A stretch of 47,333 nucleotides of DNA, taken from contig CAWFGE010000002.1 in the NCBI GenBank assembly GCA_963815195.1, forward strand, positions 1 through 47,333. Reading direction: 5' to 3'. Source of the DNA: an uncultured Planctomycetaceae bacterium (GTDB lineage Bacteria > Planctomycetota > Planctomycetia > Planctomycetales > Planctomycetaceae). Of the stretch, positions 1 to 47,333 are shown piece by piece. Each line of letters begins with the position of its first letter. Positions within the stretch are counted from its first letter, which is position 1. The notes under the pieces are model-generated. The model was not told the origin of the DNA. It worked only from the letters and a program-made list of their open reading frames with translations, and made no database searches. The position numbers were made by a program, and so were the translations under genes.

Positions 1-2
1 AG

Positions 3-215
3 ATTGATTTTTTCAGTTATGATTCGATCGCCTTTGACATCGAGCTAATTGATGGCCGAACGTTGTCGTACTGTGAAGAGGATGAAGAATGGGAGTCGAT
101 TGAGAGGTTGGTGCGATCCTTACCGTTGCTGGATCGGGATTGGTGGAGCAAAGTAGCCTCCCCGGCATTTGCAGAGAATCGCATGTTGATTTATGACAGA
201 AATGCAGTTGGGTAG
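3..215 (+). CDS. 3' part of a hypothetical protein, truncated by the window start
   Basis: Open frame from nt 3 to TAG at 213-215 reads IDFFSYDSIAFDIELIDGRTLSYCEEDEEWESIERLVRSLPLLDRDWWSKVASPAFAENRMLIYDRNAVG*; a hairpin repeat follows directly. Confidence 0.7.
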   Translation: MDFFSYDSIAFDIELIDGRTLSYCEEDEEWESIERLVRSLPLLDRDWWSKVASPAFAENRMLIYDRNAVG

Positions 216-369
216 GGCAGCCTCCTTCCCAATACCATTCAATTAAACTCGAAACCAGAAAACCAAAATCAATGGCTCGTAGCGCCGAAGTTCGGCGCTA
301 CAACATGATGTTATGGCCGTTTGTTCTCGACTCCTTAATTGAACGGTATTGGGCAGGAGCCTGCCCTAC
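212..369. repeat. GTAG-type REP-like inverted repeat pair enclosing a second palindrome
   Basis: 212-246 and 335-369 are 35-bp inverted repeats with 3 mismatches (GTAGGGCAGCCTCCTTCCCAATACC...GGTATTGGGCAGGAGCCTGCCCTAC). The internal palindrome GTAGCGCCGAA-G-TTCGGCGCTAC lies at 279-301. Confidence 0.85.
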
Positions 370-416
370 AAAAACTGGTTATTTTCAAACGAGGGCTAAG
401 ATAAGGATTTGTCGCG

Positions 417-1292
417 ATGCAGAGATTGCCGTTGCTGAGCATCTTGACCGTTCTTATTCTTGGCTGTTCTGTGGAGGGCGATGGCACGTCCATGCAAAAA
501 AGGAAGCGTGCACGTCGCGACCCATCACACCAGCCAGAAAGTGAAATCGCTATGCGACAGAACAGTTACCCCTCGCCGGACTCATGGGAACACGCAAATA
601 CGCGCCAGCGCGAGCGTGCGGTGCGGTCCTTTCAACTGTTGGGGCAACGCGGCGTTCCCGTTTTTTCCGGCCCGTTATTTGTTGATGACGATGAAGAGGT
701 CAAACTCCAAAAACCTCACGAAGTCGCCCGGCGAACGTTGGTTTTGTGGGCCGTGGCGCTCCGGGGTGAGGGAATCCCCAAAGAGGAGGCTTTGGAATTG
801 ATTGAGCAGCAAAACCTTTGGGATAGCGTCAGCCCGGAAGAAAAACGGTTCCTCCAAGACGACGACCCCGACTCCCACGAGTGCCAGAAGTTCGTTTGGC
901 GGCTCGAAAGCATTTGGGTTCTTTTGTGGGCGTTAGGCTACATCGAAGAACTGGAATGGCCGAGCGGGATGTGCGACGTTCCGAAGCTGGCCGAGATCCT
1001 TAACCCGCATGAATCCGATCCGGAATTCATCACGCACGCGAAACTCCGGAACGAGGCTGAGATTCTCGACGAGCAGGATTTGATAATGCGGATCCACTGG
1101 GCGGTTCGCGATGCGTATTTGAATCAAGGCGGCATGATTCCGGATAACCTCGACTGGTCTAAAGATTACAATTTGATCCGTGTGTCAATGAGTCCAGCCG
1201 TGGGCGTCGTTGAGCAACGGCACCACACCCTGAATTGGCTCGTCCGCTTCTTAGACCCGAAGAACTGGGATGAGGTCGATACCCCGACATAG
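417..1292 (+). CDS. DUF4272-like protein, possible N-terminal lipoprotein signal
   Basis: Motifs EVARRTLVLWAV, WRLESIWVLLWALG, ILDEQDLIMRIHWAVRDA and VVEQRHHTLNWL recall DUF4272; N-terminus LLSILTVLILGC; start codon uncertain. Confidence 0.75.
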   Translation: MQRLPLLSILTVLILGCSVEGDGTSMQKRKRARRDPSHQPESEIAMRQNSYPSPDSWEHANTRQRERAVRSFQLLGQRGVPVFSGPLFVDDDEEVKLQKPHEVARRTLVLWAVALRGEGIPKEEALELIEQQNLWDSVSPEEKRFLQDDDPDSHECQKFVWRLESIWVLLWALGYIEELEWPSGMCDVPKLAEILNPHESDPEFITHAKLRNEAEILDEQDLIMRIHWAVRDAYLNQGGMIPDNLDWSKDYNLIRVSMSPAVGVVEQRHHTLNWLVRFLDPKNWDEVDTPT

Positions 1293-1296
1293 TTGA

Positions 1297-1384
1297 GTAG
1301 GGCAGGCTCCTGCCTGCCTTCTTCGTTCCCTATTGATTGACGATTGCCAAATAATTGAGAAAGGCAGGCAGGAGCCTGCCCTAC
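1297..1384. repeat. GTAG-type REP-like inverted repeat (REPIN-like)
   Basis: Perfect 24-bp inverted repeat GTAGGGCAGGCTCCTGCCTGCCTT (1297-1320) / AAGGCAGGCAGGAGCCTGCCCTAC (1361-1384); same family as 212-369. Confidence 0.9.
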
Positions 1385-1432
1385 AAAAACTGTGGCGGCC
1401 TTGGCCGCGAATGAATAGATTGGGCTAAGCCT

Positions 1433-2002
1433 ATGGAGATGAACGAATCTCGAAAGCAGTTCTTCGAGGCGCTGCAAAGGTATGTTTGGTCCGGGTTTTA
1501 TAATGCCGATCAGGTTTTCGAAATGATTGTGGAGAATTGCGAAGTCGATCTGGAGGAACCGCTGCTGCGGTTAATGGTGAGCAAGATGTTTAAAGCCAAG
1601 TCCGCGGACCAGACGGTTTGGCCCGAGGAAACGGATTGCGACGTCTTGGATCAAGCTTTTGCGTACTTGGATTCCCAAGGCATCATCGCGCTCCACAACG
1701 CGGGATACACGATGTCGGATGGGCTCGACGATGTGGACGAGGTGTTCGAGGAACGCGGTCGAAGCCATGTCAAAGGCTATTGCTTCTATCATTGGCAGGA
1801 TGTGGAGGCGGCGATCGCCGGCGGCGGTCTCTGGATTGCATTCGGAGGCTTGAACGAGGATTCCATGCAGAAAATGACAGTCGGCAACCTTGTCAAGGAT
1901 GTGCTGGAAACGCACGGGTTTGTCGTGGAATGGAACGGCGATCCGGAAACCCGGCTTTATATACCCAACTTCGACTGGAAACGGAGGCGGTCGTCTCGAT
2001 AA
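1433..2002 (+). CDS. DUF6891-like hypothetical protein
   Basis: Motifs WPEETDCDVLDQAFAYLDSQGIIALHNAGYTMSDG, GYCFYHWQD, GGGLWIAFG and GFVVEWNGDPETRL. Confidence 0.7.
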   Translation: MEMNESRKQFFEALQRYVWSGFYNADQVFEMIVENCEVDLEEPLLRLMVSKMFKAKSADQTVWPEETDCDVLDQAFAYLDSQGIIALHNAGYTMSDGLDDVDEVFEERGRSHVKGYCFYHWQDVEAAIAGGGLWIAFGGLNEDSMQKMTVGNLVKDVLETHGFVVEWNGDPETRLYIPNFDWKRRRSSR

Positions 2003-2019
2003 GCAATGTATGAAAAGAA

Positions 2020-2098
2020 AACCGCGGATGGCACGGAGGGGCGCAGGATTTTGATAACGCATCTTGTTTATCCGCGCCTATCTGCGTAATCCGCGGTT
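2020..2098. repeat. Inverted repeat upstream of the GxxExxY gene
   Basis: AACCGCGGATGGCACGGAGGGGCGCAGGAT ... ATCCGCGCCTATCTGCGTAATCCGCGGTT. Confidence 0.8.
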
Positions 2099-2136
2099 CT
2101 CCCTGACAAAAATCGGTCGCTTAGAGGCATTCAGAC

Positions 2137-2523
2137 ATGGCAGATAAATTGATCCATGAAGAATTGAGCGAATCGATTATCGGGGCCGCGATGGCGGTGT
2201 TAAACTCTTTGAAGCCTGGGCTGGAGGAGAAACTTTACGAGAATGCACTTGTTATCGAACTCCTTCGCTGCGGACACAAAATCGACCAACAGAAACGTTT
2301 TCCCGTTTACTACCGCGGCCACTTGATTGGAACGCTGGTTCCGGATTTGATTGTGGACGATTTGGTCATCGCTGACCCTAAGGTTGTGACGGATTTCAAT
2401 GAAACGCACATGGCCCAAATGATCGGATACCTGAATATCACGGAACTGGATTTGGCTCTCTTGCTGAACTTGAAATTTGCGAAACTCAAGTGGAAACGTG
2501 TCGCCAACTCGAACGGACGGTAA
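2137..2523 (+). CDS. GxxExxY protein (PD-(D/E)xK nuclease-like)
   Basis: IIGAAMAVLNSLKPGLEEKLYENAL contains GxxExxY; also PDLIVDD and HMAQMIGYLNIT...LALLLN. Confidence 0.92.
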   Translation: MADKLIHEELSESIIGAAMAVLNSLKPGLEEKLYENALVIELLRCGHKIDQQKRFPVYYRGHLIGTLVPDLIVDDLVIADPKVVTDFNETHMAQMIGYLNITELDLALLLNLKFAKLKWKRVANSNGR

Positions 2524-2542
2524 AGGGAATGGAAATCATATT

Positions 2543-2620
2543 AACCGCGGATGGCGCAGATGGGCGCGGATGTGGATGACGCGTTCTCAATATCCGCGCC
2601 TTTCCGCGTGATCCGCGGTT
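2543..2620. repeat. Inverted repeat downstream of the GxxExxY gene, same family as 2020-2098
   Basis: AACCGCGGATGGCGCAGATGGGCGCGGAT ... ATCCGCGCCTTTCCGCGTGATCCGCGGTT. Confidence 0.8.
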
Positions 2621-2643
2621 TATTCTCCGAAGCAATTGTGAGC

Positions 2644-5106
2644 ATGAAAATGATTCGATCCTATCTTGTTGTCTTGTGTCTCCTTTCTCTCAGCACGCAG
2701 TTGAAGGCCGATCTGAAAATCCTGCCGCGGGAGGTTTCGCTTTCCAGCACCGCGGCGAGGCAGCGGGTGTTGGTGGAGCGGTTTGCGGACGGCGTCGCGG
2801 CGGGGCAGGTGATTGAGGGGATTGCGTTTCAATCGAGCGATCCCAAGGTTGCCCGCGTGGAGGAGGGAATCCTGGTGCCGGTGGGGAATGGGTCCGCGAC
2901 GGTGACGGCGAAAGTCGGTGGAGAGACCGCCGAGTGCCGGGTTGTGGTGACGGGTCAGAAGGAGCCGCATGTTTGGAGTTTTCGCAACCACGTGCAGTCG
3001 GTGCTGTCCAAGAAGGGCTGCAATTCCGGGGCGTGTCACGGGGCGGCTGCAGGGAAGAACGGTTTTAAATTGTCGCTGCGGGGGTACGATCCGGAGTTCG
3101 ATTTTTACTCGATCACGCGCCAAAGCCGGGGCCGGCGGATTGTGCCCAAGGATCCCGGCCATAGCTTGCTGCTCACAAAGCCTACGGGAGCCATCCCGCA
3201 TAAGGGGGGCCTCCGGTTTCGGGAGGATTCCCGCGAGTACCGCGTGCTCTCCGAGTGGATCGCGGCCGGGCAGCCTGGGCCCAAGTCCGACGATCCCCGG
3301 CTCGATCATTTGGAGATCCTGCCCAAAAACGCGATCCTCAAACCGGAACAAAACCAGCAGCTTCTGGTCCTCGCCCATTTCAGCGATGGGCACGCGGAAG
3401 ATGTCACGGCCTGGGCAAAATACACGGCCACCAACCTGACGGTGGCCAAGGTGGATGAGGAAGGCCAAGTGACCGTCAGTGGGCATGGCGAGGGTTCGGT
3501 TGTCGCATGGTATCTGTCGAAAAACGTCGTCGCGACCGTGACATCGCCTTACCCAAACGAAGTCCCGGCGAAAGCGTTTGCCGAGTCGCCCCGAGCCAAC
3601 TTGATCGATGGACTTGTGCTCGAAAAACTTGAGCAATTGAATCTGCCGCCGTCGCATCGGTCGAGCGATGAGGAATTCATCCGCCGGGCTTTTTTGGACA
3701 CCATCGGGGTGTTGCCTAGGGCGGAGGAGACGCGGAAGTTCCTCAAAGATTCCTCCCCGGACAAGCGGGCGAAGCTGATCGATGAACTGCTCGAGCGGCC
3801 GGAGTTTGTCGATTACTGGACTTACAAGTGGTCGGACCTGTTACTGTTGAGCGGCGAGCGGCTCAGGCCCAAGGCGCTCGATACGTTTTACAGTTGGATT
3901 CGCGGGCACGTCGAAAAGAACACCCCCTGGGACGAGTTCGTTCGGCAGATCGTGGTCGCCAAGGGCAGCACCTTCGAGAACGGGGCCGCCAATTTTTATT
4001 CGCTGCACCAGGACCCGTTGGACATGGCCGAGAACGTTTCGATGGCGTTTCTGGGCATGTCGATCGGCTGCGCGAAGTGCCACGATCATCCGCTCGAAAA
4101 ATGGACCAACGACCAATACTACGGCATGGCCAACATGTTCTCCCGCGTGCGGGGCAAGGGCTGGGGCGGCGATTACCGCAACGGCGACGGCAACCGCACG
4201 GTCTTCACCGTCCAAGAGGGCGAACTGATCCAGCCCCGCACCGGCAAACCGCAGCCGCCCCGCCCACTCGATGCCGAGCCTCTGCCGGCAGGCGACACGG
4301 CCGACCGCAGAGTTTATGTGGCGGAGTGGCTCACCTCGCCGGAGAATCCCTACTTCACGCGGGCGATCGTGAACCGCGTGTTGGCGAACTATCTGGGCGT
4401 GGGGATCGTGGAAGCGGTGGACGACCTCCGGCTCACCAATCCGCCTTCCAACGAAGCCCTGCTCGCGGCCCTGTCCGATTATCTCGTTAAACAGAATTAC
4501 GATCTCAAATCGCTGATGCGGTTGATTCTCAATTCCGAAACCTATCAACGCGCCAGCGAACCGTTAAAAGAAAACCGGGCCGACGAACGCTATTACTCGA
4601 GGTATTATCCCAAACGGCTCTCGGCGGAGGTGCTGTTGGATGCGATTTCAGAGGTGACCGAAGCCCCCACGAAGTTCGCCGGCTATCCCGACGGCACGCG
4701 GGCTTTGCAGCTTCGCGATGCGAATGTGGCGTCGTATTTTCTGCAAACGTTCGGCCGGCCGGACCGTCTGATTACCTGCGAATGCGAACGCACGTCGGAC
4801 CCGAGCATGACGCAGGTGCTGCATATCTTGAACGGCGATACGCTCAACGAGAAACTTTCCCGCCAGGCTGACGAGAAGGCCAAGACGAAGGACAACCGCA
4901 TCGGCCGTTTGCTCAAAGCCAAGACCTCGAATGCCGACTTGATCGAGGATATTTATCTCGCCGCGTTTTCGCGGTTTCCGACGGAGGAAGAGCGAAAACG
5001 CTTGCTCAAGGCGCTGGAAGGAATTCCCGCGGCGGAACAGCGGGCCGCGATCGAGGATTTGTATTGGAGCCTGTTGAGCAGCCGGGAGTTTTTGTTTAAT
5101 CACTGA
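2644..5106 (+). CDS. DUF1549/DUF1553 (PSCyt2/PSD1) domain protein with Ig-like (Big_2) domains, secreted
   Basis: Signal peptide MKMIRSYLVVLCLLSLSTQLKA; GCNSGACHG, SSDEEFIRRAFLDTIG, CAKCHDHP, NPYFTRAIVNR and C-terminal SREFLFNH. Start moved from 2551 because that codon lies inside the repeat. Confidence 0.92.
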   Translation: MKMIRSYLVVLCLLSLSTQLKADLKILPREVSLSSTAARQRVLVERFADGVAAGQVIEGIAFQSSDPKVARVEEGILVPVGNGSATVTAKVGGETAECRVVVTGQKEPHVWSFRNHVQSVLSKKGCNSGACHGAAAGKNGFKLSLRGYDPEFDFYSITRQSRGRRIVPKDPGHSLLLTKPTGAIPHKGGLRFREDSREYRVLSEWIAAGQPGPKSDDPRLDHLEILPKNAILKPEQNQQLLVLAHFSDGHAEDVTAWAKYTATNLTVAKVDEEGQVTVSGHGEGSVVAWYLSKNVVATVTSPYPNEVPAKAFAESPRANLIDGLVLEKLEQLNLPPSHRSSDEEFIRRAFLDTIGVLPRAEETRKFLKDSSPDKRAKLIDELLERPEFVDYWTYKWSDLLLLSGERLRPKALDTFYSWIRGHVEKNTPWDEFVRQIVVAKGSTFENGAANFYSLHQDPLDMAENVSMAFLGMSIGCAKCHDHPLEKWTNDQYYGMANMFSRVRGKGWGGDYRNGDGNRTVFTVQEGELIQPRTGKPQPPRPLDAEPLPAGDTADRRVYVAEWLTSPENPYFTRAIVNRVLANYLGVGIVEAVDDLRLTNPPSNEALLAALSDYLVKQNYDLKSLMRLILNSETYQRASEPLKENRADERYYSRYYPKRLSAEVLLDAISEVTEAPTKFAGYPDGTRALQLRDANVASYFLQTFGRPDRLITCECERTSDPSMTQVLHILNGDTLNEKLSRQADEKAKTKDNRIGRLLKAKTSNADLIEDIYLAAFSRFPTEEERKRLLKALEGIPAAEQRAAIEDLYWSLLSSREFLFNH

Positions 5107-5108
5107 CA

Positions 5109-5136
5109 GGCGAGCGTGGGACGTCAGTCCCATGAT
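5109..5136. repeat. Short palindromic repeat family A (GGCGAGCGTGGGRCGTCAGYCCCATGAT)
   Basis: Further copies in reverse orientation at 19997-20024, 31394-31433 (internal duplication) and 33997-34012 (partial). Confidence 0.8.
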
Positions 5137-5261
5137 TGTTGAGACGTCGCCCTCCAATTTTCATTTCGTCCAATTATTTGTAGACGGCAAACACAAGCGT
5201 TCGGGGATGATCAGCCGGCTTACGCCGGCCGCTCGCCTTGGACGAAAGGAACGAAAGACTT

Positions 5262-5645
5262 ATGATGCCCGATCAAACTGCGGCGGATTCGCTGATGTCA
5301 AATCTTGTGGACCGGATTGAATATGTCCTGGCCGATGCCGAGGCCCAGGAAAAACCTTTGGAGCTCTCACCCTGGCGGGAGCAGTTGTTCGAGTTGTTCG
5401 TGACGGCTCACGGGGCGGGGTTTCTCGATGGTGACGCCGAGGAGGATCTCACGTCCGATGCCCTCTGCCACGAGCTCGCCGAGCGGTGGGGACTGGCGGA
5501 CGCGGCCCGGCATTCGTTTGAGGAGCAGGAAAAACTGGGCCCCGAACATCTGGCCCGCATGCGGATGCTGTGGTCGTTGATGCGAATGTGGATGGAATGG
5601 ACCTACGCCTGGAACCGCTGGCCGGAGTTTCATGGCTCTCGGTGA
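5262..5645 (+). CDS. Hypothetical protein
   Basis: ORF with typical codon usage and a Trp-rich C-terminus (LWSLMRMWMEWTYAWNRWPEF); purine-rich RBS upstream. Confidence 0.75.
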   Translation: MMPDQTAADSLMSNLVDRIEYVLADAEAQEKPLELSPWREQLFELFVTAHGAGFLDGDAEEDLTSDALCHELAERWGLADAARHSFEEQEKLGPEHLARMRMLWSLMRMWMEWTYAWNRWPEFHGSR

Positions 5646-5686
5646 TTGCGGAAGGAACGCTACGTGTCTCAGAATTGTCGGTAAAA

Positions 5687-5793
5687 ATGTGTGCCACTGG
5701 CTTTGCCAGTGTTTTTTCAAGGCGGGAATCAGAAGTCGATCGGCATTTGGACGGCAACTGGTAGATCGCACTGGCGGAGCCAGTGGCACACAT
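5687..5793. repeat. Inverted repeat pair of the TGTGCCACTGGCTTTGCCAGTG type
   Basis: ATGTGTGCCACTGGCTTTGCCAGTG (5687-5711) / CACTGGCGGAGCCAGTGGCACACAT (5769-5793); 25 bp with 2 mismatches. Confidence 0.85.
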
Positions 5794-5878
5794 CAGGTTG
5801 GAAACGTGATCGTCCAGAGAAATCGTCGAGGAGAAACTCACCTGCTTTCTTGAGTTACACCCGGAGGAACGAAGCCGG

Positions 5879-6364
5879 ATGCGAATTGCCGTGGTCAGCG
5901 ACACGCATGGAAAAAGTGAGCCCACCCAAAAGGCGCTCGATCAAATCCGCACCCGGGACGTGGAGGCCATTCTGCACTGCGGCGACATCGGCAGTTTGGA
6001 CTTGATCGACCTCTTCGCGGATTGGCCCGCGCATTTCGTGTTCGGGAACGTGGATGACAACCGCGATGCCCTCGCTCGCAAGATTCAAGCGGCCGGCAAG
6101 TCGTGTCACGGAAGCTTCGGCGAACTTGAGCTGGCGGAGAAGCGCATCGCCTTTCTGCACGGCGATGATCGGGTCAGGCTTCGCGAGGCGATCGATTCCG
6201 AGGACTACGATCTCGTTTGCTACGGGCACACGCACCAGAAGGAAACGCACGCGGAAGGGAAGACCGTGGTGCTCAATGCCGGCGCGCTGTTTCGGGCCCG
6301 GCCGCGGACGTTTGCTTTGGTCGAATTGCCCTCGCTGAACATCGAGTTTGTCGAAGTTGGTTAA
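5879..6364 (+). CDS. YfcE/MJ0936-family metallophosphoesterase
   Basis: Motifs SDTHG, HCGD, GNVD, LHG, GHTH and LNAG. Confidence 0.92.
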   Translation: MRIAVVSDTHGKSEPTQKALDQIRTRDVEAILHCGDIGSLDLIDLFADWPAHFVFGNVDDNRDALARKIQAAGKSCHGSFGELELAEKRIAFLHGDDRVRLREAIDSEDYDLVCYGHTHQKETHAEGKTVVLNAGALFRARPRTFALVELPSLNIEFVEVG

Positions 6365-6431
6365 GACCGTTCAAGAAAAAACTGTCCAATGACCAGCCGG
6401 AATGGGCTAGCGTCCGTTTCTTCCCGCGAAC

Positions 6432-6641
6432 CGGGGCTAGCGCCCTGCGGCTAATAAATGCGACGGGGTGGCTGGGTGCAAAGGAATGTTCCAAGGAAAA
6501 AGGAGAATTGAGGCCTGGGGCCGTGTGAGATTTTTCTCGCGGGGCCACAGCCCCAGCTTTCGCAGTTCAAGCCTTATTCCAAGGGGGATTTGCGCCGAAG
6601 CGACAGACGGGGCTAGCGCCCTGCGCGCTAATAAATGCGAC
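6432..6641. repeat. Composite repeat: about 140-bp dispersed element (6467-6605) between two 33/34-bp direct repeats
   Basis: CGGGGCTAGCGCCCTGCG(C)GCTAATAAATGCGAC at 6432-6464 and 6608-6641; the interior is colinear with 25957-26096. Confidence 0.85.
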
Positions 6642-6692
6642 AATCATTGATCGAGCCATTCTTACAGCGGAACAACTTTTCGGGGGCCATTG

Positions 6693-7082
6693 ATGTTAGC
6701 CCGCTACAAAATGTACCGCCGGCGGCCCAAAGATGCGGGACCGCTGCCCGAAGGGATTCGCCAGGACACCCGCTGGCGGACTAAACACATCCTGAGGCCC
6801 ACGCGGGAGATGGTCGAGACCTATCTCGCGGATCCCACGGAACCTGCCTGGAAGAAATTCCGCTCGGCCTATTTGAAAGAGCTTCGCGCCCGCTACGAAG
6901 CCGACCCGGCTGCGTTTCAGGTACTGGCCGACTTGGCTTCGGAGAATTCCGTATTTCTGGGATGCAGTTGCCCGACTCAGAAAAACCCCGACGTCCGGCA
7001 CTGCCACACCTGGCCGGCTCTCGAATTCATGAAAGACAAATTCCCGGAGCTTGAAGTCGTTTTCCCGGCTGAGGACGCGTGA
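6693..7082 (+). CDS. DUF488-like hypothetical protein
   Basis: LRPTREM..., WKKFRSAYLKEL, VFLGCSC and CHT resemble the DUF488 pattern. Confidence 0.6.
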   Translation: MLARYKMYRRRPKDAGPLPEGIRQDTRWRTKHILRPTREMVETYLADPTEPAWKKFRSAYLKELRARYEADPAAFQVLADLASENSVFLGCSCPTQKNPDVRHCHTWPALEFMKDKFPELEVVFPAEDA

Positions 7083-7257
7083 GAATTGGCGGTGGGCGAT
7101 TGGCAGACTTCGTACTTTCGCTTGTGGTCGGTCATCGCGCGGATTGTTCCCTCGTCGCGCTCGCCATTGATTCCTTAACTTCCGCAGAACGCATCGGCCC
7201 GCACATTTGACATCGGACCTCCCGGTTGAGCATCCATAAATCCCGGCTGGCAACGAC

Positions 7258-7272
7258 TGGAACGTCATTTGC
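7258..7272 (+). promoter_or_regulatory. Putative sigma-54 (-24/-12) promoter
   Basis: TGGAACGTCATTTGC: GG(7259-60)-N10-GC(7271-72), about 50 nt upstream of the cytochrome c ATG, which has RBS AGGAGA. Confidence 0.6.
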
Positions 7273-7321
7273 GTTTCCGGGAAAAGGAGCAGATCGGCCA
7301 GACAACAACAGGAGACAACCG

Positions 7322-7915
7322 ATGAAACGCATTTTTTGGACGGCGGCCATTACTTTGCTCATCGTTCTCGGCATTCCGCTGCTTGTGCTGGCGACGGGCG
7401 TCCTGAGCATGGGGGCCACTGGCGGACCGGGATTCCTGGAAGAGACGTTCGCCAACTTCGCCGTCAACCGCACCCTGGCGATGCACGCCCCGGATAAGAA
7501 AAACCCCTACGCCGACGATCCAAAAGCGATCGCCGACGGCATGGAACATTACGCCGCCATGTGCGTCCGCTGCCACGGGGGCCCCGGGGTCAAGCCGGAG
7601 GAATTCGCCCAGGGACTCAATCCCCCCGCCCCCGACCTGAAGCGCATCGCCAAGGAGTTTTCGGACGGTGAACTCTATTGGACCATCAAGCACGGCATCC
7701 GCATGACCGGAATGCCCGCCTTTGGAAAGACGCACGACGACGAGGACGTGTGGAAAATGGCCGCCTTTGTCAAACAGCTTCCCCAACTGACGGCGGAGCA
7801 AAAGCAAAACCTGAAACAGCAGGCGGAAAGCGGCGGCCATCATCACGAACACGGGGAGGCGGAAACGCACGCAGAAAAAGAGCACCCGGAGAACCGCCCC
7901 CATGCGCACGATTGA
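7322..7915 (+). CDS. Membrane-anchored monoheme cytochrome c with His-rich tail
   Basis: N-terminal TM helix, CVRCH heme motif, GLNPPAPDL, WTIKHGIRMTGMPAF and tail GGHHHEHG...PHAHD. Confidence 0.9.
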   Translation: MKRIFWTAAITLLIVLGIPLLVLATGVLSMGATGGPGFLEETFANFAVNRTLAMHAPDKKNPYADDPKAIADGMEHYAAMCVRCHGGPGVKPEEFAQGLNPPAPDLKRIAKEFSDGELYWTIKHGIRMTGMPAFGKTHDDEDVWKMAAFVKQLPQLTAEQKQNLKQQAESGGHHHEHGEAETHAEKEHPENRPHAHD

Positions 7916-7980
7916 GCGGGCGTGATCTTCGTTTCGTGAACTTCTAAAACCTCCAGGCTCTTTTGCAGCCTTCTGATCGC

Positions 7981-8655
7981 TCACGTCAGCAGTGAGAGAA
8001 ACACGTCCGGTTCCGAAAAATCCTCGAACAGATAATCTGCCTCGGCGGCTTTGAGGTCTTCCAGGGAATAAAGTCCGGTGCCGACGGCGACGACTTTGGC
8101 TCCGATGGCCCGGCCGCATTTGACATCGGCCGGCGTATCGCCGATGACCCAGAGGCCGTCCAGGTTCACTGGGTCGGGGTGGAGGGTTTGGAGTGCGGTG
8201 AGGGCTTCGCGGGCGACGTCGTCACGGTCGTGGTGGTGATCGCCGTAGCCTCCGAAGCGGAAGAAATGGTCCAACTGAAAATGGGCGAGCTTGGCCTTGG
8301 CTCCCAGCGAAAAGTTGCCGGTGAGTAAGCCCAGGATCACGTCTTCGCGGCTGTGCAAGGTCTCCAGAATCTCCACGATGCCGGGCAGCACGAGGCCGTC
8401 ACGGTTCGCGAGATGCTTGGGAAGTTCCTCCAGATAAGCGGCCACGAATTGTTCCCAAACCTGCTCGTCGAAGGCGATCTGAAAAAAGTCGAACAGGTCG
8501 GAGACGATCGCCCGGTCAGTGCGGCCGGCGACGGAAATGCCGTGCACCGGGTTATTCGCCCCGAACAGATCCTCAAGGGCCGCTTCCATCGCCGCCTGTC
8601 CCGCCCCGCCGCTGCTGAGCAGCGTGCCGTCAATGTCAAACAAACAGTAGTGCAT
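7981..8655 (-). CDS. HAD-family hydrolase (phosphoglycolate phosphatase-like)
   Basis: Motif I LFDIDGTL, LLTGN and VIGDTPADV. Confidence 0.9.
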   Translation of the reverse strand: MHYCLFDIDGTLLSSGGAGQAAMEAALEDLFGANNPVHGISVAGRTDRAIVSDLFDFFQIAFDEQVWEQFVAAYLEELPKHLANRDGLVLPGIVEILETLHSREDVILGLLTGNFSLGAKAKLAHFQLDHFFRFGGYGDHHHDRDDVAREALTALQTLHPDPVNLDGLWVIGDTPADVKCGRAIGAKVVAVGTGLYSLEDLKAAEADYLFEDFSEPDVFLSLLT

Positions 8656-8762
8656 CCGAGGTGTGGGTTCCAATCGATTGTGACAATTAAAGTCGGGAGG
8701 GCGTGGCACATATCACCGACCACGCCCTTCGCTGCGCTCCGGGACGTGCCACCCAAGGGGTT

Positions 8763-11028
8763 TTACGGTTCCGCGTAACGGCCGCCCATTTGGTAGAGCG
8801 GCAGGAAGCGGTAATAGACTTCCAGGATCAGGGCGCTTAATGCGGTGGAATACACCCGGCCGCCGTAGCCGCCCCAGCGGTCTTTGGGATCCCAACTGCC
8901 GCGGTCCGAGCCGTTCGGCGCGTTGCTCGGAGACGAGCATGTCGCGGAGGGATTCGTTCCACTGTTTCCAGGGCTGTCCGCCGTATTGAAACACCGCCAG
9001 GGTGCCGTAGTACCAGTAGTAAAAGTTGAGTTCCTCGCGCCCGGGCAAGTGGGTCATCAAATAATCGACGGCCTCTTTGCTGGCGGCGTTGGTTCGCTTC
9101 ATGCCCAGCATCTGTTTGGAGAAGAGGGCCTCGGCCGTCATCGTGGGGCTGGGGCCCGAGGTGCCGTACTGCGGATGATAACCGGCGAGCCCTTTGCTGC
9201 GGCCGAGGCTGCGGTCGGTCAGGAATTTCACCAAGAGGTTCCGGTTGGCGGCGGGGATGTTGAGGCCGGCGATCTCGGCGCTTTTGAGGGCCATCAGGTT
9301 CCAGCCGAAGATGCTCATGTCGCCCGTCTCGCCTTTGCGGTATCGCCAGCCGCCGTCGCTGTTGTGTTGATTGCCCAAGATGTAGGCGACGGCTTTTTCG
9401 AGCGGTTCGCGGAGCGGGCTGTCGAGCGTCGGATCGCTCCGCATGCCGTAGGCTTCCGCGAGGGCATAGGTCGCCATGCCGTGGCAGTAAGCCCGCGCGT
9501 AATACGTGGCCTGCCCGCCCAAGAATCCCTCTTCCGTCTGCTGTGAAATCAGCCAATCGAGGGCGCTTTGGACATGGTCGGCATACGGGCCTTCTTCGTG
9601 GGTGTAGCCGGCCCCCAAAAAAGCGAGGATCGCAAGCGCGGTGACGCCTGTGTCGGCGTTCACGCCGGGGATGCCGCCCCGCACTTCCGCCCCGCGGGTG
9701 TCCAGGCCGTCTTTACTGAGCTCGACGCGGCCGGCTCCGTGGGCGTCGGCGTCCCAATAACCCTGGGGGGATTGATTCGCCGCCAGCCATCTTAAAGCTT
9801 CTTCGACGGCCCGTTCCGAGGCTTCGCTGCCGCCGAATTTGAGGGCCGCCTTCCGCCGCTGTTCCGGACCGCGGTAACGATAGGTCGCCGGCAAAGCCAC
9901 GCGGCGTTTGGAACGCGGGGTTTCCCACTTCGGACGGACGGGCACCGGCACCGTGCGGTCGGCCAACAGGTCGGGCGCCGCTTCCGACGGGGCCGGACCG
10001 AACTCGCGGTTTCTCGCCGGGTCTTCCGGCGAGGGCACGCGGTCCGTCCGCATCCGCTGGATGTTCGTGTCGATGCGGTCTTCAGGTTCGCGGTTCACCA
10101 ACCGCGTCGGCCGCTGCGGCGTGGTCCGGCCGGCGGGCGTTTCCTGATCGCTCGCGTTCTGCGGGTCGCCCAATTCCGGCGCGGGACCAAACGCCGGGAC
10201 CGGGCTGGTCCGTTTTTTGATCACATCGCCCGGCGTGTTGCGCTTGATGTAAGCGGACGGATCATCGGCCTCTTCGATCGAAGCGAACTCCCGATTGGGA
10301 TCGATCTCCCGCTTCACCTGGTCGGTCGCCCCTTTCTCGGGAGCGCGATCCACGGGCGTTTCAAACGGGCCGCGCTCGGGGACGGGATTCCGCTCGCGGA
10401 CTTTCGGCGGAGCTTTCACGTTCGGCACGGCGATCGCCTCCGGACCGTTCACAACCACGTCGGCTGGAGACTTGGGCGCGGGGTCCTGTTGGGCCTGGTC
10501 CGGCTGCGGCACGTCGGGCTGTTCGTAGGGCAGTTTCGGCGGCAGGTCGGGAAGGTCCGGCTTCGTCTCTTCCGGTGGCGGGTCCAACTTTCGGTCCGGA
10601 TCTTCCAAGGGCAATGGCTCGATGTGCTTGGGGTCGTTTCGAGCCATCTGGGTCTCCACGGGATCGGGCAGTTTGTTCCAGATCGGCGTGTTGCCCTCTT
10701 GCGGGATTTCCTGTGGATCTTCGGAGATCACCTCGAGTTCGATCGGCGTCGGTTTCTCTTTCTCCGGCGGCGACAAATCGGCGCTTCGCACCGGCGCCGG
10801 CACCACCGCCACCCAGCCGACCATGCTCACCAGATGAATCAACCCCGAAAACACAAGCGCTTTGAAAACCGTGTGCCGATCCCCCCAACTCGTGAGCAGC
10901 ATCACGAAAAAATACAGCGTCGATGCTCCCAAACCAATCCACAGTCCCTGCGCAACGACATCCTTCTTCATCTGGAGGACGGCGATCAGCCAATCCAAAA
11001 GATCGGGTTCTTGCACTGCGAAAATCAT
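8763..11028 (-). CDS. Planctomycete prenyltransferase/squalene oxidase-repeat protein with N-terminal TM and Pro-rich linker; apparent 1-nt frameshift near 8915-8925
   Basis: GGSEASERAVEEALRWLAANQ, TGVTALAILAFLGAG, DGGWRY and YYWYYGT. The conserved C-terminus GSWDPKDRWGGYGGRVYSTALSALILEVYYRFLPLY continues in another frame to TAA at 8763-8765. Confidence 0.85.
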
Positions 11029-11164
11029 GCTCCGTCCCCGTACCGCGCCAGGTGACCGGCGGCGGCCATTCTCATTTTCCTTGGCATTCCGAGCCATTCG
11101 ATCTTTGTGATTGACATGTACATCATCTGGTTTGAGTTTTGGCGGCCGCGATCAATGGGCGGCC

Positions 11165-11590
11165 TCACGAGCCCGGCGTCTCCGGGCGTTCGGCGGCGAG
11201 CGTGAAGTGTTTGATTTTTAACTTCTGGCAGACGTCCATCACGTTCACCACGTTCTGCAGATCCGTCTTGCCTTCCCCGCCGATGACCACCGCCTGATCT
11301 TCGTAATTCTCCTTGGCGGCTTTGAGAATCTTCGCGAGCTCCTCCAAAGTGACTTCCCGCTGGTTCACGCGGACGGCGCCTTCCTTGGTGATCGAAATCA
11401 AAATCGGATCGGGTCCCGGCGTCACCGAGGATTCCGTATTCGTCGTCGCCAGCGCAATCTCAAACAGGGTGGGCTTGTCCTCGGTAAACCGCGTTCCCAC
11501 CATGAAAAATATGATCAACAGGAACACAATATCAATCATCGGCGTGAGATTGAGATCGGGTTCGTCGATCCCTTCGGTTTTTAACGGCAT
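11165..11590 (-). CDS. exbD: Biopolymer transporter ExbD/TolR
   Basis: LNLTPMIDIVFLLIIFFMV signature; VVNVMD. Confidence 0.9.
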   Translation of the reverse strand: MPLKTEGIDEPDLNLTPMIDIVFLLIIFFMVGTRFTEDKPTLFEIALATTNTESSVTPGPDPILISITKEGAVRVNQREVTLEELAKILKAAKENYEDQAVVIGGEGKTDLQNVVNVMDVCQKLKIKHFTLAAERPETPGS

Positions 11591-11958
11591 CGTGCAATCT
11601 CAATTCTGCGAAACCCGCAAGACCCCGCGAATTTGCCCCAAGCAATTCTCCAGAAGCCGAAGAGTCCGCCTTCGTTTTGAAATCTCCGTATTATGCCGAT
11701 CCGGCCCGGCTTGCGCATTTTTCCAAAGAGAAACACCGGATCGTACCGCGCATCAACGCCATTCCATTCTGCGACGCTCCGAGCAATCGGTCAAGAGGAC
11801 TCAACAGACGCATCAACAACAGCAATTGCAAGATCGGTCGGCACTCGATTTTCCGCATCTAGGAATTGGGCTTCGGCTGCGGTAGAATCGCATTTCACAT
11901 TGTTCATGTTGTTCGTGCGTGTGCCGCCAAGGTTTTTATGGCATAGTTGGGTTTTTTG

Positions 11959-12591
11959 ATGTCGATGGACAACGGGCCGGGGCTCGTGGAATTGCTCAAT
12001 CAGGCCAGGTCGGGAGACGATGCCGCCCGCGAGCGGTTGTTCGGCCTCTGCCGGGATTATGTGGGCATTGTGGCCCGCACGCAGGTGGGAAGCTGGCTGC
12101 AGGCCAAGGTCGATGCCTCGGATTTGGTCCAGCAGACGCTGCTCGACATGCACCGGGGCCTCGGGGAATTTCGCGGCGAGACCGAAGCCGAATGGCTCGC
12201 GTGGCTCCGGCAAATCTTGAACCACAATGCCGCCGATTACGTTCGCCGATACGCCGGCACGAAAAAACGCCGGGCCAGTCGCGAAATCCCGCTGGACCGG
12301 TTTTCGCCCGGCGGTTCCGAAGCCTGGCGGATCGATCCTCAAGACCCCGGCGAGTCGCCCAGCCAGTTGATTGTCCGCCGGGAGCGCGAACTGGAAGTCG
12401 CCCAGGCCCTCGCCCAGCTTCCGCAGGATTATCAAGACGTCATCGAACTCCGCAATCTGCAACGGCTCTCGTTCGAGGAGGTGGCCGAACGCATGGGCCG
12501 TTCCCGCGGGGCGGTGCAGATGCTGTGGATGCGGGCTTTGCGGAAACTCGAAGAAGTCCTGAAAAGGCAAACCGATGTCGAACCTGTTTGA
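11959..12591 (+). CDS. ECF RNA polymerase sigma factor, planctomycete type
   Basis: KVDASDLVQQTLL, WLRQIL, SPSQ, YQDVIELRNLQRLSFEEVAERMGRSRGAVQMLWMRAL. Confidence 0.92.
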   Translation: MSMDNGPGLVELLNQARSGDDAARERLFGLCRDYVGIVARTQVGSWLQAKVDASDLVQQTLLDMHRGLGEFRGETEAEWLAWLRQILNHNAADYVRRYAGTKKRRASREIPLDRFSPGGSEAWRIDPQDPGESPSQLIVRRERELEVAQALAQLPQDYQDVIELRNLQRLSFEEVAERMGRSRGAVQMLWMRALRKLEEVLKRQTDVEPV

Positions 12592-14341
12592 ATCCTCATC
12601 CGCCGAAACGCCGCCCCCGCCGGAGACGACCGAGACGCTTCCCGAAGCGGAACGGCGATTGTTCGCGCTGCTCGATGAATACGTGGAGCATTTGCATCAG
12701 GAAGACATCGATTCGCGGAGCGTGCTCATCGAACGCCATCCCGAACTCATGGGCCTCTTGCATTGTCTGGAATCGCTCGACAACCTCGCCATCCCCGCGC
12801 CGCTTTCTGAGGGTCGCGACGACAAGACGCCCTTCGTCGGCGATGACGGGGGCGACGGGGACTCCGCGAAAACGGTGCTCTGGGACGGTTTGCCCGCGGA
12901 CGATGAAGACTCCAAGGCGGAACCCAAACTGGGAGCTTATCCCACGAGCGCGGCGGAGTTCGGCAAGTACCAGTTGCTCGAAGAACTCGGCCGGGGCGGA
13001 ATGGGCGTGGTCTATCGCGCCTGGCAAGCCGACTTGCGGCGGCACGTGGCGGTCAAGATGATTCTGCACAGCCGATTGGCTTCGCAGGATGACGTGCGGC
13101 GGTTTTATATCGAAGCCCAGTCCGCAGGGGGCCTCAATCACGCGAACATCGTGCGGATTCACGAAGTCGGACAGGTCGGCGGCCAGCACTTTTTCACGAT
13201 GGAATACATCGACGGCGAAAACCTCGCCGACCGATTGAGGCGCAGCTCCTGCGGTCCCGACGAGGCGGCCCGGCTCGTCGCGGCGGTCGCCCGGGCGGTG
13301 CATTATCTGCATCAGCACGGCGTGATTCACCGCGACCTCAAGCCTTCGAACATTCTGCTCGACGGCGACGGCCAGCCGCACGTCACCGACTTCGGCCTCG
13401 CAAAACTCTTCGACGCCACCGACAGCGGCACGACGCAGTCCGGAACCATCGTCGGGACGCCGAGCTATATGTCCCCCGAACAAGCCGCGGGCCACACGTC
13501 GCAGGTTTCGCCGTTGTGCGATGTGTATAGCCTGGGAGCGATTCTGTACGAGCTGCTTTCCGGCCGGCCGCCGTTCCAGCGGGACACGCCCTTGGACACG
13601 CTGGTCGATGTGCTCGAAGGCGAACCCACGCTGCTCTCCAAGCAGAACCCCGCCATTCCCCGCGATCTGGAATTGATCTGCTTCAAATGCCTCGAAAAAG
13701 ATCCGGAAAGACGCTACGCCTCGGCCGAGGCGCTCGCGGAAGATTTGGAACGCTACCTCCGCGGGGAAGCCATCGAAGCCCGCCCGTCGGGGCTGTGGTC
13801 GAAGATGAAACGCTGGGCTAGAAGGGAACCGGCCCTGGTCTCCCGGCTCGCCGGTTTGGGGATCACGGCGACGATCGTGCAAATTCGGTATGTCTTCTCG
13901 ACGGACATCGAAGCCGCGTTTCATTACCAGATTATGGCGCTCTTCGGCATCTGCGCTTTGATGTCGTTTCTGTTCCAGCGCATGCTGCACAACGATTCGC
14001 TGGCCCAGCCCGCCCGCTTCGGTTGGGCGGCGTCCGATGTGATTATCCTCACCTGTTTGCTATACCTCTCCGACCCGCCCATCGGTGCGATCCTTATCGG
14101 CTATCCGCTGTTGATCGCCGCGGCGGGACTGTTCTTCCTCGTGCGATTGGTCTTGTTTACGACGGTGATTTCCTTGTTGTCGTTCGCCGTGTTGATCATG
14201 ATCGCCCCGCAAATCCGCGCGGAGCGGCCGCATTATCTGGTGATCTTCGCCAGCGTCCTCGCGGTGCACGGCCTGATCACCGCCCATCAGGTTTACCGCG
14301 TCCGCGCATTGAGCCGCTACTACGAACAACGCCGGATTTGA
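12575..14341 (+). CDS. Hanks-type Ser/Thr protein kinase with C-terminal membrane domain
   Basis: LGRGGMGVVY, VAVK, HRDLKPSN, DFG and GTPSYMSPE; several hydrophobic helices at the C-terminus; overlaps the sigma factor stop. Confidence 0.95.
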   Translation: MSNLFESSSAETPPPPETTETLPEAERRLFALLDEYVEHLHQEDIDSRSVLIERHPELMGLLHCLESLDNLAIPAPLSEGRDDKTPFVGDDGGDGDSAKTVLWDGLPADDEDSKAEPKLGAYPTSAAEFGKYQLLEELGRGGMGVVYRAWQADLRRHVAVKMILHSRLASQDDVRRFYIEAQSAGGLNHANIVRIHEVGQVGGQHFFTMEYIDGENLADRLRRSSCGPDEAARLVAAVARAVHYLHQHGVIHRDLKPSNILLDGDGQPHVTDFGLAKLFDATDSGTTQSGTIVGTPSYMSPEQAAGHTSQVSPLCDVYSLGAILYELLSGRPPFQRDTPLDTLVDVLEGEPTLLSKQNPAIPRDLELICFKCLEKDPERRYASAEALAEDLERYLRGEAIEARPSGLWSKMKRWARREPALVSRLAGLGITATIVQIRYVFSTDIEAAFHYQIMALFGICALMSFLFQRMLHNDSLAQPARFGWAASDVIILTCLLYLSDPPIGAILIGYPLLIAAAGLFFLVRLVLFTTVISLLSFAVLIMIAPQIRAERPHYLVIFASVLAVHGLITAHQVYRVRALSRYYEQRRI

Positions 14342-14354
14342 AACCGAACGGCAG

Positions 14355-14496
14355 TTTAACGCAAAGGCGCAAAGAGAAGACGCAAAGAGGCGGAAAGAAA
14401 AAGACAAAAAAGAAAGAATATAAGGGTGGTTGTGCCAGCAGGCAGCGTGCTTCCGATCCGTTTTTCCTTTGTGCCTCTTTGCGTCTTTGCGTTAAA
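14355..14496. repeat. Inverted repeat between convergent genes (ACGCAAAGGCGCAAAG type); may act as a bidirectional terminator
   Basis: TTTAACGCAAAGGCGCAAAGAG ... CTCTTTGCGTCTTTGCGTTAAA. Confidence 0.75.
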
Positions 14497-14506
14497 TCCA
14501 ACCGAC

Positions 14507-15916
14507 TCACGCCGTTTGATTCACCGTCGCTTGCCCCAGTTTTTGGGCAACGTCTTGAATGAACTCGTAAAGCAGTTCCAGCGAAGTGCGGGCTTCTTCG
14601 TCGGTGATGGTCATCGGCGGGCTGATGCGGAGGACTCTGTCGGCGAGCGGCCCCAAGAGGTGAATCCCGTCGCCACCTTCTTTGCCGAGGTAACAGCGTT
14701 CGACGATCGCGTTGGCGACTTCGCCAGGCGCGTGCTTTCCGACGGGGCCGCATTCGATCCCGAAGACGAGGCCTTCGCCGCGGACTTTGGTAATCACGCC
14801 GGTGTCCTTGAGCCGCTCCAAGCCGCCCGCAAACACCTCGAACAAACGCTCGCTTCGCGTGAGCACATCCGTCGTTTCAAACTCATCCAGCGTGGCAAGC
14901 ACCGCCGCACATGACAGCGGGTTCGCACTCCAGGTGTCGGAGGCTTCGCCGTATTTGAGGCTGGCCATCACATCGCCCCGGCCCACGACCGCCGACACCG
15001 GCACCCCGTTCCCCAGGCCTTTGCCCAGGCAGACCAGGTCCGGCTCGATGCCGTATTTCTCGAAGGCGTACATCTTCCCCGTGCGGCCGAAGTTGGATTG
15101 CACTTCATCCAGGATCAACAAGATGTCGTGCTCCCGGCAGAAGTTTTGAAGCAGCTGCAAATATTCGCTCGGCGGATGATAGCTGCCCCCGCCGCCCAGA
15201 TAGGGTTCGGTAATCAGGCAGTTGATCCGCGAGCCGAAGGCGTCCCAGACTTCTTTCAGCTCGGCCTCATACGGTGCCAACTCAAACGGATCCTCAAAGC
15301 AGCTGAGGTCGTCCACATCTTCGCGGGGGAAGCTGATGAACTTCACGCGCGGGTCGCGGTCGGGATCTTTTTCGCTGCCGGTGACGGCTCCCGCCAAACC
15401 TTTCTTGCCGTGAAAGCCGTACCGCGTGGCGAGGATGATGTCGCGGTCCCGATGCAAATGCAAACACGCCCACAGGGCCTTTTGGATGGCTTCCGAACCG
15501 GACGCGGCCCACATCACCGTGTCCAACCGCTGGCCGCCGGGACGCGCCTGAACGTTTTTGAGCAACCGCTCCACCGCTTTCGCTTCGACCTGGGTGAGGG
15601 CGTTATACGCGGTGAGGCTCACGGCTTCGAAATAGCCGTCGGCATCGCTTTCCAGATGCTCCGGCTTCCAGCCGAGGTACTCGGCCATCCGCTTCATCCA
15701 CCGCCGGGGGTTGTGCCCCAGGTTCGCCACCAGCACGCCGGAACTGTAATCGTAAAGCCGGCGGCCTTCGGGCGTCCAATGAAAACACCCCGCCGACTTC
15801 GCCAGCACCGCCTGGCTGGGCGTAAACGTCCGGAGAGCAAACGGCTCCTGCGTCGCAATCGTCCGCCGAATGGAGTTCGAGCGCTCTTCACCGGGAAATT
15901 GAATGGACGTTGTCAT
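14507..15916 (-). CDS. Class III PLP-dependent aminotransferase
   Basis: SGSEAIQKAL, GFHG, ITEP, ILDEVQSNFGRTG and PLP-lysine motif LGKGLGNGVP. Confidence 0.92.
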   Translation of the reverse strand: MTTSIQFPGEERSNSIRRTIATQEPFALRTFTPSQAVLAKSAGCFHWTPEGRRLYDYSSGVLVANLGHNPRRWMKRMAEYLGWKPEHLESDADGYFEAVSLTAYNALTQVEAKAVERLLKNVQARPGGQRLDTVMWAASGSEAIQKALWACLHLHRDRDIILATRYGFHGKKGLAGAVTGSEKDPDRDPRVKFISFPREDVDDLSCFEDPFELAPYEAELKEVWDAFGSRINCLITEPYLGGGGSYHPPSEYLQLLQNFCREHDILLILDEVQSNFGRTGKMYAFEKYGIEPDLVCLGKGLGNGVPVSAVVGRGDVMASLKYGEASDTWSANPLSCAAVLATLDEFETTDVLTRSERLFEVFAGGLERLKDTGVITKVRGEGLVFGIECGPVGKHAPGEVANAIVERCYLGKEGGDGIHLLGPLADRVLRISPPMTITDEEARTSLELLYEFIQDVAQKLGQATVNQTA

Positions 15917-16019
15917 GTTTGCACCATCGCTTTAACGTTGCTAGTGAATATTCTGATTTCTTACATCGGGGCATTCGATTCGCATTATGGCAAAAACGGG
16001 CAGATTTCACGAGGCAAAC

Positions 16020-16328
16020 ATGGCGCGAATTATGATCGACCCACAGCTTCAGAAACAACTGCATGCTCTGACCGAAACCGTAGAACTGTGCGACGAACAG
16101 GGGCGGGCCATCGGATGTTTTGTTCCTCAGGTCGATGTCGGAGCCTATATCCCGGTGACCCTCCAGGTGAGATTTGAGCGGCTCCGGCAGCGCTGGGAAG
16201 AGCGTTGGGAAGCGGCGTCCCCAGACGCCGCGATTTCGGACACGCCCGCCGAGGCTGTTTTTCCCGCCCCGTCAAAGACGGTCGTCCCTGTTCGGTCAGA
16301 AGAGTCGATAAAACGGATTCTTGCATAA
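16020..16328 (+). CDS. Small hypothetical protein
   Basis: RBS GAGG before ATG; MARIMIDPQLQKQLHALTETVELCDEQGRAIGCFVP; fills the gap between two minus-strand genes. Confidence 0.6.
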   Translation: MARIMIDPQLQKQLHALTETVELCDEQGRAIGCFVPQVDVGAYIPVTLQVRFERLRQRWEERWEAASPDAAISDTPAEAVFPAPSKTVVPVRSEESIKRILA

Positions 16329-16341
16329 CCACCGAGGCCTT

Positions 16342-17451
16342 TTACTCCACCACGCAGCTTTGCACGGTGAGGCTCTTCAGGCGGTTGGCGTTTGGTTCCG
16401 GAAGTTGACCCAAAGCTCGCATCGCCGGGGTGCCGTCGGGAAGGGGCTCCAGTTCCAAGGGCGGGTCGGCGAGGTCTTGGTGGTAGAAGCGGGAACTCGG
16501 GAACAGATCGCCGGGATACGTGAAGTTGTCGAGCATCGCCAAGGCGACGCAGAAGGATGCCCCGACGGCGCTTTCCAGCATTCCGCCGATCCAGCAGGGA
16601 ATGCCCGCAGCCTGGCATTGATCGTGAATCGCCAGGGCATTCGTGATGCCCCCGACTCGGCCCGGTTTGATGTTGATGTACCGGCAACTCGAAAGGGCGA
16701 TCGCCGTCTCCGCGCGGTCGGGCGAAGTGATGCTCTCATCCAGGCACACCGGCGTTTTGATTTTCGATTGGAGTTCCGCGTGGTTCGCGAGGTCATCGTG
16801 GGCCAGCGGTTGTTCGATCATGGCGAGGCGGAACTCGTCGATCTGTTGGAAGAGTTCCAGATCGGACAGCCGATATCCGCTGTTGCAGTCGATGTGGAAC
16901 GTGTGATCGGGAAAGGCTTCGCGGACCGCGCGAAGCATGGGCAGGTCCCAACCGGGCCGGAATTTGAGCTTCACGCGGGGAAACTTTTTGTCGATCGCTT
17001 CGCCGATGTGGTCCAATAAAATGTCGAGCGAATCCTCCACGCCGAAGTCAGCCCCCACGGGAACAATCTCCCGCGCCGCTCCGAAGAGTTTGTGGAGCGG
17101 CTCGTTCATCACCCGGCTGTAGAGGCTCCACCACGCGGTATCGAGCACCGCCTTGGCGAAGGGATTGCCCTTGAACATCGCCAACCGCTGCTGGAGTTCC
17201 CCCCCGCGGGAAATGTCGTGTCCGACCAATTGCGGGGCCAGCCAGTGCCGGGCCACTTCATAGAGGCCGCCGGCCCATTCCGGGCTGTAGCACGGAGCCG
17301 CGAACGGCGTGCTCTCGCCCCAGCCACAGACCGAGCCGCTCTCCATCCGGCACAGCACCGAATGAATTGTCGCATCCTCCCCGTAAGCCGTCCGCCAAGG
17401 AGAGATCAGCGGCATGGCGACGTGGTAGAGTTCGATGCGGTCGATTTTCAT
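16342..17451 (-). CDS. menC: o-succinylbenzoate synthase / N-acylamino acid racemase (enolase superfamily)
   Basis: MPLISPWRTAYG, RVKLK, HIDCN, IEQP, CLDES, INIKPGRVGG, WIGGMLES and YPGDL. Confidence 0.85.
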   Translation of the reverse strand: MKIDRIELYHVAMPLISPWRTAYGEDATIHSVLCRMESGSVCGWGESTPFAAPCYSPEWAGGLYEVARHWLAPQLVGHDISRGGELQQRLAMFKGNPFAKAVLDTAWWSLYSRVMNEPLHKLFGAAREIVPVGADFGVEDSLDILLDHIGEAIDKKFPRVKLKFRPGWDLPMLRAVREAFPDHTFHIDCNSGYRLSDLELFQQIDEFRLAMIEQPLAHDDLANHAELQSKIKTPVCLDESITSPDRAETAIALSSCRYINIKPGRVGGITNALAIHDQCQAAGIPCWIGGMLESAVGASFCVALAMLDNFTYPGDLFPSSRFYHQDLADPPLELEPLPDGTPAMRALGQLPEPNANRLKSLTVQSCVVE

Positions 17452-17603
17452 TTCAGAGCGCAGCAATCAGGGGCCAGAGATCAGGAGAAGAAGATGAAAA
17501 AAAAGAATAGCACATAGCGGATGGATTTGTTATCGGCGCTGATCCGTCTCCTATCCTCCAACCTCTATCCTCCAACCTCATCCACAACCGCCTTCTCCCA
17601 ATC

Positions 17604-19716
17604 TCACTCGCCCAGGCCCCAGAACTCGTCTTCACTATTGTCGGCCGGTTTAATGGACGGGGGCGGCGGGGCGGGGCGCGGGGAGGGTTGTCTTTGGGAA
17701 TTGGGGCGGGCGGTGGGAGTGCGTTTGGCGCGGCGGGCGGCGTGGGCGGGCGGCGTTTGGCCGGTTTTGAATTGAGTTCCAGAATCTCATCATCCGCCGG
17801 CGGAGCCGGCACCGACGGAGCCGCGTTCCCGCGGGGCCGGGGCTGGCTCGGCTTGTCGGTTTTGACAACCCGGCCTTTCTTTTTTCCCGTTTTGTTGGTG
17901 ACTTCGTAATTCTCCGAGAGCCGCGCGGATCCACAGGCTGCCCGCGCTCGTCCAAGGGCACCGGCTCGTCCGATTCCTCCCATTGCTCGCCGGCTTCGTT
18001 GGGATTGATATGTGGCGGCGCGGGAACCGGGCGAAGGTTTGGGCCGCCGGCGGACTGTTGCTTCTGCCGCTGCCCCGTCACGCCCTCGGCAATCGAAGGC
18101 ACGGAGCCTTCTTCCCCCTGGGCCGACGCGCGGGTTTTGGAGCGGGACGCCGCAAGCTCCCGCAGCGATTCGGATTGCTCGCTCACATGGTCCGCCGCGA
18201 GCTGGGCGATCATGTTTTCCTGGCGGATAATCTCGACCGCGGCTTTCTTGCCGCTGGCGACCGCGACGGCTTCCACGTGCACGCGGGCCTGGGCATCGTA
18301 GCGGATCGTCACATCGATCTCGGACCCCTCGGGCAGGTTGGGCGGCAGTTCGTTGATGACGCACTCGCCCAACTTCACCGGCGGCTTGTCGTTCGCCGTT
18401 CCGCTTTCGACGATCTGCAAATTCACCCGCCGCTGGTTGGGGACGACGGTCCCGTACCGCTGCGTTTGCGAAGCGGGCAGCGTGCTGCCCGCGGGGATCA
18501 AATAATGCGGCACCCGCTGGGCGGAATGCACGTCGCGAATCAGAATCCCCAAGGCCCGCGCGCTCACGCTCCGCTGCTTGAACTGCGACAGCCGCTCGGT
18601 CGCGCGCTCGTTCAAAATCGAGCGGGCGAATTTGTCGTTGGTTAAAAGCATCCCCGCATAATAGGTCGCCCCGTGGGCGATCGACTGGTCGGGCGAGAGC
18701 ATCTTGTTCGGCGTCGTGCCGCTCATCTTTTTCATCGCATTTTTGATCATTGGCATCCGCGACGAGCCGCCGGTGAGGAGCACCGCATCCACATGAGCCC
18801 AGCCCATGCCCTTGTCCTTGAGCATTTTCTGCGTGATCTTGGCCGTGTGCTCGACCAGGTGCCGCGTGAGCTTCTCGAACTGGGCCTGCTCGACCTGATA
18901 GGTTTTGCGGTGGCCGCCGTGCTGGCAGGTGAGCGCGGCCCGCGGCCGGACCGTGAGGCTCCGCTTGGCCTGCTCGACTTCCAAAGCCAAGAACTGCAGG
19001 CTCTCCGGATCTTGGCGGGGATCGACGCGGAACTCTTTGCGGAACTGCTTGGCGATGGCTTGCTCGAGCGTGTTGTTCCAATCGATCCCGCCCAAATCCA
19101 GATCGCCCGCGCTCGCGAGCACGCTGACTTCGTTCTTCTGGTACTTCACCAGCGACAAATCGAACGTCCCGCCGCCCAGGTCGTAAACCATGATCCGCTG
19201 CTCGTCGGCCAGCTCGGAAAACCACAGCCCCTCGGTGCCCAGGACATAACACAACGCCGCGGCGACCGGTTCGTTGATCACGTCCACCCGCTGAAGTCCC
19301 GCCCGGTGCCCGGCTTCGACCGTGGCGTGCCGCTGATAATCGCTGAACTGCGCGGGCACGGTGATTACCGCGTGCTCGATGGGGCCGATTTGCTCCTGGG
19401 CCGCCGCGATGAGCTTCTTCAAAACAAACGCGGCGATGTCGATGGGCGTGTAGGGTTTGCCGTCGATCCGCCAGCGGTGCGAAGAGTCGCCCATAAACCG
19501 CTTGGCGTTCTGCACGACGCGGTTGGGATGCAAAATCGCGTTCCGGAGCGCTTCCGTGCCCACGATGACTTCATTTTGATCGAACAGCACGACCGACGGC
19601 GTGGAGAGTTCGCCTTCCTGGTTGGGGAGTGTCACGGGCTCTCCGTGCTCGTTCAGGTAGGCAATGCAAGAATAGGTGGTTCCCAGGTCGATTCCAACGG
19701 CGTGAGTGCTAAGCAT
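17604..19716 (-). CDS. Hsp70/DnaK-like protein with Pro-rich tail; tail probably frameshifted
   Basis: VGIDLGTTYS, AVITVPAQF, INEPVAAAL, YDLGGGTFD and LLTGGSSRMPM. The in-frame stop is at 17650, but a plausible tail continues through other frames to ...DNSEDEFWGLGE* (TGA 17604-17606). Confidence 0.85.
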
Positions 19717-19996
19717 AATGATTCGAGCCAGTCAACGAGTGTGGTGGCAGGCAATGCGAGATGATGGAGACGGAGGCCCTGGATCCTTCATCCTAGCAAC
19801 GCCGTCCGCTTCAAACCAGCGAGAATTTTTCGAGGAACGGCCCGGCATTGTGGATCGGCCGGCGAAAGAGGCTGTTGGCCGGTTGGCGGGAAATTGCAGG
19901 CGCGCTGCGTGCGGGCAACGCCATCAAACGCCGGCATTAGAAAAGCACCGGCAGCAAGCGGCGCAGCGCTCGTCGTTTCATCTCGGAAAATCAGAG

Positions 19997-20024
19997 ATCA
20001 TGGGGCTGACGCCCCATGCTCGCC
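19997..20024. repeat. Family A palindromic repeat flanked by a duplicated segment
   Basis: ATCATGGGGCTGACGCCCCATGCTCGCC, with TCTCGGAAAATCAG on both sides (19981-19994 and 20031-20044). Confidence 0.8.
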
Positions 20025-20040
20025 GTCTCGTCTCGGAAAA

Positions 20041-20811
20041 TCAGCGCACCGCGCCGCCGTTGATATTGATAACCTGCCCGGTGATGAAAGCCGCCTGGGG
20101 GCTGGCCAGGAATCGGGCGGCGTGGGCGATGTCTTCCGGCGTGCCCCAGCGTTTGAGCGGCGTTTCTTCCATAACCCGGTCCTGCCAGTATTCGCTGGCT
20201 TCCTCGCCCCAGGCGGTGCGGATCCAGCCGGGGGCGATGCAGTTGACGCGGACTTCCGGGGCCAGGCTCACGGCGAGCGAGCGGGTGAAGCCCATGATCG
20301 CATTTTTGGCGGTGGCGAACAACTCGCCGCTGTCGCCGGCCATGCCCCGGTCGGACTGATCCCAGCCGATGTTCAAAATGCAGCCGCCGCCCGCGGCCCG
20401 CATGCATTCGCCGATGGTTTTGGAGAGGGCGACGGTCGCGGTCACATCCACCGCCAACAGCCGGGCCAGTTTTTCGAGGTAATCGAGTTTTGCCGCCGCC
20501 CCGGTGAGGAGATCGACGCCCGCGTTGTTGACCCAGATCTCGCAGCCTCCGAGCGTCTGCCAACTCTCGTGTGCGAACCGGCCGCGCTCCTCTTCATCTC
20601 CCAAATTCGCCAACAGCACCTGGCACTCTCGGCCCATTTCGCGCACGTCCCGCGCAACCTCCTCGGCCGCGGTTTGCGACGACCGGGCGTGCACGACCAG
20701 ATCGGCCCCGGCCCGGGCCAACTCCAAGGCAATCGCCCGGCCGATCCCGCTGGAGGCCCCCGTGACCACGGCCCGCTGATTCGAAAGACCGCCGAACGTC
20801 GACTCCGTCAC
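20041..20811 (-). CDS. SDR-family NAD(P)-dependent oxidoreductase
   Basis: VTGASSGIG, WVNNAG and VNCIAPGWI; the catalytic YxxxK appears as FATAK. Confidence 0.9.
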   Translation of the reverse strand: MTESTFGGLSNQRAVVTGASSGIGRAIALELARAGADLVVHARSSQTAAEEVARDVREMGRECQVLLANLGDEEERGRFAHESWQTLGGCEIWVNNAGVDLLTGAAAKLDYLEKLARLLAVDVTATVALSKTIGECMRAAGGGCILNIGWDQSDRGMAGDSGELFATAKNAIMGFTRSLAVSLAPEVRVNCIAPGWIRTAWGEEASEYWQDRVMEETPLKRWGTPEDIAHAARFLASPQAAFITGQVININGGAVR

Positions 20812-21228
20812 GATTTACTCCCAAGCCGTAGTGTGGCGTGTTGATGATGTCGTGGAATTGTGATTTCTTGCACAGATTTTCGCGCGAACGAGGAGATAAT
20901 CTCCCGGAAAGAGCGTTTTCCCGCGGAGGCTCTCTTTGCATACAAAAGAACACTGTTCGTGAGCTTTTTTCAGATTTCTAGCAATTGATGACCATTTCTT
21001 CCCACAATTTCTGCACATCCCGCGTATCAAAGGAGGTGCTGGGCCAATTTCCGTTTCTTGGGAATACTCCAGACGTTATGACTAGGAGCCACCGGCGGCG
21101 ATTCCTCAATTCCGCGGATTCACGATCTGTCGAGGGGAATTCTCGGAACAACCGGATGGGGAACGGGTTGATTAACTCAATAGTTCATCGACGGTTGTGA
21201 CGATTGCGATAAATTCTCCCGAAAGTCG

Positions 21229-21257
21229 TTGACGTTCGGCCAAAGGGTGGTAATAAT
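21229..21257 (+). promoter_or_regulatory. Candidate sigma-70 promoter in the long intergenic region
   Basis: TTGACG (21229-34), N17, AATAAT (21252-57) in AT-rich DNA. Confidence 0.4.
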
Positions 21258-21685
21258 GCCCAAGCATACTCCGATATGACGTTCCTATCTCGACCAGGGC
21301 GCGAGGCAACGCCAATTTTCGTAACTCCTTTCTCCTTGAGCCTTTGCCTATTTGAGTGAATTTTGCAATTCCCAAGTCTCCTTTTTCTATTCGGAATACG
21401 GAGATTTCGCTAGCTCACCAACAGACAAATCGGCTCTGTGTCACAGCAGGCAGCGACGGACAATTCAGTTCACCCGCCTTTTTCAAAGATTGAAAACCGC
21501 CGGGCTTTCCCAGTTCCGGGAGTGTCTCTACCGATCAACCTGCGCTCAACACGTTGACTGTGACGAAACCCCTTTAAGGACGTTTGAAATTGACTGAACA
21601 TGTTCCCCAGTCCGACCGGACCGATAGGGACGAGTTGTTCCGGTCTATTCACCCCCAATCCAAACCTCGAGGTCACGACGAACCT

Positions 21686-22081
21686 ATGATTACTAATGTT
21701 GCAGAACCCGTTGCCGATACCAAGGCAACACCGCGAAATTTCAATCTTCCCAACCAGCTCGAAAAAGATCTCGTGCAGGTCTTCAAGCTGCTCTCGGACG
21801 AGACCCGCTTGCGGATCCTGCTGTTTCTGGCGCGGGCGGGCGAATTGCACGTCACCGCCTTGTGCGACAAACTGGGCCAAAGCCAGCCGGCGGTCAGCCA
21901 TCACCTGGCGCTGCTCCGCGTGGCCGGCCTGATCGAAGCCCGCCGCGACGGCAAGCACAACTTCTACTCGGTGCGGACCGGGCACTTCCACCGCATTATG
22001 GAGGAGTTGTTCCAGAACATCAGCGATCCCGACAAAGACGAGTTCCGCTTCGACGATTTCGTTCTCACCCAAGAGAACTGA
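21686..22081 (+). CDS. ArsR/SmtB-family transcriptional regulator
   Basis: FKLLSDETRLRIL, LGQSQPAVSHHLALLRVAGLI and RRDGKHNFYS. Confidence 0.92.
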   Translation: MITNVAEPVADTKATPRNFNLPNQLEKDLVQVFKLLSDETRLRILLFLARAGELHVTALCDKLGQSQPAVSHHLALLRVAGLIEARRDGKHNFYSVRTGHFHRIMEELFQNISDPDKDEFRFDDFVLTQEN

Positions 22082-22142
22082 GTTTCGACGGGGAAAACTT
22101 CTCGCCTGCGGAATCCGCGATTCCAATTGGGCAAAACATTCC

Positions 22143-22180
22143 GAAGAGGCCGCCCACACTTGGTCGGTCTCTTCTTTTTT
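22143..22180 (+). terminator. Rho-independent terminator
   Basis: Stem GAAGAGGCCG / CGGTCTCTTC followed by TTTTTT. Confidence 0.7.
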
Positions 22181-22349
22181 GCGCCCGGCTTTGCTAGGTT
22201 TGCGCTTTAGACGAAACCATCACCAGCCCGAAGCGCCAGATTTGAAGTTGCGCCACGCCGCAAAATGTGAGCGGAAGGGCGCTAGCCCCCGGCCTTGTCA
22301 ATGGAAACATCGATAGGCGCTGGTGTCAACCACCATTTCATACCTGCCA

Positions 22350-23483
22350 ATGACCATGTCCGCCACTGCCAAACTTGCACTCAGCGATGGAACCGTTTTC
22401 GCCGGGAAAGCCTTCGGGGCCGGCGGCGAAGTGTTCGGCGAAGTCGTGTTCAACACCAGCATGACGGGGTATCAGGAAATCCTCACCGACCCGTCCTACT
22501 GCGGCCAGATCGTCACCATGACCTACCCGCTCATCGGGAATTACGGGGTCAATCCCGAAGATGTCGAAAGCGGGAAGCTCTCGCTGCGGGCCTTCCTCTG
22601 CCGGGAGTTGTGCCGGCATCCCAGCAATTACCGGTCTTCCCAATCCCTGGAAGACTACCTGGCCCAAAACGGCATCGTCGGCATGGAAGGCCTCGACACG
22701 CGGGCCTTGGTCCGCAGGATTCGCGTGCACGGAGCGATGACCGGGCTGCTTTCGACCGTCGATTTGGACGATGAATCCCTCGTGCAAAAGGCCCGCCAAA
22801 GCCCGGAACTCGTCGGACAGGATCTCGTCCGCGAAGTCGTCCCGGAGAAAGCCTCCGAATGGACCGGCGGACTGTCGGACCTCGCGAACTATGCCCCGGT
22901 TCCCAGAGCCGGCCAGGAAAATGCCCGCAGCGTCCATGTCGTGGCGATCGATTATGGAATGAAGTGGAACATCCCCCGCCATTTGAGCGATCTCGGTTGC
23001 CATGTGACCGTGCTGCCTGGAACGGCGACGGCAAAGGAAGTCTTGGCCCAAAACCCCGACGGCGTGTTTCTGTCGAACGGCCCCGGCGATCCCCGGCCGC
23101 TCGATTACGCCATCGGCACGATTCGCGACCTGCTCGGGCAGAAGCCCGTGTTCGGCATTTGCCTGGGGCAGCAGCTTTTGGGCCTCGCCTGCGGCGGCGA
23201 GATCTATAAGCTCAAATTCGGCCACCGCGGGGCGAACCAGCCGGTACTCAACCGCAAAACCGGCCGGGTGGAAATCACCAGCCAGAACCACGGCTTCGCC
23301 CTCGATGCAGAGACGCTCCCCAAAAACGTGGAAGTCACGCACGTCAATCTCAACGACAACACCGTGGCGGGAATCCGGCATTTGGAGCACCCGGCGTTCG
23401 GCGTGCAGTATCATCCCGAAGCCTCCGCAGGCCCCCACGACAGCCGGTATCTGTTTCACCAGTTCGTCGCCATGATGAGCTGA
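22350..23483 (+). CDS. carA: Carbamoyl-phosphate synthase small subunit
   Basis: GEVVFNTSMTGYQEILTDPSY, SNGPGDP, GICLG, KFGHRGAN, SQNHGF and QYHPEASAGPHD. Confidence 0.97.
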   Translation: MTMSATAKLALSDGTVFAGKAFGAGGEVFGEVVFNTSMTGYQEILTDPSYCGQIVTMTYPLIGNYGVNPEDVESGKLSLRAFLCRELCRHPSNYRSSQSLEDYLAQNGIVGMEGLDTRALVRRIRVHGAMTGLLSTVDLDDESLVQKARQSPELVGQDLVREVVPEKASEWTGGLSDLANYAPVPRAGQENARSVHVVAIDYGMKWNIPRHLSDLGCHVTVLPGTATAKEVLAQNPDGVFLSNGPGDPRPLDYAIGTIRDLLGQKPVFGICLGQQLLGLACGGEIYKLKFGHRGANQPVLNRKTGRVEITSQNHGFALDAETLPKNVEVTHVNLNDNTVAGIRHLEHPAFGVQYHPEASAGPHDSRYLFHQFVAMMS

Positions 23484-23510
23484 CGCGAAGAGCGAACCCG
23501 CGAGTGCATC

Positions 23511-25211
23511 GTGAAAAGTTTTGGGCAGCGAATTTGGCTTCGGTGGCTTCCTGCCTTGTTTATCGCGGCGTTCGGTTTTTGCGCCGTCCTCGTGGAAATC
23601 GATCCCGCGAGAACCTTTCCCGCGCGGCCGGCCGGTCCGGGTTTGACCGTGGACGAGGGCTTCAACGTTGAAGAAGGCGTGCGGCTTGTTCATGGCCTCA
23701 AAGCCTGGGCCTCGGGCGCGGTCACCTGGCGGGAAGTCTTCGGCGGGAAAAAAGAACTCGGCCCGAACGCCCCCTTGGGTTATCATCTGTCCGACCATCC
23801 GCCCGGCGGACGAATCTGGCTGGGGCTCTGGCACCAGATCGTTTTTCTGATGAAGGAGCCGCCCAATGCCCCTCCGAGAATTGTGGTCGCGTATGCCCGC
23901 ATCGGCTCGGCGGCGGCGTTTGCGATATTGATCTTTTTGATCGGCACCGTCTCTGCCCGCTGGTTTGGATTGGGGACGGGGACCATCTCGGCCTTGAGCT
24001 TGATCTTGATGCCCCGCGTGTTCGGCCACGCGCACCTCGCGGCCCTCGAAACCGTGATGAACTTGACCTACACGGCGGCGATTTTCGCGGTCGCCGGTTG
24101 GTGGCATCGCGTGGAAAACTCTGACCTAAAACCCCCTCCCACCGGGAAGCACGCGGCCCTGGCGGGAATTGTGTGGGGGTTGGCGTTGCTGACGAAAATC
24201 CAAGCCGTGCTCATCGCTCCGCCGGTGGTGCTGTGGGCTCTGTGGCATTGGCGGAGCCGAGCGATTGTTCCGCTGTTGATTTGGGGCTTCGCGGGTTTAG
24301 CCGTATTTTTTATCGGCTGGCCTTGGTTATGGTTTGATCCGTGGGGACACTTCGTCGAGTACTTCCGCCGGACCACAGACCGGTCCACATTATATGTCTG
24401 GTATTTGGGCGACCGCTTCGCCGATGCCCGTGTGCCCTGGCATTACCCGTTCGTCTTGTTTTTGGCGACAATACCGGCCGGGCTGTTGATCTGGGGCTGC
24501 TTTGGAGCCGCCGGCCGCGATGACCGGAAAGCGTTTCATCTCCGCGATGGACGATTCCAATTAATCCTCGCGGCGGCGGTGTTTCCGCTCGTCGTGTTCG
24601 CGGTTCCCGGCGTGGCGGTGTATGACGGGGCGCGGCTGTTTCTGGTTTCGTTTCCGCTGTGGGCTGTTGCCGTCGGCCGGGGCGTGGTGATGACGTGGCG
24701 GTGGTTTCGAGACCGGGCGGGCGGAAAAATCGCCGCGGCGGTGTTTGCGGTGATCTTTCTGTTGCAAAGCGATGGCCTGTTTACGATGAGTCCGTGCTAT
24801 CTCAGCTATTACAACCTCTTGATCGGCGGTCTGCCCGGTGCGGAGCGGGTGGGCATGGAAATCGACTATTGGGGTGAGAGCCTGACCCGCGACCTTTGGG
24901 ACGAAGCGATTGAAACCGTCCCCCGAAACGGAGTGGTGCATGTGACGCCGGTGCTGCATCCGCTCCAGCTTGTGTTTTTGGAAAGTCAGCATCCCCAACT
25001 CTCGCGGCGGGGAATTCGGCTGGAGCCGTGCCATCCGGAGCGAACCGGCGAAGCCGAGTATCTCCTCGTCTTCCGCCGCGAAGCCGATCTCGCTCCTCAA
25101 ATTCAAAAGCACATCGCCCCGGCCCGGCCCCAAGCGGAAGTCCGCCGGCAGGGCGTTCGGCTGGGCGCGTTTTATCACTTCCGGGAATCCCCCCAAAACC
25201 CCTCCGAATAG
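23511..25211 (+). CDS. GT-C fold membrane glycosyltransferase (ArnT/PMT_2, GT39-like)
   Basis: [37 protein letters not shown] and DYWG; many TM helices. Confidence 0.85.
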
Positions 25212-25356
25212 ATCGGAAAAACCCGCTCTGCACACCGGACCACGGGCCGCGGCGAAGGTTTCGCGGAGTGGGTTGTCGCGCCTAGGGCCTAGGACTATAG
25301 TGCATTGGTTTTTGGATTTTCTTGGTGAATGTCTCCCGTGTTTTGCGGTTTGTTTC

Positions 25357-25836
25357 ATGGCGGATTTGACGCATTTTGACGAAGACGGAGCCAGCCGGAT
25401 GGTCGATGTGGGCGGCAAGGAGGTCACCGCACGGCTCGCCGTCGCGGAGGCCTTCGTCACGCTGCTCCCGGAAACGCTCGAAAAGATCAACAACAAGGAG
25501 TTGTCCAAAGGCGATGTGTACGAGGTGGCCCGGCTCGCGGGGATCATGGCGGCGAAAAAGACGGCGGATTTGATTCCGCTCTGCCATCCCTTGGGGTTGG
25601 ACAGCGTGACGATCGATTTTGAAACCGGCGACGACGGGCGGATCCGGATCGTCGCGACGACGAAAATCCAGGCCCGCACCGGCGTGGAGATGGAAGCCCT
25701 CACCGCCGCGAGCGTCGCGGCCTTGACGATTTACGACATGTGCAAAGCCATCGATCGCGAAATGTCCATCGGCCCGATAAGGCTGGTGGAAAAACGCGGC
25801 GGCAAGAGCGGCACGTTTCAGCGGACAACAATGTAG
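25357..25836 (+). CDS. moaC: Cyclic pyranopterin monophosphate synthase
   Basis: [54 protein letters not shown] and KRGGKSG. Confidence 0.97.
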
Positions 25837-25899
25837 TGCGGCCCGATGGCCGGATGACGGGGAGTTGAATGAGATTGCGTAAGTATTTTCTGCCCTCGG

Positions 25900-25938
25900 C
25901 CCCCTCACCCTAACCCTCTCCCCCGAGGGGAGAGGGGA
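25900..25938. repeat. REP-like hairpin CCCTCACCCTAACCCTCTCCC...GGGAGAGGG
   Basis: CCCCTCACCCTAACCCTCTCCCCCGAGGGGAGAGGGG. Confidence 0.75.
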
Positions 25939-25956
25939 CAAATCCAAACACAGGCA

Positions 25957-26096
25957 GGTGGCTGGGGCGCAAAGCAATGTTCCAAGGAAAAAGAAGATTT
26001 GAGGGCTGGGGCCGCGTGAGATTTTTCTCGCCCGGCCACCGCCCCAGCATTCGCAGCTGAAGCCTTATTCCAAGGGGGATTTGCGCCCCAGCCACC
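25957..26096. mobile_element. 140-bp MITE-like element with 17-bp terminal inverted repeats
   Basis: GGTGGCTGGGGCGCAAA ... TTTGCGCCCCAGCCACC; a diverged copy lies at 6467-6605; no credible coding capacity. Confidence 0.65.
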
Positions 26097-26166
26097 CAAA
26101 CGCGCACAGTTTGAGATCCATACAGACGATTGAGCCTCTCGTTCCAACGGACCCAATCAAGGCCCA

Positions 26167-27168
26167 ATGAACATGAACAAAGATGTGATGGGACAACGCG
26201 GGTTATTAAGTCAGGTCGAGGAATTGATCGGCGACGACCTGCGGCAAGTGGAGGACCTGTTCCACGAAGAACTCCATAGCCGAAGGCCTTGCGTCCGCGA
26301 CATTTTTGCGCATGCGTCCCGGTTTCGCGGGAAGCGGCTGCGGCCGATCTTGCTGCTGCTCTCCGCCCAGGCCGCGGGCGGGGCGAACCATAACCACCGC
26401 GTGCTCTCGGCGGTGGTGGAAATGATTCACACCGCGACGCTCGTGCACGACGATGTGTTGGACGAAGCCGAGACCCGCCGGCACGTGGCGACCGTCAATG
26501 CCCGCTGGAACAACGAGACGAGCGTGCTCTTCGGCGATTACCTGTTCACCCACGCGTTCCATCTCGCGGCGAGCCTCGACAGCACCCAAGCCTGCCGGCT
26601 GATCGGCCGGGCCACGAACGTTGTCTGCGAAGGCGAGCTCTTGCAGATTTCCGAGCGGGGCAACGTCGATCTCGATGAGTCCCGGTATCTGGACATCATC
26701 GACGGCAAGACGGCGGAACTCTGCGCCTTGTGCTGCCAACTCGGGGCGATCTATGCCGAGGCCAATGCCGAGGTCACCGAGGCCCTCGAACAATACGGGC
26801 GTTCGCTCGGCCTGGCGTTTCAGATCGCGGACGACCTGTTGGATCTGTTGGGCAGCGAGGAAGTCACCGGCAAATCGTTGGGGACGGACCTTCAAAAGCA
26901 AAAGATGACGCTGCCCTTGATCCGGCTGGTCGCCACCGCCCGCGACGCCGATCGAGCCGCGATTCGGGAGTTGCTGTCACATCCGGACGAGAACACCCCG
27001 GCGGCGCTGATTCCGTATCTGGAACAAAGCGACGCCCTGGACTACACCCGCCAGCGGGCCGGCGAATACGCCACCGCGGCACGGAGCCAACTCGCCCTCT
27101 TGCCCGCCACCCCCGCGAAACGGGTTCTGGAAGCCATCACCGATTTCGTCACCGACCGCTCGTTCTGA
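26167..27168 (+). CDS. ispB: Polyprenyl diphosphate synthase (IspB/HepT-like)
   Basis: GKRLRP, first Asp-rich motif HDDVLD...RR, GKTA, second motif FQIADDLLD, GKSLGTDL and KMTLP. Confidence 0.85.
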   Translation: MNMNKDVMGQRGLLSQVEELIGDDLRQVEDLFHEELHSRRPCVRDIFAHASRFRGKRLRPILLLLSAQAAGGANHNHRVLSAVVEMIHTATLVHDDVLDEAETRRHVATVNARWNNETSVLFGDYLFTHAFHLAASLDSTQACRLIGRATNVVCEGELLQISERGNVDLDESRYLDIIDGKTAELCALCCQLGAIYAEANAEVTEALEQYGRSLGLAFQIADDLLDLLGSEEVTGKSLGTDLQKQKMTLPLIRLVATARDADRAAIRELLSHPDENTPAALIPYLEQSDALDYTRQRAGEYATAARSQLALLPATPAKRVLEAITDFVTDRSF

Positions 27169-27215
27169 TGTCCGGTGCGCGCCCCTCGTCGATCAATACC
27201 AATTTTTTAACAGCC

Positions 27216-27239
27216 CGGGGCGAGCGCCCTGCGGCTAAT
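27216..27239. repeat. GGGGCTAGCGCCC-family palindromic repeat
   Basis: CGGGGCGAGCGCCCTGCGGCTAAT matches 6432 and 6608; a related reverse copy lies near 22271-22292. Confidence 0.7.
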
Positions 27240-27362
27240 GAATGATTCCTTGCGGGGATGCGGCTTTTTTGCGATTTTCTTAGATTTTCTCTGTAACCTT
27301 TCGGCGCATTTCTTTTATCAAGGGAATAGGTCAGAGTCATTTCCCCTGATTGGGAGAGCATC

Positions 27363-29084
27363 ATGTCGGAAACGCGGCCCGCTTCGGAACTGTCGGTCGA
27401 TCAACTGAATCCCGGGGACTTGTTGCAGTTGGGGCTCGAAGGCGAAGAGGCGTCATCGGTCCACAGCGGAGAGAGTTCGCGCTTCGTGCCGCCTGCGCTC
27501 GAAATGCTCGCCGATCGGTTTCCCGAATTGGAAATCCTCGAGCCCATCGGCTACGGCGGCATGGGCTGCGTTTACAAGGCCCGCCAGAAGCATCTGGACC
27601 GCGTGGTGGCCCTCAAAATTCTGCCGGCGGAACTCAGCCAGGACCCGGCGTTCGCCGAGCGGTTCGCCCGCGAAGCCCGCATGCTCGCAAAGCTCTCGCA
27701 TCCGAACATCGTCACCATTCACGACTTCGGGCAGGCTCAGGAGTTCTCTTATCTGGTGATGGAATATGTGGACGGCATGAACCTCCGCGAGGTGCTCAGG
27801 ACCGGCGGACTGGAACCCGAGCAATCGCTGGCGGTGCTGTCGGCTTTGGCGGGGGCGTTGGATTATGCCCACGGGGAAGGCGTGGTGCACCGGGACATCA
27901 AGCCGGAGAACATCCTGTTCGACCGCCGGGGCCATGTGAAGCTCGCGGACTTCGGCCTGGCGAAGCTCGCGTATCCGAGCGCGGTGAATCCCACGTTGAC
28001 GTTGACTCGGCAAGCGCTCGGAACGCCGCATTACATGGCCCCCGAGCAATGGGAGTCCCCGCAGGAGGTCGATCACCGGGCGGACATTTACGCCTTGGGC
28101 GTCGTGGGATACGAGATGCTCACGGGCCGGCTGCCGGTGGGGAAATTCGACGCCCCTTCCAGCCTCGCCAAATTGTCGCCCGTGGTCGATGATGTCATCC
28201 ACAAAGCCCTGCACCGGGACCCGGCGAAACGCTACCAGGAAGCCCGGCAGATTCAGGAGGCGCTCGCCCCCGTGCTTTCCGTGCCGCCGGAACGGTTGTG
28301 GTCCGGCCCGTTTGGACGGAATTCGGAAGGCATGCCGATGAAGCGCTGGGAAGCCGTCTTTCGCGAATGGGCTTCCGAATACTGGCCCAGCCGCTCGGTC
28401 CGCGGGACCATGGAATGGATGCGGGATGAAGTCGTGGCCGGGGCGGTGTTTCTCGCTCAAGGCCTGCTCAAACTGCCCTGGGGGGCGATTGCCGGTTTCT
28501 TTTTGATCCTGGGGATGGTCAACAGCTATTGGGCCATGGGCCGAGTGGAATCCCAGCACTATGGCAGAGTTTCGTTTACCGAGGATGGGGTGGCCAAAAG
28601 CGTCGCGCAACCGATCGCCGAAATCCATACGCGGGGCTTTGACGGCTTTGACTCGCTGACCCGGTTCGACATGATTCGCGTGGAAAACTATTGGGTACTG
28701 GTGGCGGCGGGGGGAATCCTGTTTTTGGCGCTGTTTCGGCCGGTGTTTGGGCCGCGTGCGGATTTGCTGGCGATTCTTCTCGCAGGCTATGGAATCCTGC
28801 ACGTGTGCCTGTTTTACAATACGCCGGCCGAGTATGTGATCAGCGAGATGGTCAGCGGCCCGAGATGGCATCCGTCGATCACCCATGTGCTGAATGTCTC
28901 CCATATGGAATACCGGGCCGCGCCGCTGGTGGTGGGAATCACCTTCGCCGTTTTGCTGCTGTCCTTGGTGTGGAACATGTTTTCGCGGCTGGCCGCGAAC
29001 CTGCAAGCGGCCCCGGCGGAAGATCGGCGGTTCTTGCGATCGTTTTACGAATCGATCCTGGGCTTGCCCCCGCATGGCCATTAA
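27363..29084 (+). CDS. Hanks-type Ser/Thr protein kinase with C-terminal TM segments
   Basis: IGYGGMGCVY, VALK, HRDIKPEN, DFG and GTPHYMAPE. Confidence 0.95.
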   Translation: MSETRPASELSVDQLNPGDLLQLGLEGEEASSVHSGESSRFVPPALEMLADRFPELEILEPIGYGGMGCVYKARQKHLDRVVALKILPAELSQDPAFAERFAREARMLAKLSHPNIVTIHDFGQAQEFSYLVMEYVDGMNLREVLRTGGLEPEQSLAVLSALAGALDYAHGEGVVHRDIKPENILFDRRGHVKLADFGLAKLAYPSAVNPTLTLTRQALGTPHYMAPEQWESPQEVDHRADIYALGVVGYEMLTGRLPVGKFDAPSSLAKLSPVVDDVIHKALHRDPAKRYQEARQIQEALAPVLSVPPERLWSGPFGRNSEGMPMKRWEAVFREWASEYWPSRSVRGTMEWMRDEVVAGAVFLAQGLLKLPWGAIAGFFLILGMVNSYWAMGRVESQHYGRVSFTEDGVAKSVAQPIAEIHTRGFDGFDSLTRFDMIRVENYWVLVAAGGILFLALFRPVFGPRADLLAILLAGYGILHVCLFYNTPAEYVISEMVSGPRWHPSITHVLNVSHMEYRAAPLVVGITFAVLLLSLVWNMFSRLAANLQAAPAEDRRFLRSFYESILGLPPHGH

Positions 29085-29212
29085 AGTAACGGCTTCCAAC
29101 CGGGTTGACCGCCTGATCTGAAGAACCGCAGGCTTCACAGCCCGGCGGGAGGATGCAATACTGAGCGTCTCTGCAGAATGCGTTTCCCGACTCACAAAGA
29201 ATGGAGAAATAC

Positions 29213-31282
29213 ATGAATCCACAAGAGGGAGCTCGCCGGCGGGCGTGTGGGATGTTCTTGGCAATGGCGGCTTTGGTGTTCGTTCCCGCTTGGGCCGAGG
29301 CCCAGGACAAGGGCACGGCCGAGTCCCCGGTGGCGGACGCCTTGAAAAAAGCCGACGCCGCCATCGCGACGACCGTCGCCGTCCCCGACAGCGAGCGGAC
29401 CTTTACCAACACCCCCGGGGCGGTGGACCGGTTGATCGTCAACCTCCGGCTCGACACTGAGTTTTTGCAGTTCATGGCCTATGTCTCGCCCGATGCGGCG
29501 CTTCGCGAGCGTGGTTCGCAGGCGGAAGAGGATGTCCGCAACTGGCTCATCGGGCTGACGAAGCGCGAGGATCTTTACAAAGCCGTCAAAGCCTACGCCG
29601 ACACCAATCCCAAACTCGAAGGCGAGCAGGCCCGGCTCTTGGAGCACATGCTCCGCGATTACCGCCGGGCGGGGATGGATCTTCCGCCGGCCGACCGCGA
29701 CCGTCTGAAGGCGATCGAAATCGAGACCAACAAGCTTTCCTTGGAGTTCGAAAAGAACATCCGCGACGATGACACCAAGGTGCCGCTGTTGGAGGAAGAA
29801 CTCAAGGGCATGAGCGAGGATTACCTCAAAGCCCAGCCGAAGGTCGCGGGGCTGTATATGGTCGGCATGGATTATCCTTCGTTTCTGCCGATTCAGGATT
29901 ACTGCGAAGTCGAAGCCACCCGCAAGAAAACCTGGGTCGTCTACAAGCGCCGGGGCGGCAAGAAGAACGTGGACCTTCTGGAAAAGATCTTAAAGCTCCG
30001 CGCCGAAGCCGCGAACATGCTCGGCTACAAAAACGCCGCCGAGTACGAGACCGAAATCCGCATGGCGAAGAACCCGCAGAACGTGATGGACTTCTACAAC
30101 AAGCTCCGCCCGCTGGCCCGCAAGAAAGCGGAACTCGATTACGCGGAGTTCGTGGAAGCCAAGCGCCGCCACACGGGCGAGAAAGAGGCGAAGCTCTATC
30201 CGTGGGATTTTTCGTTCTACGAAAAGCGCCTGATGAAGGAGAAATACGCCGTCGATTCCAAAAAGGTCGCGGAGTATTTTCCGATGGACCGCGTGATCAA
30301 AGGGCTGTTCGAGATCACCCAGTCGCTATACGGTTTGAAATACCGCGACGTCACCGGCGAAGCCGAGGAACGCGGCCGCAGCCTGTGGCATCCCGACGTG
30401 CGGCTGTATGAAGTCACCGACAAAAACACGGGCGAGGTGCTCGGCGAGTTTTATATCGACCTGTTTCCCCGGCCCAACAAATACGGCCACGCCGCGCAGT
30501 GGGGGCTTTATCCGAGAAAAGTCTGGCCCGACGGCAGCGTGCAAAAGCCGCTCGCCGCGCTCGTGTGCAACTTCACCAAACCCACCGAGGACAAGCCTTC
30601 CCTGTTGACGCATGACGAAGTGGAGACCTTCTTCCACGAGTTCGGCCATTGCCTGCACAGCATTCTGACCGAAGCCAAATACGGCGAGTTCTCCGGCACG
30701 AACGTGGCCCGCGATTTCGTCGAAGCCCCTTCGCAGATGTTCGAGAACTGGGTCTGGGACGCCCGCGTCTTGAATCTCTTCGCCCAGCATTACAAGACCG
30801 GCGACAAGTTCCCCGAAGAACTGCTCGACGGCATGCTCAAGGCCCGGTATCTCGGGTCCGGCATGAAGACGGAACGCCAGATTTACTATGGCATGACGGA
30901 CATGACGTACCACATGAAATCCGACGGCGTGGTCGATACCACCAAGGTCGGTTTGGAACTGGCCGATAAAATCGAAATGTACGACGCCGTGCCCGGCACC
31001 TATTTTCAAGCGTCCTTCGGGCATTTGATGGGTTATCAGGCCGGCTACTATGGCTATCTCTGGTCGCTGGTCTATGCCGAGGACATGTTCCAAAGGTTCA
31101 AGGAACTCGGCATGCTCAGCCCCAAAGCCGGCCTGTATTACCGCGAGAAAATCCTCGCCAAGGGCGGCACCGAGGATGAACTGGACATGGTCAAAGATTA
31201 CCTCGGCCGCGAACCCAGCTTCGAACCGTTCCTGAAACACCTGGGCCTGGTCGGCCAGTCCGAAGCGGAGGCCGAAAAATAA
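29213..31282 (+). CDS. M3-family zinc metallopeptidase (thimet oligopeptidase-like), with signal peptide
   Basis: FHEFGHCLH, DFVEAPSQMFENW, YIDLFPRPNKYGHAA and FGHLMGYQAGYYGYLWS; start at 29201, 29213 or 29252. Confidence 0.93.
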   Translation: MNPQEGARRRACGMFLAMAALVFVPAWAEAQDKGTAESPVADALKKADAAIATTVAVPDSERTFTNTPGAVDRLIVNLRLDTEFLQFMAYVSPDAALRERGSQAEEDVRNWLIGLTKREDLYKAVKAYADTNPKLEGEQARLLEHMLRDYRRAGMDLPPADRDRLKAIEIETNKLSLEFEKNIRDDDTKVPLLEEELKGMSEDYLKAQPKVAGLYMVGMDYPSFLPIQDYCEVEATRKKTWVVYKRRGGKKNVDLLEKILKLRAEAANMLGYKNAAEYETEIRMAKNPQNVMDFYNKLRPLARKKAELDYAEFVEAKRRHTGEKEAKLYPWDFSFYEKRLMKEKYAVDSKKVAEYFPMDRVIKGLFEITQSLYGLKYRDVTGEAEERGRSLWHPDVRLYEVTDKNTGEVLGEFYIDLFPRPNKYGHAAQWGLYPRKVWPDGSVQKPLAALVCNFTKPTEDKPSLLTHDEVETFFHEFGHCLHSILTEAKYGEFSGTNVARDFVEAPSQMFENWVWDARVLNLFAQHYKTGDKFPEELLDGMLKARYLGSGMKTERQIYYGMTDMTYHMKSDGVVDTTKVGLELADKIEMYDAVPGTYFQASFGHLMGYQAGYYGYLWSLVYAEDMFQRFKELGMLSPKAGLYYREKILAKGGTEDELDMVKDYLGREPSFEPFLKHLGLVGQSEAEAEK

Positions 31283-31303
31283 TCGGCGTTCCTCAAACAC
31301 CAA

Positions 31304-31334
31304 AACCACCGAAAGGCCGCGCCTTTCGGTGGTT
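31304..31334. terminator. Hairpin terminator
   Basis: Perfect 14-bp stem AACCACCGAAAGGC-CGC-GCCTTTCGGTGGTT after the peptidase stop. Confidence 0.7.
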
Positions 31335-31545
31335 CTTACATGGACTCACCTCGTTCCCAAGCGGGGCTGAGGAACGAGGAAGAGTTCCATGAAATCATGG
31401 GGCTGACGCCCGGGCTGACGCCCCACGCTCGCCTTGTCTCTCGCGATTGCGAGGGCGTTCCATTACACTCAGCGGGTTGGATTGCGCGACGTTCATCGTG
31501 TAGCGGAAACTGAAAACCGAGAAATCCAAAAAGGACAAGGCAAAC

Positions 31546-32827
31546 GTGTCGGCAACATCCGTGATCGGGCTGCAATGGGGGGACGAGGCCAAGGGGAAAA
31601 TCGTCGATCTGCTCGCGGAAGAGCACGACGTGATCGTGCGGTATCTCGGCGGAAACAACGCGGGGCATACCGTGGTCTTCGACGGCGAGACTTACAAACT
31701 CTCCCTGCTGCCCGCGGGGGTTTTGCATCCGGAAAAACTGTCGGTGATCTCGAACGGCGTCGTCATCAACCCCAAGGCGTTTTTCGAGGAACTCGACCGC
31801 ATCGTGAAACGACGGGGGCCGGTGGGGAGCAATCTGCTCATCAGCGACCGGGCCCATGTGATCTTCCCCTATCACATGCTCGAAGAAGCCGTCTTGGAAC
31901 AAGCCCGCAGCGACGGAGGCATCGGCACGACGATGCGGGGCATCGGCACCTGCTACCGCGACAAAGCCGGCCGAACGCATGCGATCCGCATCGGCGATTT
32001 GTTCCGCCCGCAGTTCTTTCGCGAACGGCTCACGGAGATCATCAAATACAAAAACACGATTCTGAAAGCCCTCGATCCCGATGTCGCCCCGCTCGATGCC
32101 GAGGCGATTTACAAGGAGTATTCCGCATACGCCGAGCGACTGGAGCCGCACGTCGCCAACACGACCGAGCGTCTGCACCAGCGAACTCGCGGCAGGGAAG
32201 CGGCTCTTATTTGAAGGAGCCCAGGGCAGCCTCTTGGACATCGACCACGGCACGTTTCCTTATGTGACTTCGTCGAACAGTTCGGGCTGCGGGATTCATG
32301 CGGGTTGCGGCGTGCCGGAACGGGCGATCGGGCGGATGATCGGCGTCGTCAAAGCCTACACGACCCGCGTGGGCGGCGGGCCATTCCCCACGGAACTCCA
32401 TGACGAGATCGGCCGGCACATCCGCGATGTGGGGCACGAATACGGCACCGTCACCGGCCGGCCCCGCCGTTGCGGTTGGCTCGATGCCGTCGCCACCCGC
32501 TACGGGGCGATGATCAGCGGCGTCGATTGCATCGCCGTCGCCTTGCTCGACGTGCTTAGCGATCTGGACGAACTCAAAATCTGCGAAGCCTACGAAATCG
32601 ACGGCGAACGCACCACGGTCTTCCCCAGCCACGTCCAAGACCTGGCCCGCGCCAAACCGGTGTACCGCACGCTCCCCGGCTGGAACACCGACATCACCGG
32701 CGTCAAAAAGCTCAGCGATTTCCCCAAACCCACCCGCGAATACCTCGACACCTTGGGCGAACTCGTCGAAGCCCCGGTGGAAATCATCTCCGTAGGACCC
32801 GACCGCGAGCAGACGATTCTGGTTTGA
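31546..32827 (+). CDS. purA: Adenylosuccinate synthetase, with an apparent +1 frameshift near 32178
   Basis: [22 protein letters not shown] and GTTMRGIG in one frame; [45 protein letters not shown] and SVGPDR in the next. Confidence 0.95.
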
Positions 32828-32842
32828 GTTGGAACGTGAGCC

Positions 32843-33499
32843 ATGTCCTCACCCGAGATAATCACTTCATCGGAGAAAGAGAAAAGTCGTCGGCGAAGGC
32901 GGTTGTGGCGCGAGATTGTGTTTGTGGTGCTTTGCGCTGGAGGCATCGCCTGTTATTTCCTTGTTCCCCTCCCTTGGTCCGCGGAGATTCGCCTGCCGAT
33001 AAAGGAAGAGGAAATCCCCTTGGACCGCTTTCATCATTGGAATCAGGCGACCAATCCGCGCACCATCGCCACGGTGACAGCTTGCTTCACCCGAAGCACC
33101 TGGATCACGACCGAAGTCCGCGAGGTGGACAATGGCGTCATCAAGGAAATTGCCAATCAAGTCACCGGCCGCAGCGGTAGCCGGATCGGCGATGGGTATT
33201 TGACAACGTATTCGGTACGGTTCGGCTTGGCGGACGCGGAAATGGAAGAGGGCCACACGACGCTCATTACAATGGCGGGCGCGACTCGCTCGTCGGGAGG
33301 TCATGGAGGAATCCATCAAAAGTTTGAAGCATCGCATCACAAGACTTTCACGGGCCGAATCAGCCCCGGCGAAAAGCGGCTGCTGTATGTCGAAGGAAAC
33401 CGCACATTCTCCGCGACACCCACAACGACACCCGATGAATTTGCAAAGAAGAACCCCAAGGGAAATTTCCTGGTCGTGTCGATCGAGTTTGAGCGATGA
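32843..33499 (+). CDS. Hypothetical membrane-anchored protein
   Basis: Basic stretch followed by one TM helix (IVFVVLCAGGIACYFLV); 218-aa ORF with lower GC. Confidence 0.65.
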   Translation: MSSPEIITSSEKEKSRRRRRLWREIVFVVLCAGGIACYFLVPLPWSAEIRLPIKEEEIPLDRFHHWNQATNPRTIATVTACFTRSTWITTEVREVDNGVIKEIANQVTGRSGSRIGDGYLTTYSVRFGLADAEMEEGHTTLITMAGATRSSGGHGGIHQKFEASHHKTFTGRISPGEKRLLYVEGNRTFSATPTTTPDEFAKKNPKGNFLVVSIEFER

Positions 33500-33509
33500 T
33501 TTACCTCTA

Positions 33510-33947
33510 TCAAGTCGAATCAGAAACCACGCCCTTTTTCAGAATTAAATTCGCATAGATCGCCGTTTCGCCCGTGGCGATGATCGCGAAGGCCCCTTTC
33601 GCCCGGTCGTAAAACGCGAATCGCTCCACGATTTCCAAGCGGACGCTTTTGTCCTCGGCGGCATTCAACAGGTCGCGGAAATCCTGCCAGATCGGCGGTT
33701 CGGCGGCTTGGCTCTCGACCGGCTGCATCACCGCGGCGGGGGCTTCCACGAAAGTGTCCAGCGGCAGGAATTGGAGGATCGCTTCCAGAAGCTCAGGCAC
33801 CCCGTGCCCGTCAGCCCGGACCAACCGCTTCGCATGCGACGCGGCGGGGAAGTTGCCGTCGGCGAGCACCAACTCGTCCCCGTGCCCCATTTGCATCAAG
33901 ACCTGCATCAATTCGGGCGAGATCACCGGGGGAATGTTTTTGAGCAT
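33510..33947 (-). CDS. fucU: L-fucose mutarotase / RbsD-FucU family protein
   Basis: MLKNIPPVISPELMQVLMQMGHGDELVLADGNFP, ERFAFYDRAK and TGETAIYANLILKKGVV. Confidence 0.92.
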   Translation of the reverse strand: MLKNIPPVISPELMQVLMQMGHGDELVLADGNFPAASHAKRLVRADGHGVPELLEAILQFLPLDTFVEAPAAVMQPVESQAAEPPIWQDFRDLLNAAEDKSVRLEIVERFAFYDRAKGAFAIIATGETAIYANLILKKGVVSDST

Positions 33948-34256
33948 GGCGATGTCCTCAAGCCTGAGATTGGGGTTCGTAATCTTGGTTCACGAAATCA
34001 TGGGGCTGACGCGGGCGCCGATGGAAGGTGGGTCTGCTCGCCGGGTTTGGTGGACCGATCGAAACCCGCCCGCCATGATGGCCCAAAGTTGGCCGGGAAT
34101 CCAGTGACGTTTCGTTCGGGAAGGCTCTGAATCAGACCGTGATCGTTGACGCACCCGGGTGTTTTTGGGAAAAAAGAACCAAAACGAGTCTCCCGCCCAA
34201 TGGGTGTGGCACTTTCCCGATCCGCGTTTCCGCTTCCCTAGGTATCGATTGGTCCG

Positions 34257-35324
34257 ATGTTTTACAAATCCGCAATTCTCGCCGTCTTTTCTGCCTGTGT
34301 TCTTTCGATGGGGTTGACGGTTTCGTTGCCGAATCCGGCCTTGGCCGATGAAGGTGACTCGGAGAATCCCGGCACGGAAGGCAACGGGGATTTCACGATC
34401 GGTCCCGATTACAAGATCGATCCCGACCTGACGGACCGGCGCAATCCGAAGGGCAAGTCGTTCGAGTTTTCGATGCCGCTCGCCGACAGCAAGATCTTTC
34501 CCGGCGACGATTCGACGCTCGATTCCCGCAAGGAAGTCCGCAAGGAGCGAAAGATTTACGTGTATGTGCCCGCCGCTTACAAAGACGGCACAAAGGCCCC
34601 GATTCTCGTGATGCACGACGGGCCGAGCCGGCTCGATCTGGTGAAAAATGCGCTCGACAACCTGACCATTTCCAAGGATCCGAACCGCAAGCTGCCGGCC
34701 TTCATCGCGATCGCCGTGCAGAACGGCGGGAACGACGGCAAAGGCAGCGAGCGGGGGCTGGAATACGACACCATGTCGGACCGCCTGGCCCGGTTCATCA
34801 ACGACGAGGTCTTGCCCGCGGTGCTGAAGAATCCGGAGATCAAAGCGGCCTATCCCAAAATCGCCTTCACGGACAATCCCTGGGGCCGGGCCGCGATGGG
34901 CTGCAGCTCGGGCGGCGCGGCGGCGCTCAGCATGGGCTGGTTCCGGCCCGATTTGTTTCGGCGATTGATTACCTATTCGGGCACGTTCGTCGATCAGCAA
35001 GACGACGACGCCCCGGAGGAAGCCAAGTATCCCTGGGGAGCCTGGGAATATCATTCCGGGATGAAGCTGATCGAAAACACCGACAAAAAGCCGCTGCGGA
35101 TCTTCACGCACGTTTCCCAATTCGACCTGCGGCCCAACGATCCGGAAGGCACGCATCATAACTGGGTGATGGCCAACAAACGCACGGCCGCCGCCCTCAA
35201 AGCGAAAGGCTACGATTATCGCTTCGTCTTCAGCCGCGGGACGCGCCACTGCGACCGGAAAGTTTTTGAACAGACCCTGGCCGACACCCTCGTCTGGATG
35301 TGGCGCGGCTATCACGCCGAGTAG
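34257..35324 (+). CDS. Secreted alpha/beta hydrolase (enterochelin esterase-like)
   Basis: Signal peptide; IYVYVPAAY, MHDG, ERGLEYDTMS, nucleophile motif GCSSGG and HHNW. Confidence 0.85.
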   Translation: MFYKSAILAVFSACVLSMGLTVSLPNPALADEGDSENPGTEGNGDFTIGPDYKIDPDLTDRRNPKGKSFEFSMPLADSKIFPGDDSTLDSRKEVRKERKIYVYVPAAYKDGTKAPILVMHDGPSRLDLVKNALDNLTISKDPNRKLPAFIAIAVQNGGNDGKGSERGLEYDTMSDRLARFINDEVLPAVLKNPEIKAAYPKIAFTDNPWGRAAMGCSSGGAAALSMGWFRPDLFRRLITYSGTFVDQQDDDAPEEAKYPWGAWEYHSGMKLIENTDKKPLRIFTHVSQFDLRPNDPEGTHHNWVMANKRTAAALKAKGYDYRFVFSRGTRHCDRKVFEQTLADTLVWMWRGYHAE

Positions 35325-35435
35325 GCCCGTGTCCGGTGCGAAGTCCTTGCCGCCCTCCCGCGGCATTGACAACGCGTTCTCTGCCGCGTTAGTTGAATGG
35401 CACGAACGACGACGGATTTTTCGAGCGAGGTGGCG

Positions 35436-36671
35436 ATGAAATCAGCATGGGTTCTGGCGGCGATGGGAATTGTGGCGGCTTGGTGGCAGGCGGTGCCGAA
35501 ATCGGCCGCCGGCGAGGAGGCTTCCAAGCCCGCGTTTGAACTCCAGGACGGCGACCGCGTGGTGCTGTTGGGCGGCACGATGATCGAACGCGAGCAGCGC
35601 TATGCCGGCTGGGAAATGCTGATGACCGTGCTCCACCCGAATCGGCACATCACGTTTCGGAACCTCGGTTGGAGCGGCGATACCGTGTGGGCCGAGTCGC
35701 GGGGAATTTTCGATCCGCCCGCCGAGGGCTACAAACGCCTGCTCGCCCAGGTGCGGGACTTAAAGCCCACCGTCATCATCCTGGGCTACGGAGCCAACGA
35801 ATCTTTCGCGGGCAAAAAGGGCCTCGAAAAATTTCTCGCCCAGTACCGCAAGCTCTTAAAGGACCTCAAACCCACAAAGGCGCGCTTCGTGTTCCTGGGC
35901 CCCCCGGCGCACAATGCGGCCGCGTTTCCGATTCCGAATCTCAAAGAGCGGGAAGCGGATCTCAAACTCTACCGGGATGCCGTCCAAGAACTGGCCCGCG
36001 AAGAGAACGCGCCCTTTGTCGATTTCTATCAATCGATCGCCGAATGGATGGAGACCACCCGCAAGTTTCCGGATGTTCCGTTTGAATCCATCAGCGAAGA
36101 CGGCCGGCATTGGAATGCGCGGGGCTACTGGTACACGGCTCTGTTTTTGCGAAGGGCCTTCGATTGGCAACTGCCGCATTGGAACCTGACACTCTCCGCC
36201 GCCGGCAAAGCCGAGCCCGCTGAAGGCGTGACGGTCAAGGATCTCAAAGCCGGAAAAGACGGCCTGGAGTTCACCGCGACCTCGGCGGCGCTGCCTTTGT
36301 CGAAAGATTATGGAGACAATTTGATCGTCACGGGCCTCAAGCCGGGGCGGTATGTTTTGGAAATCGACGGCCAAAAAGTCGCCGAGGGCGATCCGCAAAA
36401 CTGGGCGGACGGCGTCTTGATCCAAGCCGGGGCCGAGTTCGAGCAATCGGCGAAACTCCGCGAAGCCATCCTCTGGAAGAACCGGTTGTATTTTTATCGT
36501 TGGCGGCCGCAAAACGTGACGTACCTGTTCCTGTTCCGCAAACACGAGCAGGGCCAGAACGCGAAGGAAGTCCCGCAGTTCGACCCGCTCGTGGCCGAGG
36601 CGGAAGAGTCGATCCAAAAGCTCAAACAACCCCGCCCGCACCGCTACACCCTCCGCCGGGTCTCGCAATAG
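35436..36671 (+). CDS. SGNH/GDSL-like hydrolase, secreted
   Basis: DRVVLLGGT, FRNLGWSGDTV, YGANES, DGRHWN and planctomycete-like C-terminus RWRPQNVTYLFLFRKHEQG. Confidence 0.85.
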   Translation: MKSAWVLAAMGIVAAWWQAVPKSAAGEEASKPAFELQDGDRVVLLGGTMIEREQRYAGWEMLMTVLHPNRHITFRNLGWSGDTVWAESRGIFDPPAEGYKRLLAQVRDLKPTVIILGYGANESFAGKKGLEKFLAQYRKLLKDLKPTKARFVFLGPPAHNAAAFPIPNLKEREADLKLYRDAVQELAREENAPFVDFYQSIAEWMETTRKFPDVPFESISEDGRHWNARGYWYTALFLRRAFDWQLPHWNLTLSAAGKAEPAEGVTVKDLKAGKDGLEFTATSAALPLSKDYGDNLIVTGLKPGRYVLEIDGQKVAEGDPQNWADGVLIQAGAEFEQSAKLREAILWKNRLYFYRWRPQNVTYLFLFRKHEQGQNAKEVPQFDPLVAEAEESIQKLKQPRPHRYTLRRVSQ

Positions 36672-36826
36672 CGAATCTCTATCTCCGCGTCGTGGATCTT
36701 GCCGCTGTGGAGAACCTCGGCGGCTGGAAGCCGCCGCGACGAGTTTCGCGAACCTTTTCTAGTAATCGGTGTCGCTATCAGGGGATTGTGGACCGTTTGA
36801 AGGTTTCGCGGGGAAAGGGACGGGCG

Positions 36827-38071
36827 ATGCGGTTTCCCATTCGCAAGATCGCAGCGGAAGAACAGGCCCAGTTTCAGCAGGCGATGTCCGTGCCCTTCGG
36901 CAACGATCCTTCGCCCGGCTGGCGGGAACGATTTCGCATCGCGATGGAGCAGGCGGATTTGTATTCCGCGTTCGACGGCGACGAGATGGTCTCCACCTTC
37001 GGATCGTACCGTTTGGATCTCACGGTTCCCGGCGGGACGCAGGTGCCCGCGGCGGGAACGACGGTCGTCACCGTCCTGCCCACGCATCGCCGGCAGGGAA
37101 TCTTGCGGTCGCATATGCTCGAACATTTCCGCGACGCGAACGAGCAAGGCCAGGTGCTCGCGGCACTCTGGGCGTCGGAAAGCGGCATTTACGGCCGATT
37201 CGGATACGGCCCTGCCGCCGAGGCCGTCCGCATCAACCTCCAAAAACCGCACGCGAAACTGCTCCATCCCGTGGACATTCGCGGCCGCGTGCGATTGGTG
37301 AATGCCGAGGAAGCCTTGGCCCGGTTCCCCGAAGTTTACGACCGCGTGGCGAGCGAGCGGCCCGGGATGTTCCAGCGCACGCCCTTGTGGTGGAGCATCC
37401 GCAATCTGGCCGACCCCGAAGAACTCCGCCGCGGCGCGACCTCCCACCGCCGGGTGCTGTATCACCAGGGCGGAGAGCCGGCCGGCTACTGCATTTACCG
37501 CACGAAGACCAATTACGAAAACCATGCGACCGAACTGCAAATCATCGAACTCCTCGGCGTCGATGCGGAAGCCGAGCGCGGATTATGGCAGTTCCTCTTC
37601 GGCGTGGACTTGATCGCCCACATCACGCATTGGAACCTGCCGGTCGATGACCCGCTCGTCTGGTGGCTGGAACAGCCCCGCGAACTGCGGCGGACGGTCA
37701 GCGATTCGATCTGGCTCCGCCCGGTGAATGTGGCGGAGGCGCTCAACCGCCGGCGGTATTCCGCGGCCGGGCGGCTGGTGTTTCGCTTCCGCGACGAATA
37801 TGCCCCCTGGAACGAGGGCGTGTATTCATTGGAGGCCGACGCCAATGGCATCGGCCGCTGCGCGAAAACCACATCCTCCCCGGAATTGGAGCTGACTCCC
37901 TTCAGTTTGGGCTCGGTCTATCTCGGCGGCCATTGGCTGAGGAGCCTCGCGAAAGCCGGCCTCGTCAGCGGATCGCCTGCCGCGATTCAAACAGCGGACG
38001 CCCTGTTCGCCTGGCCCGCACAGCCCTGGTGCCAGGAGATTCTTTTGAGGAGCGGGGCAGCCGCCGGCTGA
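36827..38071 (+). CDS. Eis-family GNAT acetyltransferase
   Basis: VTVLPTHRRQGIL, ALWASESGIYGRFGYG, SCP2-like C-terminal domain and PWCQEI; the true stop is probably 38048 if one base is spurious. Confidence 0.9.
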   Translation: MRFPIRKIAAEEQAQFQQAMSVPFGNDPSPGWRERFRIAMEQADLYSAFDGDEMVSTFGSYRLDLTVPGGTQVPAAGTTVVTVLPTHRRQGILRSHMLEHFRDANEQGQVLAALWASESGIYGRFGYGPAAEAVRINLQKPHAKLLHPVDIRGRVRLVNAEEALARFPEVYDRVASERPGMFQRTPLWWSIRNLADPEELRRGATSHRRVLYHQGGEPAGYCIYRTKTNYENHATELQIIELLGVDAEAERGLWQFLFGVDLIAHITHWNLPVDDPLVWWLEQPRELRRTVSDSIWLRPVNVAEALNRRRYSAAGRLVFRFRDEYAPWNEGVYSLEADANGIGRCAKTTSSPELELTPFSLGSVYLGGHWLRSLAKAGLVSGSPAAIQTADALFAWPAQPWCQEILLRSGAAAG

Positions 38072-38110
38072 GCGGCTGGCCGCTAGCCGCCGGCCTGGAA
38101 AAATCTCCGT

Positions 38111-40531
38111 TCACCGAGTGCCGGTCCTCACCGCATTGAGCATGGCGTCCCACACCTGCAACTGCCTGCGGAAATCGAACAGTTCGGAATTGAACATCGT
38201 TTCAAAATCGAACTTCGGTTTTTGGAGGTTCATTTCGTAGCGGTTTCGGGCGGCCCCGGCTTGGGCCTGTTGGCCGGTTCGCTCAGAGGCCAGGAACACA
38301 AAGCGGTCGATCCATAACCGGACCACCTGGCTTTGGGTTTGATCGCGGAACGCGGTCCACGCGGGGAGGATTTCGTTTAATGTGTCTTCGGACAACGAAT
38401 TGACAAACTCGCCGGCCATCAAGGGCAACAGGCAAAACCCCGCGGCCGCGATGCCGGGGGACGCCGTGCTGATTTGCTCGATCGAGCGGTCATCCAGGGA
38501 TGGAAGGTCCTGCTTTAACAGCCGGGGCAACATCTCGTCCGTGGCGAGTTTCGCAAACGCGTCAAAGCGCTCGGCATTGAGCAGAAGCTGCGCGCGGGCC
38601 AGCAACGCGGCGAAGCGTTCCGGCTCCAAGCTTTCCGGAGGCAAAAGCTCTGCATAGTCGGCCGGCCTCTGCTCGAAGAACACGAGACCCGCTTCGGGTG
38701 CATCCAGACTGAGAAACACCTGAGCCACATACAACTGCCGGAGCAGGGCGTGAGCGTCGGCGGAAATCTCCGGACCGATCGGCGGCCCGCCGTTCGCCTG
38801 TTTGGCTGGGGGCGGCTGGTAGTTCGTCAACGTGAAGAACTCGCGAAGCTTCTTCGACGCGGCCTGATGTTCGCCGAGTTGCTCCAGGCAATAAAAGTGA
38901 AAGAACTCGAACCGCCGGGGATTCCAGAAATCCGCAGCCTGAGACCGGTTCTCGTCCGGTTGTTGGGCGGCGAAGTCGGCGGCGGCCTCGTCGTACCACC
39001 GTCGAGCCTCGGCATAGTTTTTCCGGAGCAAATAATAATGCCCGATCTGCACTTTCTCGCCGGCGTTGATGGGCATCCAATCGACCTGGCCGGTATTCGC
39101 GTCCAAGAGGATCGCCGGGTCGCCCGGCCGCAGACCCGCACCGCCCGCGAGACCGAAAGGCAAGAGCGCGTGCGACGGTGCAAACGTGGCCCACAAAGAA
39201 AGCCGATCAGATTGCGGCGACCAATTGAGAAATGACGCCCGCATGCCGGAAAACACTTCCCGTTCGGAATCTGGCCTTGCGGAATCCGCTACGACCACCC
39301 GATCGCGGGCCCCCGCGCGGGGCGGCAGCAAAAACGCCCACTGTAGCTCGGCATGGGGTCCCGTCGGCGTGGGCAGCGTGTAGGCCAGCCGCGTCCCGGT
39401 CCGATTCCAGCCCGCAAAATGCCGGACGGGACGCAGCGACACGGGCACCGGCTCGGTTTCGCCCAGGCGCTGCGTCATCAGCAAATCGGACAGCCCATCG
39501 TGAAACAGCGTGCCCCGCAGTTGATCGAGCGTCTTCGACCGGATCAAGTAACCGAGGCGGTCACCCTCGGGCGACCAGTGCAACTCGTGCAGCGTTCCCT
39601 GTGTCCGATAAAGCTCTCGCACCAATTTCGCTCCGGGTTCGCCCACATACAAAACATCGATCGAGTCGTTGACCTGGCCGTCCGGGAGAATCGGCGCGAC
39701 AAAGGCAAACCGCCGTCCGTCCCGCGACCACACCGGCCGCAGTTTTCGCGCGGAGTTGAGCAGATTCTGCGCCTCGCCTTCGAATGCCACCTTGGAAGAC
39801 GGCACCCGCCACCAGTCATTCTTTTCGAGAGAACCGATCCAGATCCCGTTGTTTTCCGGCTGTTTGGCGTGGACCACCAATGCCAACCGCTTTCCGTCCG
39901 GCGACCAATCGAACAGCAGGCACTCCGCCAGAAACGGCACCGCCCGGCGGGTGCTGGAAACCTTGAAATTGAACTCCCGCACCTGATGGGTCTTGCCCTG
40001 GGCCCGATCGAGATACAAGAGCCCGTTCCCCGCCGGGTGCCAGCGGACCGCGAGATTGGCGGCAATTAGTCCGACGTGATTGACTTTGGCCTCGAACAAC
40101 TTGCGCGGCGGACCGAGCGCGCGGTCTTTGCCCCGCTCGGAAAGCCAGCACTCATAAACGGCCGGAGCCTCGCCGACGTATCGGCCTTCGGGATTCGCCG
40201 CCCACTCGTCTTGCGAGTTTTTGGCCGCTTCTTTGGCTTGCTGCGCGAGTTTCGGATCCTCCGGCGTCGCGGTGGCAAACACCAGCCGGTCGCCGTCGGG
40301 CGACCACAAGGGCGTGCTCGCGGCGATCACTTCCCCGGGCGGCTGATACACCAGCTCGACCCGGCCGCGCTCGGCGTCCCGGACATAAATCCCGTCGCGG
40401 CCGTGTTGAAAACCGACCGATTTCCCGTCCGGAGAAAACTCAATCTGCCGGTCTTCGTGTGTTCCGTTGCACGCGCAAAGAACAACGGCCAGGCCCGCCG
40501 CCAAATAGAACGATCGCGAGAAGTAGCGCAT
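38111..40531 (-). CDS. Putative lipoprotein with TolB/PD40 beta-propeller repeats and a C-terminal helical (TPR-like) region
   Basis: Lipobox-like VLCAC; repeated FSPDG, WSPDG, WSRDG, WSPEG and WSPQS. Confidence 0.8.
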   Translation of the reverse strand: MRYFSRSFYLAAGLAVVLCACNGTHEDRQIEFSPDGKSVGFQHGRDGIYVRDAERGRVELVYQPPGEVIAASTPLWSPDGDRLVFATATPEDPKLAQQAKEAAKNSQDEWAANPEGRYVGEAPAVYECWLSERGKDRALGPPRKLFEAKVNHVGLIAANLAVRWHPAGNGLLYLDRAQGKTHQVREFNFKVSSTRRAVPFLAECLLFDWSPDGKRLALVVHAKQPENNGIWIGSLEKNDWWRVPSSKVAFEGEAQNLLNSARKLRPVWSRDGRRFAFVAPILPDGQVNDSIDVLYVGEPGAKLVRELYRTQGTLHELHWSPEGDRLGYLIRSKTLDQLRGTLFHDGLSDLLMTQRLGETEPVPVSLRPVRHFAGWNRTGTRLAYTLPTPTGPHAELQWAFLLPPRAGARDRVVVADSARPDSEREVFSGMRASFLNWSPQSDRLSLWATFAPSHALLPFGLAGGAGLRPGDPAILLDANTGQVDWMPINAGEKVQIGHYYLLRKNYAEARRWYDEAAADFAAQQPDENRSQAADFWNPRRFEFFHFYCLEQLGEHQAASKKLREFFTLTNYQPPPAKQANGGPPIGPEISADAHALLRQLYVAQVFLSLDAPEAGLVFFEQRPADYAELLPPESLEPERFAALLARAQLLLNAERFDAFAKLATDEMLPRLLKQDLPSLDDRSIEQISTASPGIAAAGFCLLPLMAGEFVNSLSEDTLNEILPAWTAFRDQTQSQVVRLWIDRFVFLASERTGQQAQAGAARNRYEMNLQKPKFDFETMFNSELFDFRRQLQVWDAMLNAVRTGTR

Positions 40532-40673
40532 GATTCGCCTCCCGAAATGCAAAGTTTTCGTGATGTTATGGGGAGGATGCGCGACCGTGGGATTTTATTC
40601 CCCGAACGCCGGTTTATTCCTCGATCGGCCCCGGCCGGGGAGCACCACACGAGTTTGCCTGGGAGCTTCTGTT

Positions 40674-40925
40674 TTACGAAATCTCGTCCTCTTCTTCCTC
40701 CGGCGGGGCGGGTTTGAGCCACCAGCCCCAAAGGAGGTAATGGAGGGCCCCGAAGCAGAAAAAGCCGAACACCACGGCGGGGAATGCGAAGAGTTGAGGC
40801 ATGACCAGCGTGCCCAAGGCGATCAAGCCCCCGGCGGCGGCCAGCAGAGCGAACAGGGCCAAAAGGGTGCCGGCCCCTGAGGGCTGACTTTCCTTAGGGG
40901 GGCGGGGCCTGCGGGGCACGTTCAT
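40674..40925 (-). CDS. Small membrane protein
   Basis: Two hydrophobic helices, HYLLWGWWL and an acidic tail; start overlaps the stop of the upstream gene. Confidence 0.7.
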   Translation of the reverse strand: MNVPRRPRPPKESQPSGAGTLLALFALLAAAGGLIALGTLVMPQLFAFPAVVFGFFCFGALHYLLWGWWLKPAPPEEEEDEIS

Positions 40926-41374
40926 GCGTTTTCGATCTGCTGTTTGAGGATGCGGTGCCGGTGCGCGAAGTTCTTTTCCAAGCCTTCGCGGACCCGGCTT
41001 TCCGTCAGCAAAAATCCCACCATCCCGCCGGGCGGCTCATAGTGCACGCGCTCGATGAGCAGCGTTTCCGTCTCGCTTTGGATTTCCAGAAAGTGCTCGT
41101 GCTCGTATTTCTTGAGGACCCCTTCCACTTCGCGGACGAGAAATCCGTCCGGCCGTTTGAGGTTCGTGATCTCGTGCACGATCTGCTGTTTGAAGCCCAT
41201 CGCCTCGACCTGAAAGCGAATCTGGCTGCCTTCGCTGACCACGTCCGGAGCATCGAGCAGGGTGCAATTCATCTCCGGCGGGCTGAGCAAAATCACGTTG
41301 GCCGGGCGGATCAAGAATTCAAACAGCACGTCCCGCGGGCAGGAGAGCGACAATTGCGTTTCATACGACGGCAT
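40922..41374 (-). CDS. SRPBCC-family protein
   Basis: LFEFLIRPANVILLSPP, VEGVLKKYEHEH, VHYEPPGGMVG and FAHRH. Confidence 0.8.
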   Translation of the reverse strand: MPSYETQLSLSCPRDVLFEFLIRPANVILLSPPEMNCTLLDAPDVVSEGSQIRFQVEAMGFKQQIVHEITNLKRPDGFLVREVEGVLKKYEHEHFLEIQSETETLLIERVHYEPPGGMVGFLLTESRVREGLEKNFAHRHRILKQQIENA

Positions 41375-41651
41375 TGAGCAGACCTTACAAATAAACAGAA
41401 AGAACCCGGCATTCGCCGAAAAAAGCGGAACCTTGCCGAAAGCGGTTTGTCCTTGCCATATTAAAGAGGCGGCGTCAGGAGAGAAAGCCTCGCGCCGGCA
41501 TTGGCGGGAGCGGTCCGGTGCTGAAATCATATCCATCGGGGCCGGCGAGACAATCCGGGAACTTTTCGCAAAGGCCGGCCGGCCTCGGGAAACCCGCCCA
41601 AGCCGGGGGGCTTTGCGGCTTTTTGCGACTTGTGAGGAATTTGACGGTTTC

Positions 41652-42596
41652 ATGCAGTTGGATGCGGAACTTCTCAAAAAGTGCTGGTTTTTGGCGGGGC
41701 CGACGGCTTCGGGAAAAACGGCCGCGGCCGTCCTGCTCGCCGAGCGATTGGGGGCGGAGATTGTCTCCCTGGATTCGATGGCGATCTACCGCGGCATGGA
41801 CATCGGCACCGCCAAGCCCGCGCCCGAGGAACAGCGCGGCGTTCCGCACCACTTGATCGACATCATCGAACCGCACGAAGCGTTCAGCCTGGCCGATTAT
41901 GTGGCGGCGGCGGACCGAGCCGTGAGAGACATTTTCTCGCGCGGACGGAGCGTGCTGTTTGCGGGCGGGACGGGGCTTTATCTGCGGGGCGTGTTGCGGG
42001 GCGTGTTCGAAGGGCCTTCCGCGGATTGGGACTTCCGCCGCGAATTGGAAGCCGCCGCCCAGGCGGAAGCCGAAGATGATTTGCACAGCCGGCTCGAAGC
42101 GGTCGATCCCGTGGCCGCGGGCCGGATTCATCCGCGGGACCGGCGGCGGTTGATTCGGGCGCTCGAAGTGTATCACCTCACCGGAAAACCGCTGTCCGCC
42201 CAACAACAGCACGGACCGCTGCCGGTCGGCGATCGGCCCCGAAATGTTTTCTGGCTCAACCCGCCCCGCGATTGGCTGCACGAACGGATTAACCACCGGG
42301 CCGAACGGATGCTCGAACGCGGCTTGGTGGCGGAGGTCGAAGATCTCCTCGCCTCGCCGCGGCCCATCAGCCAAACGGCCCGGCAGGCGCTCGGATATAA
42401 AGAGGTCATCGATTACCTAAAAGGCAACATCGATCACGCCGGGATGCGGGAGATGATTCAGCGGCGGACCCGGCAATTTGCCAAACGGCAGCACACGTGG
42501 TTTCGCAACCTCGAAGAATGCCGGCCCTTGGGCATCACCGGAACCGAGACGCCCCGCGAGATTGCCGAGGCGATTTTTCAAACGGGCGGTTCATGA
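41652..42596 (+). CDS. miaA: tRNA dimethylallyltransferase
   Basis: GPTASGKT, DSMAIYRGMDIGTAKP, PHHLID, GGTGLY, RALEV, ALGYKE and TRQFAKRQHTWF. Confidence 0.97.
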   Translation: MQLDAELLKKCWFLAGPTASGKTAAAVLLAERLGAEIVSLDSMAIYRGMDIGTAKPAPEEQRGVPHHLIDIIEPHEAFSLADYVAAADRAVRDIFSRGRSVLFAGGTGLYLRGVLRGVFEGPSADWDFRRELEAAAQAEAEDDLHSRLEAVDPVAAGRIHPRDRRRLIRALEVYHLTGKPLSAQQQHGPLPVGDRPRNVFWLNPPRDWLHERINHRAERMLERGLVAEVEDLLASPRPISQTARQALGYKEVIDYLKGNIDHAGMREMIQRRTRQFAKRQHTWFRNLEECRPLGITGTETPREIAEAIFQTGGS

Positions 42597-43007
42597 ACCG
42601 GGCGAAGGCAAAGTCGGCGGGACGCAGAGGAAGGTCAGTTCGGGGACGCGCCGGCGATGAATTGACGCCGCGACTTCGCTCCGGAGTTTCCCGTACACAT
42701 GCTGCAGGCGGACGAGCACATCCTCGGGCGATACGTCCGCATCCAAGGGAGACACCGTGACCATCAAATGCTTCTCGTTGGGGGCGGGATCGACGGAGTC
42801 CACATACAAGCTGGCGAGCACGTCATCATCGCAGTCGCCCAAGGCGTAAGTCAGCGCCCGCTGCACCTGCCGGCAAAGCTGAAGGGCCTTGCGGTTGCCG
42901 TGATAACGCTTGTTTTGAGGCACCGGGTTCACCTGATCTGCGTTTTCCCCGCCCGCTGCGGGTTGCGGAGGATCGTGTTCTTCATCGCTCGGCTGTTTGC
43001 GTTTCAT
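42591..43007 (-). CDS. Ribosome-binding factor A-like protein (atypical paralog)
   Basis: RKALQLCRQVQRAL, LYVDSVDPAP and GKLRSEVAASIHRRRVPELTF. Confidence 0.75.
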   Translation of the reverse strand: MKRKQPSDEEHDPPQPAAGGENADQVNPVPQNKRYHGNRKALQLCRQVQRALTYALGDCDDDVLASLYVDSVDPAPNEKHLMVTVSPLDADVSPEDVLVRLQHVYGKLRSEVAASIHRRRVPELTFLCVPPTLPSPGS

Positions 43008-43087
43008 GGCGGTTCGATTGTTTTGAAGTTCACTTTCCGGACACGGCCGACGAAAAAAGGTTCGTCCCGATCACCGGCATCAATCTC

Positions 43088-43169
43088 TGAGCGGCTCGCC
43101 GCCAGCCGCCGGTTTTGGGCATCGCGAGACAACCACAAAAATCACCGGCCACTAACGCCCAGCCGCTCA
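43088..43169. repeat. TGAGCGGCTGG...AGCCGCCGG-family inverted repeat pair
   Basis: TGAGCGGCTCGCCGCCAGCCGCCGG (43088-43112) / CCGGCCACTAACGCCCAGCCGCTCA (43145-43169); a single copy lies at 38069-38093. Confidence 0.65.
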
Positions 43170-43177
43170 CGGTGGTT

Positions 43178-44815
43178 TCAGTCTTTCGGGGCGCTGCCCC
43201 ACCAGTCGCGGTTGGGAGTGAAATTCGGTTCGAGATAACCCGCGTGTTGCTTTTCGAGGCGGGCTTTGCCTTGGGATTTCAGCGACTCCCAGCGGGCGGC
43301 CCGCTTGGCGGGGTCGAACTGGGGATCTTTTTTGGGAAACTTGGCGCCCGTCGCTTTGAGCCAGGCGTCGAGCCGGGTCCGGAACGCTTTCACGCGGTCG
43401 GGTTCTGTGGCGGCGAGGTCGCGTTGTTCTCCGGTGTCGGCCGTTAGGTGATAGAGTTCGTCCCGGCCGTCTTCGTGATAGTGGATCAACTTCCAACCGT
43501 CCTGGGTGATGATCGACGAGGGTTCGCCGCCTTGGTTTCCGTAATGGGGGTAATGCCAGAACAAGGGCCGATCGGGAATGGAGCCGCCCTTGAGCAAAGG
43601 CACGAGGCTCACGCCGTCGATGTCCTGCTCGCGCGGAACCGGGACGCTGGCGAGTTCGAGCAGCGTGGGATACCAGTCGATGCCGCTCACGGGCACGTCG
43701 CAGGTCGTGCCGGCTTTGGTGATGCTGGGGGCCTTGATGTAGAACGGTTCGCGGACGCCGCCCTCCCACTGCCGGCCTTTGCCGCCCCTGAGCGGGAGAT
43801 TGCTCGTCGAGAAGGAATCCCCGGACGACACGCCGCCGTTGTCGGACGTGAAACACACGATCGTGTTCTCCGCCAGCCCCAACTCGTCGAGTTTCTTGAG
43901 CACCATGCCGACGGCGTCGTCCATCGATTCGATCATCCCCGCGTAGATCGGGCAGTCTTGCACCTGGCGGACGGCGAGCCGGCGGTCAAACAGGAACCGC
44001 TCTTTCACCAGGCCCGCGTCCGCGGCTTTGTTGCGGTACTTCTTCCAAAGGCCGGGCGACGTTTGAATCGGACCATGCACCGAATAGAAGGACAAATACG
44101 CGAGAAACGGCTGGTCTTTGTGCGCCTCGATGAACTCGGCGGTTTCCCGGCCCAGGCGAATGGGCAGCGATTCGCCCGGCGGTCCCGGTTTGAGATTGGG
44201 ATTCTCCCAGGGCGAGAAATATCCGCCCCGCGGACTGCCCACGTCCCAGCCGCCTTTGTTGATTTCAAAACCGTGATCCGTCGGCCAAGAGCCTTTGCTC
44301 CCCATGTGCCATTTGCCGGCGAAAAAGGTTTTATAGCCCGCGTCGCGAAGGGCTTCCGCGAGCGTGATCTCGCTGGCCCGCAAGTTGTGCTCGTAATCCG
44401 CGGGCAGGTGGCTGTCTTGCCGGCCCGAGCTCCGCCAGCCTGCGCCCGAACGGTCGCCGATCCAGGTCGTGATGCCATGCTTCGTCGGATACTTGCCCGT
44501 GACAATGCTCGCCCGCGACGGGCTGCACACCTGGCACGCGGCATAACCCCGCGTGAACTTCATGCCTTCCCGGGCGATCCGGTCGATATTCGGGCTTTGG
44601 TAAAACGTGGAGCCTTCGTTGCTCAGATCGCTCCAGCCCAGATCGTCCGCAAGTATTAGTACAATATTAGGTACACGCTTATTATCCGCTGATACCCCTT
44701 TTTTGCAAGTGCCTATTGACAAAATGGCTGGTCCGAGGATAAGAATGAATGTAGCAAATTTGTGTAGTAAATGGGCAGGGAATCCATTCAAGGGAAAACG
44801 TCGCGAGAAGAACAT
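43178..44815 (-). CDS. Formylglycine-dependent (S1) sulfatase with an AT-rich 5' end
   Basis: PNIVLILADDLGWSD, CSPSRASIVTG, GKWH, TSDNGG, GGKG and EGGVR; SD GGGAGG a few nt before the ATG at 44815. Confidence 0.95.
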   Translation of the reverse strand: MFFSRRFPLNGFPAHLLHKFATFILILGPAILSIGTCKKGVSADNKRVPNIVLILADDLGWSDLSNEGSTFYQSPNIDRIAREGMKFTRGYAACQVCSPSRASIVTGKYPTKHGITTWIGDRSGAGWRSSGRQDSHLPADYEHNLRASEITLAEALRDAGYKTFFAGKWHMGSKGSWPTDHGFEINKGGWDVGSPRGGYFSPWENPNLKPGPPGESLPIRLGRETAEFIEAHKDQPFLAYLSFYSVHGPIQTSPGLWKKYRNKAADAGLVKERFLFDRRLAVRQVQDCPIYAGMIESMDDAVGMVLKKLDELGLAENTIVCFTSDNGGVSSGDSFSTSNLPLRGGKGRQWEGGVREPFYIKAPSITKAGTTCDVPVSGIDWYPTLLELASVPVPREQDIDGVSLVPLLKGGSIPDRPLFWHYPHYGNQGGEPSSIITQDGWKLIHYHEDGRDELYHLTADTGEQRDLAATEPDRVKAFRTRLDAWLKATGAKFPKKDPQFDPAKRAARWESLKSQGKARLEKQHAGYLEPNFTPNRDWWGSAPKD

Positions 44816-44937
44816 GAGCTGGCCTCCCAAAGGGGCTGATGCTGGCATATCGAAAACTCCGCTTTAGTATCAATCGCGCCGGGCGGCGGGTCAATGGCGG
44901 CGATACGGCGCAGAGCACGGAAAGGACGGAAAGGACG

Positions 44938-46236
44938 ATGGGAAGAAAATCCAAAAAACGCAGGCAGTCGCACGGGTCCGCGTGGCATTGGAAACAAACT
45001 GACTGTTGGTATTACACCCGACCCGGCACGAAACAACGCGTGCCGCTGTTCGATGAGCAAGGGGAACGAATCCGGGGCAAGGAAAATCGGCAAGCCGCGG
45101 AGATCGCACTGGCTCGGGAAAAATTGACCTGGGAACGGGAACCCGCAGGCGGAGATGCCGGGGGCCAATGGATCGTGGCCCGCGTTTGTTCCGAGTATCT
45201 GGAGTATTGCGAGCGGGGATTGGCGAAAGGCACGATCAGCCTGGGGCATCGAAATAACTCCGCCGCCTGGCTGAACGATTTGTGCGGATACTGCGGAGCC
45301 CTTCCGGTGGCTCAGCTCAAGAAGGGGCACGTTCAAAAGTGGTTGGATAACCATCCGACCTGGCGGAGCCCTGCCACGCGCTCCGGGGTGATTGCCATTG
45401 TCTTGGCAGCGTTCAATCGGGCTGCCGAGATGTTTGGGATTCCGAATCCGATCAAAGGATTGAAGAAACCCAAGGCGGAACCGCGATTGGCATCCCTGAC
45501 GCCGGAAGAGGAACAGGCGATCTATGAAGCCACCGAACCCCGTTTTAAGGAGTTCCTGTTCGCCAGCATCCATACCGGCCTGCGACCGTTTTGCGAGTTG
45601 GCGAAAATGACAGCGGATGACGTGGAAGAGACGCCGCGGGGGATGATGTGGCGGGTCTATTCGTCCAAGACCAAAAAGACACGGAAGATCCCCGTGCGGC
45701 CGGAGGTGGCCGAGTTGACGCGAACTTTGATGGAAACGGCCCCCAAGGGCTCGGGATTGCCCCTCCTTCGGAACACCCAAGGCAATCCTTGGAAGCGGAC
45801 CACCGGCGTGGTGCGGTTTATCGCGATCAAAAAGAAGTTGGGCTGGGACCAGGATCCCATTAAGGGGAAGTATTCCTGTTACACCTGCCGCCATACCTTT
45901 GCTCATCGGATGCTTTCCGGGTATTGGACGGACGGAGTGGGTTGCTCCATCGAAACCCTGGCGGAACTCATCGGCGATACGCCGAAGGTGGCTTTTGAGC
46001 ATTACGGCAGGGAGTGGGGCCAGCATTATCAGGATCCGCTCTGGAACGCCATCGGGGAAGCCCGCGACGGAGACGCCAAAGCCGAGTCCAATGCAGCCGA
46101 CGAAAAAACCTCGGCGAAAAGCCGCTCGAAATCCGGCCGGCCGCACGATAAAAAATCCCGCTCGGCCTCGAAGTCGGCGACTCAGAAAAAGCAAAAGCGA
46201 GCCGCCTCACCCCCAGGGAGAAAGTCGAAGGCATGA
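44938..46236 (+). CDS. Tyrosine recombinase/integrase 1
   Basis: TGLRPFCELA (catalytic Arg), SSKTKK, YTCRHTFA and LIGDTPKVAFEHY (catalytic Tyr); N-terminal domain AWHWKQTDCWYY; RBS AAGGA. Confidence 0.92.
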   Translation: MGRKSKKRRQSHGSAWHWKQTDCWYYTRPGTKQRVPLFDEQGERIRGKENRQAAEIALAREKLTWEREPAGGDAGGQWIVARVCSEYLEYCERGLAKGTISLGHRNNSAAWLNDLCGYCGALPVAQLKKGHVQKWLDNHPTWRSPATRSGVIAIVLAAFNRAAEMFGIPNPIKGLKKPKAEPRLASLTPEEEQAIYEATEPRFKEFLFASIHTGLRPFCELAKMTADDVEETPRGMMWRVYSSKTKKTRKIPVRPEVAELTRTLMETAPKGSGLPLLRNTQGNPWKRTTGVVRFIAIKKKLGWDQDPIKGKYSCYTCRHTFAHRMLSGYWTDGVGCSIETLAELIGDTPKVAFEHYGREWGQHYQDPLWNAIGEARDGDAKAESNAADEKTSAKSRSKSGRPHDKKSRSASKSATQKKQKRAASPPGRKSKA

Positions 46237-47333
46237 CAAACAACAACACGGGCCGTCAACGGCGATCTCGCGGGAAAGCCTGGTATTGGAAACAGACCGA
46301 CAGCTGGTATTTCACTCCACCGGGAACCAAAGGCCGCGTGCGGCTGTATGATGAAGCGGGGGATCCGATCCGGGGCAAGGAAAATCGGCCCGCCGCGGAA
46401 CTGGCTCTGGCTCGCGTGAAAGCCGCGGGCAACTGGCGCCCCTCCGCGGAACAGGCCAGCGAAGACCAGTGGGTCGTGGCGAAAGTGTGTTCACATTTCA
46501 TCGATTATTGTGAACAGCGAGCGGCCAAGGAAATGATTCGAATGGAATACCATGAAGAGGTCGTGCGTTATCTGAACGATTTCTGTGGCTACTGTGGGGC
46601 GCTGCCGGTGAATGAGTTACGAAAAGGGCACGTGCAGCATTGGGTCGAAAGCCGCTCCACTTGGAAATCCCCGGTCACGAAGCGAAATGCAATGACGATC
46701 GTGTTGGGCACCTTCAATCATGCTCAGGATATGTACGACGTGCCGAACCCGCTGACGGGGCTCAAAAAGCCGCCGCAAAAACCGCGGTTGCAATCCATTG
46801 ATCCTGAGGAAGAGGCCCTCCTCTATTCCGCGACGGATGAGGCATTCGCCAATTTTCTCTTTGCCGCAATTCAGACGGGCCTGCGGCCGTTTTGCGAATT
46901 GGCACGTTTGACGGTCGCAGATGTGGAGGAAACCGAGCGAGGGATGATGTGGCGGGTTTACTCTTCGAAGACCAAGAAGACGCGAAAAATTCCGGTGCGA
47001 TCGGAGGTCGCGGAATTGACTCGGGATTTGATTTCCCCGACCGCGGGAGAGTCCGGGGCCGTTGTCTTTCGCAATCCGCAGGGCCGCCCTGGAAGAAAGT
47101 CACCGGCGGCGCCCGTTTTCGGAAGATGAAACGCGAACTCGGCTGGGATCAAGAACCCGCCGCGGAAAAATTACTCCTGCTACACCTGCCGGCACACGTT
47201 TGCTCACCGCATGCTGGCTGGTTTTTGGAACGAGGGAGTGGGATGCTCCATCGAAACGCTCGCCGAGTTGATGGGCGACACCCCGAAAGTGGCCTTCGAT
47301 CATTACGGCCGCGAATGGGGCCAGCATTACCAG
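46233..47333 (+). CDS. Tyrosine recombinase/integrase 2, paralog of recombinase 1; compensating -1/+1 indels near 47087 and 47160; truncated by the window end
   Basis: ATGA overlap with gene 1; TGLRPFCELA and GMMWRVYSSKTKKTRKIPVR; YSCYTCRHTFAHRML...LMGDTPKVAFDHYGREWGQHYQ resumes in the original frame after the TGA at 47127-47129. Confidence 0.88.

What the first reader, a model, noticed from the sequence alone, without database searches (positions are those of the whole stretch)
44600..47333. Candidate sulfatase-targeting integrative element that supplies a replacement 5' end for its target gene
Seen: the sulfatase body is about 62% GC (hand count over 44521-44650), but 44651-44800 is about 39% GC. 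The switch falls exactly inside the conserved motif. KRVPNIVLIL uses host-atypical codons (AAG CGT GTA CCT AAT ATT GTA CTA ATA CTT), and ADDLGWSD returns to host-type codons (GCG GAC GAT CTG GGC TGG). The AT-rich part stays in frame and provides a hydrophobic signal-like segment, an ATG (44815) and a GGGAGG Shine-Dalgarno. Two tyrosine recombinases start 123 nt away on the other strand. Established: some integrative elements insert in a gene's 5' end and restore it with their own N-terminus (SXT/R391 in prfC, dusA-associated integrases), and planctomycetes carry large sulfatase families sharing the DDLG motif. Inference: this element recombines at the DDLG-coding sequence, giving it many possible target sites without destroying the enzyme, and may change its expression or export. 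An alternative is a shufflon-like system that swaps sulfatase N-termini. I know of no description of such a system.
Basis: partly seen in the sequence, partly recalled or inferred. Interest (0 to 1): 0.9.

Follow-up and report, generated by a model that had tools for sequence, protein, structure and literature searches.

The report
Mobile element that retargets sulfatase genes
A family of mobile DNA elements in planctomycete bacteria inserts at the sequence coding for a conserved catalytic motif of sulfatase genes and gives the cut gene a new promoter, start codon and export leader, so one element type can land in many different sulfatase genes without destroying them.

Summary
At window 44651 the sulfatase gene switches from 63% GC (GC3 0.80) to 40% GC (GC3 0.35), exactly at the codons Leu|Ala-Asp-Asp. 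The AT-rich 55-codon leader, a 122-nt spacer and two tandem tyrosine recombinases form a repeat. It is 99.3-99.6% identical at three contig ends of this genome, and each copy is fused in frame to a different sulfatase (C2 and C25 bodies 30% identical). A fourth, decayed copy has lost the recombinases.

Of 65 related loci with enough upstream DNA, 63 have a sulfatase starting divergently within 900 nt of the recombinase. Recombinases at least 90% identical sit on sulfatase bodies with a median identity of 30%.

In Gimesia I found the full set of sites:
- an empty site in one genome;
- attL, the element leader joined to the sulfatase body;
- attR, the native 5' fragment ending ...PNIIYILADD-KN-stop next to AT-rich element DNA.

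attL and attR share the core CTTGCGGACGATA, and CTTGCGGACGAT stands at window 44642-44653.

The window is a whole contig that ends inside recombinase 2, so its own second junction cannot be read. Effects on expression and export are inferred. Five literature searches found no description.

The parts
43178..44641 (-). Host-derived sulfatase body, from the residue after Asp-Asp to the stop codon. It is Cys-type (CSPSR present).
   Evidence: Pfam Sulfatase 6e-51. GC 0.63, GC3 0.80. The sequence is unique to this contig, and the repeat starts at 44621-44637.
44642..44653 (-). attL core and crossover zone: CTT GCG GAC GAT, coding Leu-Ala-Asp-Asp of the sulfatase motif.
   Evidence: The four junctions of this genome diverge here. 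The same 12 nt lie within the 13-nt core shared by attL and attR in Gimesia.
44654..44815 (-). Element-borne leader of 54 codons, MFFSRRFPLNGFPAHLLHKFATFILILGPAILSIGTCKKGVSADNKRVPNIVLI. It looks like a signal peptide and is AT-rich.
   Evidence: Identical leader on three different sulfatases. The conserved LLH(R/K)xxT...PNIVLILADD leader is present in 69 of 73 loci. GC 0.40.
44816..44937 (.). Divergent spacer. It holds GGGAGG (44823-44828, minus strand) 7 nt before the leader ATG and a sigma-70-like match, TTGACC-17-GATACT (44894..44866, minus strand).
   Evidence: Sequence. Promoter scan found 2 matches against 0.3 expected in shuffles; this is a consensus match only.
44938..46236 (+). Tyrosine recombinase 1 (432 aa).
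   Evidence: PF00589 32.0 bits. About 50% identical homologs in other genera, always beside a sulfatase.
46233..47333 (+). Tyrosine recombinase 2, 56% identical to recombinase 1 over the aligned 289 residues. In this copy it is broken by two compensating 1-base indels near 47086 and 47160, and the contig end cuts it a few codons before its expected stop.
   Evidence: The intact copies are on C25 and C8. Relatives end ...EPLWAAIGVG-stop or ...EPLWSAIGVG-stop.

Best explanation
The window ends in the left arm (attL) of a site-specific integrative element. In the free form, the element's attachment site lies inside a short leader reading frame that ends ...VPNIVLIL-ADD. The tyrosine recombinase or recombinases recombine this site with the Leu-Ala-Asp-Asp coding sequence of a chromosomal sulfatase gene. 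After insertion the sulfatase body is read from the element's own promoter, ribosome-binding site, start codon and signal-peptide-like leader. The native promoter and signal peptide are left at the far end of the element as a stub that stops two codons after Asp-Asp. The Asp-Asp motif is shared by the whole sulfatase family (63 motif-bearing starts in this genome), so one element lineage has dozens of possible sites and reaches several copies per genome. Shown: the junction anatomy, the multi-copy state, the uncoupling of element and sulfatase body, and the attB/attL/attR set in relatives. Inferred: which recombinase does what, that the leader exports the enzyme, and that expression changes.
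For: (a) Window 44621-47333 recurs at C25:2729..17 (99.4%) and C8:658582..661278 (99.3%), with an 84% partial copy at C13. The four junctions share everything on the leader side and diverge at the codons before and after Asp-Asp.
(b) The three leader-fused proteins have different bodies; C2 and C25 bodies are 30% identical while their recombinases are 100% identical.
(c) Of 65 related loci with at least 1200 nt upstream, 63 have a divergent sulfatase start within 900 nt. Of 73 sites, 69 carry the leader motif, and in all 69 the leader GC (0.32-0.54) is below the body GC (0.52-0.70).
(d) In 21 pairs with recombinase identity of at least 90%, median body identity is 29.9% and leader identity 86%.
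(e) The Gimesia site set is. attB (G080)..ATTTTGGCCGATGACATGGGTTACGG. attL (G075): leader..ATACTTGCGGACGATATGGGTTACGG. attR (G075): native..ATCCTTGCGGACGATAAGAATTAAG. The displaced frame ends PNIIYILADDKN-stop in G075 and G076.
(f) A second, independent insertion: G078 carries the same element lineage (recombinase 98.9% identical) in another sulfatase. The 94%-identical ortholog in G077 is uninterrupted and has an ordinary signal peptide. In G078 the native 5' part sits at the start of another contig.
(g) Among the 69 sites whose leader-to-Asp-Asp frame matched the search motif, the body beyond Asp-Asp reads on for at least 405 aa in 65; the exceptions are L055, L094, the G000 C8 copy and the locus pair L037/L038/L039, which count once each.
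(h) Remnants that keep the leader but have lost the recombinases (G000 C13, G008, G036:C49) show that the fusion outlives the element.
Against: The second junction of this window's own copy cannot be seen, because the contig ends in recombinase 2 and no contig continues it. In G041, three fully assembled copies show no displaced sulfatase 5' fragment within 57 kb (copies B and C) or 21 kb (copy A) to the right of the junction. Their homology ends at a conserved TTTTTAGCTATCCGG beside unrelated genes. In G017 the right end lies in a ThiF-like gene next to a DUF1501 gene, again without a fragment. The exchange point is not strictly fixed: one locus (L095) switches about 15 nt earlier than its near-identical relatives. 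The 'empty-site' ortholog in G080 has an N-terminus (RLHRFATLCLILI) that faintly resembles the leader, so it may itself be an old remnant. No excised circle, no transcript and no activity have been observed.
Confidence: 0.85

Rival explanations
1. Recombinase-driven swapping of 5' ends between sulfatase genes on one chromosome (shufflon-like, or by inversion), so that no truncated stub is ever made.
For: No displaced stub was found beside the three complete G041 copies or in G017. The exchange point varies a little within the conserved motif. Synteny around the target sulfatases is poor.
Against: Gimesia shows a plain insertion with a stub at attR. There are no inverted repeats in 44600-44960. 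No alternative leader cassettes were seen. In G078 the native 5' part is cut off from the body, as an insertion predicts.
Confidence: 0.07
2. An integron-like platform. The element stays put and captures promoterless sulfatase bodies behind its promoter and leader.
For: The geometry is that of an integron: the recombinase gene is divergent from a promoter that reads into the captured gene.
Against: The sulfatase bodies lie in their native chromosomal context. Orthologs at 79-94% DNA identity occur without the element in sister genomes. There is one body per platform and no array. The window's left flank is unique DNA.
Confidence: 0.03
3. The sulfatase is fixed cargo or a conserved neighbour of the recombinases, and the AT-rich start is an ordinary feature of the gene (translation-initiation bias) or an assembly chimera.
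For: Recombinase and sulfatase are always adjacent.
Against: Sulfatase bodies differ (30% identity) where recombinases are identical. The 58 native sulfatases of the same genome show no such GC drop. The same junction occurs four times here and in 69 sites elsewhere.
Confidence: 0.02

Closest known systems
Genomic islands and prophages with DusA-specific integrases, inserted in the 5' end of dusA (PMC4482086; I saw only the title and the start of the abstract in a search listing)
   Same: A tyrosine-recombinase element inserted inside the 5' coding end of a protein gene, with the integrase gene next to the junction.
   Different: There the target is one single-copy gene at one site. Here it is a motif shared by a family of dozens of paralogs, so there are several copies per genome. 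Here the replaced part includes a signal-peptide-like leader. The recombinases match no curated family.
SXT/R391 conjugative elements inserted in prfC
   Same: The element supplies a new 5' end and promoter, so the interrupted gene stays functional.
   Different: A single target gene and a single integrase. No test was made here.
Integrons (recalled)
   Same: A recombinase gene divergent from a promoter that drives the adjoining gene.
   Different: No cassettes, no attC sites and no arrays. Here the element moves, not the gene.
Tandem tyrosine-recombinase modules such as XerC/XerD pairs, the 'BIM' and 'RIT' modules, and the strand-biased circularizing elements of Vibrio with intA and intB (PMC9345347; title and start of abstract seen only in the listing; the rest recalled)
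   Same: Two paralogous tyrosine recombinases encoded side by side (56% identical here).
   Different: No sequence membership was shown. A single-recombinase branch of this family carries the same leader and has the same target.

Membership tests
Tyrosine recombinase superfamily (PF00589) | Match to the catalytic-domain profile above the curated cut-off | tested here: met
   32.0 and 27.8 bits against a cut-off of 27.1; 34.3 and 48.1 bits for the G041 pair.
Tyrosine recombinase superfamily (PF00589) | Conserved catalytic Arg, Arg and Tyr residues | tested here: inconclusive
   R216, R318 and Y356 are invariant in the five-sequence alignment A1. Assigning them catalytic roles is by recalled analogy with XerD. 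No structure was made.
Named recombinase families (XerC/D, XerA, integron integrase) | Score above the NCBIfam cut-off | tested here: not met
   Best match is XerA_Arch at 27.4 bits against a cut-off of 220. The PDB search gave only one weak hit, E 0.018.
Integrative elements that insert in a gene's 5' end and restore it | Junction inside the 5' coding region, with the reading frame continued by element DNA | tested here: met
   (69 of 73 sites).
Integrative elements that insert in a gene's 5' end and restore it | attL and attR share a core, the displaced native 5' fragment lies at the far end, and an empty site exists in relatives | tested here: met
   Met in Gimesia G075 and G076 against G080, and partly in G078 against G077. 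Not testable for the window's own copy. Not found in G041 or G017.
Integrative elements that insert in a gene's 5' end and restore it | One specific single-copy target gene | tested here: not met
   Targets are unrelated sulfatase paralogs: 30% median identity between targets of near-identical elements.
Integron | Mobile cassettes captured at attI, usually in arrays | tested here: not met
   The bodies are orthologous chromosomal genes that are present without the element in sister genomes. There is one body per element.
Shufflon or invertible-segment system | Inverted recombination sites flanking alternative coding segments | tested here: not met
   No inverted repeats in 44600-44960 and no alternative segments seen. 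Only this one region was scanned.
Type I sulfatase (PF00884), Cys-type | Sulfatase domain, N-terminal Asp-Asp metal site and C-x-P-x-R | tested here: met
   Pfam 6e-51. ADDLG and CSPSR are visible in the translation. The roles of these residues are recalled.

The most novel reading that the evidence does not exclude
The element is more than a harmless lodger. By swapping promoter and export leader on whichever sulfatase it enters, and by leaving leader-fused genes behind after the recombinases decay (G000 C13, G008, G036:C49, and perhaps G080 and G046), it may act as a roving rewiring device for the large planctomycete sulfatase repertoire. Its many homologous sites may also be a source of the chromosome rearrangements typical of the phylum.
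Probability: 0.25. Interest if true: 0.9.

Novelty: new variant of a known kind. Interest (0 to 1): 0.78.

Why it matters
Site-specific integrative elements normally depend on one conserved site per genome. This family uses the DNA that codes for a catalytic motif of a gene family with dozens of members per genome. That gives it many landing sites and several copies per cell, and it keeps each hit gene alive with a replacement promoter, start codon and leader. The finding explains odd AT-rich N-termini of planctomycete sulfatases. It warns annotators that those N-termini are foreign. It offers a natural recombinase-and-site pair aimed at a protein motif. And it raises a testable question: do mobile elements reshape expression and export of polysaccharide-degrading enzymes in these bacteria?

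Tried and rejected
1. Continuation of the window. No contig overlaps the last 12-20 nt. Three other contig ends (C14 right, C19 right, C21 left) share a 2.3-3.4 kb repeat with a large serine recombinase. Its proteins have no homolog in any related locus, and it abuts a separate 2.5-kb serine-recombinase element in C18 and C16. Reading recombinase 2 across C25 end plus C21 start gives an open but unconvincing tail. The link is not shown.

2. Motif searches for displaced 5' stubs in this genome gave none that are convincing. The output was cut.

3. Stubs downstream of the recombinases. None in 53 of the 54 loci with at least 600 nt downstream; the one hit, in L041, is a full gene.

4. G041 right ends and G017 have no stub.

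5. Synteny route in G041. The neighbour gene of the G045 ortholog lies 264 kb away, and there is no stub beside it.

6. Pattern search for the Gimesia right end (GCNGAYGAYAAGAATTAAG, up to 2 mismatches) in five genomes. It gave only chance hits in secretin-like genes, about as many as the control.

7. A homolog of the Gimesia right-end recombinase in this genome was not found with this query.

8. Public reads. Only short, low-depth contigs of one study were available. They showed no joints, and loose ends at 44633-44676 that fit other sulfatases or elements.

9. Viral contigs hold no relative.

10. The one metagenome contig with the 24-mer (L141) is a 74%-identical relative. Its recombinase 2 is followed by a complete, ordinary sulfatase, which says nothing about attR.

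11. Backbone genes of the G041 island occur in this genome only at C15:274-286 kb, with fragments at the C10 and C11 ends, and are not linked to the three copies.
Full report
**The observation**

The window is an entire 47,333-base contig (C2) of a 25-contig, 8.87-Mb, roughly 60% GC genome. Pfam families typical of planctomycetes (PSD1, PSCyt2, DUF1501, DUF1559) flank the related loci.

The sulfatase reading frame (43178-44815, minus strand; Pfam Sulfatase 6e-51) changes composition abruptly. In 100-nt windows, GC is 0.59-0.71 up to 44649 and 0.39-0.40 across 44650-44799. The 55 leader codons have GC 0.40 and GC3 0.35; the body has 0.63 and 0.80. The switch lies between CTT (Leu, 44651-44653) and GCG GAC GAT (Ala-Asp-Asp, 44642-44650).

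This is not chance. Only 285 of 177,244 150-nt windows of the genome are at or below 40% GC. None of 58 native sulfatase starts in the same genome has GC at or below 0.45 in the 129 nt before Asp-Asp; the median is 0.57 and the minimum 0.47.

**The thing is a repeat fused to different genes**

Window 44621-47333 recurs at 99.4% on C25 (2729..17) and at 99.3% on C8 (658582..661278). Both copies are at contig ends. An 84% partial copy lies on C13. Aligned, the four sites are alike through the whole AT-rich part and lose likeness at the Asp-Asp codons.

The three full copies encode the same 55-residue leader, MFFSRRFPLNGFPAHLLHKFATFILILGPAILSIGTCKKGVSADNKRVPNIVLIL, on three different sulfatases. 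The C2 and C25 bodies are 30% identical while their recombinases are 100% identical. The C8 body is frameshifted after about 130 residues. At C13 only the leader, the spacer and about 30 nt of recombinase 1 remain.

Recombinase 2 is intact on C25 and C8. In the window it carries a 1-base deletion near 47086 and a 1-base insertion near 47160. All three contigs stop within 16 nt of each other, a few codons before the expected stop; relatives end ...EPLWAAIGVG-stop.

**The association is general**

Homologs of recombinase 1 at about 50% identity in four other genera each lie 270-300 nt from a divergent sulfatase with a related leader. Recombinase remnants lie beside such sulfatases in two more genomes.

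A scan of one genome per species gave 152 relatives, of which the tool kept 75 distinct loci. All are from planctomycete-type genomes except two bins labelled otherwise. Ten of the 75 lacked 1200 nt upstream and were set aside. Of the other 65, 63 have a sulfatase start within 900 nt on the opposite strand; L049 and L098 do not.

I then took those 65 together with the four sites of this genome and four earlier loci, 73 sites in all. One of the earlier loci, L013, is the same contig as L089. Of the 73, 69 carry the motif LLH(R/K)xxT...(V/R)PNIVLILADD in frame. Two of the four misses, L057 and L059, show the leader and were missed only by the pattern. In all 69 the leader is less GC-rich than the body.

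Among 57 loci with full-length genes, the 21 pairs whose recombinases are at least 90% identical have sulfatase bodies with median identity 29.9% (range 24-93%) and leaders with median identity 86%. Only three orthologous Gimesia loci account for the high values. The recombinase-plus-leader unit therefore moves between unrelated sulfatase genes and always joins them at the same motif.

**The crossover**

Pairs of near-identical elements stay identical up to the codon before Asp-Asp and often differ in that very codon: GCG against GTC in this genome, GTC against GCT in G041, ATC against ATG in L043/L044. They agree on GACGAY, which every sulfatase has, and then diverge. One locus (L095) switches about 15 nt earlier. 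Third codon positions of the leader are less conserved than first and second positions (0.62-0.72 against 0.77-0.88). So the leader is under protein-level constraint as well as any DNA-level one.

**The second junction**

It cannot be read in this genome. I looked in relatives instead.

In Gimesia, the sulfatase that carries the element in G075, G076 and G077 has orthologs at 88-89% DNA identity in G080, G087 and G092, and their match stops at the junction. In G080 the gene is uninterrupted, with no recombinase in the next 12 kb.

The 5' region of that gene matches a second place in G075 (contig C25), from 6 nt before Asp-Asp outward. There a reading frame, MQTVTYFSQRQ...AAEKNSDPNIIYILADDKN-stop, runs into AT-rich DNA, and a further split integrase-like gene follows.

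Aligned:
- attB: ..ATCTACATTTTGGCCGATGACATGGGTTACGG
- attL: ..GTATTTATACTTGCGGACGATATGGGTTACGG
- attR: ..ATCTATATCCTTGCGGACGATAAGAATTAAGATTTTGC

attL and attR share CTTGCGGACGATA. The first 12 of those bases are the window's 44642-44653. G076 shows the same attR beside katG, the neighbour seen in G080.

A second, independent event also fits. G078 has the same element lineage (recombinase 98.9% identical) in another sulfatase. The 94%-identical ortholog in G077 is whole and has an ordinary signal peptide. In G078 the native 5' part sits at the very start of another contig, reading outward.

**What does not fit yet**

In G041, three complete copies share a 3.1-kb left module, a variable middle and a 13-kb backbone. 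The middle carries, for example, a 1562-aa STAND/HEAT protein. The backbone carries a large serine recombinase, an AAA ATPase and a JAB-domain protein. No sulfatase 5' stub lies within 57 kb (copies B and C) or 21 kb (copy A) to the right. The copies end at a conserved TTTTTAGCTATCCGG. In G017 the right end abuts a DUF1501 gene. Either these islands are longer or rearranged, or stubs get lost. I could not decide which.

**How it most likely works**

Shown: an element with its attachment site inside a leader frame; recombination at the Leu-Ala-Asp-Asp codons; an in-frame fusion that keeps the enzyme from Asp-Asp onward; a stub at the other end; many alternative targets; and persistence of the fusion after the recombinases decay.

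Inferred: the spacer holds the promoter (a sigma-70-like match at 44894..44866). The leader, with its Arg-Arg n-region and hydrophobic core, acts as a signal peptide. The two paralogous recombinases (56% identical) may each bind one half-site, as XerC and XerD do (recalled). A single-recombinase branch has the same leader and the same target.

**Comparison and novelty**

The principle, an integrase element that sits in a gene's 5' end and restores it, is known from dusA islands (PMC4482086, listing only) and from SXT/R391 in prfC (recalled). What is new:
- The target is a motif of a large paralogous family, not one gene.
- That gives a multi-copy state in one genome.
- The element supplies an export leader.
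- The recombinases match no curated family.

Five full-text searches and passages of one preprint on planctomycete plasmids gave no description of such an element. Subscription journals are not covered by that library.

It adds context and no support.

Noticed in passing
window 47086 and 47160: Recombinase 2 of this copy has a 1-base deletion and a 1-base insertion 74 nt apart relative to the C25 and C8 copies. The frame is lost for about 25 codons and a stop appears at 47129. Short public contigs show the intact form, but they may come from the other copies.
   Followed up: partly
G000 C8:~658200-658760 (minus strand): The sulfatase fused to the C8 copy of the element is frameshifted after about 130 residues, so it is probably a pseudogene.
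   Followed up: no
G000 C14 right end, C19 right end, C21 left end; C18:29475-30640; C16:86878-88511: A 2.3-3.4 kb repeat with a large serine recombinase split into 232-aa and 427-aa frames. It ends three contigs at the same base, and in C18 and C16 it abuts a 2.5-kb, 8-copy serine-recombinase element.
   Followed up: partly
G000 C1:38-1571, C18:30-5497, C3:7-2135: Long tandem arrays at three contig ends, with copies offset by about 70 nt and 73-78% alike.
   Followed up: no
L102:7568-12256 and 12516-14612 (G041 copy B): The variable middle of the island carries a 1562-aa STAND-NTPase/HEAT protein and an NPCBM-domain protein. Copy C has different DNA there.
   Followed up: no
L104:7850-7900; L105, L118 and L119 equivalents: Four G041 islands end in the invariant TTTTTAGCTATC(C/A)GG after a GC-rich hairpin. 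In three of them this sequence supplies the last two codons and the stop of a small lipoprotein-like gene, or its remnant, in the flank.
   Followed up: partly
L128:1-1053 (G080) and L110:1458-2900 (G046): 'Empty-site' sulfatase orthologs have N-termini that faintly recall the element leader (RLHRFATLCLILI; RFLLGKLLH). They may be relics of older insertions.
   Followed up: no
L141:1150-2763: In a metagenome relative, a complete sulfatase with an ordinary signal peptide lies 600 nt after recombinase 2, with its 3' end toward the element.
   Followed up: no
G000 C15:274185-286100: A single-copy set of homologs of the G041 island backbone (large serine recombinase, AAA ATPase, JAB-domain protein), with no recombinase 1 or 2 nearby.
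   Followed up: no
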